A stretch of DNA of 64,000 nucleotides from Ilumatobacteraceae bacterium (GTDB lineage Bacteria; Actinomycetota; Acidimicrobiia; Acidimicrobiales; Ilumatobacteraceae). The first letter of the stretch is position 1, and each line of letters begins with the position of its first letter. Positions 1-64,000 of the stretch are shown one piece after another. The translations under genes and the position numbers were made by a program. The DNA lies in assembly GCA_039931555.1 (NCBI GenBank), contig JBDTRP010000116.1:45128-109127 (forward strand). The letters are read 5' to 3'. The notes under the pieces are model-generated. The model made no database searches and was not told where the DNA came from. It worked only from the letters and a program-made list of their open reading frames with translations.

Positions 1-913
1 CGGCGAGAGCGTGCACGGCGACCGTGGTCATCAGGTCGCAACGCGACTGCATCGTGAACGGGATCACCGCGTCGAGCTCGTTCACCCGACTGGCGAACTG
101 GGCCAGCCAGTCGCTGCGGAGGCCGAAGATGTCGTCGGCGAACCAGATGTGGTCCGGCGCGATCTCGGCCTTCACCGCAGCGAGCTCCTCGGCGACATCG
201 GCGGGCGTGCGCATCGCGTACCGCTGCCCCCAGATCGGCTTGGCGCACCAGTTGCAGTGATACGGGCAGCCGCGTGTGCTGACCATGTTGAGCGAGAACT
301 GGCCGTGGTGATCGACCCAGGCGCGCCGATAGGCCTCGACGTCGATGAGGTCGCGGGCCGGTCGTCCGAACACGTCGGGATGGCGCTCGATCGATCTCGA
401 GCGTGAAGCACGCACCGCGCCGCGCGACATGGTTGCAATGCCGTCGATCCCGTCATACGAAGGATGCTCGGGCCGGAGCTCCCATGCCTCGACCACCTCT
501 CTCACGGTGTGGTCACCCTCGCCCAGGATGCAGACATCGGCGCCTGCGGCCAGGTACACGTCGGCGTGGTCCGTGACATCGGCGCCGGCAACGGCAACGC
601 GACACCCGATCTCCTTGGCCATCGAGACCATCGTCAGGGCCGCTTCACGCATGCGCGCCAGGCACATCTTCGACAAGAAGTTGAAGTTGTCCTCGAACAG
701 CACTACGTGGCGTGGTCGATGATGACGCAGCGCCTCGGCGAACTCGTGCTCGCCGTCGGCCAACATTGCGTCGAACACGGCGACGGCGAACCCGAGGTTG
801 CGCAAGACCCCGGCCGCGTAGAGCGTGCCGAGCGGCGGGTACGGCCGCATCTTCTCCCACTGCTTGGGGTCGAGGCGCAGGTAATACGAATGGGCGAGCA
901 GGATTCCCGTCAT
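1..913 (-). CDS. B12-binding-domain radical SAM protein (3' end runs off the left window edge)
   Basis: Absent from the ORF track because there is no stop in the window. My reverse-strand translation from the ATG (rc of 911-913) reads MTGILLAHSYYLRLDPKQWEKMRPYPPLGTLYAAGVLR... and later ...FSLNMVSTRGCPYHCNWCAKPIWGQRY. That gives a CxxxCxxC radical SAM cluster motif around 240-300. The frame is consistent from 913 to 298. Confidence 0.8.
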   Translation of the reverse strand, partial: MTGILLAHSYYLRLDPKQWEKMRPYPPLGTLYAAGVLRNLGFAVAVFDAMLADGEHEFAEALRHHRPRHVVLFEDNFNFLSKMCLARMREAALTMVSMAKEIGCRVAVAGADVTDHADVYLAAGADVCILGEGDHTVREVVEAWELRPEHPSYDGIDGIATMSRGAVRASRSRSIERHPDVFGRPARDLIDVEAYRRAWVDHHGQFSLNMVSTRGCPYHCNWCAKPIWGQRYAMRTPADVAEELAAVKAEIAPDHIWFADDIFGLRSDWLAQFASRVNELDAVIPFTMQSRCDLMTTVAVHALA

Positions 914-965
914 GTCCTGGGCCAAGGTAGCCCAACCAATGGCCAACTGCCTGTGTACATTGAGC

Positions 966-2042
966 TTAAGACCTGCGACGTCGCGCATACGCTGTTACAA
1001 GCTCATCGGTGATCGTGCGCCACGACAAATGCCGCGATGAGTGCTCGACCACGACGGCTGGCGACATCTCGGCAGCCGCAACGATCAGGGCGCCGGCTGC
1101 CTCGGCGTCGCCCACCGGGAAACGTCTTGCCAGTTCCTTGACGATTGCCGCATGCGACGGAATCTCGGTGACCACCGGCCGGCATCCGAACCCCAGGGCC
1201 TCGATCAGCGAGTAGTTCGAACCCTCGCGATGACTCGTCGACAGGTACACGTCCGCACTGCGATACCAGCCCACCATCGCGGTGTGGGCGACGGGCGGGT
1301 GGAGGTGCACGCGTTCGGCGAGTCCCAGCGACTCGATCAGTTGCCGCACCTCGGCCTCCATGGTCCGATCGGTCGCCACCATGTGCAGTTCGGCGTCGCT
1401 GCCCAGGCGACGCGCCGCGGCAACGGCCCGGACGGCGCAGAGCGGATCCTTCGACGGGATCAACCGACCGACCCACAAGACACGAGGGTTCCCACCGAGC
1501 TCGGGTGCCTCGACCATGGCCGAAGCGTCGAGATGACTGGCTGATTCCAGCACCTCGTACACCCGCGCAGTTCGACCGATGGCCCCGACACGACGAAACG
1601 CTTCGGCCTGCTCCGCTGCCCCGGTGAACAGATAGCCGTCGACCATGTGGCGGGTGACCCGGCGGGCCACCCGGGCGCGCGTTGTCGACGGCGGCGGATC
1701 ACCGTGGTGTTGCATGAGGATCGGCACGTCGCGACCGACGGCTCGCCGGAGCGCAACCAGCACCCGGGTGAAGCCGAGACCATGCAAGTGCACGACGTCG
1801 GGGTGCAGGCCGGCGACCCGCCGCACCAGTTGCCGGTTACTCGGTTCGAAGTGGTAGTCGACGTCGTTGCGCTCGATCATCGCGCTCGATCGACTCGTGC
1901 GACAGCAGCCGATGGGTTCGATGTCGCCCCGCTCCTGCAACGCTTCGAGCGTCTTGGTGAACGTCGGCGACAGGTCGAGCGCCGCCTCGTGTTCGAGATC
2001 GCTCGCAGGCGGCATCACTACGACGACACGGAGCCGCTTCAC
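966..2042 (-). CDS. Glycosyltransferase, GT1/GT4 family
   Basis: ORF 966..2333. It carries the C-terminal GT-B signature ...YLSTSHREGSNYSLIEALGFGCRPVVTEIPSH. I set the start at GTG 2042 (VKRLRVVVVMPP), which overlaps the upstream stop as GTGA (translational coupling). Confidence 0.85.
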   Translation of the reverse strand: MKRLRVVVVMPPASDLEHEAALDLSPTFTKTLEALQERGDIEPIGCCRTSRSSAMIERNDVDYHFEPSNRQLVRRVAGLHPDVVHLHGLGFTRVLVALRRAVGRDVPILMQHHGDPPPSTTRARVARRVTRHMVDGYLFTGAAEQAEAFRRVGAIGRTARVYEVLESASHLDASAMVEAPELGGNPRVLWVGRLIPSKDPLCAVRAVAAARRLGSDAELHMVATDRTMEAEVRQLIESLGLAERVHLHPPVAHTAMVGWYRSADVYLSTSHREGSNYSLIEALGFGCRPVVTEIPSHAAIVKELARRFPVGDAEAAGALIVAAAEMSPAVVVEHSSRHLSWRTITDELVTAYARRRRS

Positions 2043-3091
2043 CGCCGCATCCGCGCCGAGTGAGACATCTGGCGCAGCACAGCCGCTCGCTCGGCCGGCC
2101 GCACCGCGAATGCCTGCCGCCAGCCGATCGTGGTGCGCGCCGCCCGGGCGCGAAGCGTGGCCTCGGGGTCGAGGTGATCGAGCCGGGACCTCGCCGATCG
2201 AGTCAGCCGGTTCAGTTGCCGGGCGAGCACGTCGGCGGGTACTACGCCCGGCAGCAGACGAGACGACAGCCACAACCCGGGCCCCGTCAACCTCGGGTCG
2301 CACTGCTCGAGCAGGCCGGCCACCTCCGCCCAATCCGCACCGGCGAGATCACAGAACCACACATCGACCACGTTCAGGGCGCGTACCTCGCACCGCACGA
2401 CGGTCGAACTGAGGTGCCCGATCACCGATGTGGTCACGCCGGCCAGGTCGAGGCGGGCACAGTCCGCCCCACAGAGAGAACGCATGGTCGTGTTCGCCTC
2501 GATCGGCATCCCACCCACGACATATCCGTGGATGAACTCGCCCCAATCGGGGTGCAACTCGACCCGGCCATTGTGATCCGCCGACTCGCCGTCGGTCGCC
2601 CCGACCGAGCCATCGCCCCACGCCAGGAACGTGTCCTCGTGCGCAGACGAACCGTCGAAGACGAACCCGGCGCGCTCGAGCGCCGCACCCGCCTGAGCGC
2701 GCAGCCGCGACGGCACGATCACATCGATGTCCGACATCGGGCGGGCCGATGGATACGGCCAGATCCCGTTGGTCAACTCGGCGCCCTTCACCGGCGTGGC
2801 GGGCACGCCGACCCGGCCCAGCGCGGTCAGCACTGCGGCGATCACCGGTCGGAATCGGTCGACGCGATCGGCAACCTGGCGACGCTGCTGGTCGAGGTAG
2901 GGCTGCGATTCGACGGCGAAGTCGGTGGCGGCCACCTCGGCCACGAGGGCGGTCAGGCCCGTCGCGAACCCGGCCCGCTGTAGTTCCGGCAGCGTCATCA
3001 CCGGCGCTGCAGCAACGCCACCGCGGAGCCGGTCGAGCACGAACTGCAGCAAAGTGAGTTGCCGCGCACGGGCGACGGGTGCGTCGGTCAT
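2039..3091 (-). CDS. Nucleotidyltransferase family protein (uncharacterised NTP_transf_5/PF14907-like)
   Basis: ORF 2039..3091. The ...VKGAELTNGIWPYPSARPMSDIDVIVP... motif is typical of this nucleotidyltransferase fold. It is co-directional with and coupled to the downstream GT. Confidence 0.65.
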   Translation of the reverse strand: MTDAPVARARQLTLLQFVLDRLRGGVAAAPVMTLPELQRAGFATGLTALVAEVAATDFAVESQPYLDQQRRQVADRVDRFRPVIAAVLTALGRVGVPATPVKGAELTNGIWPYPSARPMSDIDVIVPSRLRAQAGAALERAGFVFDGSSAHEDTFLAWGDGSVGATDGESADHNGRVELHPDWGEFIHGYVVGGMPIEANTTMRSLCGADCARLDLAGVTTSVIGHLSSTVVRCEVRALNVVDVWFCDLAGADWAEVAGLLEQCDPRLTGPGLWLSSRLLPGVVPADVLARQLNRLTRSARSRLDHLDPEATLRARAARTTIGWRQAFAVRPAERAAVLRQMSHSARMRR

Positions 3092-3140
3092 CGAATCGAT
3101 GGGCGAAGGCTACGGCCGTCGCCTCGGCCAGACTGTGCCG

Positions 3141-4262
3141 ATGCGGATCGTGCTCGTCGTGCCGGGTGGGGTCGACCCACCGGGCTCGCCACGGGTCATT
3201 CCGTTCATCCACGGTCTCGTCGCCGACCTGAGCTCACGACACGAGGTCCTGGTGATCGCCGTCGGCCACGACACCGCGGCTGGAGCGTGGCCGCTGTTCG
3301 GTGCGGAGGTGATCAACGTGCCCGTCGGGCGGCACAGCAAATCCGATATCGCCAGGGTGGTGCGCCGTGTCAGCAACCTCTCCGGCGCGGGCGGACGGCC
3401 CGACGTGATCCACGGCCTGTGGGCCAACCTGCCCGGCTTCGCGGCAGCAATGGCCGCGCGTCGCCATCGGCGGCCCAGCGTGGTCTCGGTGTGCGGCGGC
3501 GAGTTCGCCGCGTTGGCAGACATCGCTTATGGCGGCGGGTTGCGCCGAGGCAGCCTGCTGATGGCCCAGGCCTCGACGCGTGCGGCAACCGCGGTCACGG
3601 TCGCCACGTCGTGGATGCACGCACACGTGACGGGCTGCGGCGGTCGGGTCGACGAGATCATCCCGCTCGGAGCAGACACCACGATCTTCTCCCGCCCCAC
3701 TTCCACACCGATCCCGCATCGGGTCGCCCACGTGGCGAACCTCAACCGGGTCAAGGACCAGGAGCTGCTGCTCCAAGCCTTTCGCGCCGTGGTCGACGCG
3801 TACCCCGGCGCGGCGCTCGACATCGCCGGTCTCGACACGCTCGACGGCCAGGTCCAACGTCTGGCGGCGACGCTCGGCCTCGATGAGCGTGTTCGGTTCC
3901 ACGGATATCTGCCGGCGCCCGAGCTGGCGACCATGATCAGCGACGCCACACTCCACGTGCTGTCATCACGGCACGACGCCGGCCCGGTGGCGGTGCTGGA
4001 GGCCGCAGCTTGCGGCGTCGCAACGGTCGGGACTGCGGTTGGCCACGTCGCCGACCTGGCGGCGCTGCCACGGCCTGGCGCGTTCGCAGTCCCCGGTCGT
4101 CGACCCGCCGTCCTGGCCGAGGCGATCCTCGCCGTGTTGGCAGACGATGAGGGCCGCCGACTCGTGGCCGACACGGCGCACGCATGGGCCCTGGCACATG
4201 ACGCCGCCCACACGTCGCGGGCCTTCGAGGCCCTCTACCGCAGGGTGAGCGCCAACCGCTGA
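3141..4262 (+). CDS. Glycosyltransferase, GT1/GT4 family
   Basis: ORF 2925..4262. MRIVLVVPGG... is a typical GT4 N-terminus. The C-terminal half reads ...HVLSSRHDAGPVAVLEAAACGVATVGT. I set the start at ATG 3141. It is divergent from the nucleotidyltransferase gene. Confidence 0.8.
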   Translation: MRIVLVVPGGVDPPGSPRVIPFIHGLVADLSSRHEVLVIAVGHDTAAGAWPLFGAEVINVPVGRHSKSDIARVVRRVSNLSGAGGRPDVIHGLWANLPGFAAAMAARRHRRPSVVSVCGGEFAALADIAYGGGLRRGSLLMAQASTRAATAVTVATSWMHAHVTGCGGRVDEIIPLGADTTIFSRPTSTPIPHRVAHVANLNRVKDQELLLQAFRAVVDAYPGAALDIAGLDTLDGQVQRLAATLGLDERVRFHGYLPAPELATMISDATLHVLSSRHDAGPVAVLEAAACGVATVGTAVGHVADLAALPRPGAFAVPGRRPAVLAEAILAVLADDEGRRLVADTAHAWALAHDAAHTSRAFEALYRRVSANR

Positions 4263-5158
4263 AGCGCGTCAGCCGCGTCGGCGGGTGATGTGCCGCGGTG
4301 CAGCACGAACCGGGGCCGATCGAGCAAGCGGTGCACCCACTGCCGGGTCAGCGTCTCGTGCTCGGTCGGCAACGCCGACCGCCAGAACCGATCGGCGGCC
4401 TCGTCGAGATCGATCTCGTCGATGGCGAGATCCCCGTCGGGGTCGATGAACACCACGGCCTGCACACGGTGCCGCACGATCTGCTGGTCGACGGGCGGGA
4501 TGATCGGGATCTTCCAGCGGTCGTCCGACGGGTGTGGCACGACCGCCGCACCGCGCAGCTCGGGAAACCGCTCCGCTGCCACCGTTGTCATCATCATCCG
4601 CCACGGGTAGCCGGTCAGCACGTCGGGGCCGTGGGCGGCCGAGCCGTACAGCCAATCGTCGCTGACCACTCCCATGCCAGCCCGCATGCAGCAGTACGTC
4701 AGCGTCGACTTGCCGGCGCCCGACACTCCGCGCAGCATCAGCCCACGCGCTCCACTGACGACGAGCGCGCTGTGCACCGCGTGAAGGCGACCGGCGTGCG
4801 TGTGCATGCTGGTGAAGCCGCCCTCGATCATCAACCGCAAGGCGTCGGCCTCGCCGAGCATCGCCGGCGCCAGCGTGATCGCCGCGAGCCCGGCCCGACG
4901 ATCGAGCATCATCATCGATTGACCGCAGCGCACGATCAGCTGATCACCGTCGATCTCGGCGGTCATCGCCGGCCAACCCGAGGGCTGGTCCAGCGAGTCG
5001 TCGACCGTTGCCTCGACACGCAACGTTCCGCCGATGGCTGGATCTGCCGGATACCGACCGAGCCCGGCGCGCACCTGTTCGAGCAGTTCGACGTTGTCGG
5101 TGTCGATGACCAGTGTCGACCCGAACGGCGTGATCTCGATGGTCCGCCGCTCACGCAT
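4235..5158 (-). CDS. HPr kinase-related (HprK-like) P-loop kinase family protein
   Basis: ORF 4235..5158. It has a Walker A-like motif, LMLRGVSGAGKSTLTYCCMRAGMGVVSDD, as in the C-terminal domain of HPr kinase/phosphorylase-like proteins. The 3' end overlaps the convergent GT by 28 nt. Confidence 0.6.
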   Translation of the reverse strand: MRERRTIEITPFGSTLVIDTDNVELLEQVRAGLGRYPADPAIGGTLRVEATVDDSLDQPSGWPAMTAEIDGDQLIVRCGQSMMMLDRRAGLAAITLAPAMLGEADALRLMIEGGFTSMHTHAGRLHAVHSALVVSGARGLMLRGVSGAGKSTLTYCCMRAGMGVVSDDWLYGSAAHGPDVLTGYPWRMMMTTVAAERFPELRGAAVVPHPSDDRWKIPIIPPVDQQIVRHRVQAVVFIDPDGDLAIDEIDLDEAADRFWRSALPTEHETLTRQWVHRLLDRPRFVLHRGTSPADAADALQRLALTLR

Positions 5159-5205
5159 GATTGCTCACTGTAGAACCCGGTGAGGTCGTGGCTTAGTGTG
5201 ATCCC

Positions 5206-6591
5206 ATGTCCGACCTACCCCAATTCGATCGCAAGATGAGCGACGCGGAGGGGTTGATGTGGCGTCTCGAGAAGGATCCACACCTGTCGAGCACGTTCGC
5301 CGCAGTGACCGTCCTCGATCGACCGCCCGACTTCGATCGCCTGCTGACGCGGATGGATCGCGCTGTGCACGTCGTCGAGCGACTCGGCCAGCGCGTACAG
5401 CCGGTGCCCGTCAACCTGACGGCGCCGACCTGGGTCACCGACAGCAACTTCGACCTGCGGTACCACGTTCGCCACCTCGCCCTGCCGAAGCCGGGAACCA
5501 TGCGGCAGTTGCTCGATCTCGCCAGCCTGATCGCCTGCGACCCATTCGATCGAACCCGGCCACTGTGGCAGTTCGTGGTCGTCGACGGCCTGCGCGGTGG
5601 CAAGTCGGCACTGATCGAGAAGCTGCACCACGCGATCACCGATGGAGAAGGCAGTGTGAAGTTGTCGCTGCAGTTCCTCGACTTCCAACGCGACGCGCCC
5701 GACCCGCCGCCGCTCGACCCGGCGCAGGTCGCCGACCACGACCCTGCCCCTGCGGACTCCAACGGCGATCTCTTGCGCGATCTGCTGGCCGGCAGTCTGC
5801 GCATGCCGCTCGGCATCCTTCGCCAGATCAAGGATCTGCTCAGCGATCCGGCGGGAATCCCCGAGGCCGGCTCCGCCGCCGCCGACACCGTGCGGGGTGT
5901 GGTCAACCAGCTCAGCGACACCGAGCAGGCCCGCTCGCCACTGTGGACGCAGCGATCATTGCGCCGGCGGATGGAGGTGCTGCGCGCCCCCTTCGACGAG
6001 ACGCGTGCCGCTGCCAAGCGGCTGGGGGGCACGTTGAACACCGCCTTCCTCACTGCTGCGGCCGAGGCGGCCGGCCGGTACCACGAGCGCATGGGATCGC
6101 CCATCGACGAGCTGCGGGCCAGCATGGCCATCAGCACACGCAGCGAAGGCTCCGGGTCCAACGCATTTTCGCTGGCTCGCATGCTGGTGCCGACCGGTGA
6201 CATGTCGATCGGCGAGCGCTTCAGCTGGATTCAAGCGGCCGCCGGCGCCGCTCGGGAATCGAACTCGACGGCGTCGCTCGAAACGCTGGCCGCCGTCGCC
6301 TCGACGCTGCCGACCTCGCTGATCACCCGACTGGCACGGCAACAGGCGCAAACGGTCGATTTCGCGACGTCGAACGTGCGCGGTGCACCCGTGCCGCTGT
6401 TCATCGCTGGGGCCGAGATCCTGGAGAACTATGCGGTCGGCCCGCTCGCCGGCGTGGCCTACAACCTGACGCTGTTGAGCTACAACCACAGCCTCGACAT
6501 GGGCGTCAACATCGACACTGCTGCAGTCACCGAACCCGAACTGCTGCGCGAGTGCCTGGAGAAGGCGTTCGCCGATCTGATCACGGCGTAG
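5206..6591 (+). CDS. Wax ester synthase/diacylglycerol acyltransferase (WS/DGAT) family protein
   Basis: ORF 5206..6591. It contains the catalytic HHxxxDG motif (KLHHAITDGEGSVKL), and its length (461 aa) is typical. Confidence 0.85.
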   Translation: MSDLPQFDRKMSDAEGLMWRLEKDPHLSSTFAAVTVLDRPPDFDRLLTRMDRAVHVVERLGQRVQPVPVNLTAPTWVTDSNFDLRYHVRHLALPKPGTMRQLLDLASLIACDPFDRTRPLWQFVVVDGLRGGKSALIEKLHHAITDGEGSVKLSLQFLDFQRDAPDPPPLDPAQVADHDPAPADSNGDLLRDLLAGSLRMPLGILRQIKDLLSDPAGIPEAGSAAADTVRGVVNQLSDTEQARSPLWTQRSLRRRMEVLRAPFDETRAAAKRLGGTLNTAFLTAAAEAAGRYHERMGSPIDELRASMAISTRSEGSGSNAFSLARMLVPTGDMSIGERFSWIQAAAGAARESNSTASLETLAAVASTLPTSLITRLARQQAQTVDFATSNVRGAPVPLFIAGAEILENYAVGPLAGVAYNLTLLSYNHSLDMGVNIDTAAVTEPELLRECLEKAFADLITA

Positions 6592-6597
6592 TGCGGA

Positions 6598-6765
6598 TCA
6601 GGCGTCAGTGCTGGCGGTCGCCGGCAACGTCAGCAAGGTGCGGACGTCGAGCAACACGTCGGTGACCTCGCCGGACGACACCAACTCGCGGCGCAGCATC
6701 TGCGCGAGAGCCTTGTCGATCACGCTCAAAGCCTCTGTGATGACTGCGTCATTGTTGTCGGTCAT
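6598..6765 (-). CDS. Small hypothetical protein (55 aa)
   Basis: Inner ATG of ORF 6598..6852 (MTDNNDAVITEALSV...). It is preceded by AAGGAG (rc of 6774-6779) at good spacing. Confidence 0.4.
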   Translation of the reverse strand: MTDNNDAVITEALSVIDKALAQMLRRELVSSGEVTDVLLDVRTLLTLPATASTDA

Positions 6766-6887
6766 CTGATGCTGACTCCTTACCGCTGCTAGCCCCTCCC
6801 GAGACCGTAACTCGTGCGGGAGGCTCCGAACGTGCATCGTACCGGCAACCACTCACATACGTGGTGTGACGCGTACCATCGCGGGCA

Positions 6888-7691
6888 ATGGAATTCGATG
6901 GGCGTCACGTCATTGTCACCGGTGCTGCAAACGGGATCGGTCGTGCGCTGGCCAGGCGGTTCCACGCCGAGGGCGCCAGAGTCGTCGCGTCCGATGTCGA
7001 CGCGACGGGCTTGACCACGGTGGTCGAGCAACTCAACGCCATCCGTCAGCGCAGCGCGGTCGCGCTGGCCGCCGACGTGGGCACCGAGGCAGGCAACCAC
7101 TTCCTCGTCGCTGCCGCCGAGGATGTGTTCGGGCCGATCGACCTGTTCTTCGCCAATGCCGGGGTCGCAGTCGGCACCGACCTCAGCACCGCCGAGACCG
7201 AGTGGCAGACCGCGTTCGACATCAACGTGCATGCCCATCGCTGGGCCGCGAAGTACCTTCTGCCCGGTTGGCTGGCCCGCGGCGAGGGCTACTTCTGCTC
7301 CACGGCCTCAGCAGCAGGCCTGCTGAGTCAGATCGGGTCGGCGCCCTACTCGTTGACCAAACATGCCGCAGTTGCCTTCGCCGAGTGGATGAGCATCACC
7401 TACGGCGATCAAGGCGTCCGGGTGAGTTGCCTGTGTCCGCAAGGGGTCAACACCAACATGCTCAATGCGGGTCCGATCACGTCGAACGGGGCGGGCAACG
7501 TCGTGCGCGCATCCGGCGTCGTGCTGGAGCCCGACGACGTTGCCGAGGTTGCCATCGGGATCATCCGCGCCGAGACGTTCCTGATCTTGCCGCACCCCGA
7601 GGTGCTCACGTATCTCCAACGCAAGACCGGCGATTACGACCGGTGGCTCGCCGGCATGCGCAAGTTGCAGGCCCGGATCGTCGGCGGCTGA
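6888..7691 (+). CDS. SDR family oxidoreductase
   Basis: VIVTGAANGIGRALARRF Rossmann motif (TGxxxGxG). 267 aa. Confidence 0.9.
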   Translation: MEFDGRHVIVTGAANGIGRALARRFHAEGARVVASDVDATGLTTVVEQLNAIRQRSAVALAADVGTEAGNHFLVAAAEDVFGPIDLFFANAGVAVGTDLSTAETEWQTAFDINVHAHRWAAKYLLPGWLARGEGYFCSTASAAGLLSQIGSAPYSLTKHAAVAFAEWMSITYGDQGVRVSCLCPQGVNTNMLNAGPITSNGAGNVVRASGVVLEPDDVAEVAIGIIRAETFLILPHPEVLTYLQRKTGDYDRWLAGMRKLQARIVGG

Positions 7692-7701
7692 GCAACGAGC
7701 G

Positions 7702-8007
7702 ATGTTCGACGCAGAGATACTCGCGCAGTTGCGCTTGACGAGCGGCGAATCGGTGCGGTTCCGCAAGGTCGACGGTGGACGTTGGCTACCCGGCAAGATG
7801 TCTGGCGTCGCGATCGACGGCAGCATCACGATCCACGACGCCAACGGTGCGGCGCGCAGCCTGCGCCCCGAGCGCGTCGAGGTGCGCAGGCCCGGCAGTC
7901 GCGGGCGACTGACCTGGCAGTTGGTCAGTGATGTCGCCATCACATGGGAGCAGTTGACACTGTGGGGCGAGGCTCCCGCCTCGAAAGCGTCGCGGCGACG
8001 AACGTAG
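7702..8007 (+). CDS. Hypothetical protein
   Basis: ORF 7702..8007 with an ATG start 10 nt after the SDR stop and good GC3. I recognise no motif. Confidence 0.5.
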   Translation: MFDAEILAQLRLTSGESVRFRKVDGGRWLPGKMSGVAIDGSITIHDANGAARSLRPERVEVRRPGSRGRLTWQLVSDVAITWEQLTLWGEAPASKASRRRT

Positions 8008-8018
8008 CCTCAGCGCCC

Positions 8019-8654
8019 ATGACCGAGTCAGCCCGAATCGACGTCGAACCTGATCCCGTGCCGATCGTGCTGATCCTCGCGGCCACGTTGCGACGGGCGG
8101 CACGGACTCCGAGGTTGGCGACCGCGATCGGTCGCATCAAGGGCAACGTGGCGCTGAAGTCGACGACCGACCCGCAGTCGGCCACGATGCGTTTCGGCAA
8201 CGGTGGCGTCACCGTAGTGCGCGGAGTGTCCGCCGACACCGACGTACTGATCGCCGCTGATCTCAACACCATGGCCGATGAGAAGGCACCGTCGCCCAAG
8301 GTCCGCGGCGTGGCCAAGCATCCGAAGTTGGCCCTGACCGTGGGCAAGCTCCTCGATCCGCCGCACGGCACCTGGCAGCAGGAGGCTCAGCGTTTCTTCA
8401 CCTTCGCTGCGCAACGCCCCGGCGTTCCGCGATCGATCCGTGTCGTCTGTACCGACGATGGGTCCGAGATCGTGCTCGGCGACTCGCCCGTCGAGTACGA
8501 ACTGCACGGCAGCGAGCACGCCCTGTTCAACATCTTCCTCGGCAACACCGTGCTGGGCCAGGATCTGCTCGACGGCAAGGTCTACGGGGTCGGCAAGCTC
8601 GCCCATCTGGCCACACTGACCGGTGGGTCGCTGGCGTGGATGTTGGGGCAGTGA
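8019..8654 (+). CDS. Hypothetical protein, possibly SCP2/sterol-carrier-like
   Basis: ORF 7944..8654, with the start moved to ATG 8019 (MTESARID...). The fold call is weak and rests on resemblance by eye only. Confidence 0.45.
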   Translation: MTESARIDVEPDPVPIVLILAATLRRAARTPRLATAIGRIKGNVALKSTTDPQSATMRFGNGGVTVVRGVSADTDVLIAADLNTMADEKAPSPKVRGVAKHPKLALTVGKLLDPPHGTWQQEAQRFFTFAAQRPGVPRSIRVVCTDDGSEIVLGDSPVEYELHGSEHALFNIFLGNTVLGQDLLDGKVYGVGKLAHLATLTGGSLAWMLGQ

Positions 8655-8656
8655 GC

Positions 8657-10030
8657 ATGGACGCGACACAGGCAGCGGCGTGGCTCGACGAGCGCGGCAT
8701 CGTCTGGGTCAAGACCGAGGGGATCTCGATCGACGGCCTGGTGATCGGCAAGCACCTCTCGACGCGCAAGTTCATCTCGTCGCTGCCACTCGGCAACGCG
8801 ATCACCGAGCTCGTGTTGGGGTACGACGTCGGCGGGACTCCGTTCCTGGCGTGGTGGAACGACTGGCGTCGCGAGGCGCTCGGCGACCTCCATCAGCGAC
8901 CCGATCTGTCGACGTTGGTCGTCGCGCCTGATCGCCCCGCAACCGCCAACGTCATCTGTGACATGGTCGACCCCGACGGCAGCAGCGTGCCGGTGTGCCC
9001 ACGTTCCAAGCTGCACAGCATGACCGAGCGGCTGGCGACCCACGGCTTGATTGCCAAGGCCGCATTCGAAATCGAGGTGATGCTGTTCGAGGAGTCGTTC
9101 GCGCAGGCACGAACGATGAAGATGCGCGACCTGACCCCCATGGCACACACTGCTCCGCTCGGGTACCTCCACTACAACTCTCGCCAGCAGTTGCGGTTCC
9201 TCGATGTCGTGCTGCAACGCCTCGACGGCCTCGGCGTGCCCATCGAGGGGTGGCACGACGAAGCTGCTCCGGGCCAAGTCGAGCTCAACATCGACCCCGC
9301 CGATCCGGTCACTTCTTGCGACCACGTGATCCGCATCAAGCAGGTGCTGCGAGAGGTGGCATTGGAGCAAGGCCGCTCGGTGACCTTCATGGCCAAACCG
9401 GGTCACCAGTACGGCAACGGGCTGCACGTACATCACTCGCTGGCCCGCGATGGCGTGCCGGTGTTCTACGCGCCGGACGGGCACGAGCTGTCGGATACGT
9501 CGAGGCACTGGATCGGCGGGTTGATGGCCACGATGCCGGCGGCGACCTCGATCTTCTGCCCGAACGTCAACTCGTTCCGGCGATTGGTGGGTTTTGTCGC
9601 AGCGCCCACGGTGGCGTCGTGGGGAGAGGACGACAAGTCAGCGGCGGTGCGCGTGCTCTCTCGGTCGCCGAACTCGGCGCGCATCGAGAACCGCGTTGCC
9701 GGGGCCGATGCCAATCCGTACCTCGTGCTCGCTGCCGTGCTGGCCGGCGGGATCGCCGGCATGGAACAAACCATCGAGCCACCCGCTCCTCTTGGCGTCG
9801 CCGGATGGGGCTTGCCGGCCGGCTACCCGCACCTGCCCAACACGATCTCCAAGGCTGCAGATGCGATGGCATCGGACTCGATCTTGCGCAGCGTGCTCGG
9901 CGACGAGTTCTGCGAGTACTGGGTCAACACACGCCGGTGGGAATGGTTGATGTACCACACCACCGGAGGTGATCCGTTGGCAACCACCGTGACCCAATGG
10001 GAGCTCGACCGACTGTTCGAGATCGTCTGA
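8657..10030 (+). CDS. Glutamine synthetase family protein (gamma-glutamyl-amine synthetase, PuuA/GlnA3-like)
   Basis: ORF 8636..10030. Catalytic-domain blocks of GS type I-like enzymes are present (...FMAKPGHQYGNGLHVHHSL..., ...NSFRRLV..., ...SARIENRVAGADANPYL). ATG 8657 avoids overlap with the upstream gene. Confidence 0.85.
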   Translation: MDATQAAAWLDERGIVWVKTEGISIDGLVIGKHLSTRKFISSLPLGNAITELVLGYDVGGTPFLAWWNDWRREALGDLHQRPDLSTLVVAPDRPATANVICDMVDPDGSSVPVCPRSKLHSMTERLATHGLIAKAAFEIEVMLFEESFAQARTMKMRDLTPMAHTAPLGYLHYNSRQQLRFLDVVLQRLDGLGVPIEGWHDEAAPGQVELNIDPADPVTSCDHVIRIKQVLREVALEQGRSVTFMAKPGHQYGNGLHVHHSLARDGVPVFYAPDGHELSDTSRHWIGGLMATMPAATSIFCPNVNSFRRLVGFVAAPTVASWGEDDKSAAVRVLSRSPNSARIENRVAGADANPYLVLAAVLAGGIAGMEQTIEPPAPLGVAGWGLPAGYPHLPNTISKAADAMASDSILRSVLGDEFCEYWVNTRRWEWLMYHTTGGDPLATTVTQWELDRLFEIV

Positions 10031-10034
10031 GATC

Positions 10035-10745
10035 ATGCACGTTCGGATCGGCATCACCGCGCACCTCGAGCTCGTGCGCAACGACGACGGTGATGGTTCG
10101 TTGCACTACGCCGTCAGCGCGCCCTATGTGAAAGCGGTGCGCAAGGCGGGGGCGCTGCCGGTGCTGCTCCCCGTTGTCGAGCCCGCCGATGCGGCAGCGA
10201 TGCTCGAGATGGTCGATGCGTTGATCATCACCGGTGGAGGCGATGTCGACCCGACCAACTACGGTGCGGCGCCCGAGCCGTTGCTGGGCCCGACCGACCT
10301 CGTGCGTGACGCCGCCGACCTGGCCATCACTCGGGTAGCGGTCGAATCCAACACGCCAACGTTGGCGACGTGCCGTGGCATCCAGGTGCTGAATGTCGCC
10401 ATGGGCGGAACACTGAGGCAGCACGTCGACGAGCACATGCGCATCGACCTGTACAACCAGGACGTGCACGACGTCGAGATCGACCCTGCCTCGCGCCTGG
10501 CAACGATCCTCGGCACCGAGGCGTTGGGCGTCAACTCGATGCATCACCAAGTCATCGATCGGCTCGGGCTCGGAGTGCGCGCCGTTGCACACAATCGCGA
10601 CGGCCACATCGAGGCAATCGAGCTGGAGACGGCTCCCGCGGTGCTCGGCGTGCAGTGGCATCCCGAGCTGCTGCGGCACCGAAACGACCACCTCACGCTG
10701 TTCGAAGACCTCGTGCGCCAGGTGGTGGCGCGCCGTATCGATTGA
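10035..10745 (+). CDS. Gamma-glutamyl-gamma-aminobutyrate hydrolase family protein (class I GATase, peptidase C26, PuuD-like)
   Basis: The nucleophile context ATCRGIQVLNVAMGGTL and GVQWHPE are both typical of the C26/PuuD family. Confidence 0.85.
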   Translation: MHVRIGITAHLELVRNDDGDGSLHYAVSAPYVKAVRKAGALPVLLPVVEPADAAAMLEMVDALIITGGGDVDPTNYGAAPEPLLGPTDLVRDAADLAITRVAVESNTPTLATCRGIQVLNVAMGGTLRQHVDEHMRIDLYNQDVHDVEIDPASRLATILGTEALGVNSMHHQVIDRLGLGVRAVAHNRDGHIEAIELETAPAVLGVQWHPELLRHRNDHLTLFEDLVRQVVARRID

Positions 10746-10755
10746 GGCGTAGCGT

Positions 10756-11520
10756 TTGTTCGTGAGCTTCACCGTGGCAGCCGAATCGTACGACCGATTC
10801 ATGGGTCGATACTCGACACCGCTCGCCCCGCGGTTCGCCGATTTCGCCTCGATTGCGAGCGGCCAGCGGGTGCTCGACGTCGGCTGCGGGCCGGGCGCAC
10901 TGACCACCGAGCTAGTCGGTCGCGTGGGTCCCACAGCAGTGTGCGCTGTCGACCCGTCGGAGCCCTTCGTCACGGCGATGAAGGAGCGCCACCCGGCGGT
11001 CACCGTGCAGCGCTCCGCCGCTGAGCACCTCCCGTTCGGCGACGGCGAGTTCGACGCGGCCCTGGCACAGCTGGTCGCGCATTTCATGACGGACCCCGTC
11101 GCGGGAATTGGCGAGATGGCTCGGGTCACACGCAGCGGAGGTGTCGTGGCCGCCTGTGTCTGGGATCACGAGGGCGGCATGGGACCGCTGAGCGTGTTCT
11201 GGCAGGCGGCCCACCAACTCGACCCAGACGTCGAAGACGAAGCAGGAATGGCCGGTGCCCGCGAGGGTCACCTCGCGCAGCTCTTTCACGAGGCCGGGCT
11301 GGGCAACATCGAAGACACCGCGCTGTCGATCAGTGTCGAGCACCAGACCTTCGACGAGTGGTGGGAGCCGTACACGCTTGGCGTCGGCCCCGCCGGCAGC
11401 CACGTGACCGGTCTCGACAGCGCCCACCAGACCGAGCTTGGCGAGCTCTGCCGCACCTTGCTGCCGCAAGCACCATTCGTCGTCACGGCCCTGGCCTGGG
11501 CCGCGCGAGGCACCGCCTAG
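10756..11520 (+). CDS. Class I SAM-dependent methyltransferase
   Basis: Motif I is present (VLDVGCGPGALT). The TTG start at 10756 is per the ORF track; GTG 10762 is an alternative. Confidence 0.85.
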   Translation: MFVSFTVAAESYDRFMGRYSTPLAPRFADFASIASGQRVLDVGCGPGALTTELVGRVGPTAVCAVDPSEPFVTAMKERHPAVTVQRSAAEHLPFGDGEFDAALAQLVAHFMTDPVAGIGEMARVTRSGGVVAACVWDHEGGMGPLSVFWQAAHQLDPDVEDEAGMAGAREGHLAQLFHEAGLGNIEDTALSISVEHQTFDEWWEPYTLGVGPAGSHVTGLDSAHQTELGELCRTLLPQAPFVVTALAWAARGTA

Positions 11521-12242
11521 TTCAAGTTCGTATGAGCGACGAAGCGCGCGGCGACGTCGGCGTTGCCGACCACATCGCACGACGAGAGTGGGACCCGGCG
11601 CCACAACGCCAGCAGGAGGTCGCTGGCGGCACCGCGGATCGCGCAATCGCCCTTGGCGTGCTCCCGCGTGACGACGAAGCCGTCATGCCCGTCGCGAATG
11701 GTCCACTCCCCTGCGACGTCGGCACAGTGGAGGTGCACCGAACCGCCGACTGCCGAGGCGTCATCGGCGACATCACCGATGAAGTGGATCAAGAACTCGT
11801 CGATGCCATCGCTCGCCAGGCTGGCCTCGATCGGATTCACCATGTCGGCCGCGGCGGTTGCATCCCAGAGGTGCACGGATGTCTCGTGGGCCATGCGACG
11901 GATGACGAAGCCGGCCGTCTTGTCGTCCGACCACGTCCACACGGGCGTTGACGGGTCGGCTCGACGGAGCGCGGCGACCAGACCGGTCTGCCCGCGGCGA
12001 TAGAGGTCGGCGAGGCCCTCGTCAACCGGCCGCGGTGGTTGCTCGTAGCCCTTCGACGTGCTGCGCTCCTCGGCCACGATCGTTCGCCAGAAGTCGTGTA
12101 CCTCGGTGAGATGCCACAGCAGGTCGGCCACAGTCCACCCCGGGCACGAAGGCACCGGGATCGTCAGACCGGCAACCTCGCAGGCGTCGACGAACGCGGA
12201 TGCGTCGCGCTCGAGGGCGACGATGAACTCGTTGGCTTCCAT
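11517..12242 (-). CDS. Maleylpyruvate isomerase family mycothiol-dependent enzyme (DinB/MDMPI_N fold)
   Basis: The inner ATG of ORF 11517..12488 gives MEANEFIVALERDASAFVDACEVAGLTIPVPSCPGWTVADLLWHLTEVHDFW, a typical TIGR03083-like N-terminus. Its stop shares the CTAG tetranucleotide with the convergent methyltransferase stop. Confidence 0.8.
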   Translation of the reverse strand: MEANEFIVALERDASAFVDACEVAGLTIPVPSCPGWTVADLLWHLTEVHDFWRTIVAEERSTSKGYEQPPRPVDEGLADLYRRGQTGLVAALRRADPSTPVWTWSDDKTAGFVIRRMAHETSVHLWDATAAADMVNPIEASLASDGIDEFLIHFIGDVADDASAVGGSVHLHCADVAGEWTIRDGHDGFVVTREHAKGDCAIRGAASDLLLALWRRVPLSSCDVVGNADVAARFVAHTNLN

Positions 12243-12279
12243 CCCCGGATGGTGCCACATCGGGGCTACGGTCGACATC

Positions 12280-14277
12280 ATGAGCAGCGCTGACGACGAC
12301 TTGAGCACACACGCCCGGATTGCCGAGCGGATCATCGGCAACATCGTTCGTGCGACCGGGCTCGCTGTGTCGCCCGATGGAACCACTGTCGCCTTCGTCG
12401 TCAGCCGGGTCGACATGACCAAGAACAAGAACTTCTCGCAGGTCTGGCTAGCCGCGGCTGACGCCTCGACGCCGCCGAGACCAGTCACCGGCGGCGATCA
12501 CGACAGTGGTCCGGCGTGGAGCCCGGACGGGCGATCCCTGGCGTTCACCTCGAAGCGCGGCGCGAAGAGCGGGGAGACCACCCTGCACGTGTTGCCGGTC
12601 GCCACGCCCGGCGAGACGCGCACGGTCGCCACGATGAAAGACGGCGTCGGTGACGCCTGCTGGAGCCCTGACGGGCGCTGGATCGCCTTCACCAGCCGCA
12701 CGCCCGACGAGCGCTACGACGCCGTGGACGAGAGCTGGCAAGCGCCTCGCAAGATCGAACGGTTCTTCACCAAGCTCGACGATGAAGGCTGGATCTTCGA
12801 TCGACCGAAGCACATCTACGCCGTTGCCGCCGATGGAACCCAGGCGCCTCGCAACCTCACGCCGGGCGAGTTCCAGCACAGCTCGATCGCCTGGAAGTCC
12901 GACTCCAGCGGCGTGGTCGTCGCCTCCCAACGCCACGACACGTGGGATCTCGACTTCGCCACCGCCGTCTATTCCGTGTCGCTCGATGGCGTGATCACGG
13001 CCCTCTCCGCACTGTCGGGCAGCTACGACGCTCCCGCGGCCTCACCTGACGGTTCAAACGTGGCGTTCGTCGGGTTCGACGATTCACGGACGTATCCCCA
13101 GAACGCGCATGTTGGCGTCCTGCCGATCGGCGGCGGCGAGCATCGCTGGCTGACACGTCAACTGGATCGCACGTTCGAGCCGTCGATCGACACAAGGCTG
13201 CACTGGCTCGACGATTCGACGCTCTTGTCGGCTGCTGAGGATCGCGGCGAAACCCACCTGTACGAAGTCTCGCTCGATGCATCTGCACCGAAGCGGCTGA
13301 CCAACGGGCCAATCACCGTCAACTCGTTCGACACCGCAGGCGGCACGATCGCTTACGCTGCCGCAGCAGTCGACTCGGTCAGCGACATCTTCGTGCACCG
13401 CGACAACGAGCCGCTGCGACTGACTTCGTTCGCCGACAACTATCGCGCGTTGGCACAGCCGAGTTCGTGGGAGCGGTTCACGGTTCCGTGCACCGACGGC
13501 AGTGCCGAGATCGACGCGTGGATCATGCTGCCGGCCGGCTTCGACGCATCATCGCGGTACCCGGTGCTGCTCAACGTGCACGGCGGTCCGCATGCGCAAT
13601 ACGGCGAGACGTTCTTCGACGAGGCCCAGGTGCAGGCCGCAGCCGGGTTCGTCGTGATCATGAGCAATCCCCGCGGTGGCTCGGGTCGCGAGCAATCGTG
13701 GGGCCAGGCGATCCTCGGACCCAAGCACCACGTCGCGCCAGGAGCAGGCTGGGGGACGATCGATGTCGACGATGTGATGGCCGTGCTCGATGCCACGTTG
13801 CAGCGGTATCCGTTCTGCGACGAGTTGCGAGTTGGCATGATCGGGGGGAGCTACGGCGGCTTCATGGCCACCTGGTTGGCCGGCTGCCACGGCGACAGGT
13901 TCAAGGCCATCTGCAGCGAGCGAGCGGTCAACAACATGTTGACCGAGGAGTTCACCAGCGACATCGCCACCATCTTCCAGGTCGAAGTGGGTCCCAGCGT
14001 GATCGACGCGCCCGAGGAATACGTCCGCTTCTCGCCCATCCAGTTCGTTCGAGACATCGACGTGCCGATCTTGATCATCCACAGCGAGCAGGACTACCGC
14101 TGCCCTATCAGCCAGGCCGAGGAGTTGTTCGTCGCCATGCGCCTGCTTCGCAAGGACGTCACTTTCTACCGCTTCCCCGGCGAAGGTCACGAACTGTCAC
14201 GCAGTGGTTCGCCGCTCCACCGGCGACAGCGGGCCGAGATCATCCTCGACTTCTTCGCTCAGCACCTCACCTCGTAA
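12280..14277 (+). CDS. S9 family peptidase (prolyl oligopeptidase / acylaminoacyl-peptidase-like)
   Basis: Beta-propeller repeats (SPDG...) are followed by the catalytic Ser motif GGSYGGFMA. I set the start at ATG 12280 (MSSADDDL...). Confidence 0.9.
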   Translation: MSSADDDLSTHARIAERIIGNIVRATGLAVSPDGTTVAFVVSRVDMTKNKNFSQVWLAAADASTPPRPVTGGDHDSGPAWSPDGRSLAFTSKRGAKSGETTLHVLPVATPGETRTVATMKDGVGDACWSPDGRWIAFTSRTPDERYDAVDESWQAPRKIERFFTKLDDEGWIFDRPKHIYAVAADGTQAPRNLTPGEFQHSSIAWKSDSSGVVVASQRHDTWDLDFATAVYSVSLDGVITALSALSGSYDAPAASPDGSNVAFVGFDDSRTYPQNAHVGVLPIGGGEHRWLTRQLDRTFEPSIDTRLHWLDDSTLLSAAEDRGETHLYEVSLDASAPKRLTNGPITVNSFDTAGGTIAYAAAAVDSVSDIFVHRDNEPLRLTSFADNYRALAQPSSWERFTVPCTDGSAEIDAWIMLPAGFDASSRYPVLLNVHGGPHAQYGETFFDEAQVQAAAGFVVIMSNPRGGSGREQSWGQAILGPKHHVAPGAGWGTIDVDDVMAVLDATLQRYPFCDELRVGMIGGSYGGFMATWLAGCHGDRFKAICSERAVNNMLTEEFTSDIATIFQVEVGPSVIDAPEEYVRFSPIQFVRDIDVPILIIHSEQDYRCPISQAEELFVAMRLLRKDVTFYRFPGEGHELSRSGSPLHRRQRAEIILDFFAQHLTS

Positions 14278-14286
14278 CGCGCGGCC

Positions 14287-15054
14287 CTACTCGGCGTCGA
14301 TCCAGGCGTCGATCAGCTTGCGGGCGATGGAGATCGAAGGCGGGATCGCGGGCAACCCATCGCGGCGGAACCATTGTGCATCGACGATCTCGGTGGGATC
14401 GATGTCGATCTCGCCGGACTGCCACTCGGCGGTGAACCCGACCATCAGACTGTGCGGGAAGGGCCAGGGCTGACTCCCCCAATACCGCACGTTGCCGACC
14501 TCGACGCCGACCTCTTCGCGCACCTCGCGGACGACGGCTCCCTCCAACGACTCGCCGGGCTCGACGAAGCCGGCCAGGCAGCTGTACATCGGCCCCTGGA
14601 ACTGCACACCACGGGCCAGGAGCGCTTCGTCACCCCGTGTGACCAGGGTGATCATGGCCGGCGCAATTCGTGGGAATGCCAAGAGACCACAGACCGGGCA
14701 GCGCATCGCCCGCTCGCCGGACTGCTGCTCGGTCGGTGCACCGCACCGGCCGCAGAACCGATGGGTGCGCGCCCACTCGACGAGCTGCACCGCCCGACCG
14801 GCCACGAGCCATTCGACTTCGCTCGCCCGGCCGAAGTACGAGCGGAGGTCAACCGCTGCCCCGTCGGCGGGGTCGTGACCGTGCGGGACATCGACGCCCC
14901 AGCAGGCCTCGTCGTCGAGCATTCCGAGGAAATGGGCTGCCCAGTCATCGCTGTGGCGAACGTCGGTGACCCACACCGATGCACCGACAACATGGAAGTA
15001 GCGATGCACCGACACCGTCGGCGGGGCGGAGTGCGCTGGGGTGAAAGCCGGCAT
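14287..15054 (-). CDS. nudC: NAD(+) diphosphatase (NADH pyrophosphatase, Nudix)
   Basis: It has the zinc ribbon RFCGRCGAPTEQQSGERAMRCPVCG and the Nudix box GFVEPGESLEGAVVREVREEVGV. The start is at the inner ATG 15054. Confidence 0.85.
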   Translation of the reverse strand: MPAFTPAHSAPPTVSVHRYFHVVGASVWVTDVRHSDDWAAHFLGMLDDEACWGVDVPHGHDPADGAAVDLRSYFGRASEVEWLVAGRAVQLVEWARTHRFCGRCGAPTEQQSGERAMRCPVCGLLAFPRIAPAMITLVTRGDEALLARGVQFQGPMYSCLAGFVEPGESLEGAVVREVREEVGVEVGNVRYWGSQPWPFPHSLMVGFTAEWQSGEIDIDPTEIVDAQWFRRDGLPAIPPSISIARKLIDAWIDAE

Positions 15055-15124
15055 GACCTTCACCGTAGGTGCACTCGCGAATGATCCTCGAATGCCGCTG
15101 CCTACCGGCGATAGAACACGAGGA

Positions 15125-15625
15125 ATGCACAAGACGCTGCTCTGCATCGCGGTGGTCATCACCGCCTGTCGCTCCGGTTCACCGCCGACGCCCTCGACGC
15201 CGACGGTGCTCGGCATCAACGCGACCATGCTCAGGGTCATCGACGGTGACACGATCGACGTCACCATCGGCAGTCATCGTGAGCGTGTGCGCCTGATCGG
15301 CATCGACACGCCCGAGACCAAGAAGCCGAACACACCCGTGCAGTGCTACGGACCGGAGGCGACCGCGTTCACCAAGTCGTTGCTTCCGGTCGGCACCGGG
15401 CTGCACCTCGAACGCGACGTCGTGGCCCGCGACGATTTCGGGCGCATGCTGGCGTACGTGTACATCGCCGGCGACGGCACCTTCGCCAACATGGCGATCA
15501 TTCACGAGGGCTACGCGCGTCCGCTGATGATCGCACCCAACTCGGCCCACGCCGACGAGTTCGTCGCGGCGGCACGTGCGGCCGACGCCGACAACATCGG
15601 CCTGTGGGCCATGTGTTCGGGATAG
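15125..15625 (+). CDS. Thermonuclease (SNase) family lipoprotein
   Basis: MHKTLLCIAVVITAC is a lipobox. RVRLIGIDTPET... and YARPLMIAPN match the staphylococcal nuclease family. Confidence 0.85.
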   Translation: MHKTLLCIAVVITACRSGSPPTPSTPTVLGINATMLRVIDGDTIDVTIGSHRERVRLIGIDTPETKKPNTPVQCYGPEATAFTKSLLPVGTGLHLERDVVARDDFGRMLAYVYIAGDGTFANMAIIHEGYARPLMIAPNSAHADEFVAAARAADADNIGLWAMCSG

Positions 15626-15637
15626 CCTCCGCTGCTG

Positions 15638-16474
15638 ATGACCACGCTCGCCGAACGCCTGGGTTACGACGACGACGCCAAGCTGATCATCATCTCTTGC
15701 GACGATCTCGGCGCGTGTCACTCGGCCAACATCGGCGTCTACGACTCGCTGCGCCTCGGCGTGGCCACATGCGCGTCGATCATGGTTCCGGCTCCGTGGG
15801 CCAGGGACGCAGCGTTGCGCTACCTCCCCACCGACGACATCGGCGTGCACCTCACGCTGAACTGCGAGTACGAGGCATACCGCTTCGGGCCCATCACCCA
15901 CGCACCGTCGTTGCTCAGCGGCGAAGCCGGGTTCCCTCGTCACATCGGCGACCTGTGGGAGCACGCCGACACCGAAGAAGTACTGCGCGAGTGCCGGGCC
16001 CAGATCGAACGGGCGCTTGCGTGGGGCATCGATGTCACGCACCTCACGCCGCACCTCACCGCCATCACGCTGCGTCCGGAGTTCTTCGATTTGTACCTCG
16101 AGCTGGCCGTCGAGTTCCGCCTTCCGATCCGCTTGCCGTCGACGATCAGCGCCGATCAAGCCGGGTTCCCGTTCCGATCACTGGCCGCCGAGGAAGGGGT
16201 CGTCTTCCCCGATCACTTCAATCACGACTGGCGCGCCGGAAGCCGCGAGCGAGTGTACGAGCAAGTGCGCACCCTGCAGCGTGGGGTCACCGAGATCCAT
16301 GTGCAGCCGGCGATCGACACCCTCGAGGTCCGGGCGCTCACCGAAGCTGCCGCCGGCTGGATCGACGACTACGAGCTCGTCACCAGCGACGCGCAGCTTC
16401 CCAAGTTGCTCGCCAGCAGCGGAGCTACGCTGATCGGGTACCGCCAGCTCAGGGACGTGATGCGAGCCGGCTGA
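15638..16474 (+). CDS. ChbG/YdjC/HpnK family carbohydrate deacetylase
   Basis: The N-terminus ...LIIISCDDLGACHSANIGV (D-D-x-G) and ...HLTLNCEY... are typical of the YdjC-like family. Confidence 0.8.
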   Translation: MTTLAERLGYDDDAKLIIISCDDLGACHSANIGVYDSLRLGVATCASIMVPAPWARDAALRYLPTDDIGVHLTLNCEYEAYRFGPITHAPSLLSGEAGFPRHIGDLWEHADTEEVLRECRAQIERALAWGIDVTHLTPHLTAITLRPEFFDLYLELAVEFRLPIRLPSTISADQAGFPFRSLAAEEGVVFPDHFNHDWRAGSRERVYEQVRTLQRGVTEIHVQPAIDTLEVRALTEAAAGWIDDYELVTSDAQLPKLLASSGATLIGYRQLRDVMRAG

Positions 16475-16676
16475 TCACGGCCGAGGCGTCGCCACTGCGC
16501 AACACCTCGAACAGTGCAGCAGTCGATCCTGTCGATTTCAACTTGCCCTGCATGAACGCCACGGTGGGGTCGAGCCCTGCGTCGCTTGCAGCGATTGTCA
16601 CGACCACGTCGGCATCGCCGGGTCCGTCGATCGCCTCGTCGTTCTTGGCGAACGCCACTCGATATTGGATCGTCAT
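16449..16676 (-). CDS. SCP2 sterol-binding-domain small protein
   Basis: ...AFMQGKLKSTGSTAALFEVL is an SCP2 C-terminal signature. There is a 4-nt overlap with the mca stop. Confidence 0.7.
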   Translation of the reverse strand: MTIQYRVAFAKNDEAIDGPGDADVVVTIAASDAGLDPTVAFMQGKLKSTGSTAALFEVLRSGDASAVISRLASRP

Positions 16677-17581
16677 TTCGACACCGACGCCCGGATCCCG
16701 GCGAAGAGATCGGTCTCCAACGTCCCCTCAGGAGGGGTGCCGACCAACGAACGGGCGAGGATCCAGTCCTCCCACGGATAGACGTCGGCCAGTTCTTCGT
16801 CGGTCAGCCCGAACCACCACGGCTCGGTGGGGTCGACCTGCGTAGCGTGGGCCCGCAACGCGCCGCTGCGTGCCCACAAGAAGTTGCCGACATCGAGTCG
16901 CGTGGTGATTCGGTGGTCGTGGCCAGGCCGATCGAGCCATTCCTGATCGAAGGGCGATTCGCCGCGGAGCTCGACCATCGCCTCGTGTACGGCTGTCAGT
17001 CGCGCCTTTGCCCACACCGAGTAGTAGAGCTTCTGGGGCTGGTACGGCTCGCCGTGCTCGGGGTACCACGTCGGGTCGCCGGCGCGCTCCCACGCCAGCA
17101 CCGAGATGTCGTGCACCTTGACGTGGTCGGGATGCGGGTAGCCACTCTGGTCGTCGCCATAGGTGATGATCACATCGGCGCGCTGGGCGCGAATGATGGC
17201 GACCAACTTCCCGACGGCCTCGTCGATGGGCGCCTGGTGGAACGAGTCGGGATGCTCGTTCGGGTCGGTGTCGACCATCCCCGAGTCGCGGTAGCCGAGC
17301 ATCACGACCTCGTCGAAGCCGATGATCTCGGCGGCACGGGCGAGCTCGTCGGGGCGCAGTTCGACCAGCCGCTGCTTCTCTTCCTCCGGTGTCAGGCCGT
17401 GGAACGGCTGGCCGGGTTCGCGCAGCGCGGGGTTCTGCAGGTCGCCCTCTTCGCCGCCGGTAGCGCACACCAACACGGTGTGCACCCCTTCGGCTTTGTA
17501 CATCGCCATGGTCGGCGCGCCCTTCGACGCTTCGTCGTCGGGATGAGCATGCACGGTGAGCAGACAGAGCCGTTCCTTCAC
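16673..17581 (-). CDS. mca: Mycothiol conjugate amidase Mca (LmbE/PIG-L family)
   Basis: VKERLCLLTVHAHPDDEASKG..., GYPHPDH, ALRAHATQVDP and the C-terminal ...ETDLFAGI match Mca as I remember it from mycobacteria. I chose the GTG 17581 start to avoid overlap with the divergent gene. Confidence 0.9.
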   Translation of the reverse strand: MKERLCLLTVHAHPDDEASKGAPTMAMYKAEGVHTVLVCATGGEEGDLQNPALREPGQPFHGLTPEEEKQRLVELRPDELARAAEIIGFDEVVMLGYRDSGMVDTDPNEHPDSFHQAPIDEAVGKLVAIIRAQRADVIITYGDDQSGYPHPDHVKVHDISVLAWERAGDPTWYPEHGEPYQPQKLYYSVWAKARLTAVHEAMVELRGESPFDQEWLDRPGHDHRITTRLDVGNFLWARSGALRAHATQVDPTEPWWFGLTDEELADVYPWEDWILARSLVGTPPEGTLETDLFAGIRASVSK

Positions 17582-17627
17582 GGACGTGAACGCTATCCAG
17601 AGTGGCCGCCGCGTAGGCTCCATCGTC

Positions 17628-18332
17628 GTGCGACGCCTTGTAGTCCTTCCGCTCTCGCTGGCTGTGCTCGCCCTGATCGCGGCGGGCTGCCGGAACGATG
17701 GCCGCGAGATGCGCCCAGCGCTCCCCAGCCAGAACGGCAGCGTCAGCACGACAGCGCCGCCGACCGCACCCGACACCGAGAACGATTTCTTCGACACGGT
17801 TGCCCCCACTGATCCGGCGTCACCTGGCGGCAACGGAGCGCTGGCGACGACCGGCGCGACTGGCACCGGGCCGTCGACGCTGGCCCCGTTGGTCGCTGCA
17901 CTCACCGTCACGGCTCCATGGCGCAACGGCGGCCCGATCATCCCCAGGTACACGTGCAAGGGTGACAACGTGGCACCTGCGCTGAGTTGGACCGCTGCAC
18001 CGGAAGGCACGCAGGAGATCGCCGTCACCCTGATCGATCAGGACTTCGACTTCGATCACTGGACGGTGGCCGGCATCGGCCCCGACGTCACCTCGCTCGC
18101 CGAGAACACCACTCCGCCTGGCGCCGTCGCCGCGCTGAATGGCTCGGGCAAGACGGGCTACAGCGGCCCGTGCCCGCCAGCCGGCGCCACCCACACCTAC
18201 CGGATCACCGTGCACTACCTCCAGCGCGCGTTGCAGCTGACGGCCGGCGGCAAAGCGGCCGACATGCGTGCCGCCATCGACGCCGCCACCTTGGCATCCG
18301 CCCAAGTCACGGGCACCTTCACAGGCAGCTGA
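17628..18332 (+). CDS. YbhB/YbcL (PEBP/Raf-kinase-inhibitor-like) family lipoprotein
   Basis: Signal peptide plus lipobox LIAAGC. ...GYSGPCPPAGATHTYRITVHYL is the PEBP signature. The start is uncertain (GTG 17628 or 17556). Confidence 0.8.
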   Translation: MRRLVVLPLSLAVLALIAAGCRNDGREMRPALPSQNGSVSTTAPPTAPDTENDFFDTVAPTDPASPGGNGALATTGATGTGPSTLAPLVAALTVTAPWRNGGPIIPRYTCKGDNVAPALSWTAAPEGTQEIAVTLIDQDFDFDHWTVAGIGPDVTSLAENTTPPGAVAALNGSGKTGYSGPCPPAGATHTYRITVHYLQRALQLTAGGKAADMRAAIDAATLASAQVTGTFTGS

Positions 18333-18466
18333 GTACGGCAGCAACGTGTGACGGATGGACGAGGAGTTGGCACAACATCTTGTGTTCGCCGAGTGGTCAC
18401 ATCGACGCCCCGTCATCGTTGCTTGGACGCCCCGATCAGGCAGTTCGGAGCGGTCTCGTCCCGCGG

Positions 18467-18865
18467 TCACAACGCCAGGATGTCGATGTGGCAGCGAATG
18501 CCGGGCGCTCGCGCCAAGCGGGCGTCGGCCGAGACGAGCGGGCATGAAAGACCTTCGGCGAGCGCGACGTAGGTGGCGTCGTAGGGGGTCACGTTCGATC
18601 GGAGTTCGTAAGCCCGGATCATCAGTGGGCCCGTCGGGAAGCGGGCGATCGGTAGCGAGAGAAGGTCGACGACGGCTGATCGGAACCGTCGCGCCGTGAG
18701 GTCACCAGCACGCCAGCGTCTACGAAGTACCGAGACGGTCTCGACGTCGACGAGGTCCGGCGCAGACCATTGCGCTGCGGCGGCGACGCGAGCGCGGGCG
18801 GAGCGTCCGGCTGGCCCGTCATCGCCGACGACGTTGACGAGCACCGACGCGTCAATGACGATCAA
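18467..18865 (-). CDS. vapC: Type II toxin VapC (PIN domain ribonuclease)
   Basis: MIVIDASVLVNVV... is a PIN N-terminal acidic motif. 132 aa. There is an ATGA overlap with the upstream antitoxin gene. Confidence 0.85.
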   Translation of the reverse strand: MIVIDASVLVNVVGDDGPAGRSARARVAAAAQWSAPDLVDVETVSVLRRRWRAGDLTARRFRSAVVDLLSLPIARFPTGPLMIRAYELRSNVTPYDATYVALAEGLSCPLVSADARLARAPGIRCHIDILAL

Positions 18866-19092
18866 CGGGGGCTGCGCTCCTCGTCGAGGTCGGCGACGGC
18901 TCGGTCGAGCCCGATCCGGCCACCGTGCCGGCGGGAGATGCGTGAGAGCACGTCGTTCATCGTGGGCATCGACGCCAGCCGCGTGAGCTCGGTGGCGAGA
19001 TACTGCTGGAGGGACTGCCCGGCCGCTTCGGCGCGGCGCTGAAGACCTGCGTGCACTTCATCTGGGAGATTGCGTACCAGAACATTCGGCAT
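18862..19092 (-). CDS. vapB: Type II antitoxin (FitA/VapB-like, ribbon-helix-helix)
   Basis: MPNVLVRNLPDEVHAGLQRRAEAAGQSLQQYL is a typical RHH antitoxin N-terminus. 76 aa, directly upstream of vapC. Confidence 0.75.
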   Translation of the reverse strand: MPNVLVRNLPDEVHAGLQRRAEAAGQSLQQYLATELTRLASMPTMNDVLSRISRRHGGRIGLDRAVADLDEERSPR

Positions 19093-19179
19093 GCTTTCAT
19101 TCTGCTATCAACACGACAGCAACGCAACCCGCTTCCATCGCACCAGATCGCGGCAGTTCGGTACGCGCTCGGTCATCGA

Positions 19180-19230
19180 GGAAGTGCGTACTTTCGGCGC
19201 GCACTGTCTGCTCTGAAAGTACGCACTTCC
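19180..19230. repeat. Perfect 16-bp inverted repeat (GGAAGTGCGTACTTTC / GAAAGTACGCACTTCC), 19-nt spacer
   Basis: Read directly: left arm 19180-19195, right arm 19215-19230. It lies in a visibly lower-GC intergenic stretch upstream of vapB. Confidence 0.9.
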
Positions 19231-19254
19231 ACTGAAAACCATGCCATTCGTACG

Positions 19255-19300
19255 TTTGGGTAAGCGATAGCGCGATCGGTCGGGGAATCGCTTACCCAAA
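19255..19300. repeat. Perfect 14-bp inverted repeat (TTTGGGTAAGCGAT / ATCGCTTACCCAAA), 18-nt spacer
   Basis: Read directly: left arm 19255-19268, right arm 19287-19300. Confidence 0.9.
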
Positions 19301-19451
19301 TCTTCCGGAGAGCCAGGTGTGTCGGGCGATGACACCGACGAGCAGCTTGTCGATCTCGCCCAGCGGCTACGGCTCGTCGACGAAGAGGCCTGGACGAAAG
19401 CGCTACCCGGCTATACCAGCGATGGCCCTTGAGGCCGCGGCGACATGACCG

Positions 19452-20780
19452 TTACGAGCTGATCGCCAGCTCGTCGAGGTAGTCGGCGAACTTGTCGATC
19501 GCGGCGGCGCGCCGGGTCGGGATGTGCTCCTGCGGCGGGTCGGACGGCCGGTAGCCCTTCAGCACCTGGCGGGCCACGGTGACCTTGTGCACTTCGTCGG
19601 GCCCGTCGTAGATGCGAGCTGCGCGGGCCGCGCGATACATCGACTCCAGCGGAAGATCGGTGGTGTAGCCCAGCGAGCCGTGGATCTGGATCGCCCGGTC
19701 GATCACGTTGTGCATCACCTTCGCACCCCAGAACTTGATCACGCCGATCTCCACGCGGGCATCGCTGTAGTGCTGGCCGGCGGCGTGCAACTGGTCCATC
19801 CTCCAGGCTGCGTGCAGCGTCAGCAATCGGGCCGCCTGCATTTCCGCGTAGCTCTCGGCGATCCAATCCTGCACCATCTGCTTGTCGGCGAGGATCGAAC
19901 CGTGGGTGTAGCGGGTCAGGGCACGCTCGCACAGCATGTCGAACGCACGGCGACTCTGGCCCAGCCAGCGCATCGCGTGGTGGATGCGGCCGGGGCCGAG
20001 GCGTTTCTGTGCCAGGGCGAAGCCCTGCCCGATCCCGGCCTCGCCACCGACGATGTTCTCGAACGGGACGTGCACGTCTTGATAGAGGATCTCGGCGTGT
20101 CCGCCCGGCTCGCCCGTGCGGTGATCGGGCTCGCCCATCGTTGGCACGTCACGCACGATGTTGACGCCCGGCGTGTGCGTCGGGACGATGATCATCGAGT
20201 AGTTCTTGTAGGGCTTGTCGTAGTCGCCGGTCTTGACCATGACGACCAGGAAGTCGCTGATCGATGCGTTCGACGAGAACCACTTGTGCCCGTTGATCAC
20301 CCACTCGCCGCCATCGCGGATGGCCGAGGTCTTCAGCAGCGTCGGATCGGCACCAGCGCCCGGCTCGGTCATCGAAAAGGCGCTGCGGACCTTGCCGTCG
20401 AGCAAAGGCTGCATCCACTGCTCGCGTTGCGCATCGGTGCCGCCGACAGCGATCAACTCGGCATTCCCGCTGTCGGGCGCGTTGTTGCCGAACACGCTGG
20501 GGGCATACGCGCACTGCCCGAGGATCTCGTGCATCAACCCCAACTTGACCTGGCCGAAGCCCTGGCCACCCATATCGGGCGGAAGGTGCGCGGCCCACAA
20601 ACCCTGTCGGCGCACCTCCGCTTTCAACGGGTCGGTGATCTGCCGGAACACCGCACGGCCTTCATCGGTCCGCCAGCGATCGGCCAAGGTCTCCAGCGGG
20701 ATGATCTCGTCGCGGACGAACTGACGCATCCACGCCAACTTGGCTTCGAACTCGGGCTCGGTCTCGAAATCCCACGCCAT
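19452..20780 (-). CDS. Acyl-CoA dehydrogenase family protein
   Basis: The inner ATG 20780 gives MAWDFETEPEFEAKLAWMRQFVRDEIIPLE.... The ACAD middle and C-terminal blocks are present (...AFSMTEPGAGADP..., ...IYDGPDEVH...). Confidence 0.9.
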   Translation of the reverse strand: MAWDFETEPEFEAKLAWMRQFVRDEIIPLETLADRWRTDEGRAVFRQITDPLKAEVRRQGLWAAHLPPDMGGQGFGQVKLGLMHEILGQCAYAPSVFGNNAPDSGNAELIAVGGTDAQREQWMQPLLDGKVRSAFSMTEPGAGADPTLLKTSAIRDGGEWVINGHKWFSSNASISDFLVVMVKTGDYDKPYKNYSMIIVPTHTPGVNIVRDVPTMGEPDHRTGEPGGHAEILYQDVHVPFENIVGGEAGIGQGFALAQKRLGPGRIHHAMRWLGQSRRAFDMLCERALTRYTHGSILADKQMVQDWIAESYAEMQAARLLTLHAAWRMDQLHAAGQHYSDARVEIGVIKFWGAKVMHNVIDRAIQIHGSLGYTTDLPLESMYRAARAARIYDGPDEVHKVTVARQVLKGYRPSDPPQEHIPTRRAAAIDKFADYLDELAISS

Positions 20781-20856
20781 CGCACACCCCTCGTCGTTGG
20801 TCGGCGCCGCCCAGATCGGTGACTGCCTGTTCCACGGCCGACCGTACACTGGGGCG

Positions 20857-21504
20857 GTGAACGAGAGCCTGTCGAACGTGCTCAGCTTCGTCGTTCTCAC
20901 AGCTGTCGGGCTCCGCTTGGTGCAAGCGGTCAAGCTCTCCCGTTCGAGCCGCGGGCGATCGCTGAGTCGCGTCGTGTGGACGCGGATCCGCTGGCGCCAC
21001 ATCTGGCCGGTGCCGTTCGTGCTCGCCGGTGTGCTGATCGTGGCGATCCCGCTGATGCTGCTGCCCGTGCTGCGCTGGGGGTGGTGGTCGGCAATCGGTG
21101 GCGACGGCAACCCGATCTTCGGCTCGAACACGGCCACGATGGGCACCTTCTGGTCGTGGCTGATCCCGCTGGTCTTCATGGTGCTGGTCGTTGCCGCCCT
21201 ACCACTGTTCGCCAACGCCGAGGAGCGAATGTTCAGGTCGGGGGCACAGCGGTGGAGCACCCGTCACCGAGTGATCAAGGTGTTGCAGTTCGGGATGATC
21301 CATGCGGTGATCGGCATCCCGATCGGCGTCGCACTGGCTCTGTCGGTGGGCGGCGCCTACTTCATGTCGGTCTACCTTCGCTCGTACGCGCTGACCGGTA
21401 GTCCCGCCGAGGCGACCCTCGAGTCGACGCGCGCCCATACCGCCTACAACGCGCTGATCATCATCACGGTCGCCGTCGTCGTGGCAGTCGACGCGGTCAC
21501 CTGA
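20857..21504 (+). CDS. CPBP family intramembrane glutamic endopeptidase (CAAX protease/Abi-like)
   Basis: A multi-TM protein with an EExxxR motif (NAEERMFRSG) and a downstream FxxxH motif (LQFGMIHAV). I chose the GTG 20857 start to avoid overlap with the divergent ACAD. Confidence 0.6.
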   Translation: MNESLSNVLSFVVLTAVGLRLVQAVKLSRSSRGRSLSRVVWTRIRWRHIWPVPFVLAGVLIVAIPLMLLPVLRWGWWSAIGGDGNPIFGSNTATMGTFWSWLIPLVFMVLVVAALPLFANAEERMFRSGAQRWSTRHRVIKVLQFGMIHAVIGIPIGVALALSVGGAYFMSVYLRSYALTGSPAEATLESTRAHTAYNALIIITVAVVVAVDAVT

Positions 21505-21529
21505 CCACTACCCCTCGGTAGCCTGAGAA

Positions 21530-22345
21530 ATGATGTCGCTCCCCACGCCACCCACGCTCGCTCACTGCTACCGCCATCCCGACCGCGAGACCGGGCGCAG
21601 TTGCACTCGGTGCGGCAAGCCGGCCTGCGGTGACTGTCTGGTGCAGGTCGACATCGGCTCGCAGTGCGTCGATTGCATCAAGGCCGCCCGGCCCGATGTG
21701 AAGACGCGCGCCAAGTTCTGGAACGCGCGGCAGCCCACGTTGGTCACCTACACCCTCATCGGCATCAACGTCGCGGTCTACCTGTGGACGGCTTCCAGCG
21801 CCCGGAACCAGGTGAAACTTGCGCTGTACGAGCCGGCGGTCCATGCCGGCGATTACTACCGCTTGATCACCTCCGGCTTCCTTCATTACGGCTTGTTCCA
21901 CATCGGCATGAACATGTTGCTGCTGTTCCAGCTCGGCCAGTTGCTGGAGCCGGCGATCGGGCGCGTCCGTTTCGGTCTGCTGTACTTCGCCAGCCTGCTC
22001 GCCGGGTCGCTGGGCGCGCTCATCCTGCAACCAAACGGACTCACGGGTGGAGCCTCCGGCGCCGTCTTCGGGCTGATGGCCGCTGCGGCGATCGGTCTGC
22101 ACCGGCGAGGGGTCAACGTCTTTCAAACAGGGATCGGCACGATCCTGATCCTCAACCTGGTCATCACCTTCACGATTCCGGGGATCTCCGTCGGCGGTCA
22201 CCTGGGTGGCGCCATCGCCGGTGCGCTCTGCGGTTTCGTGATCCTTGCGCCCGGGCACGCAACAATGCCCAAGTGGGCGTCATACGCCGCACCAATCGCA
22301 GTCGTGCTGGTCGCGGTGGTGGGCAGCCTCGCTCTGTCGGCCTAA
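21530..22345 (+). CDS. Rhomboid family intramembrane serine protease with N-terminal zinc ribbon
   Basis: CYRHPDRETGRSCTRCGKPACGDC is followed by rhomboid motifs: HIGMNML, GASGAVFGLM (catalytic Ser) and GGHLGGAIAG (catalytic His). Confidence 0.85.
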   Translation: MMSLPTPPTLAHCYRHPDRETGRSCTRCGKPACGDCLVQVDIGSQCVDCIKAARPDVKTRAKFWNARQPTLVTYTLIGINVAVYLWTASSARNQVKLALYEPAVHAGDYYRLITSGFLHYGLFHIGMNMLLLFQLGQLLEPAIGRVRFGLLYFASLLAGSLGALILQPNGLTGGASGAVFGLMAAAAIGLHRRGVNVFQTGIGTILILNLVITFTIPGISVGGHLGGAIAGALCGFVILAPGHATMPKWASYAAPIAVVLVAVVGSLALSA

Positions 22346-22350
22346 CGACG

Positions 22351-23442
22351 TCAGACGGGGCGTCGGCGACGGAAGCGCAGCTTCGGCAGATCGAGTTGCG
22401 TGACACGATCGCTCGACCACTTTGCCGGCGGCGCCATCGTCAGAGCGCACAGCCGCACCAACACCTGGTCGTAGTTCACCCGCCAACCACTGAAGTCGCG
22501 CCACGCTTGATCGAGATCTCGCTTGAGTGGCACATCAAGAGCGCGTAGTTCGACGCAGAGCAGGTCGAACTCGCGCCGTGAGATCGTGATGGGGTCCGTC
22601 GGCAGGGGGTCGATGTCGTACGGGATCTGGAACGAGTCGGCGATCCGTCGCAAGGCCAGGAACCCGCTGCGGATCATGACATCGCAACTGGCGTTGCGAG
22701 GTCGGTCGAGGGTGGAGGCGACGATGGCGGCTGTGTCGAGCACGCACCCGGCAGCGGTGATCCAGCTGCGTTCGGGATGCGGCGAACGGAAGAACACCAG
22801 TGAGGGCTGGCTGGTGTGGCTCTCCTCGATGTCGACGAACCACGACTCCCATCGCTCGAAGACGTCTTCGTCGATGCGGTCGAGCCACCCGATCCGGGTG
22901 TACCGGGTCAGCAGCTCGGCTGGGCTCGGTGGTAGCCCAGCGCGAACCTCGAGCATGCCGACCAGTGTCTCGCGGCGACTGAACGCGGTGTAGATCGTCG
23001 GCAGGTACGAGATCATCAGCGAGATCAGGCCGAGACCGATGCCCGCTTCGATGAACTCGAGAGCGATGCGCGGAGTGCCCTGAGTTCGCACGAAGCCCAA
23101 GGTGAACAGTGACGAGCCACTCGACGCCAGAGCCTCCGTCACCGGCCGAACGCCCGTGCCCCAGAAGATCGCGGTGAAGCCCGTCAGCACCATGACGACC
23201 CACGTCGCCGGCAGGCTGACGAGCGCCAGCGGCGCGTACAACGACATGGTGGCGTCACGGCTCGCGAACGAGCGCTTCGGCCCGGCGAACCGATGGAAGA
23301 TCTTGCGGATCGCGACGAAGTGCAGGCGGGTCAGGCTCGGGATCACAGCCCGGGGAACCACGACCGTCCGCAGGGCTGCAAACAACGTCCAGATCACGAG
23401 GCTCGACCCCGCCACCACCGCAATCACCTGAGCCACGATCAC
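22351..23442 (-). CDS. Hypothetical integral membrane protein
   Basis: ORF 22351..23442. The N-terminal half has about four hydrophobic segments and the C-terminal half is soluble. I recognise no family. Confidence 0.6.
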   Translation of the reverse strand: MIVAQVIAVVAGSSLVIWTLFAALRTVVVPRAVIPSLTRLHFVAIRKIFHRFAGPKRSFASRDATMSLYAPLALVSLPATWVVMVLTGFTAIFWGTGVRPVTEALASSGSSLFTLGFVRTQGTPRIALEFIEAGIGLGLISLMISYLPTIYTAFSRRETLVGMLEVRAGLPPSPAELLTRYTRIGWLDRIDEDVFERWESWFVDIEESHTSQPSLVFFRSPHPERSWITAAGCVLDTAAIVASTLDRPRNASCDVMIRSGFLALRRIADSFQIPYDIDPLPTDPITISRREFDLLCVELRALDVPLKRDLDQAWRDFSGWRVNYDQVLVRLCALTMAPPAKWSSDRVTQLDLPKLRFRRRRPV

Positions 23443-23480
23443 CCGCTCACTGTGTCACACCCATTCGCGATGATGCAGCT

Positions 23481-23693
23481 ATGACGAAGCGTCAGTCTCA
23501 ACACGCCACTTCCGAGCAGCTCAGGCTGCTGGCAGACTCCGAACTGCCGATCCAATTCCGACTCGATCGACGTACTCGCGAACGCGGGCTCGCCCACATT
23601 GCGGCCATCCGCCGCCAATTGGCCGGTAATGCCACCGGCGCCACCACGTCGGCCGACGAATTTGCCGACGATCACCAGCACCGTGCGGCATGA
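23481..23693 (+). CDS. Small hypothetical protein (70 aa)
   Basis: ORF 23481..23693 with an ATG start. It fills an otherwise empty gap and shows moderate GC3. Confidence 0.35.
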   Translation: MTKRQSQHATSEQLRLLADSELPIQFRLDRRTRERGLAHIAAIRRQLAGNATGATTSADEFADDHQHRAA

Positions 23694-23702
23694 GCCGCAG
23701 CG

Positions 23703-24686
23703 TCAGATTGCGCTCGGCGCCAACGAACACACGGCATCCCAATGCTTCAGGTCGGGGTCGAGTGGCAAAATCGCCAACGAGGTCGTGGTCACGCCGTTGT
23801 CGAAGTACGACTGGATCTTGGAACGACACTCGGCGGGCGATCCGTGCACGATCAGGTCATCGACCACCGAGTCCGGTATCGCCGCCAGTGCCGCTTTGCG
23901 ATCGCCCGCCTTCCACGCATCCCACATCGGCCGCAGCTGATCGCCACGTCCCAGCCAGTCGTGAAAGGCCGCATACACCGGCACGTTCAGGTATGCCGCG
24001 ATCGCATACCTCCCCGCCTCGCGCACCACGGCAGTGTTCTCGCTCGGGCACACAAAGATCCGGGCCACGATCTCTTTCTCCTCGCCGCCTGCCGCTTCGA
24101 CAACCACGCCCGCCACCTTCGTCACGTCTGTCGGCGAGAGCCAGTTGATGATGGCCCCATCGCCCTCGCGCGCAGCCAGCCGCAGCATCCCTTCGCGCAA
24201 TCCTGCGACGAGGATGGGTGGACGATGTTCGGGCCGAACCCCGAGCCGGAAACCCTGCACCTCGAAGGTGTCGTACGCCTTCGAGACCTTCTCGCCCCCC
24301 AAGGCATCGCGCAGAAACCGCACAACGTCTCGAACCTTCTTGTATGGCTCGACGAATGGCACACCGTTCCAGCGCTCCACGATCACGTTGCTGCTCGACC
24401 CGATGCCGATGGCAAACCGGCCCGGTGCGGCGTCGGCCAGCGATGCGACGCACTGGGCGAAGCACGCTGGCGAGCGAGTGAAGGCAGGCACGATTGCCGT
24501 CCCCAGACGCAGACGCGGCTCCCATGCCGCTGCGAGCGCCAATGGCGTGAACCCATCCGCACCATCGGATTCCGCCGACCAGATGTCGGTGTAGCCGAGG
24601 TCGACGAGTTCGCCGAGCTTGTCGCGGTGGCTGTGCAATGGGCCCGGCAGCGGCACCGTCAAACCCGGTCGGATCGGTAGCGCCAC
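23703..24686 (-). CDS. LLM class F420-dependent oxidoreductase (luciferase-like)
   Basis: ...LGYTDIWSAESDGADGFTPLALAAAWEPRLRLGTAIVP... and ...FAIGIGSSS... are typical LLM blocks. GTG 24686 is preceded by AAGGAGG (rc of about 24693-24699). Confidence 0.85.
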   Translation of the reverse strand: MALPIRPGLTVPLPGPLHSHRDKLGELVDLGYTDIWSAESDGADGFTPLALAAAWEPRLRLGTAIVPAFTRSPACFAQCVASLADAAPGRFAIGIGSSSNVIVERWNGVPFVEPYKKVRDVVRFLRDALGGEKVSKAYDTFEVQGFRLGVRPEHRPPILVAGLREGMLRLAAREGDGAIINWLSPTDVTKVAGVVVEAAGGEEKEIVARIFVCPSENTAVVREAGRYAIAAYLNVPVYAAFHDWLGRGDQLRPMWDAWKAGDRKAALAAIPDSVVDDLIVHGSPAECRSKIQSYFDNGVTTTSLAILPLDPDLKHWDAVCSLAPSAI

Positions 24687-24831
24687 GTCGTGCCTCCTTG
24701 GCTTGCGGGTGGCACCGCCACACCCTCCAGGGGGCACACATTGACATAGCTCGACGGTTCGAGGACCACCAAACAGGTCCTAGCACCAACAGGCCGTTGC
24801 CGATCGGCCACGGGCGTGGCAAGATTCGCGC

Positions 24832-26241
24832 GTGAGCACACACGTCGCGGATGAACCGCGTACGGGCTCGGCGGCGCCTCTGCAGACCTCGGTGTTCGAA
24901 ACCGACGCCCAGCTGAAGAAGCACCTCGACCGCACCCCTGCGTCGATCAAGCAGCTGATCATCCGATTCAGCATCGGAGCCATCGCCGCACTGACCCTGG
25001 TCAGCGTGTTCACGGCGTTCGCCAGCCGGCGCGTCGGCACCGAGCAAGCCATCGCCCAGGCCCGCAATGCCACCTTCTACATCGCCAAGGGCGTGATCGA
25101 GACCAACGCGGATGACGGGCTGATCAGGGGTGATCCCGCAGCGCAAGCACACCTCGACGACCGAGTGCAGGCCGCAGTCCTCAGCGACAACCTCGTCAGA
25201 GTCAAGGTGTGGCTGGAGGACGGCACGATCATCTACTCCGATCAGCACGAGCTCGTCGGCGACAAGTACATCCTCGACGCCGACAAGGCCGAGATGTTCG
25301 CCAACAACGACCCCGTCGCCAAGGCCGAGGTCAGCGACCTCTCAGCGCCCGAGAACGCCTACGAGCGCCCCTTCACCAAGTTGCTCGAGGTCTACCAGTT
25401 GACACACACGATCCAGGGCACGCCGGTGATCTTCGAGGCGTACTTCCGCTACAGCGGGGTCACCGAGGTCGGCCGTGACCTGTGGAAGCAGTTCGCACCG
25501 ATCGCCATCGGGTCACTGATCGCCCTGGAGTTCATCCAGGTCCCGATCTTCATCACCCTCGCTCGGCGCCTTCGCGCCGCCCAATTGCAACGGGAGCGTT
25601 TACTGCGCCACGCGATCCAGGCATCGGAGGCCGAGCGCCGGCGGATCGCCAGCGACCTGCACGACGGCGTCGTGCAAGAGCTCACCGGGGTGTCACTGAG
25701 CCTGGCCGCGGCCAGCCGCACCGAGAGCAGCGATGCACCGAAGATGGCCGATGCATCATCGAGCATCCGCAGCAGCATCAAGTCGCTGCGTTCGTTGCTG
25801 GTCGAGATCTATCCACCGAACCTCCACGAGGAGGGCTTGGAGTTTGCTCTCGGCGATCTGCTCGGTGGAGTGTCGAACCGCGGCATCTCGGTGAAGCTCG
25901 AGATCGATCTCGGTAAAGCCGAGCTTTCCGCCGATACCGTCGGGCTCATGTACCGCAGTGCGCAAGAGGCGCTTCGCAACGTCATCAGTCACTCCGGCGC
26001 AACGAGGGTTCGCCTCGTGGCCCGGGTCACCGGCAACGTGGCCCGAGTCGTCGTCGACGACGACGGACGCGGCTTCACGCCTGAGCAGATCGAGCACACC
26101 AACAGCGATGGCCATTTCGGCTTGCGCGCTCTCTCTGGCCTCGTGGCCGATGCCGGTGGCAAGTTGTCGGTCCTGTCGGCCCCCGGCGCCGGCACCCGTG
26201 TCGAGGTCAAGCTCCCCGTCGTGTCCGGCGTACAACTGTGA
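24832..26241 (+). CDS. Sensor histidine kinase (HisKA_3 / NarL-partner type)
   Basis: The H-box ERRRIASDLHDGVVQEL is present, along with an HATPase region (...NVISHSGATRVRL...DDDGRGF...) and one or two TM segments. Confidence 0.9.
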   Translation: MSTHVADEPRTGSAAPLQTSVFETDAQLKKHLDRTPASIKQLIIRFSIGAIAALTLVSVFTAFASRRVGTEQAIAQARNATFYIAKGVIETNADDGLIRGDPAAQAHLDDRVQAAVLSDNLVRVKVWLEDGTIIYSDQHELVGDKYILDADKAEMFANNDPVAKAEVSDLSAPENAYERPFTKLLEVYQLTHTIQGTPVIFEAYFRYSGVTEVGRDLWKQFAPIAIGSLIALEFIQVPIFITLARRLRAAQLQRERLLRHAIQASEAERRRIASDLHDGVVQELTGVSLSLAAASRTESSDAPKMADASSSIRSSIKSLRSLLVEIYPPNLHEEGLEFALGDLLGGVSNRGISVKLEIDLGKAELSADTVGLMYRSAQEALRNVISHSGATRVRLVARVTGNVARVVVDDDGRGFTPEQIEHTNSDGHFGLRALSGLVADAGGKLSVLSAPGAGTRVEVKLPVVSGVQL

Positions 26242-26855
26242 TCCGGCTGGCGGTCGTCGATGACCATGTGATCGTGCGCAACGGCCTCGAGCAACTGCTC
26301 GCGACCACCGACGACATCGAACTCGTCGGCATGGCCGCCAACGGCCTCGAGGCACTCGACCTCGTGGCGGAGCTACAGCCCGACGTCGTGCTGATGGACC
26401 TGTCGATGCCGGAGATGGACGGTGTGGAGGCGACCAAGAGGATCGTCGCAGCGCACCCCAATGTGCGAGTACTCGTCCTCACGTCGTTCAGCGACCAGAG
26501 CCGCATCATGGAGGCGCTGCGGGCCGGTGCGGAGGGTTACCTGCTGAAGCACTCCGAGCCCGACGAGATCGCCGCCGCGGTCCGCGCCGTCTACGAGGGC
26601 GGCTCGCCACTCGACCCGAAAGCAGCCAGGGTGCTCCTCGATTCCCGGCGCACGGCAGCAGACTCCGACACGCTGACCGATCGCGAGCGAGAAGTGCTGC
26701 TGCTGGTGCGCGGCGGTCTGGCCAACAAGCAGATCGCCCGGAAGTTGGGCATCAGCGAGCGGACCGTGAAGGCTCACCTCACCAACGTCTTTCAGCGGTT
26801 GGGTGTCACCGACCGCACGCAAGCTGCCCTCTGGGCCAGCGAACACCTCGATTGA
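26238..26855 (+). CDS. Response regulator, LuxR/NarL family
   Basis: REC domain (VVDDHVIVRNG...VVLMDLSMPEMDG) plus a LuxR HTH (LTDREREVLLLVRGGLANKQIARKLGISERTVKAHL). There is a GTGA overlap with the kinase stop. Confidence 0.95.
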   Translation: MIRLAVVDDHVIVRNGLEQLLATTDDIELVGMAANGLEALDLVAELQPDVVLMDLSMPEMDGVEATKRIVAAHPNVRVLVLTSFSDQSRIMEALRAGAEGYLLKHSEPDEIAAAVRAVYEGGSPLDPKAARVLLDSRRTAADSDTLTDREREVLLLVRGGLANKQIARKLGISERTVKAHLTNVFQRLGVTDRTQAALWASEHLD

Positions 26856-26876
26856 CCGGAGGTACCGGCCGACGGG

Positions 26877-27545
26877 TCAGGGCGTCGAAGGCGGAGGGCC
26901 CCCGGGGCTGCCGCCACCACCGCCGCCCTTGCCGCTTTGCTGGCCGGGATCGGTAGCAGACGGGCCAGGGGTCGACGCGCTCGTGGGCGTTGCGTCGGCA
27001 CTGGTCGGGGTCGAAACGGACCCGGGGGTGGAGCGCTCGGTCGGGTGATCGTCGACGGTTGTGCCAGGCCCAGGGCCGCTCGAACTCGGACCCACCACCG
27101 TCGTGCCTGTGGCGGGCCCGTCGCTGCCGGGGCCACGGTGGTCGACGCTGTTGTCAGGGCCTTCATTCGAGGCTGAGCTCGCTGGAACGGGCTGAGCTTC
27201 GATCGACGACGCGAGCGTCGAAGCTGTCGTGGCGGGAACGGTGATTGCTTCCAGCGTCGCTTCCTTGCCTTCCGTCGACGACGAGCCGTGCTCGGACGCC
27301 AGCGTCGTGTCGGAGCTGTTGGCCCAGATCGCCGCCCTGGTCGGCGCGCCGAGCGACGGGAACAGGGTGTCACGTACCGTGAACGCAGCCGCCGTTCCAC
27401 CCACCGCTGTGAAGCAGTAGAGCAGCCAGCCGACGAGTGCCTTGGTGCGACGCCGCGAAGCGCGGGGACCGGCGGCATCGGATCCTCGCAACACATTGCG
27501 GATCGAAGCTCGTTCAGCGACGGCCTCGGTCGAACCCCTGATCAT
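26877..27545 (-). CDS. Membrane-anchored Ser/Thr/Pro/Gly-rich hypothetical protein
   Basis: The inner ATG 27545 gives MIRGST.... There is one TM segment (ALVGWLLYCFTAVGGTAAAF), a low-complexity ectodomain and a poly-Gly/Pro tail. Confidence 0.5.
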   Translation of the reverse strand: MIRGSTEAVAERASIRNVLRGSDAAGPRASRRRTKALVGWLLYCFTAVGGTAAAFTVRDTLFPSLGAPTRAAIWANSSDTTLASEHGSSSTEGKEATLEAITVPATTASTLASSIEAQPVPASSASNEGPDNSVDHRGPGSDGPATGTTVVGPSSSGPGPGTTVDDHPTERSTPGSVSTPTSADATPTSASTPGPSATDPGQQSGKGGGGGGSPGGPPPSTP

Positions 27546-27729
27546 CGAACGAAGACCCTCGCCTCCGCCATGACCCTTGTCGAGCCAGTCCTGGTCGCCC
27601 ACGTTGATCAGTGTGGTGGCAGTCCGGCGCGATTGGCAACAGTACAAAGGTAGTACGACCACCGGCCTATCCCCTGCTCACGGGCCATCCGGAGCCGTTC
27701 AACGGGCACCGTGGCGGTACAGTGCCGGC

Positions 27730-29139
27730 ATGGGGGAAACACCGTGGCAAGGCGATGCGTGTTCGTTGGTCGAAGAGTTCCGCAGCGGGCGCCGATCGCC
27801 GTCCGAGGAGCTCGAGGCGACCTACTCGGCACTCGAGACGAGCTCGCTCAACGCGTTCTGCTACGTGCCGCGTGAACAGGCCGAGCGCGCGGCGAGCACG
27901 GCCGATGTCACCAAACCGTTCGGCGGCGTGCCGATCGGGGTCAAAGAGCTCGATCAGGTCACCGGGTGGCCCGACACTCATGCCTCGGTCCCGCTGCGGG
28001 ATCAGGTGGCGGACTACACCAGCGTGATGGTGCAGCGCATCCGTGATCTCGGCGGCGCGGTCCTCGCCGGCCAGACGACTGCCAGCGAGTTCGGCGGCGT
28101 CAACGTGACGCGCACGGTGCTGCACGGCACGACGCACAACCCATGGCAGAACGGCCGCACACCGGGTGGTAGTTCGGGTGGCACGGCGGCTGCCGTGTCG
28201 GGCGGCCTGGTGACCCTGGCGACCGGGGGCGACGGGGGCGGTTCGATCCGCATCCCCGCCGGGTTCACCGGACTGGTCGGGCTGAAGGCGACGATCGGGC
28301 GAATCCCGCGCGGCCCACGCGCCGAGTACGGCAACCTGACCGTCACGATCGGGTGCCTGTCGCGATCGGTGCGCGACACCGCCCGCTGGTTCGATGTGTG
28401 CAACGGCTACGACGGCCGCGACCCGCTGAGCCTGCCACGGGTGCAAGGGTGGGAGGCCGGGCTCGGTCGACATCTCGAGTCGCTGCGAGGCGCCCGCGTG
28501 GCCGTCGCGCCGACGTGGGGCAACGCCACGGTCTCACCGGTGATGTGGGAACTGCTCGACGAAGCCGGTGTCGCGTTGATGGCCGATACGGGCATGATCC
28601 GGGTCGACGATGTCGACACCAAGCTGCCCAACATGGGCGCGGCATGGTCGATCAGCGGGATGATCGCCGTCGCCGCACAACTCGGTGATCGGTGGCCGGC
28701 GTGTGCCGACGAACTGACTCCGGAGATGCGCTACGGCCTGGAATCCACCGCTGGGCTGTACGGCGCCGAGGCGCGGGCCAAGATCGAACGCCGCAGAATC
28801 GAGCTCAACGAGGCCATGGCTCGAGTCTTCGACCCGGTCGACGGTGTCGATTTCGTGATCACGGCGTCGAATCCCGATGTCGCCTTCGACGCCGACGGGC
28901 CACTGCCGGCCGTCTTCGGTGGGGTCGAAGCTGGCGCCAAGAACAACGGTCGGCTCACGTTCCCGGCCAACCTGTACGGCAACCCGGCGATCTCCATCCC
29001 AGCGGGCACTCTCGACGGCTTGCCCATCGGTCTGCAGATCGTGGGTCGTCACTACACCGAGGAGTTGTTGCTCGACCTGGCGCTGTCGGTCGAGCGCTCG
29101 CGGCCGTGGCCATTGGTCGCGCCGGACTCGCCACGGTGA
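27730..29139 (+). CDS. Amidase (amidase-signature family)
   Basis: AS signature GGSSGGTAAAVSGGLVTLATGGDGGGSIRIPA. The start is at ATG 27730 (MGETPWQGDA). Confidence 0.9.
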   Translation: MGETPWQGDACSLVEEFRSGRRSPSEELEATYSALETSSLNAFCYVPREQAERAASTADVTKPFGGVPIGVKELDQVTGWPDTHASVPLRDQVADYTSVMVQRIRDLGGAVLAGQTTASEFGGVNVTRTVLHGTTHNPWQNGRTPGGSSGGTAAAVSGGLVTLATGGDGGGSIRIPAGFTGLVGLKATIGRIPRGPRAEYGNLTVTIGCLSRSVRDTARWFDVCNGYDGRDPLSLPRVQGWEAGLGRHLESLRGARVAVAPTWGNATVSPVMWELLDEAGVALMADTGMIRVDDVDTKLPNMGAAWSISGMIAVAAQLGDRWPACADELTPEMRYGLESTAGLYGAEARAKIERRRIELNEAMARVFDPVDGVDFVITASNPDVAFDADGPLPAVFGGVEAGAKNNGRLTFPANLYGNPAISIPAGTLDGLPIGLQIVGRHYTEELLLDLALSVERSRPWPLVAPDSPR

Positions 29140-30488
29140 CGTCAGCGAAGCCGGCGACCACCCGGCTCGACCGCCAGCAGCGCCTGATGGCCATCGGGCT
29201 CGTGCTCGGAGTGACGATGGTCGCCTTCGAGATCACTGCGGTCCTCACCACGCTGCCGACCATCACCGACGAACTGCACGGCGACTCGTTGTACGGCGTG
29301 GCCCTTGCCTCCTACACGCTGGCCAACCTGGTTGCCCTGGTCGTCACCGGGGAGTTGACCGATCGCTTCGGACCGGCACGGCCGTACTTGGCCAGCCTCG
29401 CCGTGTTCGCCGCCGGCCTCGTCGTTGCCGCAACGGCTCCGGGCATGGCGCTGGTCGTGCTCGGTCGCACGCTGCAGGGCGCAGGTACCGGTGGGCTCGC
29501 GCCGATTGCATACGTGCTGGTCAAGAAGGCCTTTCCGACCGACCGACAGCCGGCGATGTATGCCTATCTGTCGGCTGGATGGGTGCTGCCCAGCCTCATC
29601 GCCCCCGCAATCGCCGGGACGATCACTGATCAGCTCGGTTGGCGCTGGGTGTTCTGGTTCCTCTTGCCGCTGATCCCTGTGGTGGCGTTCATCACGGTGC
29701 GGCCGATGCGGGCGTACCCGTCGACGGGCACCACGGTCGTGCGCCACTCCCGGATCGGCGCGGCCATACTCGCCGCGGCCGGCATCGGCAGCTTCGTCAC
29801 GTCGTTGCAGTTCAGGAACCCCGTTGCGGCAGTGGGTGGCGCCGCGTTCGGGCTGGCGATCGGCCTGCCGAGCCTGCGCCGCCTGCTGCCCGCCGGTGTG
29901 CACCGCGCTGCCCGCGGCTTGCCGGCGATCGTGCTCTGTCGGATCTTCGCCACCGCGGCATTCCTGGGAGCCGACAGCTTCATCCCACTGGCCGCCGACC
30001 GGATCCACGGCACCTCGCCGACGGTGCAGGGCTTCGTCATCATCGGCGCTTCACTGACGTGGACCTGCGGACAGTGGTTCGTCGCCCGCCATCCCGACAT
30101 CGATCCTCGGCGTGCGGTGCGATGGGGGTTCGTCACGATGGCGATCGGCCTCGGTGCAAGCGCGCCGGTGCTCGCCTCGGGTTGGCCATTGTGGGCGACG
30201 TTCTTCACCTGGGCCATCGGTGGGTTCGGCATGGGCCTGCTGTTCAACCCGACAACGGTGACAGCGATGTCGCATGCCGACGAGGGCGCCGAGGGCCTGG
30301 TCAGCAGCCAGGTCAACCTCGCCGACGCCGTCGGGTTCTCGATGATGGGTGGCGTCGGAGGAGCAATGGTCGCCCTGTCGGATCGCACCAGCTTGTCGTT
30401 GGCCGGCGGGCTGGGCATCAACTTCTCGTTGGCGATCGCGCTCGCCTGCATCGGTGCGATCTGCGCCCGCCGGATCGCGGCGCGCTAG
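29136..30488 (+). CDS. MFS transporter
   Basis: About 12-14 hydrophobic segments and the motif ...GELTDRFGPARPY. GTG 29136 overlaps the amidase stop as GTGA. Confidence 0.85.
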   Translation: MTSAKPATTRLDRQQRLMAIGLVLGVTMVAFEITAVLTTLPTITDELHGDSLYGVALASYTLANLVALVVTGELTDRFGPARPYLASLAVFAAGLVVAATAPGMALVVLGRTLQGAGTGGLAPIAYVLVKKAFPTDRQPAMYAYLSAGWVLPSLIAPAIAGTITDQLGWRWVFWFLLPLIPVVAFITVRPMRAYPSTGTTVVRHSRIGAAILAAAGIGSFVTSLQFRNPVAAVGGAAFGLAIGLPSLRRLLPAGVHRAARGLPAIVLCRIFATAAFLGADSFIPLAADRIHGTSPTVQGFVIIGASLTWTCGQWFVARHPDIDPRRAVRWGFVTMAIGLGASAPVLASGWPLWATFFTWAIGGFGMGLLFNPTTVTAMSHADEGAEGLVSSQVNLADAVGFSMMGGVGGAMVALSDRTSLSLAGGLGINFSLAIALACIGAICARRIAAR

Positions 30489-30494
30489 TCGGGT

Positions 30495-30965
30495 CTAGGA
30501 ACCGGTGGGCGGCAACAGCCAGAACGACAGGTCTCCAGCGGGCTCCTCGCCGATCGAGACCTGGACATCGACCTGACCCGGTCGAGCAAATTGGATCGGC
30601 ACGAGATCGATCACCTGGGGCACGTTGATGCCTTCGCCCGGAAAGGCCTTCGACACCGTGTTGAGCTGAATGCCCACCTCGGCGTTGGCGATCACCTCGG
30701 CCGTATCGGGATACTTGAGCCGCACATGAACCTGGTGTGACTGGCCCAGCGACGCAGCCGGCAGGTGCACGACCATGGCGAGGTGCAGACGCGGATTGGC
30801 GGGATACTTGCTCTGCACCACTCGGCTCACACCGCCGGAGCTGACGAACAACAGACCATCGCGCACCTGCGCGAAATCGCAGAGCAGCAGCGTGGTCAGG
30901 CGGGCAGTCACGGCCACGACCCTACCGACCGGGCCACCCGCCAGAAGCAAGCCCGCCACAGACAA
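30495..30965 (-). CDS. Hypothetical protein
   Basis: ORF 30495..30965 with good GC3. I recognise no family. The start is uncertain. Confidence 0.5.
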   Translation of the reverse strand: MSVAGLLLAGGPVGRVVAVTARLTTLLLCDFAQVRDGLLFVSSGGVSRVVQSKYPANPRLHLAMVVHLPAASLGQSHQVHVRLKYPDTAEVIANAEVGIQLNTVSKAFPGEGINVPQVIDLVPIQFARPGQVDVQVSIGEEPAGDLSFWLLPPTGS

Positions 30966-30995
30966 GAGGGAACCGAACGCCTACCTTGAGCGTGT

Positions 30996-31268
30996 ATGAG
31001 CGTGCGACTTCGGGCACTTTCGTTCGGCGCGCTCGTCGTCGGGTCGGTGATCGCTGTCGACCCTGCAGGGCTGTCCCCATTCGGGCCGGCGAAGTGGCTG
31101 GTCGTCTCGACCGCCGCAGCGGCGACTGTCGCATGCGCGTTGCGCACGGGCGCGACACGATGTCATCGACGCAGTTGGTGGATGTGGATGGCGCTGCTGG
31201 CACTGCTGGCCCTCGACGCCGCAGGAATCCCCAAGACCGTCGTGCTCGTCGGCACAGCCAAGTCGTAG
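30996..31268 (+). CDS. Small membrane protein, possibly an N-terminal gene fragment
   Basis: ORF 30996..31268, with two hydrophobic segments. It ends abruptly 7 nt from the convergent ligD-pol stop. Confidence 0.3.
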   Translation: MSVRLRALSFGALVVGSVIAVDPAGLSPFGPAKWLVVSTAAAATVACALRTGATRCHRRSWWMWMALLALLALDAAGIPKTVVLVGTAKS

Positions 31269-31274
31269 CGACGC

Positions 31275-32174
31275 TCAGCGCGACGGCAGGGTCTGCTTGG
31301 TCGTCAGGACCGGCTCGAACAGATCGCCGAGCCGGTCGACGCGGTCCAGCACGTCGTCGATGGTGAACCTCAGCGCGGCATCGCCGCGGGCGCCCGCTTC
31401 GACCTCTGCCCACGAGACGGGAGTCGAGACCGTCGGCTCCGGGCGGGCACGCATCGAGTAGACGCCGATGGTCGTCTTGAACCGGGCGTTCTGGCTCCAA
31501 TCGACGAAGATCTTCCCCGGGCGATGGACCTTGGCCATCACGGTGGTCACCCGGTCGCGGTGCTGACGCTCCAGCACTTGGCCGACTGCGAGCGCGAAGT
31601 CGCCGGCGCCGTCGTGCGTCGCCGGCGTGTTCAATGGCACGTACATCTGCAAGCCCTTCGAGCCCGAGGTCTTGCACCAGCCCTCCAACTCGACTGCTGC
31701 CAACACCTCGCGAACCCACAGTGCGATCTCGCAACACTCTGTGATCGCGGCTGGCGCACCCGGGTCGAAGTCGAACACCATGGCGAGTGGAGTCTCCAGG
31801 TCCGCGGCGGCCGCCATCGGCACGTGCAGTTCGAGCGCGGCCATGTTGGCTGCCCAGACCAGCGCCGCCGGCTCGTCGAAGCGGCAATAGCCGATGTCGC
31901 CGTCGTGGTCGCCCGGACCGAGCGCTGTCGGTATCCACGACGGTCGGTGCTTCGGGCAGCGCTTCTCGAAGAAACCCGTCGTCTCCACACCGTTCGGGAA
32001 CCGCTTCAACGTGATGCACCGTCCGGTGAGGTGCGGCAGCATCACCGGGGCGATGCGGGCGTAGTAGTCGATCGCCTCGCCCTTGGTCGTGCCCGTGCCG
32101 GGGTACAGCACCTTGTCGAGGTTCGACAACGACAACTCGCGCTCGCCGACGCGCACGACGGTCCCACCGCTCAT
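31275..32174 (-). CDS. ligD: Non-homologous end-joining DNA polymerase/primase (stand-alone LigD polymerase domain)
   Basis: ...ELSLSNLDKVLYPGTGTTKGEAIDYYARIAPVMLPHLTGRCITLKRFPNGV... is the typical LigD PolDom N-terminus. 299 aa, with no ligase or nuclease domain. Confidence 0.9.
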   Translation of the reverse strand: MSGGTVVRVGERELSLSNLDKVLYPGTGTTKGEAIDYYARIAPVMLPHLTGRCITLKRFPNGVETTGFFEKRCPKHRPSWIPTALGPGDHDGDIGYCRFDEPAALVWAANMAALELHVPMAAAADLETPLAMVFDFDPGAPAAITECCEIALWVREVLAAVELEGWCKTSGSKGLQMYVPLNTPATHDGAGDFALAVGQVLERQHRDRVTTVMAKVHRPGKIFVDWSQNARFKTTIGVYSMRARPEPTVSTPVSWAEVEAGARGDAALRFTIDDVLDRVDRLGDLFEPVLTTKQTLPSR

Positions 32175-32217
32175 GACCCGACCCTACGCGATCGGCGCCT
32201 CACCTACTCGGCCGACC

Positions 32218-32442
32218 GTGAGTCAGATCGCGCGACTGGCGCGACACCGGACTCACACCGCTGCCAACTCCGTGCAGCCGTGAGTCAGATCGCGCGACTG
32301 ACGCGAGAACCGACTCACAGCCACCGGTCCACGACAACCGTGAGTCAGATCGCGCGACTGGGCGCGACACCGGGCTCACACCGCTGCCAACTCCGTGCAA
32401 CCGTGAGTCAGATCGCGCGACTGGGCGCGACACTGGACTCAC
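32218..32442. repeat. Four tandem copies of a 39-40 nt nested-hairpin element (GTGAGTC-aga-TCGCGC-gactg-GCGCGA-caccg-GACTCAC)
   Basis: Units lie at 32218-32256, 32280-32318, 32340-32379 and 32403-32442. Spacers 1 and 3 (23 nt) differ at one base. The array sits in the ku-ligD spacer. Confidence 0.9.
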
Positions 32443-32465
32443 GGCCGGGCGACCGGAGTGGTGAA

Positions 32466-33335
32466 CTAGGCCGACTTGCGGACTCGCCGGGGCTTGGCCT
32501 TCGAGTCGGCGCCGACGACCTCGAGGTCGGGGCCACCAGCGGGGTGTCGACCACGGGCGGCCTTGGCCGCCTTCACGCTGGCCTCCAACGCGGCCATCAG
32601 GTCAACAACCTGCGGGGCAGCTGCGGCGGGCGCCGGTGCCTCGAACTCTTCGCCGGCAGCCTTTCGCTCGATCAGATCGAGCACCTGCTCGCGGTAGTTG
32701 TCGCGGTACTTCGACGGGTCGAAATCGGCGGACAGGGACTCGACCAACGCTTCGGCCATCTTCACTTCTTTGGCGCTGACCTCGATCGAGTCGAGCACGC
32801 CGAGCTCTTCGATCGACTCGAGCGACACGACCTCGTCGGCGAACACCATGGTGCTCATCAACAACGTGCCCTCAGAGGCCCGAACAGCAGCGACGTATTG
32901 TTTGTTGCGCATCACGAAGCGACCGATGGCCACCTTTCCGGCAGCCTCCATCGCCTGGGCCAGCAGTGCATATGGCTTGGGTGCCTTGTCGGGGGCGAGG
33001 ATGTACGGCGAGTCGAAATAGACCGGGTCGATCTCGTCGAGATCGACGAACTCCTCGAGGTCGATGCTCTTGGTCGCCGAGGGGATGAACGGCTCCAGGT
33101 CATCGGGGTCGACAAGGACGTATCGGCCCTTGCTGATCTCGTAGCCCTTGACGATGTTCTCGTCAGGAACGTCCTCGCCCGTCTCGGCCGAAACCTTCTT
33201 CAGACGGATGCGGCCCATGGTGCGCTCGTCGAGCTGGTTGAACGACACGCTCTTCTTGCTGACGGCATGGAACATCTTGATGGGGATGGCTACGAGTCCG
33301 AAACTGATCGTCCCGCTCCACACTGGCCTCGGCAT
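32466..33335 (-). CDS. ku: Ku protein (NHEJ DNA end-binding)
   Basis: MPRPVWSGTISFGLVAIPIKMFHAV... is the canonical bacterial Ku N-terminus. It also has a basic C-terminal tail. Confidence 0.95.
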   Translation of the reverse strand: MPRPVWSGTISFGLVAIPIKMFHAVSKKSVSFNQLDERTMGRIRLKKVSAETGEDVPDENIVKGYEISKGRYVLVDPDDLEPFIPSATKSIDLEEFVDLDEIDPVYFDSPYILAPDKAPKPYALLAQAMEAAGKVAIGRFVMRNKQYVAAVRASEGTLLMSTMVFADEVVSLESIEELGVLDSIEVSAKEVKMAEALVESLSADFDPSKYRDNYREQVLDLIERKAAGEEFEAPAPAAAAPQVVDLMAALEASVKAAKAARGRHPAGGPDLEVVGADSKAKPRRVRKSA

Positions 33336-33379
33336 AGCGGTAAGTCTGCCCCGAAACTCGCGGTTTCACCAGGCCTGCG

Positions 33380-34231
33380 TCATCCAGCCAGCACGGCCCT
33401 GGCGACGAGGTCGGTGCCGAACGCAGTGAGAATCGCCAAGTAGAGCAGTCCGGTGGCCGCCATCACGGCCGAGTAGTACCGCTCGCGCAGCGCCGCCTTT
33501 GTCACCAAGACCAGGATGATCGTGGTCACCGCGCACGCCGCCCAGAACCAGCCGAGGGTGCCGTTCCACCCGTCGTCGACCGAACCGGTCCACACCGAAA
33601 CCATCCCCGTCGGCAGCAAGAGCGAGGCGACCTCGACGGGCCAGACCCACCCGAGCGCATCGACCAGCTCGTTGAGATGTCGCCGGGGCAGCCCGGGCTG
33701 CACGAGATACCAGTGTCCGAGCAGCATCGCGTCGGTCACGGCTCCCAAGAACGCCGCACCTGCGAATGTACGCACGAGGGACACGGCGAGGTTGCCACCG
33801 GCGTCGACCGAGGCAGCGACCAGGCCGACGATCCCTGCGATCGGCGCGAGCAGATCGACGACCGGGGGGAACTCGCGGCCGGCCAGGGGCTGCTTCACGG
33901 TGCGCTCGATGCCGGTCATCTCGGCGACCCGCTGCGACCGGCGATCGTGCTCGTCGGTCTGTCCGGACACCCCGGCATGGCGATGCACGACCGACACGAC
34001 CAGGGCGAACAAGGCACAGACGGCGACCGCGGCACCGCTGATCTCGCGGGCCCAAATCAACCCGAAGCGGGCGCCGAGCACCACCGCCCCCACCGCCATC
34101 AGGAGATAGACGCCACGCAGCAGCCAGCCGTACCCGATCCCCACTTCTCGACGCCGCGTCGTGAACCACAAGAACGCCAGCCCGCCCACCGCCCACTGCA
34201 GCAGCACGGTGGCGGCGTCGAGGCGGATCAC
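33380..34231 (-). CDS. Hypothetical integral membrane protein
   Basis: ORF 33380..34231 with about 7-8 hydrophobic segments. It lies directly upstream of ku on the same strand. Confidence 0.6.
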   Translation of the reverse strand: MIRLDAATVLLQWAVGGLAFLWFTTRRREVGIGYGWLLRGVYLLMAVGAVVLGARFGLIWAREISGAAVAVCALFALVVSVVHRHAGVSGQTDEHDRRSQRVAEMTGIERTVKQPLAGREFPPVVDLLAPIAGIVGLVAASVDAGGNLAVSLVRTFAGAAFLGAVTDAMLLGHWYLVQPGLPRRHLNELVDALGWVWPVEVASLLLPTGMVSVWTGSVDDGWNGTLGWFWAACAVTTIILVLVTKAALRERYYSAVMAATGLLYLAILTAFGTDLVARAVLAG

Positions 34232-34319
34232 GCCGGGCAGGCTAACCAGCGAACCCGCTCCGGGCGGCTCGAATCCGACCGGCTGAATCGGAAATTCTTT
34301 TCAGTTCCAAAACCTTTTG

Positions 34320-34348
34320 GTGACTGCAGCGTGTCAAGACCGTACAAT
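34320..34348 (+). promoter_or_regulatory. Candidate sigma-70-type promoter (-35 GTGACT, 17-nt spacer, -10 TACAAT)
   Basis: GTGACT at 34320-34325 and TACAAT at 34343-34348, within an AT-richer patch. Sequence-only prediction. Confidence 0.3.
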
Positions 34349-34354
34349 CGAACT

Positions 34355-34545
34355 CAGTGGACGGTCTCGCAAGGGTTCGTTCACTCACAGGAAGTCTCTC
34401 CGGTGGTGCCGGTTCCCACTTCGCCGATACGCACCCGTCCCGCAAGTCGAGCGAAGACCGCCCGCCGCGTGATGCCAGCGCCGCCGGAGAGCTCCAATAC
34501 GAACCCTCATGACCACCGTCCCGGTCGTGAGGGTTCGTCGTTTTT
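34355..34545 (+). ncRNA. Candidate structured RNA / riboswitch-like leader (unclassified), about 190 nt
   Basis: It is bounded by the candidate promoter and a strong intrinsic terminator. Internal helices: 34396-34409 pairs with 34478-34491 (14 bp including 2 GU), and 34419-34427 with 34447-34456. The 5' segments 34359-34365 and 34372-34380 are complementary to the terminator loop and left arm. Confidence 0.4.
34499..34545 (+). terminator. Rho-independent terminator
   Basis: ACGAACCCTCATGACC (34499-34514) pairs with GGTCGTGAGGGTTCGT (34523-34538). This is a 16-bp stem with one GU and an 8-nt loop, followed by CGTTTTT (T-run 34541-34545). Confidence 0.75.
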
Positions 34546-34614
34546 CCGGTTCGATGTGGCGCAGACCGCCGCTGCGAGCCGCGAACGCCCGCTCGTGGCC
34601 TAGATTCACGTGCC

Positions 34615-35250
34615 ATGCGACCTCGACCAGCGGTTCTCGCATTGCTGGTGCTGCTGACCGGGTGCTTCACGGGCCAGCGTCCGTCGTTCAGCGCCGAGCC
34701 GTTCCCAGCGGGGTCACCGACCGGTAACGAAGCAATCGATCAGGTTCTCGTCCGGCTCGACGCGATCAACGATGGGCCGTACACCGCGGAGTACACGGTG
34801 CTGACCAAGTTCGGCAACACCTCCCGGCCGGCCACCATCGCCGTCGAGACAGGACGTCGATCGGTCACGGTGGGCTCCGTGCGGTTCCTCACAGCCAACG
34901 GCGCATCGCAGACCTGCCTCCTCGACGGGAGCGACCCATGTTCGTCGACCATCGATCCGGCCAGGATCAGCGACACGCAGATCACTCCAGATTTCTACGC
35001 CGCCGCCGCCGCGAAGCGGCTGCGGCGCAGCGCGGTCGCCCTGGTCGGCCCGACGGTGTCGCACGTCGAGCAGATCGCCGGGCAGACGGTCACGTGTGTC
35101 GATGTGCCGGTGACCGGGGGGACGTCGGTGTTCTGTGCCCTCCCCAACGGACCACTCGCCCGTCTCGACGACGGGGCGGTGGCGATCAACCTCACCCGGT
35201 ACGCGCCGGCTGCCGACGAATCGCTGTTCGCAACGACCAGGACGCCCTAG
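34615..35250 (+). CDS. Hypothetical lipoprotein
   Basis: MRPRPAVLALLVLLTGC is a signal peptide plus lipobox. 211 aa. Confidence 0.65.
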   Translation: MRPRPAVLALLVLLTGCFTGQRPSFSAEPFPAGSPTGNEAIDQVLVRLDAINDGPYTAEYTVLTKFGNTSRPATIAVETGRRSVTVGSVRFLTANGASQTCLLDGSDPCSSTIDPARISDTQITPDFYAAAAAKRLRRSAVALVGPTVSHVEQIAGQTVTCVDVPVTGGTSVFCALPNGPLARLDDGAVAINLTRYAPAADESLFATTRTP

Positions 35251-35251
35251 C

Positions 35252-36376
35252 TCAGGCGTCGACGCTGACCAGTTCGTGGTTCGCATCGTTCACCGCGACC
35301 GGGCCATCAGTCGTGGCAACAACGATGTCTTCGAGTCGCATGCCCCACCGGTTCGGCAGATAGATGCCCGGCTCGACGCTGAAGGCATGGCCGGGCTCGA
35401 GCGGCAAACCGTTGCCCTCCACCATGTAGGGATCCTCGTGCTCTTCCATTCCGATGCCGTGGCCGGTGCGGTGCATGAAGTACTCGCCGTACCCGGCGTC
35501 GGTGATGATCTTCCGGGCGACCCGATCGACCTCCTCGCAGGGCGTGCCCACAGTCCCTGCCAAGACGGCAGTGCGTTGCGCTTCGTGCAGCACGGCGTAG
35601 GCCTCGGCAACCTCGGACGGAGGTTCGCCGAGGAAGACGCAACGCGTGATGTCGCTGCAGTATCCGTTCATCGTCCCACCGAAGTCGCAGAGCAGGATCT
35701 CCCCGTCGTTGATCACCCGATCGCCGGCGTGGTGATGCGGCGACGCGGCATTCTCGCCCGCAGCGACGATGGCGAAGTTGACGCGTTGATGACCCTCGCC
35801 GAGGATCCGCCTGCCGAGGTCGGCACTGACATCGGCCTCCGTGCGTCCGATCAGCGGGATGCGACCAGCTTGCAAGTCGGCAGCAATGCGGTCGACGGCT
35901 GCGCCGGCATCGGCCAGGGCGGCGATCTCGGCCGCGTCCTTGCGCATCCGCAGCGCGTTCATCACCTCGACGGAGCGCACGTAGTGCGTCGACGTCGACG
36001 GCCAGTGCACCAGGAGATCGACCAGGAACCTCGCCCACATCGTGTCGCCGATGGCAGCCGTTGCCGGATGGCCAACCAGATCGGCGACGACCGCGACCGG
36101 GTCGTCGGTCTCGTCCCACCGCAGCAGGGTGAACACGCCGGGCCGATCGACGACGCGAGGCGCCTCCAGCCGCGGCACTACCAACGTGGCATCGCCACCC
36201 TTCGGCACCACGAGCATGGTCAATCGTTCCAACGGCATGGCCTCGTACCCGGTGAGGTACGGCAGGTCGCGGCCGACCGAGATCAGCAGGACGTCGATGC
36301 CCGCCTCGTTCATCCGCGAGCGGGCTCGGGCGATGCGGTCGAGGTAGGTGGCGGTCGACGACGAAACGGCGCTCAT
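35252..36376 (-). CDS. M24 family Xaa-Pro aminopeptidase / dipeptidase
   Basis: The inner ATG 36376 gives MSAVSSSTATYLDRIARARSRM.... Metal-ligand blocks are present: ...DFGGTMNGYCSDITR..., HRTGHGIGMEEHE, ...FSVEPGIY.... Confidence 0.9.
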   Translation of the reverse strand: MSAVSSSTATYLDRIARARSRMNEAGIDVLLISVGRDLPYLTGYEAMPLERLTMLVVPKGGDATLVVPRLEAPRVVDRPGVFTLLRWDETDDPVAVVADLVGHPATAAIGDTMWARFLVDLLVHWPSTSTHYVRSVEVMNALRMRKDAAEIAALADAGAAVDRIAADLQAGRIPLIGRTEADVSADLGRRILGEGHQRVNFAIVAAGENAASPHHHAGDRVINDGEILLCDFGGTMNGYCSDITRCVFLGEPPSEVAEAYAVLHEAQRTAVLAGTVGTPCEEVDRVARKIITDAGYGEYFMHRTGHGIGMEEHEDPYMVEGNGLPLEPGHAFSVEPGIYLPNRWGMRLEDIVVATTDGPVAVNDANHELVSVDA

Positions 36377-36390
36377 CGAACCATTCTGGC

Positions 36391-38028
36391 TCACACGAAC
36401 GACAATGACACGGAGTCGCCGATCGCCACAGCATCGGCCGCCTGGCGGGCGTGATAGCTGCTGCGCGTCAACGGGCTGGCCTCGACATGACCGATGCCGA
36501 GCGACTCGCCGATCCGCTTCCACTCCACGAACTCGGCTGGCTCGACCCATCGCGCCACGGGGAGATGGTGCGTCGTCGGGCGTAGGTACTGGCCGATCGT
36601 GACGATGTCGACACCGACGCCGGCCAAGTCGACCAAGCAACCCACGATCTCCTCGTGCGTCTCTCCCATCCCGACGATCAATCCCGACTTCGTCGCCAGC
36701 CCCGCTGCCTTGGCCCGCGACAGGACCGACAGGCTGCGTGCGTACCCCGCAGAGGGCCGCACCGCTCGCTGGAGGCGGGCGACGGTCTCGATGTTGTGGT
36801 TCAGCACATCGGGTCGCACGGCGAACAGCAAGGCGAGCGAATCGGCGTCGCCCTTCGCGTCGGAGATCAACGTCTCGATCCGTGTATCCGGGCAGCGCAG
36901 GCGGATGGCGTCGACGCACCGGGCAACATGGGCCAGGCCACCGTCGGGTAGATCGTCACGCGCCACCATCGTCAGCACCGCGTGAGCCAGGCCCATGGTG
37001 GCCACTGCGTCGGCGACCCGAGCGGGCTCGTCGTCGGCGGGTGGCAGTGGCTTGCTGGTGTCGACGAGGCAGAAGCCGCACGCCCTCGTGCACCGTTCGC
37101 CGAGGACCAGAAACGTCGCGGTGCCATCGGCCCAGCAATCGCTGAGGTTGGGGCAGCCCGCTTCTTCGCACACGGTCACCAGACCGAGATTGCGCACGGT
37201 CTTCTTGAGCGCGATCACCTCGGGCCCATGCACCACCTTGGGCCGTAGCCATTCAGGCTTGCGAGTTGCGATCTCCAGGCCATCGGCGACGCCGACCTGC
37301 GCCAACCGCCTGACGACGGCGCCGGGGCCGTCGCCTCGGGAGAACGCCGACAGGTCGTCGGGCCGATGCTTCCAAGCGACGTCCTGCCGCTCCATCGACC
37401 CGCGACCCCACACGTCGGCGGCGTGGCGGGCCACGACCTCGGCCACCACCTCGAGCGTGGTCTCGACGCCCTCTTCGGCCAGCGAGGTGACCGGCTTGTC
37501 GGGAATGCCGCAGGGCACGATGTAGTCGCGCATGTACCGCATGTCGGGCGACACGTTGAGCGCGAAGCCGTGCATCGTGCGACCATGCGCCAGCCGCACG
37601 CCGATGGCACAGATCTTGCGCGGATTCGGCCCGCTGACCCCTACCCACACGCCTGGATACTCGTCGAAGCAACCGACATCGTCGACGCCGAGCTCGGTGA
37701 GGCTGGCGACGATCACCCGTTGAATCGCACACACGTGATCGGCGGCGCCCATGGTGTTCGCCACGTTGACGATCGGGTAGCCGACCAGCTGCCCCGGGCC
37801 GTGATACGTCACATCGCCGCCGCGCTTCACCGAGACCAGTTCAGCGCCGACCGATGCCGGCTCGACCAACACGTTGACGGCGAGGTCGGCCCGCGGCCCG
37901 TGAGTGAACACGTGTGGATGTTCGAGCAGCAGCAGGTGATCGCCAACGCCGTACTGGAGCAGCGCCTGCTGCACCGCGAGCGCCTCGCGGTAGGGAACCC
38001 TGCCGAGCCAGCGAACCCGCAGTGTCAT
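36391..38028 (-). CDS. lipB/lipA: Fused octanoyltransferase LipB / lipoyl synthase LipA (single 545-aa reading frame)
   Basis: The N-terminal half has LipB motifs (KRGGDVTYHGPGQLVGYP, KICAIGVR, VPCGI). The C-terminal half has LipA motifs (CEEAGCPNLSDCW and the radical SAM CTRACGFC). There is no stop between them in the ORF track frame. ATG 38028 lies 1 nt after the E2 stop. Confidence 0.85.
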   Translation of the reverse strand: MTLRVRWLGRVPYREALAVQQALLQYGVGDHLLLLEHPHVFTHGPRADLAVNVLVEPASVGAELVSVKRGGDVTYHGPGQLVGYPIVNVANTMGAADHVCAIQRVIVASLTELGVDDVGCFDEYPGVWVGVSGPNPRKICAIGVRLAHGRTMHGFALNVSPDMRYMRDYIVPCGIPDKPVTSLAEEGVETTLEVVAEVVARHAADVWGRGSMERQDVAWKHRPDDLSAFSRGDGPGAVVRRLAQVGVADGLEIATRKPEWLRPKVVHGPEVIALKKTVRNLGLVTVCEEAGCPNLSDCWADGTATFLVLGERCTRACGFCLVDTSKPLPPADDEPARVADAVATMGLAHAVLTMVARDDLPDGGLAHVARCVDAIRLRCPDTRIETLISDAKGDADSLALLFAVRPDVLNHNIETVARLQRAVRPSAGYARSLSVLSRAKAAGLATKSGLIVGMGETHEEIVGCLVDLAGVGVDIVTIGQYLRPTTHHLPVARWVEPAEFVEWKRIGESLGIGHVEASPLTRSSYHARQAADAVAIGDSVSLSFV

Positions 38029-38029
38029 G

Positions 38030-39565
38030 TCACAGCTCGGCGGACCAGTCGCGTGTCTCGAGCGCCTGCTTGATCTTGACCAGGAAGCCGGCGGCATACG
38101 CGCCGTCGAATGCCCGGTGGTCCCAGGCCATCGCCAGGTTGCCGACGGGGTGGATGGCGATGCCCTCGCCGCCGTCGGCAGCGCGCACGACCACCGGCTT
38201 GCGGGTGATCGCATCGGTCGACAGGATCGCCACCTGCGGCTGGTTGATGATCGGCATGGTCAACACGCTGCCGGCCGAGCCGTTGTTGGAGATGGTGAAC
38301 GTGCCACCGCTGATCTCATCTGGGCTGAGGTGGCGACTGCGCGCCCGCCCTGCGAGGTCGTTGATCTCGCGAGCGATCGCCCGGAGACGCTTCGTCTCGG
38401 CCGCCCTGACCACGGGAACCAGCAGTCCCTGGTAATCGAGGTCGACCGCAATGCCGATGTCAACGAAGTTGTGCACGACGAGATCGTCGTCGGAGACACT
38501 GGCGTTGAGATGCGGGAACTCCTCGAGTGCCTCGACCACGGCGCGGGTGATGAACGGGAGGTACGTGAGCCCGAAGCCCTCGCTCGACTTCCATTCATCC
38601 TTGACCTGATTGCGGGTGATGTCGACGTTGGCGAAGTCGACCTCGACCACGCTGAAGGCATGCGGGCTGACGCCCTTGCTCATCACCATGTGGCTGCCGG
38701 TGAGCTTGCGGATCTTCGACAGCCTGACCGTCGAGTCGCGCTCTCCAGGCGTGACGCTGGGCGCGGGTGCGGCGGCCACCGGAGCGGCAGGTGCCGCAAG
38801 TGCCGCAGCCGGTGCCACAGGTGCTGCGGCGGGAGCTGGAGGTGCTGCGGCTGGTGCCGCGTCGGGTGCCTGCGTGGCAACCCGGTCGATGTGGTCCAAC
38901 ACATCGTCACGCGTGATCCGCCCGCCGGGGCCGGTGCCCTTGACCAGGTCGACATCGATGTTGTGCTCGGCGACGAGTCGACGCACGACCGGCGACAGCA
39001 GACGATTGTCGGAGGGCTCGTCGGCGGCCTCCGCTGCGGCGGGTTCGGGCGCTACAGGCGCGGGTGCTACGGCGGCCGGCTGCGGCGCGGGCGGCACCGC
39101 TGGTTCGCCAGCAGGTGGGCCCGCGGCTTCGGGTGCGGGGGTCTTCGGCGGTAGCGCAGGCGCGGCCGGTGACTCGGCGGCCGGTGCCTCGGCGGCCGGT
39201 GACTCCGCTGCCGGTGCCTCCGCTGCCGGTGCCTCGGCGGCCGGTGCCTCCGCTGCCGGTGCCTCGGCGGCCGGTGCCTCCGCTGCGGGTTCCGCCTCGG
39301 GCGGTGCCGCCGCAGGTGCAGCAGCGCCGGCGGCCTCGCCGACCACGGCGATCACGGCGCCGACCGGCACGGTGTCGCCCTCCTGCACGCGGATCTCGGT
39401 GACCGTGCCGGTGATCGGCGACGGTACCTCCGTGTCGACCTTGTCGGTGCTGACTTCGAACAACGGCTCGTCGGCCGACACGCTGTCGCCGACCTTCTTG
39501 AACCATCGGGTGATCGTGCCTTCGGTGACGGTCTCACCGAGTTGCGGCAACGTGACATCGGCCAT
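38030..39565 (-). CDS. 2-oxo acid dehydrogenase E2 component (dihydrolipoyllysine-residue acyltransferase, SucB/DlaT type)
   Basis: It has one lipoyl domain (...LFEVSTDKVDTEVPSP...), an Ala/Pro/Glu linker, a PSBD (LSPVVRRLVAEHNIDVDLVKGTGPGGRITRDDV) and a catalytic domain (...AWDHRAFDGAYAAGFL). Confidence 0.95.
   Translation of the reverse strand: MADVTLPQLGETVTEGTITRWFKKVGDSVSADEPLFEVSTDKVDTEVPSPITGTVTEIRVQEGDTVPVGAVIAVVGEAAGAAAPAAAPPEAEPAAEAPAAEAPAAEAPAAEAPAAEAPAAESPAAEAPAAESPAAPALPPKTPAPEAAGPPAGEPAVPPAPQPAAVAPAPVAPEPAAAEAADEPSDNRLLSPVVRRLVAEHNIDVDLVKGTGPGGRITRDDVLDHIDRVATQAPDAAPAAAPPAPAAAPVAPAAALAAPAAPVAAAPAPSVTPGERDSTVRLSKIRKLTGSHMVMSKGVSPHAFSVVEVDFANVDITRNQVKDEWKSSEGFGLTYLPFITRAVVEALEEFPHLNASVSDDDLVVHNFVDIGIAVDLDYQGLLVPVVRAAETKRLRAIAREINDLAGRARSRHLSPDEISGGTFTISNNGSAGSVLTMPIINQPQVAILSTDAITRKPVVVRAADGGEGIAIHPVGNLAMAWDHRAFDGAYAAGFLVKIKQALETRDWSAEL
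39164..39293. repeat. Tandem 15-nt coding repeat (about 8-9 copies; encodes the (A-P-A-A-E)n linker of E2)
   Basis: GCCGGTGCCTCGGCG / GCCGGTGCCTCCGCT alternate on the plus strand. The protein reads AEAPAAEAPAAEAPAAE.... Confidence 0.85.
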
Positions 39566-39591
39566 TTGTGTGGTCTCTCTCTTCGATTGGA

Positions 39592-41010
39592 TCAGGCGTT
39601 CAGGCTGCGGCCCGTGAGCGACAATACGGTTTCGCCGAACAACTCCGTCAGGCTCGGGTGCGGCTGGATGAACTCGGCGACCTCGGCGGCGGTGGCTTCC
39701 CAGTTGACGGCAAGGTACCCACCGCTGAGTTGTTCGGTGACCCAGGGCCCCACCATGTGCACTCCGAGGATCTGGCCGGCGGTTCCGTCGGCCTGCTTCT
39801 TGGCGATGATCTTGACCAGCCCGTCGAGCTCACCCAGGATCTGGGCACGGCTGTTGGCGCGGAACTGGTGCTTGGCCACGACGACATCGAAACCGGCCTC
39901 GCGTGCGGCCTCCTCGCTCGGCCCGGCAAAGGCGACCTCGGGATGGCAGTAGATGGCCCACGGCACACGGTCGTACGCCACCGGATTGGGGTGCTCGCCG
40001 AGGATGTCCTTGGTGACGAGGATTGCCTCCGCATATCCGACGTGCGCCAACTGCGGCGTGTTGATGATGTCGCCGATCGCGTACACCCCGGGCTCACCGG
40101 TACGGCAGTACTCGTCGACCTCGATGAACCCACGATCGCTGACCTTCACAGCCGTACCGGTGAGACCGAGCTTGTCGGCGAACGGCCGGCGACCGACGCT
40201 GACCACAACGACGTCGACTTCGAGGTTCTCGACTTCTCCCCCATCCCCAGTAGCACAGTGCACCGTGGTACCACCGCTGGCAGTCGGTGTGTGACCCAGC
40301 ACCTTGACGCCGGTACGGATGTCGATGCTCTTCTTCTTGAAGCTGCGCACAACGACGTTGGCCACATCGCTGTCGAGCCCGGGAAGGATCTTCGGCAGCC
40401 CCTCGAGGATGGTCACCTGCGACCCGAGATCGGCGAACGTGCTGGCGAACTCGCAACCGATCGCGCCACCACCGATCACTGCAACGCGGTTCGGCACGTA
40501 GTCGAGCATCAATACTTCGTCACTGGTCATCACCGGGCCCGACGGCTCGAAGCCGGGGATGGTGCGAGGCACCGAACCGGCGGCCAGCACCACGCTGCTG
40601 CCGCGAATCGTCGAGACGCCCTCGGGGCCTGTCACGGTGACCGTGCGGTCGGCGCCGAGCGTGCCGATGCCGTCGAGGATCGTGATCTTCTTCGACTTCA
40701 TGAAGCCCGTCAGGCTCTTGACGATGCCATCGACGATCTTCTGCTTTCGCGCCTGCGCCGTGACGAAATTCACGACAGGCGCACTCGACTCGATGCCGAA
40801 CTCCGCAGCGTGAGCCACGTGACGTTGCACCGCGGCCGTCTCCAGAAATGCCTTCGCCGGGATGCAACCTCGGTTGAGGCACGTGCCTCCGATGTCGGCC
40901 ATCTCGACGAGGGCGACGTTGAGGCCGGCGGAGGTCGCATACAGCGCTGCGCCGTATCCGCCGGGTCCACCGCCGATCACGACGAGATCGAATTCGGTTG
41001 CGGGCTCCAT
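39592..41010 (-). CDS. lpd: Dihydrolipoyl dehydrogenase (E3)
   Basis: The inner ATG 41010 gives MEPATEFDLVVIGGGPGGYGAALYA (FAD GxGxxG). The redox-active disulfide GGTCLNRGCIPAK and the C-terminal HPSLTE motif are also present. Confidence 0.95.
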   Translation of the reverse strand: MEPATEFDLVVIGGGPGGYGAALYATSAGLNVALVEMADIGGTCLNRGCIPAKAFLETAAVQRHVAHAAEFGIESSAPVVNFVTAQARKQKIVDGIVKSLTGFMKSKKITILDGIGTLGADRTVTVTGPEGVSTIRGSSVVLAAGSVPRTIPGFEPSGPVMTSDEVLMLDYVPNRVAVIGGGAIGCEFASTFADLGSQVTILEGLPKILPGLDSDVANVVVRSFKKKSIDIRTGVKVLGHTPTASGGTTVHCATGDGGEVENLEVDVVVVSVGRRPFADKLGLTGTAVKVSDRGFIEVDEYCRTGEPGVYAIGDIINTPQLAHVGYAEAILVTKDILGEHPNPVAYDRVPWAIYCHPEVAFAGPSEEAAREAGFDVVVAKHQFRANSRAQILGELDGLVKIIAKKQADGTAGQILGVHMVGPWVTEQLSGGYLAVNWEATAAEVAEFIQPHPSLTELFGETVLSLTGRSLNA

Positions 41011-41066
41011 GTTGGCTCCGTGACGGTCGGTGAGTCCTGCCTGGACGTTGAGATCAAATTCCGGGT

Positions 41067-41501
41067 TTACGGTAGCGCCTCGCCGACCTGAGCGAGCACC
41101 CACCGCAGCTGCACGTCGGCGCGGTGGAAGATGAGCTGTCGAGAGGCTCCCGGCATGCCTGTCGTGTCGAACGTCAACGAGCAGTCGGTCTGGGCGACAG
41201 CAATTCCCGCACATGTCGACGAGCCCACGGCGACGACCTTTCCCGGGGCGACCAGCGTGAAGCCGCCGAGGCCGTCGGGGTCGTCAACACCGCCGACGCG
41301 CACGACCGCGATCAGGTGCGAGCCACTGGCCGACGACGACACCAACTCGACGGTCGCGTCGCCCGCCTTGCCGGGCTCGCCTGCGTCGAGCAGCTTCGCC
41401 GTCTGCTCCTGGCCGCCGACCCGAAGCAGCTGAATGCCACCCGCCAGCAAGATGACGAGGCCGCATGCGATGGCAAGCAACAACAGGGTCCTGGTGCGCA
41501 T
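41067..41501 (-). CDS. Membrane-anchored hypothetical protein
   Basis: ORF 41067..41501 with an N-terminal TM/signal segment, MRTRTLLLLAIACGLVILLAGG. Confidence 0.5.
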   Translation of the reverse strand: MRTRTLLLLAIACGLVILLAGGIQLLRVGGQEQTAKLLDAGEPGKAGDATVELVSSSASGSHLIAVVRVGGVDDPDGLGGFTLVAPGKVVAVGSSTCAGIAVAQTDCSLTFDTTGMPGASRQLIFHRADVQLRWVLAQVGEALP

Positions 41502-41515
41502 GGACTTGCCAGGCT

Positions 41516-42097
41516 ATGACCCGTAGCGATCGCATCGTGCGCCGACTGTTGCTCTGTCTCGTCGGCGTTGCCCTGTTGGCCGCATGCGGCGACAACGCCG
41601 CGTACTCCAGCGAGGGGACAACACCGGCGGTCGGCGCCGCGGTGGGTGCCCCGAGCACGACGCCGGTCGCGTCCAATCGAACCGCAGTACCCGAATCGCT
41701 GGCTTTCTCGGCGCCTCGAGTCGGCGGTGGCACGATCAACCTGGCCGACTTCGCCGGCAAGCCGGTGTTGCTGTGGTTCTGGGCGCCGACTTGAACGACT
41801 TGCAACCATGAAGCCCCTTCGGTCGAAGCGGCGAGCCAGAGGTGGGCAGGGAAGGTGCAGTTCGTCGGCGTTGCGTGGTACGGCGACGATTCGTCGTTCC
41901 AGGGTTTCGTCGACAAGTACCGCTTGACCTTCCCCCAGATCAGCGATGATCCGGGTGACGTGTTCAGTCGCTTCGATGTGCCCTCTCAACCGGCCATGGC
42001 CATCATCGACGGCACCGGAACGGTGAAGGTCTCGTTGGGTGCGGTCGAGGAGTCAACGCTCGATGCCGCACTCACGGCAGCGGTCGCCGCCGGTTAG
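41516..42097 (+). CDS. DsbE/TlpA-like thioredoxin-fold lipoprotein with an in-frame TGA at the first CxxC position (candidate selenocysteine UxxC protein, or alternatively a nonsense pseudogene)
   Basis: ORFs 41465..41794 and 41855..42097 are in the same frame ((41855-41516)/3 is an integer). The read-through translation is ...GKPVLLWFWAPT-[TGA 41792-41794]-TTCNHEAPSVEAASQRWAGKVQFVGVAWYGDDSSFQGFVDKYRLTFPQISDD...FDVPSQPAMAIID. Redoxin-family blocks lie on both sides of the TGA. The N-terminus MTRSDRIVRRLLLCLVGVALLAACG carries a lipobox. GC3 bias continues after the TGA. Confidence 0.6.
41813..41832 (+). promoter_or_regulatory. SECIS-like hairpin downstream of the in-frame TGA
   Basis: GCCCCUUC-GGUC-GAAGCGGC gives 7 bp plus one C/C mismatch and a GGUC tetraloop whose first G is 29 nt from the U of UGA. 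This fits what I remember of bacterial SECIS rules (a G-containing apical loop roughly 16-37 nt from the UGA). Confidence 0.35.
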
Positions 42098-42178
42098 AGG
42101 CACCTCCGGCGTGACGTATGCAGCAACGATGCGCCGTTCGGCGCGCGCCATCCCGCGTGCCCGCACCTCCGCGGGCTG

Positions 42179-42277
42179 GGTCGGGCGCGATTTCGGTATT
42201 CCCGGTACTCACACCTCACCCAACCAGGCTCAACGGGTTCGACTCCGGTATTGGGAGTACCGGAATCGCGCCCGACC
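42179..42277. repeat. Long imperfect inverted repeat (25-bp arms, 49-nt loop) between convergent genes
   Basis: GGTCGGGCGCGATTTCGGTATTCCC (42179-42203) pairs with GGGAGTACCGGAATCGCGCCCGACC (42253-42277). That is 23 Watson-Crick pairs plus 2 G-T positions. Confidence 0.85.
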
Positions 42278-42392
42278 ACGCCGCTGGCGAGCGTGGGTGA
42301 ACTACGCTCCGAGCCGGCGATCTGGGTTCGTCGTGTGTCCCCTCAGCACTGGTCGCAGATGCAAAGGTTGGCTCGTGCGGCGCTTCTCTCGC

Positions 42393-44219
42393 TCAGCTGG
42401 TCGCGCACTCGAAGACGCGCTCGGTGTAGTCCGCATCAGCCACGTTGTACCAGTTCTTGCCCTCGAGGCAATCGGGATGTGACAGCTCGTACGGCAGTTC
42501 GAACTCGAAGATGGTGCCGTCGTCGACGTACTTCTGGAAGCACGGCGCAGCAGCGGTGCCGAAGGCGATGAAGTCTTCGTCACTCATGCTGTACACCGCA
42601 CCCGACCAGTACTGCTCGCCGACACCACACTCCGGGAACCGGTAGTACGGCGCCACGAACGTCGGGTCGATCGAACCGTCGCCCAATCCGGCCGACACGC
42701 ACGCCGAGTATCCGGCGTAGTCGGTCTGGTCGAAGCAGGCGTCGAACGCACTGCTGTCGGTGCCGTTGGGATCATCGGAGATGCCGGTGGTGTCGCCGCC
42801 CAGACCGAAGATCCCCGACGTCGAGAACGACTCGGACACCTTCTTGACACCGTCGATGATGTCGGTCAGTTCGCCCTTGTCGAGGGCCGACAGCAAGCTC
42901 ACGTAGACGTCGAAATAGGTACCGATCGGGCTGACATACCACGCGCCACCGACCTTCTGCACGGTGATGCCCACCGGCTTCATATCGGAAAACGCATCCT
43001 CGATCGTCTTGATCAACGACTTCACATCGCCGGTCTCGTCGAGCCCCAACACGCCGAGCGCGTCGTCGATCGACCCGGCGACCTGGCACGAGTCTGCGGT
43101 GGTGTCACCGGAGGTGAACACGACGCAGCCGTCCTTGTTCTCGACGGTCACGTCGGTGCCGTTGGCGGAGGCCTTCAGGTTGAACCCGTCGATCGCGACC
43201 GTACGCCGGTCTCCGCTGCCGCTCACCGTGTACTTGATGTCGGAGAACGCGATCTTGGCGTCGAGGTCGTCGATGCCACCTTGGGCGCCGTCGATGAACA
43301 TCGGCGCGTAACGCTGCAGTGCCTCGGCCTCGTTGGGGTTGAGCGCGGCGATCAGCGATTCCACATCGAGGTCGTCGACCGCGTCGAAGATCGCCTGCAC
43401 GGCCCCCTCGGGCGTGTCGGCCCCGCGGGCAACGACTGGAGTCTCGGGGATGTCGTGGCCACCCTGGCGGGCGTTCTCGGCGATGGAATAGAACGCGCTG
43501 AGGTACCACCGTCCGTCGCGCTTCACGGTCGCCAACTTCCAGTCGATCGCGCTGTCCTGCGGGTCGGAGCCGAGCTCTGGGCGATCGCTCCCGAACGCCT
43601 CGTCGATCAACAAGTTGCCGATCGGCACCGCAGCGCCGTCGACCGAGGCAGTCCCAGTCGCAGTGATGCGGATGTCGGAGATCTCGGCGACGTTGGTGTC
43701 GGTCGGATCGACATGAACGTCGCCGAAGTTGATGTCGAGCCCGCCGACCTTCTGCAGCGTTGCAGTGTCGTCGACGATCTCCAGGCGCTTGAGGTTGTCG
43801 ACGATGTCGATCAACGGCTGGCGCATCATGTCGCGTTCGCCGGGCAACAACAGGTCGACGACACCCAGTGCGTCCTCCGCAGCCAAGGCGTCCATCAACC
43901 GGGTGCCGACCTCGGTAGGGCTCGCCGCACCACCGTCGTTGCCGGCAACGATCTTGCTGACAGCGAAGCCACCGGCGCCGAGGAGCGCGACCACGGCGAC
44001 CAGTCCGCCGACAACCTTGCCTCGGCTGCGCTTCCCGACGGCGCCGGCGGGCACGACGGTCGCGGTCGGCTCGCCCTCATGCGCGGCGAATGGGGGCGCA
44101 GCCTGAAGCGGCATCAGCGGCGGCCCGATCGGCATCGGCGGCGGCAACGTCGGGCCGCTCGGCGGCGCGATTTGCGGCGTGGGTGGTTCGAACGCTTTGC
44201 CGTCCTCGTTGGTGTCCAC
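42393..44219 (-). CDS. Membrane-anchored extracytoplasmic hypothetical protein (Pro-rich N-terminus, Cys-rich C-terminus)
   Basis: ORF 42393..44267. GTG 44219 is preceded by AAGGGA. It has one TM segment (VVGGLVAVVALLGAGGFAV), and 8 Cys lie in the last approximately 130 residues. Confidence 0.7.
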   Translation of the reverse strand: MDTNEDGKAFEPPTPQIAPPSGPTLPPPMPIGPPLMPLQAAPPFAAHEGEPTATVVPAGAVGKRSRGKVVGGLVAVVALLGAGGFAVSKIVAGNDGGAASPTEVGTRLMDALAAEDALGVVDLLLPGERDMMRQPLIDIVDNLKRLEIVDDTATLQKVGGLDINFGDVHVDPTDTNVAEISDIRITATGTASVDGAAVPIGNLLIDEAFGSDRPELGSDPQDSAIDWKLATVKRDGRWYLSAFYSIAENARQGGHDIPETPVVARGADTPEGAVQAIFDAVDDLDVESLIAALNPNEAEALQRYAPMFIDGAQGGIDDLDAKIAFSDIKYTVSGSGDRRTVAIDGFNLKASANGTDVTVENKDGCVVFTSGDTTADSCQVAGSIDDALGVLGLDETGDVKSLIKTIEDAFSDMKPVGITVQKVGGAWYVSPIGTYFDVYVSLLSALDKGELTDIIDGVKKVSESFSTSGIFGLGGDTTGISDDPNGTDSSAFDACFDQTDYAGYSACVSAGLGDGSIDPTFVAPYYRFPECGVGEQYWSGAVYSMSDEDFIAFGTAAAPCFQKYVDDGTIFEFELPYELSHPDCLEGKNWYNVADADYTERVFECATS

Positions 44220-44323
44220 GGAAGGTCCCTTTCGCCGCAATCTGGTCTCTAACGGTATCGGCTGCAAGCGGGGCGACCTGAGTACTTGTCACCGAGCTGA
44301 TCCGGGCGACCTACCCTGTGCAC

Positions 44324-45223
44324 ATGCGCATCCTCATGTCGGGCGCAAGCGGTCTGATCGGTACGGCACTGAGCAGCCACTTGTCCACCGGTGGCCACCT
44401 CGTGACTCGCCTGGTCAGACGCGACGCCCGCGAGGGCGAGCACCGGTGGGACCCGGCTGCCGGCATCCTCGATGCGGACGCATTCACTGGTTGCGACGCG
44501 GTCATCAACCTGTCGGGCGCCAACATCGGCGACAAGCGATGGACCGACCATTACAAGGCTGAACTGCTGTCGAGTCGTCTGCAATCGACGACGTTGCTGG
44601 CCACGACGATGGCGGGGCTCGATACGAAGCCATCCGTGTTCATCTCCGGTTCGGCGATCGGTTGGTATGGCGACCGAGGCGACGAACGGCTCGACGAGCT
44701 GTCCCCGGCCGGCACCGACTTCCTCAGCAACCTGTGTCAGCAGTGGGAAGCGGCAACCATGCCCGCCGAGGATGCAGGGATTCGCACCGTCCACGTTCGT
44801 ACGGGCATCGTGCTGTCGGCACAAGGCGGCGCGCTGAAGAAGCAGCTCCCCCTGTTCAAGCTCGGCCTCGGCGGGCGCTTCGGAAGCGGGCACCAATGGC
44901 AGAGCTGGATCTCGATCGACGATGAGGTCGATGCGATCTCTCACCTGCTGACGACCGACATCTGCGGGGCCGTCAACCTGACTGCACCGAATCCAGTCAC
45001 CAACAGCGAGTTCACCGCAACCCTCGGCAAGGTGCTCCACCGACCCGCCGTGTTACCGATCCCGTCGTTCGGACCCAAGATGCTCCTCGGTGGAGAGCTG
45101 GTCGACGCGCTCCTCCTCAGTGGCCAACGCGTCTCGCCCACTGCGCTCCAGCGCAGCGGGTACGAGTTCCATCACGAGACGCTCGACTCGGCTTTGCGGG
45201 ATCTGCTCCGACGCCCGTCGTGA
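44324..45223 (+). CDS. TIGR01777-type epimerase family protein (SDR39U1/YfcH-like, C-terminal DUF1731)
   Basis: MRILMSGASGLIGTALSSHL is the Rossmann motif. ...ELLLSGQRVSP..L..SGYEF is typical of the C-terminal domain. Confidence 0.85.
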   Translation: MRILMSGASGLIGTALSSHLSTGGHLVTRLVRRDAREGEHRWDPAAGILDADAFTGCDAVINLSGANIGDKRWTDHYKAELLSSRLQSTTLLATTMAGLDTKPSVFISGSAIGWYGDRGDERLDELSPAGTDFLSNLCQQWEAATMPAEDAGIRTVHVRTGIVLSAQGGALKKQLPLFKLGLGGRFGSGHQWQSWISIDDEVDAISHLLTTDICGAVNLTAPNPVTNSEFTATLGKVLHRPAVLPIPSFGPKMLLGGELVDALLLSGQRVSPTALQRSGYEFHHETLDSALRDLLRRPS

Positions 45224-45236
45224 CGACTCCGGGTCG

Positions 45237-45710
45237 TCAGTACTGATCGGCGGTCTCGACAGCCGACCAGCGGGCAAGTTCGGCCTCGAGATCGAGCCGC
45301 TCGACGCCGGGTGACGTGGTCGGCCAGTTCGCTCTCGGCACGGCCCACATGATCTCGAACTCGATCCCGTCGGGGTCGTGCGCGTACAAGCTCTTGCTGA
45401 CGCCGTGATCGCTTTCGCCGACCAGTGACCCTGCGGTGATCAGCTTGGTGCGCAACGCGGCAAGCTCTTCGATCGTGTTGACCTGCCATGCCAGGTGGTA
45501 GAGGCCAGGCGAATGGGCGGCCGGCTTGGGGTGATCGCCAACGCTGAACAGACCGAGATCATGATCGTTGGTCGATCCATCGGCGCGCAGGAAGATCGCT
45601 TGGCCGCCCATGTTCGCCACGGCCTCGAAGCCGAGGACCGTGGTGTAGAAGTCTGCAGATGCCTGGGCATCGCGCACCCAGAGCACCGCATGGTTGAGTC
45701 GTCTGATCAA
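45237..45710 (-). CDS. VOC family protein (glyoxalase/bleomycin-resistance/dioxygenase fold)
   Basis: ...IRRLNHAVLWVRDAQASADFYTTVLGFE... and ...LYHLAWQV.... I propose the TTG 45710 start because the longer ORF would overlap yceI. Confidence 0.7.
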   Translation of the reverse strand: MIRRLNHAVLWVRDAQASADFYTTVLGFEAVANMGGQAIFLRADGSTNDHDLGLFSVGDHPKPAAHSPGLYHLAWQVNTIEELAALRTKLITAGSLVGESDHGVSKSLYAHDPDGIEFEIMWAVPRANWPTTSPGVERLDLEAELARWSAVETADQY

Positions 45711-45715
45711 CGGAA

Positions 45716-46258
45716 TCAGGCCTTGACCGTTTGCACGTCGAGCTGGATCTTGACCTTCTCGCCCAGCATCACGCCGCCCGTCTCGAGCACCACGTTCCAC
45801 TCCAGGCCCCAGTCCTTGCGGTTGATCTCCGTCTCGGCAGTGAACCCGGCACGGGTGCCACCCCACGGGTCGCCGCTGACGCCCTCGAACTCGAGCTCGA
45901 AGTCGACGGGCTTGGTGATCCCTCTGATCGTCAGGTCCGCGTGCAGCACGTAGTCGCTGCCGTCCTTGTCGATCCCGGTGCTGACCAGGGTCATGGTCGG
46001 GTACGTCTCGGAGTCGAAGAAGTCACCCGACTTCAGGTGTCCGTCGCGCGTTTCGTCACGGGTGTCGATCGAGGCGATGTCGACGCTGGCTTCGACCTTC
46101 GACGCCAGCGGATCTTCGGCAATGGTCACCGTGCCGGTGAAGCCGGAGAACCGGCCGCGCACCTTCGTCACCATCAGGTGGCGGGCGATGAAGCCGACCG
46201 ACGAGTGGACGGGGTCGACGTTCCAGACGCCGGGGGTGAGATCTGCGAGTGATGACAT
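45716..46258 (-). CDS. YceI family protein
   Basis: The inner ATG 46258 is preceded by AAGGAG. ...VDPVHSSVGFIARHLMVTKVRGRF... and ...LTIRGITKPV... are YceI signatures. Confidence 0.9.
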   Translation of the reverse strand: MSSLADLTPGVWNVDPVHSSVGFIARHLMVTKVRGRFSGFTGTVTIAEDPLASKVEASVDIASIDTRDETRDGHLKSGDFFDSETYPTMTLVSTGIDKDGSDYVLHADLTIRGITKPVDFELEFEGVSGDPWGGTRAGFTAETEINRKDWGLEWNVVLETGGVMLGEKVKIQLDVQTVKA

Positions 46259-46283
46259 GGTGGCAACTCCTTGTTGTTCTGGT

Positions 46284-46356
46284 TCCGCATCGACACGATG
46301 CGGACTCAATTCCTTGCGGCCACAATGATTGTAGGGGCAATTGCTTGCGTGCGCAA
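46284..46356. promoter_or_regulatory. Candidate MarR operator palindromes in the yceI-marR divergent intergenic region
   Basis: TCCGCATCG-aca-CGATGCGGA (46284-46304), GCAATTGC (46337-46344) and TTGCG-tg-CGCAA (46345-46356), all read directly. Confidence 0.35.
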
Positions 46357-46387
46357 CCTTTCTTCTGAACATCGGTAAGATGCACCC

Positions 46388-46846
46388 ATGGCGAGCACAT
46401 GGTTATCGGCGAGCGAGATGCGAGCGTGGCGCAACTTCATCGAGTCGGTCAGCACGATGACTGCTGCATTGGAGGGTGATCTGGTGCCGTTCGGGTTGAC
46501 CTTGGGCGACTACGAAGTACTGGTCAGACTGTCGGAAGCCGAGAACCACCGTCTGCGAATGTGCGACCTGGCGACGTCGCTGCAGCTGTCGCCCAGCGGC
46601 CTGACCCGACGCCTCGACGGGCTCGTCAGCTCCGGCTTGGTCGAACGTGTCGCCAGCCCATCGGATCGACGGGTGATGTTCGCAGCCCTGACTGCTGCCG
46701 GTCACGTCAAGCTGGTCGAGGCCGCGCCCGACCACGTCGCCAGCGTGCGCAACCGGTTCCTCAAGGATCTGACGAACGAGCAGGTGCGTTCCCTCGGCGA
46801 CATCTTCGAGATCGTGCGGGCCAACCTCACGGCTTGCCCGCAATGA
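46388..46846 (+). CDS. MarR family transcriptional regulator
   Basis: Winged-helix region ...LGDYEVLVRLSEAENHRLRMCDLATSLQLSPSGLTRRLDGLVSSGLVERVASPSDRR. Confidence 0.9.
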   Translation: MASTWLSASEMRAWRNFIESVSTMTAALEGDLVPFGLTLGDYEVLVRLSEAENHRLRMCDLATSLQLSPSGLTRRLDGLVSSGLVERVASPSDRRVMFAALTAAGHVKLVEAAPDHVASVRNRFLKDLTNEQVRSLGDIFEIVRANLTACPQ

Positions 46847-47994
46847 CCACGCTTCCCGCCGGCTTCCGCGCCTATGTTGCGAACATCGGGATCAAGGACT
46901 CGACCGACGATTTCGTCGTCGTCGCCACAGATTCGCCGTGCCCGACGGTCGGCGTGTTCACGACGAGCAGCTTCGCCGGACCCAGTGTTGTCGTCAGCCG
47001 CCAACACGTCTCGTCGCAAACTGCTCAGGCCGTGGTCGTGATCTCCAAGAACGCCAATGTCGCGACCGGGGGCGTCGGCCTGGCCAACGCTCGCGAGGTC
47101 GTTGCCGGTGTCGCCACGGCGCTCGGCTGCACCGCCGGCGATGTGCTGATCGCCTCGACCGGCGTGATCGGCCGCCAGTACCCGATGGATCGCGTGCGCG
47201 CCGGCCTGACGGCCATCCCTGCACCACTTCCGTCGGTCGATGCCGGCCTCGTGGCGACCGGCATCATGACGACGGACACCGTCTCGAAGGTGGCCAGCAC
47301 GTCGGTGGGCGCCGCGAGCATCGTCGGCGTCGCCAAGGGTGTCGGCATGATCGAGCCCAACATGGCCACCCTGATCACCTTGATGTTCACCGACGCCCGC
47401 CTGAACGCCGAGGACCTCGACCCCATCTTCCGACGCGTCATGGATCGCACGTTCAACTGCGTCTCGATCGACACCGACACCTCGACCAGCGACACGGCGA
47501 TCCTGATGGCCGGCGGCGAGGCAGGGCCGGTCGATCTCGGCGAGTTCGAGCGGGGCTTGTACGAGGTCGCAGCGTCGTTGACGAAGCAGGTCGCACGCGA
47601 CGGCGAGGGTGCCGAGAAGTTGATCGAGGTGGTCGTCGAGGGTGCGCACACGCCAGAACAGGCCAAGCGCGTCGCCAAGGCGATCGTCAACTCGCCGCTC
47701 GTCAAGACGGCCGTGCACGGCGCCGACCCGAACTGGGGTCGGGTGGCCATGGCGATCGGCAAGTCGACGACTGCGGACGAGGTCGACCAGGCGCAGGTCG
47801 TCATCCGCTTCGGTGATCAAGAGGTCTACCCGTCGTCGGTCGACGAGGCAGGGCTGCACGCACTCGCCGAGTACATGCGAGGTGATGAGGTACGGATCAC
47901 CGCCGTCCTCGCCGCCGGCGATTCATCGGCCACGGTGTGGGGCTGCGACCTGACCGACGGCTACATCCGCATCAACGCCGATTACACGACCTGA
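46843..47994 (+). CDS. argJ: ArgJ family glutamate N-acetyltransferase / ornithine acetyltransferase
   Basis: MTTLPAGFRAYVANIGIK..., the autoprocessing site context ...PNMATLITLMFTDA, and the C-terminal ...GYIRINADYTT. The ATG overlaps the marR stop as ATGA. Confidence 0.8.
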   Translation: MTTLPAGFRAYVANIGIKDSTDDFVVVATDSPCPTVGVFTTSSFAGPSVVVSRQHVSSQTAQAVVVISKNANVATGGVGLANAREVVAGVATALGCTAGDVLIASTGVIGRQYPMDRVRAGLTAIPAPLPSVDAGLVATGIMTTDTVSKVASTSVGAASIVGVAKGVGMIEPNMATLITLMFTDARLNAEDLDPIFRRVMDRTFNCVSIDTDTSTSDTAILMAGGEAGPVDLGEFERGLYEVAASLTKQVARDGEGAEKLIEVVVEGAHTPEQAKRVAKAIVNSPLVKTAVHGADPNWGRVAMAIGKSTTADEVDQAQVVIRFGDQEVYPSSVDEAGLHALAEYMRGDEVRITAVLAAGDSSATVWGCDLTDGYIRINADYTT

Positions 47995-48102
47995 ATGCGG
48001 GAATCCGGTCCACCACGGGACCAAGGTCCCTACCCCGACGAGTCCGGAAACGCGACGATGGTCCCCAAGTGAGGGGACCGCTTCGAGTCAAAGGAGCCTG
48101 CC

Positions 48103-49014
48103 GTGTACATCGGGCGAGGCGTAAAGAGTGCCGCTCTCATGGGATTCGCCACGGCCACGGTGTTGTTGGTCGTCGGAACTCAGGCGAATGCTGCGATCGT
48201 GCCGACCGTGCCCCTACTGACGGCTGCGAACTACTCCGTCCTGGGAGCAGAGACCGTCACGAACACCGGGGCAAGCGTGCTGAACGCCAGTCTCGGCTTG
48301 TCGCCGGGCACGAGCATCACCGGGTTCCCGCCTGGCATCGTCAACCCGCCAGGTACGACTGACACCACCAACGCGGCTGCTGCGCAGGCCCAACTGGACC
48401 TCACCGCCGGCTACCTGAATGCCGCCGCCCGACCGCTCGACGCGACCGAGCCCGGAGATCTGAGCGGCCTCACCCTGGTCGGCGGCGTCTATGCGTCGGC
48501 CTCGAAGGGACCCCTCAGCCTGACCGGACCGCTCACGCTCGACGGGGCCGGGGACCCCAATTCGGTCTTCATCTTCCAGACCGACTCCACGCTGATCACC
48601 TCAACGGGCAGCACAGTGTCACTGATCAACGGCGCCCAGGAGTGCAACGTGTTCTGGCAGGTGGGCAGTTCGGCCACACTGTTCACCGGCTCGACGTTCG
48701 TCGGCAACATCATGGCGCTGACCTCGATCAGCATCCAGAACAGCGTGACCGTTCGCGGACGTGCTCTCGCCCGGACCGGTGCGGTCACCTTGGACACCGA
48801 CACCTTCACGGCGCCGACGTGCAATCTCAACGCGATCCCCACGACGACGATCGCGGCGTCGACGACGGCGGCACCGACAACGACAAGGTTCATACCCGTC
48901 CTGCCCGGCACCGGCAGATCAGTCAACACCGGCCTGTTGGCAGCCACCGCCTTCCTGACGCTGGGAATCGTGGCGACCCGCGCGACCCGACGCCGAACAC
49001 CAGTCAGGCGCTGA
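48103..49014 (+). CDS. Ice-binding-like (DUF3494) surface protein with a C-terminal LPXTG sorting signal
   Basis: GTG 48103 lies 6 nt after AAGGAG. It has a signal peptide and DUF3494 blocks (...LGLSPGTSITGFPPG..., ...LTLDGAGDPNSVFIFQ..., ...CNVFWQVGSSATL..., ...GRALARTGAVTL). The C-terminus has LPGTG, a hydrophobic stretch and an RRRTPVRR tail. Confidence 0.8.
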   Translation: MYIGRGVKSAALMGFATATVLLVVGTQANAAIVPTVPLLTAANYSVLGAETVTNTGASVLNASLGLSPGTSITGFPPGIVNPPGTTDTTNAAAAQAQLDLTAGYLNAAARPLDATEPGDLSGLTLVGGVYASASKGPLSLTGPLTLDGAGDPNSVFIFQTDSTLITSTGSTVSLINGAQECNVFWQVGSSATLFTGSTFVGNIMALTSISIQNSVTVRGRALARTGAVTLDTDTFTAPTCNLNAIPTTTIAASTTAAPTTTRFIPVLPGTGRSVNTGLLAATAFLTLGIVATRATRRRTPVRR

Positions 49015-49082
49015 GTCCGACAAACTGCGACGGCACGACGGTCGCGGCAACCTGGTAGAGAGGCATCTTCCCTTCCCGAGGA

Positions 49083-50033
49083 GTGCCCATGCCCACGCTT
49101 CCCCATCGGCCGCTCGGTTCATCCGACCTCCACGTGTCGCTGTTCTCGTTGGGATCGTGGCGCACCTTCGAGAGGATCCCCCGAGACCAAGCCCTCGCAG
49201 TCATGCGCGCAGCGCGCCAGGCCGGCATCACCTTTCTCGACGACGCTCGCTACAACGACGAGACGGGTACAGCACCGATCCCCACGGGCTACTCCGAGGT
49301 CATCTTTGGCGAACTGTTCCGAGCGTCGGGGTGGGTGCGCGACGACGTCGTCGTGGCCAACAAGCTGTGGTGGGAGTTCTGGCCCGAGCAGGATGCTGCC
49401 GGCGAGCTCGACGCGTCGTTGGCGCGAATGGGGCTCGATCACATCGATCTCATCTACACGATGCAGCCACCCGATGGTCTCAGCGTCCACGTGCTCGTGG
49501 AGCAGGTGTCGGCATTGGTCTCGTCGGGCCGAGCGCGTTGTTGGGGTGTCGGCAACTGGCCCGCCGACCTGCTTGTCGAAGCCGTGCGCGAGGCGCGGAC
49601 GCTCGGCGTGCCACTGCCCGCAGCTGCACAACTCCCGTACAGCCTGGTGCGCGCCGACTGGGTGCAGGATCCGGTGATGGAGGCGGTGTTGGCCGATGCA
49701 GACATCGGTCTCGTTGCGTCGTACGTGCTCGCCGGCGGAACGCTGACCGGCAAGTACCTCCGCGGCGAGAACGGACGGGCCGAAACCGACCAGACGCCGG
49801 CGACCGTGACCGGCAAGCAACGTACCGCGGCCGTCGTCGAACTGGCACATGAGTGGGGCGTCACGCCTGCTTCGCTGGCCTTTTCGTTCGCACTCGCCCA
49901 CCCGCGGCTGGCCAGCGTGCTGTTCGGCGCCACCTCCGCCAACCAACTCGACGAGAACGTCGCATCACTCGATGTCTTCCACTCCCTCACCGACGACCAG
50001 CAAGGCCGGCTTGCCGAGTTGGCCACCATCTGA
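49083..50033 (+). CDS. Aldo/keto reductase
   Basis: ...LGSSDLHVSLFSLGSW...FLDDARYN...LDHIDLIY... are AKR family blocks. 316 aa. Confidence 0.9.
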   Translation: MPMPTLPHRPLGSSDLHVSLFSLGSWRTFERIPRDQALAVMRAARQAGITFLDDARYNDETGTAPIPTGYSEVIFGELFRASGWVRDDVVVANKLWWEFWPEQDAAGELDASLARMGLDHIDLIYTMQPPDGLSVHVLVEQVSALVSSGRARCWGVGNWPADLLVEAVREARTLGVPLPAAAQLPYSLVRADWVQDPVMEAVLADADIGLVASYVLAGGTLTGKYLRGENGRAETDQTPATVTGKQRTAAVVELAHEWGVTPASLAFSFALAHPRLASVLFGATSANQLDENVASLDVFHSLTDDQQGRLAELATI

Positions 50034-50076
50034 CACGCCATGCATAGCGGATGACGCAATTGGGTACAGGTGCGTC

Positions 50077-50538
50077 ATGGAAATCATCCGACACGACGAT
50101 GGCTCGCTGACCGTTCCCGTAACCGCGCCGCGCCATCACGACGACGACGACGCTGACGAGGCCGTCGACACCGGGCCCACCACGATGGTCCTGCACCCGG
50201 GCGAGGGCGGCTACACCGAGGCGTTGGCCGAATGGGACGTGCAGCAGAACCCCGATCGCGGGGAAGCCGTCTCAACTGCGTCCGGCCGCGAGCAGGCCAT
50301 GGCGGTGGTCCACGCGGTGGCTGAGGATCCGGAGCACGTTGCCGAAGCCGTCGACTCGCTGGAAGACGCCGGTGCCAGCGCGGACGCGCTGCGGCACGTG
50401 CTGGTCGGGGGGACTCCGTCGATCCAAGCGTTCGCACATGAGGTGGCCGATGCCGAAGGCGGCGAGGAACTGCCGCACCACAAGGCAACCAAGATCATCG
50501 GCCAGGTGCTGGCCGAGATCGACACACACCCGCAGTAA
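50077..50538 (+). CDS. Acidic hypothetical protein
   Basis: The inner ATG 50077 gives MEIIRHDDGSLTVP.... The protein is highly acidic and matches no family I recognise. Confidence 0.45.
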   Translation: MEIIRHDDGSLTVPVTAPRHHDDDDADEAVDTGPTTMVLHPGEGGYTEALAEWDVQQNPDRGEAVSTASGREQAMAVVHAVAEDPEHVAEAVDSLEDAGASADALRHVLVGGTPSIQAFAHEVADAEGGEELPHHKATKIIGQVLAEIDTHPQ

Positions 50539-50572
50539 CGGCTCCCGACGGTCGCCGCAGCAAACTGGGGTG

Positions 50573-51730
50573 GTGACTCCTGTCGGCCCGACGACGTCGA
50601 GCGGGCGATGCGACCCTGCGTTCGGCGCGGTACGCGACGAGTTCGCCCTCAACTTCTCCGAGCGCGGCGAAGTCGGCGCGGCTGTATGCGTGATCGTGGA
50701 TGGAGAGATCGTGGTCGACCTCGTTGGCGGCTGGGCCGACGAGGCCAGGCAACGGCCGTGGCGGCCCGACACGCTGGTCAACTTCTATTCCGTCGGCAAG
50801 GCCTTCGTGGCATTGTTGGCCCTGCAACTCGTCGATGCCGGTCTGGTCGGGCTCGATGATCCGATCGCGTCGGTGTGGCCCGAGTTCGCCGCACACGGCA
50901 AGGACCGCGCCACCGTCCGACACGCGCTGTGCCATCGGGCCGGGGTGCCGGCAATCCGCGAGCAACTGACGAACGACGACCTGTGGAACTGGGACCGGAT
51001 GACGACCGCCCTCGCGGCCACCGAGCCGTGGTGGGAGCCCGGGTCGCGGCACACGTACCACACCAACACCTATGGGCATCTCGTCGGCGAGATCGTGCGA
51101 CGCGTCAGCGGTGACCTGCCGGGCACCCGCCTGCGGGGCCTTGCCGATTCGCTCGACGCCGATGTGTGGGTCGGCGTACCGTCGGCGCAACAGCACCGCT
51201 GCGCCGACATCATCTGGGCCCCTGCCCAAGGGCTGTCAACGACGACGGTCGCGGCCGACGGGGCCGCACCGTCGGACGAATCGTCGATGATCGCGCTGGG
51301 CTACTTCAACCCGCCCGGTTACTCGTCGACGGGAGTGGTCAACACCTCGCAGTGGCGCGGCGCTCAGGTTCCGTCGACCAACGGACACGGCTCGGCGACC
51401 GGAGTAGCGCGGATGTACGCGGCGCTCCTCGAGCCCGGGCGACTGCTGTCGCCCGACTTGCTCGCCGAAGCCACCACGGCCCAGTCGGTGGGCTACTGCC
51501 CGGTGCTCGGCGAGGAGACCACGTTCGGTCTCGGCTTCAAGCCCACCGTGCCGCATCGCCCGTTCGGCCCGAACCCGCGGAGCTTCGGCCACTTCGGAAC
51601 CGGTGGTGCGCTCGGGTTTGCAGACCCTGACGCAAGCGTGGCCTTCGGATACGTGATGAACCACGTCATCCCCCGGTGGCAGAGCACCCGCAATCACGCC
51701 CTGATCGACGCCGTCTACCGATCGCTGTGA
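50573..51730 (+). CDS. Serine hydrolase, beta-lactamase/esterase (class C-like) family
   Basis: SxxK motif in ...VNFYSVGKAFVALLALQLVD. There are typical downstream Y-x-N-like and HxG blocks (...FGHFGTGGALGFADP). The GTG 50573 start is proposed. Confidence 0.85.
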   Translation: MTPVGPTTSSGRCDPAFGAVRDEFALNFSERGEVGAAVCVIVDGEIVVDLVGGWADEARQRPWRPDTLVNFYSVGKAFVALLALQLVDAGLVGLDDPIASVWPEFAAHGKDRATVRHALCHRAGVPAIREQLTNDDLWNWDRMTTALAATEPWWEPGSRHTYHTNTYGHLVGEIVRRVSGDLPGTRLRGLADSLDADVWVGVPSAQQHRCADIIWAPAQGLSTTTVAADGAAPSDESSMIALGYFNPPGYSSTGVVNTSQWRGAQVPSTNGHGSATGVARMYAALLEPGRLLSPDLLAEATTAQSVGYCPVLGEETTFGLGFKPTVPHRPFGPNPRSFGHFGTGGALGFADPDASVAFGYVMNHVIPRWQSTRNHALIDAVYRSL

Positions 51731-52967
51731 GCGCTTGCTCGTCGACGACTGTTGCGAACTCATCGGGGTCGACACCCGCGTACGCATAGGCGAACCACCG
51801 GGCCAGCGTCGGGTCGTGCTGCAGCGCCGAGATCCATCCCTGGCGAAGACCAGCACCGAACGTCACGCTGTCGCCCTGACCGTCGGCGTCGTCGGACCCG
51901 GCGAGGATCAACCGCAGCATCCAGCGCGAGAACGCCTGCGTCCGCCAGATGGCAGGAAGGCGGGTGTCGGAGTACTGGTCGAGCCGAGTTCCGTCATCGC
52001 GTGGGCCGAAACGTTCTATCAAGCCATGTGCCAACTCGACCGCATCCTGGATGGCCAGGTTCATCCCCTTGCCTCCAGCCGGCGTGATCACGTGCGCGGC
52101 GTCACCGGCCACGAACACACACCCGTCCTGCATCGGCGTGGTCATCTTCATGCGCAGGTCGACCAGCGACGGTTCGATGAAGTCGACGGCGTCGAGTCGA
52201 CCGGGCACCAGCAACCGGGTGGTCAACTCGGCACGCACGCGCACTTCGGGCCAATCGGCAAGCGTGTCGGTAGCCGGAATCTCCAGGTAGAACCGGGTCA
52301 GATCCGGCAGGCGCCGCATCTGGCCGGCGAAACCTCGGGGATGTGCTGCATAGATCGTGTGGGGCTCGAGCGGCCCCGTCGTGCCGAGCACCGCGAGCCA
52401 ACGTACGGGAAGTGATTGTTCGACGATCGTGCAGTTGCGCAAGGCACCGGCGATGACGCCGCGGGCGCCGTCGCAGCCGGCCACGACTCGGCAGCGAATC
52501 GTCCCCCGCTCGCCCGAGTCGTCGATGATCGACAGCGTGGCACCGGTGTCGTCGTGGTCGACTCCCGTCACCTCGATGCCGAAACGAATGTCTCCGCCGG
52601 CAGCCACCAGCGCGTTGCGGAGTACGGCGACCAACTCGTGCTGCGGGTACACGTAGTGCGGGCGATCGCCAGTGAGGGTGCCGTAGTCGAAGACCACGCT
52701 CTCTTCCGGCGTGCGGAACTCGCAGCAGTAGTTCGTGTGCTCGAACCGCAGGATGCTGTCGGCGATACCGACCGACTTCAGGGCCTCGACTGTCCGGTAG
52801 TCGATCGCGCCGGCCTTGGCCATGCTTCCCATGTCGGTGCGGGCGTGGCGCTCGAGCACGACGAACTCGACTCCTGCGCGCTGCAACATGTGTGCGGCAA
52901 CCAGGCCCGCGGGGCCGGCACCGACGATCGCCACCGTCGTGACATCGTCTCGCGTCAAGGAGGTCAT
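51666..52967 (-). CDS. FAD-dependent aromatic monooxygenase, 4-hydroxybenzoate 3-monooxygenase (PobA)-like
   Basis: VAIVGAGPAGLVAAHML (GxGxxG), ...AAHPRGFA..., and GDAAHVITPAGGKGMNLAIQDA closely resemble PobA as I recall it. Confidence 0.8.
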   Translation of the reverse strand: MTSLTRDDVTTVAIVGAGPAGLVAAHMLQRAGVEFVVLERHARTDMGSMAKAGAIDYRTVEALKSVGIADSILRFEHTNYCCEFRTPEESVVFDYGTLTGDRPHYVYPQHELVAVLRNALVAAGGDIRFGIEVTGVDHDDTGATLSIIDDSGERGTIRCRVVAGCDGARGVIAGALRNCTIVEQSLPVRWLAVLGTTGPLEPHTIYAAHPRGFAGQMRRLPDLTRFYLEIPATDTLADWPEVRVRAELTTRLLVPGRLDAVDFIEPSLVDLRMKMTTPMQDGCVFVAGDAAHVITPAGGKGMNLAIQDAVELAHGLIERFGPRDDGTRLDQYSDTRLPAIWRTQAFSRWMLRLILAGSDDADGQGDSVTFGAGLRQGWISALQHDPTLARWFAYAYAGVDPDEFATVVDEQALTAIGRRRRSGRDCGCSATGG

Positions 52968-53068
52968 TCACGCACAGTGCCATACTGAACGGCACCTGCT
53001 CGGACCGGCCAGGCGAAACGGCACGATCGACCCGAGCAGCCACCATTGGGAGATCGGTCGGCGGCTCG

Positions 53069-53884
53069 CTACGCCAGGGTGACGGGTTCGAGATGGTCGT
53101 CGATCGGCAGATCGCCGTGCACGAAGGCCATCACACCGCTGGCAACCAGGTCGGCAGCACCGTCGAGGGTGGTCGAGAACGCGGTGTCGCCGGCATCGCG
53201 ACCCGTGGCGATGCGAACGAGCGACTGACGGGGCGCGAGCCGGGTTGCGTCGACCAGCTCCCATCCCGTCGTGGTGGCGACCTCGGCAACGGCGTGGAAG
53301 TCCATGGGGGTCACACCCGGCGCATACACCGAGGCCACGCGGGCAGGCACGCCAGCGGCGCGACACAAGGCAACGGTGAGGTGGGCGAAGTCCCGGCACA
53401 CCCCTCTTCCGGCCAACATCGTGTCGACGGCGGTGTCGAGTGGCCCGCTGCTGCCCAGCTCGTACCGCAGCCGACCGAACACCCAGTCACCGATGATCCG
53501 GCCACGGTCAGCGACGGACGCCGGCATTCCCAGCTCGGCATCGGCGAATGCTTCCAGCAGGTCGGACGGGCAGTACCGGCTCGGTCGCACGCCGAACAGC
53601 TTCTCGGCAACCGTTGGGGCCGGGCCACCGGACGACATGCGCTGCACCACACCGTGGTAGTTGACGGTGAGGCGCCCGGACGCGCAGGCGACGATGTGCA
53701 CCCGACCACCGTGCTCGACCTCCACCACGTCGACCGGCACGCTGCGACCATCGAGCTCGACGACGAGCTCATCAACCTCGAACTGGCCGGCCGTCGTCGA
53801 GGCGGCGACCTGTAGTGCTAGTACCACGTGATGGGCGACCTCGAAGGTCAGCGCGCACCCGACCTCGGCCGTGGTCAGTCGCAT
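53069..53884 (-). CDS. Transglutaminase-like domain protein
   Basis: Cys-His-Asp core: ...GRGVCRDFAHLTVALCRAAGVPARVASVY...DFHAVAEV.... Confidence 0.8.
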   Translation of the reverse strand: MRLTTAEVGCALTFEVAHHVVLALQVAASTTAGQFEVDELVVELDGRSVPVDVVEVEHGGRVHIVACASGRLTVNYHGVVQRMSSGGPAPTVAEKLFGVRPSRYCPSDLLEAFADAELGMPASVADRGRIIGDWVFGRLRYELGSSGPLDTAVDTMLAGRGVCRDFAHLTVALCRAAGVPARVASVYAPGVTPMDFHAVAEVATTTGWELVDATRLAPRQSLVRIATGRDAGDTAFSTTLDGAADLVASGVMAFVHGDLPIDDHLEPVTLA

Positions 53885-54065
53885 CGAGTCCGTGATGACC
53901 AGAACCTTGCCAGCATTGGGTGCCAGTAGGCAACCGGCGAGGCAAACACCGGGTCATCGCGGCGCCGGTCGCGTCGAACTCGCACCAGGGTGCTAGTCCC
54001 ATGGTGCAGTGGTCACCGGCGGCGAATCGCGGTGTGATGGTGACAACGAAAGCAAGGAGCCCCCC

Positions 54066-54635
54066 GTGAAGAAGTCAGCCATCTGGACAACTGCAGGAAT
54101 CGCCGCCGTCGGATTCGGTGTGCCCGCCTACGCCGCGATCTCGTCGCCCCACGAGGTCAAGCAAATCGCCCCGACCCCCGTCGTGACTGTGGCGACGACC
54201 GAGGACAGCGCCACCGTGACGTCGCTCGACGACAGCAAGGTGACGGTGGTCAGCACCCCGGCCTCGCTCCCGACGATCAGCCTCACGGTCAACTCCACGT
54301 CGAACAGCGTCGAAGACGTCAGCGGCAACTGCGACGAAGCCGAGCACGCCAACGACGCAGCGTGCGCCGGCACCGCAACGTCGGTTGACGACGATGCCAC
54401 GTCGAACAGCGTCGAAGACGTCAGCGGCAACTGCGACGAAGCCGAGCACGCCAACGACGCAGCGTGCGCCGGTGGCGCCTCGCCGGTCGACAACAGCACC
54501 CACACCAGCGTCGATGACAACCCCCACACCAGCGTCGATGACAGCTCCGGGCACGGCGGCAGCGGTGGCGGTGGCAGCGGCGGTGGCGGTGGCGGTGGCA
54601 CCTATGACTCCGGCCATGGCGGTAACGACGGCTGA
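54066..54635 (+). CDS. Secreted repeat protein (duplicated Cys/His/acidic module, Gly-rich tail)
   Basis: GTG 54066 follows AAGGAG. The signal peptide is VKKSAIWTTAGIAAVGFGVPAYA. The module TSNSVEDVSGNCDEAEHANDAACAG occurs twice. The tail reads SGHGGSGGGGSGGGGGGGTYDSGHGGNDG. Confidence 0.6.
   Translation: MKKSAIWTTAGIAAVGFGVPAYAAISSPHEVKQIAPTPVVTVATTEDSATVTSLDDSKVTVVSTPASLPTISLTVNSTSNSVEDVSGNCDEAEHANDAACAGTATSVDDDATSNSVEDVSGNCDEAEHANDAACAGGASPVDNSTHTSVDDNPHTSVDDSSGHGGSGGGGSGGGGGGGTYDSGHGGNDG
54295..54472. repeat. Perfect 76-bp direct duplication (54295-54370 and 54397-54472), in frame (102-bp offset)
   Basis: Read directly: both copies are identical from CCACGTCGAACAGC... to ...GCGTGCGCCGG. 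Confidence 0.9.
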
Positions 54636-54657
54636 GCACGAGCGCTCGACCTCGAGC

Positions 54658-54710
54658 AGCGAATCGGTGACGACTATGGTCGTCACCGATTCGCTGCTTC
54701 TTGCGTTTTG
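54658..54710 (+). terminator. Intrinsic terminator-like hairpin
   Basis: AGCGAATCGGTGACGAC-tatg-GTCGTCACCGATTCGCT is a 17-bp perfect stem (54658-54695). It is followed by the T-rich GCTTCTTGCGTTTTG. Confidence 0.65.
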
Positions 54711-54741
54711 CGGCTTCGGCGGATGAATCGAAGGGATTGTC

Positions 54742-55629
54742 ATGGCGATAGAAGTTGCGAACGGACCGGTTTCATGGGGCGTCGATCTGCCCGACAAGCC
54801 CGGCGCGCCGCCGTGGGACGAGGTCTTCGACGAGATCAGCCAAGCCGGGTACAAGCTGTGCGAGCTGGGTCCGATGGGATACCTCCCCGACGACGACGAC
54901 CGCATCCGAGCCGAGCTCGGCGCCCGTGGCCTGGGCGTCGCCGGTTCGTACATCTTCGAGCCGATGCACGACCGCAACCGCCACGATCACATCAACGCGG
55001 TCACCGAGATCACCTGTGCGCGCATCGCCGCGCTGGGCGGCAGGTTCCTGGTCGTCATCGACATGGTCAGCGACGAGCGAGGCGCCACGGCCGGCCGCGG
55101 CGCCGTCGCCCGACGACTGGAAGGCCAGCAATACGACGACTTGCTGTCGGGCGTCCGTCAGGCATGCGCAATTGCGATCAAGCACGGGCTCACTCCCGTG
55201 CTGCACCAGCACAGCGGCAGCTACATCGAGTTCGAGGACGAGGTCGAGCGGATGCTGGCCGACACGGTGAACGACGGCATGCAGCTCTGCATCGACACCG
55301 GGCACTACATCTACGCGGGCATAGACCCGGTGCGGTTCCTCGCCGAGCACCGCGGACGCACGGCGTACCTGCACTTCAAGGACATCGATCCAGCGGTGCA
55401 CCAGAAGGTGCTCAGCGATGGCGTCGCATTCTTCGATGCCATCTCACTCGGCATCTTCTGCCCAGTCGGTCAAGGCATGGTCGACTTCGCCGCACTGGCG
55501 GCCGAGGTCGACGACTTCGACGGCCCGGGCACCATCGAGCAGGACCGCGATTTCCAGTCGACCACGACTGCGCTGGAAGATGCGAAGGCCAGCCTCGATT
55601 ACCTGCGGGGCATCGGGATCGCCCGCTGA
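54742..55629 (+). CDS. Sugar phosphate isomerase/epimerase (xylose isomerase-like TIM barrel)
   Basis: ...YKLCELGPMGYLP..., ...HQHSGSYIEFEDE..., ...LCIDTGHYIYAG..., and ...HFKD... are typical AP-endonuclease-2/IolE-like TIM barrel blocks. Confidence 0.8.
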   Translation: MAIEVANGPVSWGVDLPDKPGAPPWDEVFDEISQAGYKLCELGPMGYLPDDDDRIRAELGARGLGVAGSYIFEPMHDRNRHDHINAVTEITCARIAALGGRFLVVIDMVSDERGATAGRGAVARRLEGQQYDDLLSGVRQACAIAIKHGLTPVLHQHSGSYIEFEDEVERMLADTVNDGMQLCIDTGHYIYAGIDPVRFLAEHRGRTAYLHFKDIDPAVHQKVLSDGVAFFDAISLGIFCPVGQGMVDFAALAAEVDDFDGPGTIEQDRDFQSTTTALEDAKASLDYLRGIGIAR

Positions 55630-55636
55630 CCCGTCG

Positions 55637-56773
55637 TCACAGCGAGTGCCGCGTCACGCTCACGCTCGACCCGCTGGCCGCGGCGGCGATCACCGCATCG
55701 GTCACTTCGGCGACGCGCAGGCCATCCACAAAGGTGGGCCCTGACAGCACCGAGCCGGCGGCAAGGTTGCGCAGCGTGGTGCGCGCCGCGATCGTGAACG
55801 CGTCGGTGTAGCCGAGGCCCTGGGCGGCAACGGTGTGAATGCCGTCGGCGCCCGGGTGCGCCGGGCCGACCAGGATCGTGCGGAAGCCTTGCCGGTCTTC
55901 GGGGTCGGTGCCATCGAAGAAGTGGAGCTCGTTCGAGCGCTGCCACGAGAACGAGACCGAGCCGCGCGAGCCGATCACCTCGAACCCGAGGTCACACTTG
56001 TGCCCGGTGCCCGCCCACGAGGCGAGGATCGTGCCACTGGCGCCGTTGTCGAAGTCGGCGAGGATCTCGGTCTGGTCGTCGACCGTGACATCGACCAGGT
56101 TGCCATCCGAGCTGCGGCGCTGCGGCACGAACGTCTGCATTCGCGCCGCGACCTGCGAGATCGGGCCGACGAGGAACTGCAGCAGATCGATGCAATGCGA
56201 GCCGACATCGCCCAGCGCCCCCGACCCGGCTCGGACCTTGTCGAACCTCCAGCTCATCGGGATGTCGGGGTTGCCGTTGTAGTCGAGCAGGAACTGAGCG
56301 CGTGCCGTGCGCACGTGACCCAGCGCACCCTCGTCGATCAGCTTGCGGGCCATCGCGACCGCCGGCCATTGCCGGTACACGAAGCCGACCTGGGTCACTC
56401 GACCGCTGTCGCGCGCCGCCTCGCAGAGCCGAAACGAACTGTCACCGTCGAGCGCCAACGGCTTCTCGCACAACACGTGCTTGCCTCGGGCCAATGCATC
56501 GAGTGCGATGTCGACGTGGTTGTCGTTGGGCGTGCAGATGTCGACCGCGTCGATGTCGTCGGACGCCGTGATCTCCTCCCAACTGGGCACCGCTCGGCCC
56601 CAGCCCCAGTCTCGGGCGGCGCGATCAGCGAGCCTGGCGTCGAAATCGGTGACGGCGACCGCATCGATGCCGGGGATCTCGGATCCGAACAACATCGTCG
56701 CGTTGCGGTAGGCGATGCTGTGGATCTTGCCCATGAAACCCGCACCGATCAGGCCGATACGTACTCCCGCCAT
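55637..56773 (-). CDS. Gfo/Idh/MocA family oxidoreductase
   Basis: MAGVRIGLIGAGFMGKIHSIAY is the Rossmann motif, and ...HVLCEKPLA... is the family signature. Confidence 0.9.
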   Translation of the reverse strand: MAGVRIGLIGAGFMGKIHSIAYRNATMLFGSEIPGIDAVAVTDFDARLADRAARDWGWGRAVPSWEEITASDDIDAVDICTPNDNHVDIALDALARGKHVLCEKPLALDGDSSFRLCEAARDSGRVTQVGFVYRQWPAVAMARKLIDEGALGHVRTARAQFLLDYNGNPDIPMSWRFDKVRAGSGALGDVGSHCIDLLQFLVGPISQVAARMQTFVPQRRSSDGNLVDVTVDDQTEILADFDNGASGTILASWAGTGHKCDLGFEVIGSRGSVSFSWQRSNELHFFDGTDPEDRQGFRTILVGPAHPGADGIHTVAAQGLGYTDAFTIAARTTLRNLAAGSVLSGPTFVDGLRVAEVTDAVIAAAASGSSVSVTRHSL

Positions 56774-56839
56774 AAGGTCCTCCCTCGTCGTCGACGGCGC
56801 AGTCTAGGCAGTGGTCGTTTCGCGCGAGGATTGGTGTCC

Positions 56840-57349
56840 ATGGAACTCAGTGAGCTGCTGATCGACGTCTTCGACCGAGTTGCCGAGCATGTCAACGAGG
56901 CCGTCAGCGGCCTCGATCTCGACGCCCTGCACACTGCGCCGGAGCCCGGCTCCAATCCGATTGCCTGGTTGGTCTGGCATCTGACCCGGGTGCAGGACCA
57001 CCACATCGCCGAGATCGTCGACGAACCGCAGGTGTGGATCTCGGGGAACTGGGCGCCGCGCTTCGGTGTCGAGCCTGACGATCAGGACATCGGCTATGGG
57101 CACTCGTGGGAGGAGGTGCTGGCCATTCGTGCAGAGAGCGCCGCCGTGTTGGTCGAGTACTACGAGGCGGTCGCCGCGAGGACCCGGCTGTTGCTCGAGC
57201 GCACCAATTCGACGGATCTCGATCGTGTCGTCGACAACCGCTGGAACCCACCGGTGACGCTCGGGGTCCGCCTCATCAGCATCGCCGACGACGACATCCA
57301 GCACGCCGCACAAGCCACCTACGTCCGCGGCATCCTCGACCGCCGCTGA
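56840..57349 (+). CDS. DinB family protein (mycothiol transferase-like, DUF664)
   Basis: The inner ATG 56840 gives MELSELLIDVFDRVAEHVNEAV...NPIAWLVWHLTRVQDHH... Confidence 0.8.
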   Translation: MELSELLIDVFDRVAEHVNEAVSGLDLDALHTAPEPGSNPIAWLVWHLTRVQDHHIAEIVDEPQVWISGNWAPRFGVEPDDQDIGYGHSWEEVLAIRAESAAVLVEYYEAVAARTRLLLERTNSTDLDRVVDNRWNPPVTLGVRLISIADDDIQHAAQATYVRGILDRR

Positions 57350-57371
57350 GTCACCGCGACGCGGCGAGGGG

Positions 57372-59588
57372 TCAGACGAGCTCGTACTCGGGCTCGTCGA
57401 TCACCTCGTGGTGCGTTGCCCCAAACGCCATCGCCGGGACCGGCGAGGTGTGCGGGGTCAACACGTGCGAACCCTCGACATCGACGTGCGGCAGCAAGCG
57501 GTCGAGCCAACCCGGTAGCCACCAGTTGGCGTCACCCATCAACGCCATGGTTGCCGGAACCAGGATCATCCTGACGACGGTGGCGTCGACCAGCACGGCG
57601 ACGGTCAGACCGACAGCGAACATCTTGATCTCGACGTCGGGGATCAGCAGGAAGGCTGCGAACACGCTGATCATGATCAGTGCCGCCGAAGTGATCACCC
57701 GTGCGGTTGCCGCCAACCCGGCGACCACACTGGTGTGACTGTCACGGGTGCGGAGGTACTCCTCGCGGACCCGGCTGAGCAGGAACACCTCGTAGTCCAT
57801 CGACAAGCCGAACAGGATGGCGAACATGATCATCGGCAGGAACGGGCTGATCGGCACGGTGTGATCCACGCCGAGGGCTCCACTCCCCCAACCCCACTGG
57901 AACACGGCGACGACCACGCCGTAGGCCGCACCGATCGAGAGCAGGTTCATGACTGCTGCCTTCAGCGGTACCAGCACCGAACGGAAGACCACCATCAGCA
58001 GCAAGAACGACAGACCGACGACCGCACCGATGAAGAGCGGGAGACGCGATGCCAACCGCTCGCTGATGTCGATGAAGGCTGCGGTCTGGCCGGTGACGAA
58101 CGCCTGCGACTTCGTCCCACTGAGTGCCGGGGGCAACACGTCGTCGCGCAGCGAGTGGACCAGTGTTTCGGTCTTGGCGTCTTGGGGCGACGTGACGGGA
58201 TGGGCAGTGATCACCGCGGTGTCGCCTGCCGGGTTGACGATCGGCGCCGTCACGAAGGCGATGCCATCGGTGGCAGCGATGGCGCTGCGCACCTGATCTG
58301 CCTCAGTCACGACGTCGGTCCCATCGACCACGATCGTGAGTGGACCGTTGAAGCCTGCGCCGAAGCCGTCGGCAAGGAGGTCGTATGCCTTGCGGTACGT
58401 CGTGCTGGTCCCACCGGTGCCGTCGTCGGCCATGCCGGTACGCATCGACAGCACTGGTCCGGCGAGCGCGGCGAGACCGACGAAGCTGATGATCGCGTAG
58501 CGCCACGGGTGGCTGCCGACATGGTCGGCCCACCGGCCCGAGAGCGTCTCGCTCGACTCGACGTTCTGGGGTCGCTTGCGACCGATGTGCAACGAATCGA
58601 TCCGCTTGCCGGCGAGGCCGAGAAAGGCAGGCAGCAACGTGACGGCAGCGAGCATGGCCACTGCAACGGTGACCGCCGAAGCAAATCCCATTGTGGCGAT
58701 CGCCGGGATGCCGGCAATGCGCAGACCGGCGATCGCGATGACCACCGTGGTACCGGCGAACAACACCGCGCTACCGGCGGTGGCATTGGCCAGACCGACC
58801 GACTCGACCACCGAGCGGCCCTCGTGGAGGAACCCGCGGTGACGAGTGACGACGAACAGGGCGTAGTCGATGCCGACACCGAGACCGATCATGGTCGCCA
58901 ACATCGGTGACACGGACGGCACCTCGGTGAGGCCGGACATGATGCCGATGATCGACAGCCCGATGAAGATGCCGAACAGGGCGGTCCCGATCGGGATGCC
59001 GGCGGCGATCACCGAACCGAAGGCCACGAGCAACACGATGACGGCGACGATCAAGCCGATGCTCTCGTTGCCTTCGGCCTGATCGGTCGTCCGCACGATG
59101 TTGCGCGACAACTCGGCCCGCAGACCGGCTTCACGAGCCGTCTCGACAGCGGCCTTTGCCGCCTCGCCATCGGACTTCTCCGGCGGGTTGACGCTGTACC
59201 GCACGGTCGCATAGGCGATCCGTCCGTCGGCGCTGACCGACCCGGCGGCCGCGTCGAACGGGTCGCTGACCGACACCACGTTCGGGTCGTCGGCGATCTG
59301 GCTCAACGTGTGGCCGATCGCAGCGCGGGCGATCGCGTCGGTCGCATCGCCATCTGGGTCGGCGAACACGACTTGGCCGCTCGAACCACCCTGTGACGGG
59401 AACCGGTCGTTCAGCAAGTCGATCCCCTGCTGTGCTTCGGTTCCAGGGATCTTGAAGCTGTCGCTGGTGGTGCCACCGATCGAGCCCTTCAGCCCGACCA
59501 CCGCAATCACGACAACGAGCCAGGCGAACAGCACTCGCCATGGGTGCAGCGCAGCTGATCGGCCCCATCGATACAGAATCTTGGACAT
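57372..59588 (-). CDS. MMPL family (RND superfamily) transporter
   Basis: The inner ATG 59588 follows AAGGAG. MSKILYRWGRSAALHPWRVLFAWLVVV.... There are two 6-TM bundles with MMPL blocks (...GVGIDYALFVVTRHR..., ...GLSMDYEVFLLSRVREE...). Confidence 0.9.
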   Translation of the reverse strand: MSKILYRWGRSAALHPWRVLFAWLVVVIAVVGLKGSIGGTTSDSFKIPGTEAQQGIDLLNDRFPSQGGSSGQVVFADPDGDATDAIARAAIGHTLSQIADDPNVVSVSDPFDAAAGSVSADGRIAYATVRYSVNPPEKSDGEAAKAAVETAREAGLRAELSRNIVRTTDQAEGNESIGLIVAVIVLLVAFGSVIAAGIPIGTALFGIFIGLSIIGIMSGLTEVPSVSPMLATMIGLGVGIDYALFVVTRHRGFLHEGRSVVESVGLANATAGSAVLFAGTTVVIAIAGLRIAGIPAIATMGFASAVTVAVAMLAAVTLLPAFLGLAGKRIDSLHIGRKRPQNVESSETLSGRWADHVGSHPWRYAIISFVGLAALAGPVLSMRTGMADDGTGGTSTTYRKAYDLLADGFGAGFNGPLTIVVDGTDVVTEADQVRSAIAATDGIAFVTAPIVNPAGDTAVITAHPVTSPQDAKTETLVHSLRDDVLPPALSGTKSQAFVTGQTAAFIDISERLASRLPLFIGAVVGLSFLLLMVVFRSVLVPLKAAVMNLLSIGAAYGVVVAVFQWGWGSGALGVDHTVPISPFLPMIMFAILFGLSMDYEVFLLSRVREEYLRTRDSHTSVVAGLAATARVITSAALIMISVFAAFLLIPDVEIKMFAVGLTVAVLVDATVVRMILVPATMALMGDANWWLPGWLDRLLPHVDVEGSHVLTPHTSPVPAMAFGATHHEVIDEPEYELV

Positions 59589-59646
59589 GGACACTCCTTG
59601 GATCACGTTTGACAGCAGGTGACGCAAGGATGAGATGGGGCGCTGA

Positions 59647-60158
59647 CTAGGCGCTGACTGCGCGCTGACGGCAGCGGACGATCTCGGTGTCAGGGTCGGC
59701 GGCGCCGGCCGCGAATGCCGCCTCGAAACCGCTGTCAGCCAGGGCAGTGCGAGCCCGACCGTAGGGGCGAGCACGCCACAGCGCAAGGGCGACGTCGAGG
59801 TGCGTGACAGCGGATTCGGGCCGGCCCGCCGCCGCGGCCTCGCGGCCGGCGGTGACCAACTGCTCGAAGCGATGCGCGTCGATCACTCCACGTCCCAGCA
59901 CCAGGGTGTAGGAGGTGCCCGTCGCGTCGATCGTCATGGGGGCGATGGACTTGCGCAGCTTCGAGACCAAGGCCTGCAACGCATTGGGCGACGGCGCGCC
60001 ATCGGGCCACAGCACATCGTTGAGCACATCGATGGGGTCGACGCGGGGGTGTGCAGGCTCAACGTGGCCAGGGCACGACGCAGTTGCGCGCCATGGACCG
60101 GAATTGCCGTGTCGTGGTCGTCGACGACCTCGAGTGGCCCCAGCACACGCAGTTGCAT
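59647..60158 (-). pseudogene. SARP/AfsR-like (OmpR-type wHTH + partial BTAD) regulator, frameshifted and short
   Basis: ORF 59934..60158 (MQLRVLGPLEVVDDHDTAIPVHGAQLRRALATLSLHTP...) and ORF 59647..60027 (...LNDVLWPDGAPSPNALQALVSKLRKSI...TSYTLVL...IDAHRFEQL...) are in different frames. Adding one C to the C5 run (rc of GGGGG at 60046-60050) would read ...LHTPRVDPIDVLNDVLW continuously. Confidence 0.6.
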
Positions 60159-60250
60159 CGCGTTCGCGAGGCTCTGCGGTCGGTCACCACCGGCCGGCGG
60201 CCCGCACCCGTGACTCGTGGCACGTCGAGCCGTCGATATGGTTGACGCCG

Positions 60251-61501
60251 ATGAGCCGCCCGCACGTCGTGATCATCGGATCGGGGTTCGGCGGCATTCG
60301 CGCAGCCAAGAGCCTCGCCCGGACCGACGTCGAGATCACGATCATCGACGTCAACAACTTCCACACCTTCCAACCGCTGTTGTACCAAGTCGCGACGGCT
60401 GGGCTCGATGCCGACGACATCGGCTTCCCGATTCGGGGCATCTTCCGGAGGAGCCGCTCGATTCGGTTCGTGCTCGGTGAGGTGATTGGCATCGATCTCG
60501 CCCGGCAGGTGGTGGCCATCGGTGACGGACGCGAATTCGCCTACGACTTCCTCGTCGTCGCTGCCGGAACCGTCAGCACGTCGTTCGGCATCGATGGTGT
60601 CGATACCAACACCTTCCCGTTGAAGACGTTGCACGACGCGCTGAGGCTCCGCTCCCACCTGTTGACCAGATTCGAGCGCGCCAGTGCGTATCCCGCCGGC
60701 AACATCGACCTCGGCATCGTGGTCGTCGGTGGCGGGCCGACCGGGGTCGAGATGGCTGGCGGCCTGCGAGAACTGATCGACAAGGTCTTCCGCAAGGACT
60801 TCCCCGATCTCGCGGCTGCATCGACGGCCATCACGCTCGTCGAGGCAGCCGACCGGGTCCTCGGCCCGTTTCACCCGTCGCTGTCCGAGCAGGCCGCCAC
60901 TGCGTTGCGGCGCAGGAACGTGACGGTGGAAGTGGGCGTCGGCGTCGACCACGTCGAACCGGGAACCGTCGTGTTGCAGGACGGTCGCCGATTGTCGGCG
61001 GGCACGATCGTCTGGGCTGCAGGCGTCACCGCCAGTCCCGTCGCCGGCCTGCTCGGCGTGACCCTGGGTCGAGGCGGCCGCATCGCCGTTGCGGCAGATC
61101 TGTCCCTGTCGGACCATCCCAACGTCTTCGCGATCGGCGACATCGCGCTGCCCCCGGGCGATCCGCTGCCCCAGGTCGCTCAGCCGGCGATTCAGGGTGG
61201 CGCCCACGCCGCGGCGCAGATCACGGCACGCCTCGCCGGCCACGACACCACGCCCTTCCACTATCGAGACAAGGGATCGATGGCCACCATCGGCCGCAAT
61301 CAGGCCGTCGTCGAGTTCCCCAACGGTTGGCGCTTCCACGGCTTCATCGGCTGGCTGATGTGGCTCGGTCTGCACCTGCTGGAGCTGATGGGCTTCCGCA
61401 ACCGGGCCAACGTGTTCGTCAACTGGGCCTGGAACTACCTGACCTACGACCATGGCTCGCGACTGCTCCTCGACGCACCGAGCGAGCCCGAACCAGGCTG
61501 A
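60251..61501 (+). CDS. ndh: Type II NADH:quinone oxidoreductase (NDH-2) family FAD-dependent oxidoreductase
   Basis: The inner ATG 60251 gives MSRPHVVIIGSGFGGIRAAKSL. A second dinucleotide motif (IVVVGGGPTGVEMAG) and ...VFAIGDIA... are also present. Confidence 0.85.
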   Translation: MSRPHVVIIGSGFGGIRAAKSLARTDVEITIIDVNNFHTFQPLLYQVATAGLDADDIGFPIRGIFRRSRSIRFVLGEVIGIDLARQVVAIGDGREFAYDFLVVAAGTVSTSFGIDGVDTNTFPLKTLHDALRLRSHLLTRFERASAYPAGNIDLGIVVVGGGPTGVEMAGGLRELIDKVFRKDFPDLAAASTAITLVEAADRVLGPFHPSLSEQAATALRRRNVTVEVGVGVDHVEPGTVVLQDGRRLSAGTIVWAAGVTASPVAGLLGVTLGRGGRIAVAADLSLSDHPNVFAIGDIALPPGDPLPQVAQPAIQGGAHAAAQITARLAGHDTTPFHYRDKGSMATIGRNQAVVEFPNGWRFHGFIGWLMWLGLHLLELMGFRNRANVFVNWAWNYLTYDHGSRLLLDAPSEPEPG

Positions 61502-61504
61502 GCA

Positions 61505-62281
61505 TCACTTCGGCGTCATGCGGATGCCACCGTCGACGCGAATGGTCTCGGCGTTGAGGTAGCTGTTGGTGACGCACTCGATGATGACCGAGGCCAACTC
61601 TTCCTGTGTGCCGAGGCGCTGGGGGAACAGCACCCCCTTCTGCAGGTTCGCCTTGAATGCCTCGCTGTTGTCTCCCTCGCCATAGATCGGGGTGTCGATC
61701 AGGCCTGGCGCCACGGTGTTGACCCGCACGCCGATCGCAGCCAGGTCGCGGGCAATCGGCAGGGTCATTCCCACGACCCCGCCCTTCGATGCCGAGTACG
61801 CGGCTTGGCCGATCTGGCCGTCGAATGCAGCCACCGAGGCGATGTTGACGATGACCCCACGCTCGCCGAACTCCATCGGCTCGGTGGTGCTCATCGCCGT
61901 GCCGACGATGCGGATGCAGTCGAAGGTGCCGATCAGGTTGATGGCGATCACCTGCTTGAACGCGTCGAGGTTGGCGGCCGAGTCGTACGTGCCGTCCTTG
62001 CCCACCGTGCGCTGTGCCCAGCCGATGCCGGCCGAGTTGACCAGCACGCGCACCGGACCCATGCTCTTGGCCATCTCGACTGCGTTGACGATGTCGTCGG
62101 TGTTGGTCACGTCGACCTTGCAGAACGCGCCACCGATCTCGTCGGCCAACGCCTTGCCCTTGTCGTGCTGAAGGTCGGCGACGACGACCTTGGCGCCCCT
62201 CGACGCCAACACGCGGGCCGCTGCCGCCCCGATACCTGATGCTCCGCCCGTGACGATTGCGCTTGCGCCGTTGATGTCCAT
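61505..62281 (-). CDS. SDR family 3-hydroxyacyl-CoA dehydrogenase (type-2 HADH-like)
   Basis: AIVTGGASGIGAAAARVLA, the catalytic YSASKGGVVGMT and ...RVNTVAPGLIDTP.... Confidence 0.9.
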   Translation of the reverse strand: MDINGASAIVTGGASGIGAAAARVLASRGAKVVVADLQHDKGKALADEIGGAFCKVDVTNTDDIVNAVEMAKSMGPVRVLVNSAGIGWAQRTVGKDGTYDSAANLDAFKQVIAINLIGTFDCIRIVGTAMSTTEPMEFGERGVIVNIASVAAFDGQIGQAAYSASKGGVVGMTLPIARDLAAIGVRVNTVAPGLIDTPIYGEGDNSEAFKANLQKGVLFPQRLGTQEELASVIIECVTNSYLNAETIRVDGGIRMTPK

Positions 62282-62346
62282 GAGGGCGACGATAACGCCG
62301 GCCCCACGATCACTGCCGAACCCGCACCGGCGATTACCGTCACGCC

Positions 62347-63549
62347 ATGCCCGGACCCTTGGCTGGATTCACCATCGTCGAGGCCTGCCAGATGGTTGCC
62401 GGACCACTCGCCGGCACGATCTGCGCCGACCTCGGTGCCGAGGTGATCAAGATCGAGAACCCCGATCGCGGCGACCGGTTTCGCTACCTCGGCGATCGAG
62501 TCGGTGGTATTTCGGCGATCTGGGCTGCGGTCAACCGCGGCAAGCGAAGTGTCGTGATCGATCTCCAACGACCCGACGGGATCGCCCTCTTCAACACGAT
62601 CGTCGCCCGGGCCGATGTCTTCATCCAGAACTTCCGACCCGGCGTGGTCGAGCGACTCGGCATCGACGAGCCGACGATGCGCTCCGTACATCCCGACCTC
62701 GTCTACGTGTCGGTCAGCGGGTTCGGCGACAGCGGGCCGTACATCGGCCAGAAGAGCTACGACTACGTGATCCAGGCGTTGTCGGGCATGGCCGCGCTGC
62801 AGGCCGACCCGGCAACCGGCGAGCCGGCCCTGGTGCGCAACATCGTCGTCGACAAGGTCACGGCGATGGCCGCCGCACAGGCGATCCTCGCTGCGCTGCT
62901 CGCCCGCGGCCGCGGAGCCGGCGGTCAGCACGTGCGACTGTCGATGCTCGATGTCGCACTGTCGTTCCTGTGGCCCGACGGGATGATGCAACACACGCTG
63001 CTGGCCGGCGACGGGCGAGTCACCCCCGGCCCGCACATGGCGGCCGACTACCTCATGCGCCGCACGGCCGATGGCGAACACATCGCTCTGCTGGCCACGT
63101 CGAACTCGCAGTTCCCCGGGCTGTGCGCGGCCTTGGGGACGCAGCGGTGGCTGGCCGACGACCGGTTCTCGACGCTGGCGGCACGCGAGGCCAACGCCGC
63201 TGAGTTGAACGACATGATCAGCGCCGAGTTGCTGCGCCACCAGGGCGCCGAGATCGTGGCCCGGCTCCACGAGCACGACGTGCCGTGCGCCTTGGTGAAC
63301 CCGATCGATCGGGTCCATCTCGACCCGCAGGTGGTGGAGAACGCGGTGCTGGTCGAGCACGAACGGGCATGGCTGGGCCCGGTCCGCGAACCGCGACCGC
63401 CTGCTCACTTCTCGGCAACACCGACCGCCTTGGGTCGCCACGCACCCAAGTTCGACGAGCACACCGACGAGGTGCTGGGCGAGTTCGGCGTCACCACCGA
63501 CGCGATCGCCGCGCTGCGCGCCGCCGGCACGATCGGCGCCCGCCGCTGA
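62347..63549 (+). CDS. CoA transferase, family III (CaiB/BaiF)
   Basis: MPGPLAGFTIVEACQMVAGPLAGTICADLGAEVIKIENP..GD is a canonical family III N-terminus. Confidence 0.9.
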   Translation: MPGPLAGFTIVEACQMVAGPLAGTICADLGAEVIKIENPDRGDRFRYLGDRVGGISAIWAAVNRGKRSVVIDLQRPDGIALFNTIVARADVFIQNFRPGVVERLGIDEPTMRSVHPDLVYVSVSGFGDSGPYIGQKSYDYVIQALSGMAALQADPATGEPALVRNIVVDKVTAMAAAQAILAALLARGRGAGGQHVRLSMLDVALSFLWPDGMMQHTLLAGDGRVTPGPHMAADYLMRRTADGEHIALLATSNSQFPGLCAALGTQRWLADDRFSTLAAREANAAELNDMISAELLRHQGAEIVARLHEHDVPCALVNPIDRVHLDPQVVENAVLVEHERAWLGPVREPRPPAHFSATPTALGRHAPKFDEHTDEVLGEFGVTTDAIAALRAAGTIGARR

Positions 63550-63563
63550 CGCACCCGTCGCGC

Positions 63564-63610
63564 GGCAAGTCACGAAATCTCCGGATGCACCGGAGATTCG
63601 GTGACTTGCC
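63564..63610. terminator. GC-rich hairpin between convergent genes (possible bidirectional terminator, no U-tract)
   Basis: GGCAAGTCAC...ATCTCCGG-atgca-CCGGAGAT...GTGACTTGCC has 10-bp and 8-bp helices separated by a small internal loop. Confidence 0.4.
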
Positions 63611-63618
63611 CAACCCGA

Positions 63619-64000
63619 TCAGGAGTCGAACAGGGAGCCTTGGGGTTGTTCGATCATCGGCGACGAGTTGGGTGGCGTGAACGGGCCTTTCGACGCGGCC
63701 ACGGCGAGGGCATCGACGAGATCGTTCATCGGGTCACCCGAGTGGCCCTTGACCCATTCGAACACCGGCTTGCGGGCGATGCACAGTTCGATCAGTGGCT
63801 GCCACAGATCGAGATTGGCGACCGGCTTGCGTTGCGAGTTCCTCCATCCGTTGGCCTTCCACGTCTTCCACCAGATCGTGCATCCCTTGATGACGTAGGT
63901 GGAATCCGACACGATGGTCAGCGGGCCGTCGAGCGAGCGCAGCGCTTCGAGTGCGGCCATGATCTCCATGCGCTGGTTGGTGGAACGGGCTTCGCCGCCC
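63619..64000 (-). CDS. rnhA: Ribonuclease HI (5' end runs off the right window edge)
   Basis: The reverse translation continues to the window edge: ...GGEARSTNQRMEIMAALEALRSL...IVSDSTYVIKG...WVKGHSGDPMNDLVDALA. These are RNase H TNNRME-like and HxGxxxN(E/D)xxD motifs. Confidence 0.85.
   Translation of the reverse strand, partial: GGEARSTNQRMEIMAALEALRSLDGPLTIVSDSTYVIKGCTIWWKTWKANGWRNSQRKPVANLDLWQPLIELCIARKPVFEWVKGHSGDPMNDLVDALAVAASKGPFTPPNSSPMIEQPQGSLFDS

Follow-up and report, generated by a model that had tools for sequence, protein, structure and literature searches.

A gene for a DsbE/DsbF-like redoxin lipoprotein in an Ilumatobacteraceae bacterium carries an in-frame TGA exactly on the column of its nucleophilic cysteine, and comparison of sequences strongly supports the reading that this UGA is recoded as selenocysteine (Sec) and not read as a stop. 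The gene lies in a window of 64,000 nucleotides (the whole stretch of DNA that was analysed), in which inspection of the open reading frames (ORFs) showed 41465..42097 (+) to be one open frame whose sole interruption is the TGA at 41792-41794. The initial annotation, made from the sequence alone, had proposed an exported selenoprotein of an actinobacterium from two ORFs in one frame split solely by this TGA, with the third-position GC bias kept across it. The ORF check agreed, GC3 is 0.79 before the TGA and 0.77 after it, and the closest relatives proved to be Ilumatobacteraceae MAGs. The coding sequence likely starts at ATG 41516, and the read-through product would be ...KPVLLWFWAPT-U-TTCNHEAPSVEAAS..., with the following features.

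41465..41794 (+): ORF in the same frame as the ORF at 41855..42097, with the TGA at 41792-41794 as the sole intervening stop
41516..42097 (+): predicted full selenoprotein coding sequence, DsbE/DsbF-like redoxin lipoprotein, 193 codons including Sec93, ending in TAG 42095-42097
41516..41587 (+): predicted signal peptide and lipobox MTRSDRIVRRLLLCLVGVALLAAC, L-A-A-C with lipidated Cys24 as counted from ATG 41516 (motif-based)
41789..41791 (+): codon -1, ACT (Thr), which puts a U directly 5' of the UGA
41792..41794 (+): putative UGA codon for Sec (U93), aligned in homologs with the N-terminal, nucleophilic Cys of CxxC
41801..41803 (+): codon TGC of the resolving Cys, C96, in the motif U-T-T-C; an invariant Cys at +3 in the orthologs
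41813..41832 (+): SECIS-like hairpin GCCCCUUC-GGUC-GAAGCGGC, identified by RNA folding, covariation and synonymous-site conservation

The explanation that we regard as very probable joins Sec insertion directed by SelB and a SECIS element, export with lipidation, and thiol-disulfide exchange by way of a selenenylsulfide. The mRNA hairpin at 41813-41832, with its GGUC loop 26 nt past the UGA, would hold SelB and its Sec-tRNA(Sec) in place, and translation would run on for 100 more codons to the TAG at 42095. Because of its signal peptide and lipobox motifs, the product is predicted to be exported via the Sec translocon and held by a lipid anchor on Cys24 at the outer face of the cytoplasmic membrane. 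Judging from its family, it would be a thioredoxin-fold thiol-disulfide oxidoreductase of the DsbE/DsbF/ResA type with the redox centre U93-T-T-C96, in which the U93 selenolate would attack a substrate disulfide (or sulfenate) to give a mixed selenenylsulfide, which Cys96 would resolve to an intramolecular Se-S bond. A membrane electron-transfer partner would recycle the redoxin, which may work in the direction of a reductase/isomerase or of an oxidase.

Conservation of the TGA and of the frame beyond it

We compared the gene with the 160 nearest loci (80 from species-representative genomes and 80 from metagenome contigs), a set that reaches down to ~45% identity and is not an unbiased sample of the family, and added 7 further contigs from protein-search matches for the codon counts. 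The genome matches were nearly all titled Ilumatobacteraceae, Ilumatobacter, Acidimicrobiaceae, Acidimicrobiia or unclassified Actinomycetota MAGs, and the nearest fetched locus has 88% amino-acid identity to the window redoxin. Among the 170 instances of the active-site motif found in these loci and contigs, the codon at the column of the first Cys is TGA in 168; the remaining two are a TTA (L008) and a TGC (L086, in a second, paralogous gene). The initial annotation had looked to relatives for Cys or Sec at this column, and held that uniform TGC or TGT with no conserved downstream hairpin would speak against its claim. We observed the opposite: TGA is kept, not TGC/TGT, and the hairpin is conserved along with it. 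The base 5' of the UGA is U in all 123 unique contexts that have a synonymous choice, and the ACT found there in the window makes up only 6% of the Thr codons in the window's genes. A sequencing or assembly error at the TGA base deserves practically no credence. Odd single variants do occur elsewhere, such as the TTA of L008 and a 1-nt deletion in L171, but none is specific to the window, and the same codon recurs in assemblies made independently by many projects with many technologies.

A lone in-frame stop in an otherwise intact gene could also mark a nonsense pseudogene, that is, a DsbE-like gene inactivated by a TGC/TGT-to-TGA mutation, and public gene callers do split the gene into P0010 (109 aa, with the last residues ...WFWAPT) and P0009 (125 aa, beginning M-ICNREAP), both from contigs with TGA at the same codon. 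Such an inactivation is nevertheless extremely unlikely given that 80 species genomes share the TGA with more than 80 metagenome contigs, and that in every one of the 165 complete copies the frame runs on for 96-125 codons beyond it, with no secondary stops or frameshifts and with a signature of purifying selection downstream. The conserved residues past the TGA vary essentially at the third codon position only (G25, A27, P47), the entropy by codon position being 0/0/1.54 bits for G25 and 0/0/1.53 bits for A27.

The same region bears on whether the gene might be split, giving a lipoprotein fragment of 92 residues and a C-terminal piece with an initiation of its own, an arrangement that we consider very unlikely. 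In the L002-L007 lineage a GTG stands directly after the TGA and the gene caller began P0009 there; most orthologs, however, have no start codon near the TGA, and the first in-frame start past it in the window is GTG 41855, 20 codons downstream. Codons +1 to +20 are conserved as protein in the orthologs, and Cys +3, Asn +4, Glu +6 and Ala +7, which are invariant or nearly so as amino acids, precede any possible restart codon. A C-terminal fragment would, in addition, have no export signal and only half of the thioredoxin fold. It is because the copies remain open for so long, vary at third positions and conserve the codons ahead of any restart that we set aside both the pseudogene and the split gene in favour of continuous translation with Sec at the TGA.

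The protein search returned classic CxxC homologs (P0003-P0007) and, nearer to the query, truncated gene calls; none of the top 120 protein matches was a full-length entry containing U. Cys forms also occur among the fetched loci. In L169, L171 and L086 a Cys-form gene lies immediately upstream of the Sec-form gene, while L170 has a single Cys form (APFCVIC) at the syntenic position; the deletion in L171, a 5x long-read contig, falls in a C run. In a rough neighbour-joining tree, which carries no support values, P0003-P0007, all of them Cys forms, branch within the range of the Sec clade and the Nocardioides- and Mycobacterium-type DsbE/F homologs are outgroups, and the sequences suggest that Sec and Cys may have interconverted in this redoxin lineage.

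The hairpin downstream of the TGA

The hairpin begins 19 nt after the TGA, at 41813-41832, where the initial annotation had found it. It consists of a 5' arm (41813-41820), a GGUC loop (41821-41824) and a 3' arm (41825-41832), and its stem is made of 4 bp and, beyond a C.C mismatch, 3 bp more. Its MFE is -7.5 kcal/mol over 20 nt and -8.9 kcal/mol over 26 nt, which in comparison with shuffles (z = 0.46) is ordinary for sequence of 67% GC. Since the folding energy alone is unremarkable, the case for the hairpin rests on comparative evidence. The published bSECIS model (PMC13188914, Fig. 2) has a loop of 3-9 nt, an upper stem of 4-16 bp, a G in the first two loop positions, a distance of 16-37 nt from the UGA and an MFE of -7.5 kcal/mol or lower. 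The window hairpin falls within these limits, on the border for energy, and its 26 nt between UGA and loop agree with the earlier statement that the distance is allowed for bacterial SECIS elements. About a quarter of the 27 distinct 20-nt variants of the hairpin fold above the -7.5 kcal/mol cutoff.

We examined covariation in a gapless alignment of 139 unique sequences, each covering the TGA and 60 further positions, in which the 8-pair stem corresponds to columns 22-29 with 34-41. The hairpin core UCGGUCGA is invariant in 139 of 139 sequences, synonymous sites included. The third-position entropy is zero at both Ser +9 (TCG) and Val +10 (GTC), despite the six codons available for Ser and the four for Val. 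Stem cells are paired in 88.9% of cases, a share that drops to 33-61% if the 3' arm is shifted along by 1-3 columns, a control that accounts for relatedness. Cells with a double change number 69, against 19.5 in shuffles (0 of 500 reach 69), a control that ignores sequence relatedness. Pair 27-36 is C-G in 99 sequences, U-A in 37, U-G in 3 and broken in none; pair 24-39 is found as six pair types, and 26-37 is reversed to G-C in two cases. At 25-38, 117 of the 139 sequences have a mismatch, usually C.C or C.A; where this position does pair, as G-C or U-A, both sides have changed together by non-synonymous substitution (Pro +8 to Ala or Ser, and Ala +12 to Glu). RNAalifold independently recovered the top four pairs and the GGUC loop. 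The Cys-form relatives are without the hairpin, and the Cys form of L169, which encodes an identical EAPSVEA peptide, folds at only -3.3 kcal/mol. The conservation of the TGA, the covariation and the synonymous-site conservation place the hairpin beyond chance. The fold that the initial annotation expected here is present at -7.5 to -8.9 kcal/mol and conserved in relatives with compensatory changes.

The element resembles the E. coli fdhF SECIS in being a coding-region hairpin 3' of a UGA, with a GGUC apical tetraloop and a 4-bp upper stem followed by an irregularity. In fdhF that irregularity is a bulged U, unlike the 1x1 C.C or C.A mismatch found here, which is paired in some orthologs. The flanks of the UGA also differ, being U-UGA-A in the window redoxin and C-UGA-C in fdhF. 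In the E. coli sequence (NC_000913.3) the UGA is codon 140 of fdhF and the GGUC tetraloop follows 18 nt later, compared with 26 nt in the window redoxin; the likeness of the two loops, to which the initial annotation had pointed, holds against this sequence. Searches of Rfam over the whole window gave no match at gathering thresholds, and permissive settings on 41700-41920 gave only a meaningless snoRNA match (E = 6). As a natural record of the constraints that act on bacterial SECIS elements, the alignment of 139 sequences is unusually clean: the loop does not vary, the spacing is fixed, the stem covaries by way of non-synonymous changes, and the base ahead of the UGA is always U.

Selenocysteine machinery and other candidate genes

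Using ARAGORN we found no tRNA gene, and so no tRNA-Sec, in the 64-kb window, and none of its 20 largest genes has a SelA, SelB or SelD domain. ARAGORN likewise found no tRNA-Sec in 1.4 Mb of related loci, which is expected because all of these loci are the same neighbourhood. Table S1 of Peng et al. 2016 (PMC5029168) gives SelD+, SelA+ and SelB+ for both Ilumatobacter coccineus and I. nonamiensis, and Table S2 credits them with 15 and 10 known selenoproteins, respectively, where neighbouring actinobacterial entries have 1-2. The Secmarker supplements make no mention of Ilumatobacter. Some 2 kb from the redoxin, contigs L148 and L150 carry a second gene interrupted by a TGA, and models of the PrdB/GrdB selenoprotein B family match it on both sides of that TGA (TIGR04483 at 2e-35, which is under the equivalog cutoff, and Pfam GRDB). 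This PrdB/GrdB-like gene lends independent support to the use of Sec.

It is also conceivable that the UGA is read through without Sec, by a near-cognate tRNA (Trp or Cys) or some other suppression, so that residue 93 would be W or C and the hairpin a generic stimulator. No Sec machinery was found in the 64-kb window, and two sequences have other residues at the Sec column: the public protein P0002, which lies outside the fetched loci, has Trp, and L008, a 760-bp contig in which the hairpin is perfect, has Leu (TTA). Both TGG and TTA are single-base neighbours of TGA. We nonetheless find read-through of this kind improbable. The Trp of P0002 may be an artefact of a gene caller that translated TGA as Trp, the hairpin fits the description of a SelB-type bSECIS and has the GGUC loop of E. 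coli fdhF, and SelA, SelB and SelD are encoded in the genus Ilumatobacter (PMC5029168). Moreover, a Trp would destroy activity at this codon, which falls precisely on the column of the catalytic Cys. Insertion of Sec by SelB at the hairpin remains the reading that we prefer.

We found no other selenoprotein genes in the 64-kb window. One candidate at 50274 (-) has no redox motif and was rejected. A second TCGGUCGA hairpin at 47834 is best regarded as a chance occurrence, because the TGA that precedes it is out of frame in the real gene at 46561..47994 (GC3 0.79 vs 0.50). A search for GGUC-type elements behind in-frame TGAs of other genes in the loci yielded ordinary stops and terminators only, and candidates on L056 and L055 turned out to be adjacent genes instead (E2 then lipB-lipA; ArgJ).

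Family, export and gene neighbourhood of the redoxin

With Cys replacing U, the protein has Pfam matches that span the TGA, namely AhpC-TSA (PF00578, 5e-17, 62.4 bits with a cutoff of 26) and Redoxin (PF08534, 2e-14, 53.9 bits with a cutoff of 26.6). Among PDB entries it is best matched by M. tuberculosis DsbF (3IOS, 5e-24) and MPT53/DsbE (1LU4, 1e-22), followed by ResA. The initial annotation had placed the TGA on the nucleophilic Cys of a DsbE/DsbF/ResA-type redoxin, and alignment through the active site with 3IOS and 1LU4 bears this out: U93 aligns with the nucleophilic Cys and C96 with the resolving Cys of DsbF and DsbE. Cys stands at the TGA column in these two proteins and in P0003-P0007. 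C96, Q158, P159 and A160 are invariant, and the QPA block, which we take to be the cis-Pro loop of the thioredoxin fold, aligns with the QPA of DsbF and DsbE. In 167 of 168 orthologs the mature protein has only one Cys besides U.

M. tuberculosis DsbF (Rv1677) and DsbE/MPT53 (Rv2878c) are, like the window redoxin, actinobacterial extracytoplasmic thioredoxin-fold oxidoreductases; the whole domain can be aligned and the WFWAPWC..C.(G/A)EAP, FVGVA and QPA blocks are shared. They differ in that their nucleophile is Cys and not Sec, that Trp and not Thr precedes it and that they have no SECIS, and their identity to the window redoxin is only ~40%. No NCBIfam model reaches its curated cutoff on the redoxin. 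We rejected as its family both the thiol-disulfide oxidoreductase ResA (NF002854, 59 bits vs a cutoff of 170) and the 'ResA-like WAxxUGC motif-containing protein' (NF041054, 23 bits vs a cutoff of 300). The latter resembles the window redoxin as a ResA-like selenoprotein with a WAxxU... active-site block, but its motif is UGC and not UxxC and its model has ~354 positions.

Thioredoxin-fold redoxins that contain Sec are an already known kind of protein. The table of a 2026 review (PMC13188914) includes the 'Redoxin family protein' (PF08534; GOS 'Prx-like 3'), the 'Thiol-disulfide isomerase-like' (cd02966), the 'Prx-like thiol:disulfide oxidoreductase' (PF00578) and the 'UGC-containing TlpA family'. 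The Sec redoxins catalogued there share with the window redoxin the PF00578 or PF08534 domain, a UxxC whose U takes the place of the N-terminal Cys, and a bSECIS that follows directly. Both PF08534 and UxxC, the marks of the 'Redoxin family protein' selenoprotein, are found here, the comparison with this family, whose representative is HEU0032618.1, being by domain and motif. Set against these families by description only, the Acidimicrobiia lipoprotein clade may be one of the catalogued UxxC families or an additional one. The initial annotation had called such a protein uncommon in an actinobacterium, which was overstated, as UxxC thioredoxin-fold selenoproteins are well catalogued (PMC13188914) and Ilumatobacter is listed with 10-15 selenoproteins.

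We consider it possible, but do not incline to the view, that the redoxin stands for an uncatalogued family, namely a U-x-x-C lipoprotein of the DsbE/DsbF type that would be near-universal in Ilumatobacteraceae and related Acidimicrobiia, functionally coupled to the divergently transcribed 2-Cys membrane neighbour and subject to a lineage-specific decoding rule, that is, an invariant U-UGA-A context together with an fdhF-like UCGGUCGA apical element at a fixed spacing of 26 nt. Cultured Ilumatobacter species, Ilumatobacteraceae and related Acidimicrobiia are generally regarded as aerobic. Were the family a new one in this sense, it would represent a widespread exported selenoenzyme in oxic habitats and run counter to the opinion that selenoproteins are seldom kept by aerobes (PMC13188914). 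An exported, lipid-anchored Sec redoxin across Ilumatobacteraceae-related genomes would in any case, if these organisms are aerobic, bear on how aerobes keep or lose selenocysteine; the understanding of selenoprotein function is unchanged by it. Because public gene calls either split the redoxin (P0010, P0009) or carry Leu or Trp in the column of the Sec codon (P0001, P0002), and because no NCBIfam cutoff is reached, a lineage-wide selenoprotein would have been missed in hundreds of Acidimicrobiia MAGs.

The N-terminus has a positively charged n-region, a hydrophobic h-region and an L-A-A-C lipobox. The LLAAC lipobox noted in the initial annotation, with Cys24 as its predicted lipidated residue, is consistent with a protein of the exported type, and a lipobox-like motif occurs in 148 of 159 N-terminally complete orthologs. 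The genes next to the redoxin include the following.

36391-38259: lipB-lipA fusion, part of a housekeeping block
39592-41214: lpdA, part of the same housekeeping block
41067..41501 (-): divergent neighbour, a 144-aa membrane-anchored protein with a C-x9-C pair, conserved in the loci

Of 135 upstream regions, 103 contain the 144-aa neighbour, in every case on the strand opposite to the redoxin. It has no Pfam match; a C-x(9-11)-C pair is found in 88 of its 93 unique homologs. We infer that this 2-Cys membrane protein is the best candidate for a client, or possibly a partner, of the redoxin. The order of the genes in the housekeeping block is lipB-lipA fusion, a likely E2 gene, lpdA, the 144-aa protein, the redoxin, a 624-aa secreted protein and Epimerase/DUF1731.

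Bases flanking the Sec codon and exceptions at this column

Across the window (41789-41795) and all orthologous loci, a U lies directly 5' of the UGA that encodes selenocysteine (Sec) in the DsbE/DsbF-like Sec-redoxin in 123/123 unique contexts with a synonymous choice. A Thr codon at this position is always ACT, which makes up 6% of Thr codons here, and the other preceding codons likewise end in U (Gly GGT, Tyr TAT and Phe TTT). An A follows the UGA directly in 120 of 141 contexts from the window and the orthologous loci. The conserved context of the redoxin Sec codon across loci is U-UGA-A, whereas the E. coli fdhF context is C-UGA-C.

Two relatives carry a sense codon instead of TGA at the Sec column, the first-Cys position of CxxC. 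In the 760-bp contig L008, this codon is TTA (Leu, 410-412), a very rare codon at the GC content of these sequences, and the hairpin is still perfect. The related protein P0002, a JGI gene call, has Trp. Either exception could be an error or an artefact of the gene caller, or could reflect a mutation that arose recently. In the Sec-form copy of L171 (~7345-7350), a related long-read contig at 5x coverage, the CCCCC run of the hairpin is short by one C, which shifts the frame. An assembly error in the homopolymer is the likeliest explanation, rather than a real frameshift.

Tandem Cys-form and Sec-form copies

One lineage carries tandem paralog pairs, in which a redoxin gene of the Cys form (WCxxC) is directly followed by a Sec-form (F-U-xxC) copy:

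L169, 309-902 and 954-~1730: Cys-form/Sec-form redoxin pair
L171, 6271-6861 and 6890-~7650: Cys-form/Sec-form redoxin pair
L086, ~1400-1950 and ~2100-2700: Cys-form/Sec-form redoxin pair

The related locus L170 harbors a single Cys-form redoxin (APFCVIC) at the syntenic position.

Genes surrounding the Sec-redoxin

Further genes in the window:

36391-38259, minus strand: LplA-B_cat, LIAS_N and Radical_SAM in a single ORF
41067-41501, minus strand: 144-aa protein, divergent from the Sec-redoxin
42393-44267, minus strand: 624-aa Cys-rich protein, predicted secreted, directly downstream of the selenoprotein gene

Pfam searches returned no match for the 144-aa or the 624-aa protein. The former carries a membrane anchor at its N-terminus, as well as the motif GVDDPDG and a pair of conserved cysteines (C-x9-C), and its gene adjoins the Sec-redoxin in 103/135 loci as well as the Cys-form redoxins of L170 and L171; it is possible that this 2-Cys protein is a client or partner of the redoxin. 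The position of the 624-aa protein gene beside the selenoprotein gene is not kept in more distant loci. The remaining ORF joins a lipoyl(octanoyl) transferase catalytic domain to lipoyl synthase and looks like a LipB-LipA fusion, and this arrangement is conserved in one related MAG (L171, 1040-2725).

Other TGA-hairpin combinations

A second UCGGUCGA-type hairpin (UCGUC-GGUC-GACGA) occurs at window 47830-47850, 20 nt 3' of a TGA. However, this TGA does not fall in the reading frame of the real gene (46561..47994), and we judged the arrangement a coincidence.

Two related contigs contain a second TGA-interrupted gene, on the minus strand in both:

L148, near position 3052
L150, near position 5265

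This gene reads ...VVLLTPV-U-PLC-TRTV... around the TGA. Its match to the selenoprotein B family PrdB/GrdB runs across the TGA (TIGR04483 at 2e-35, short of the cutoff), and a hairpin lies 3' of the UGA. It probably encodes another selenoprotein of these organisms.
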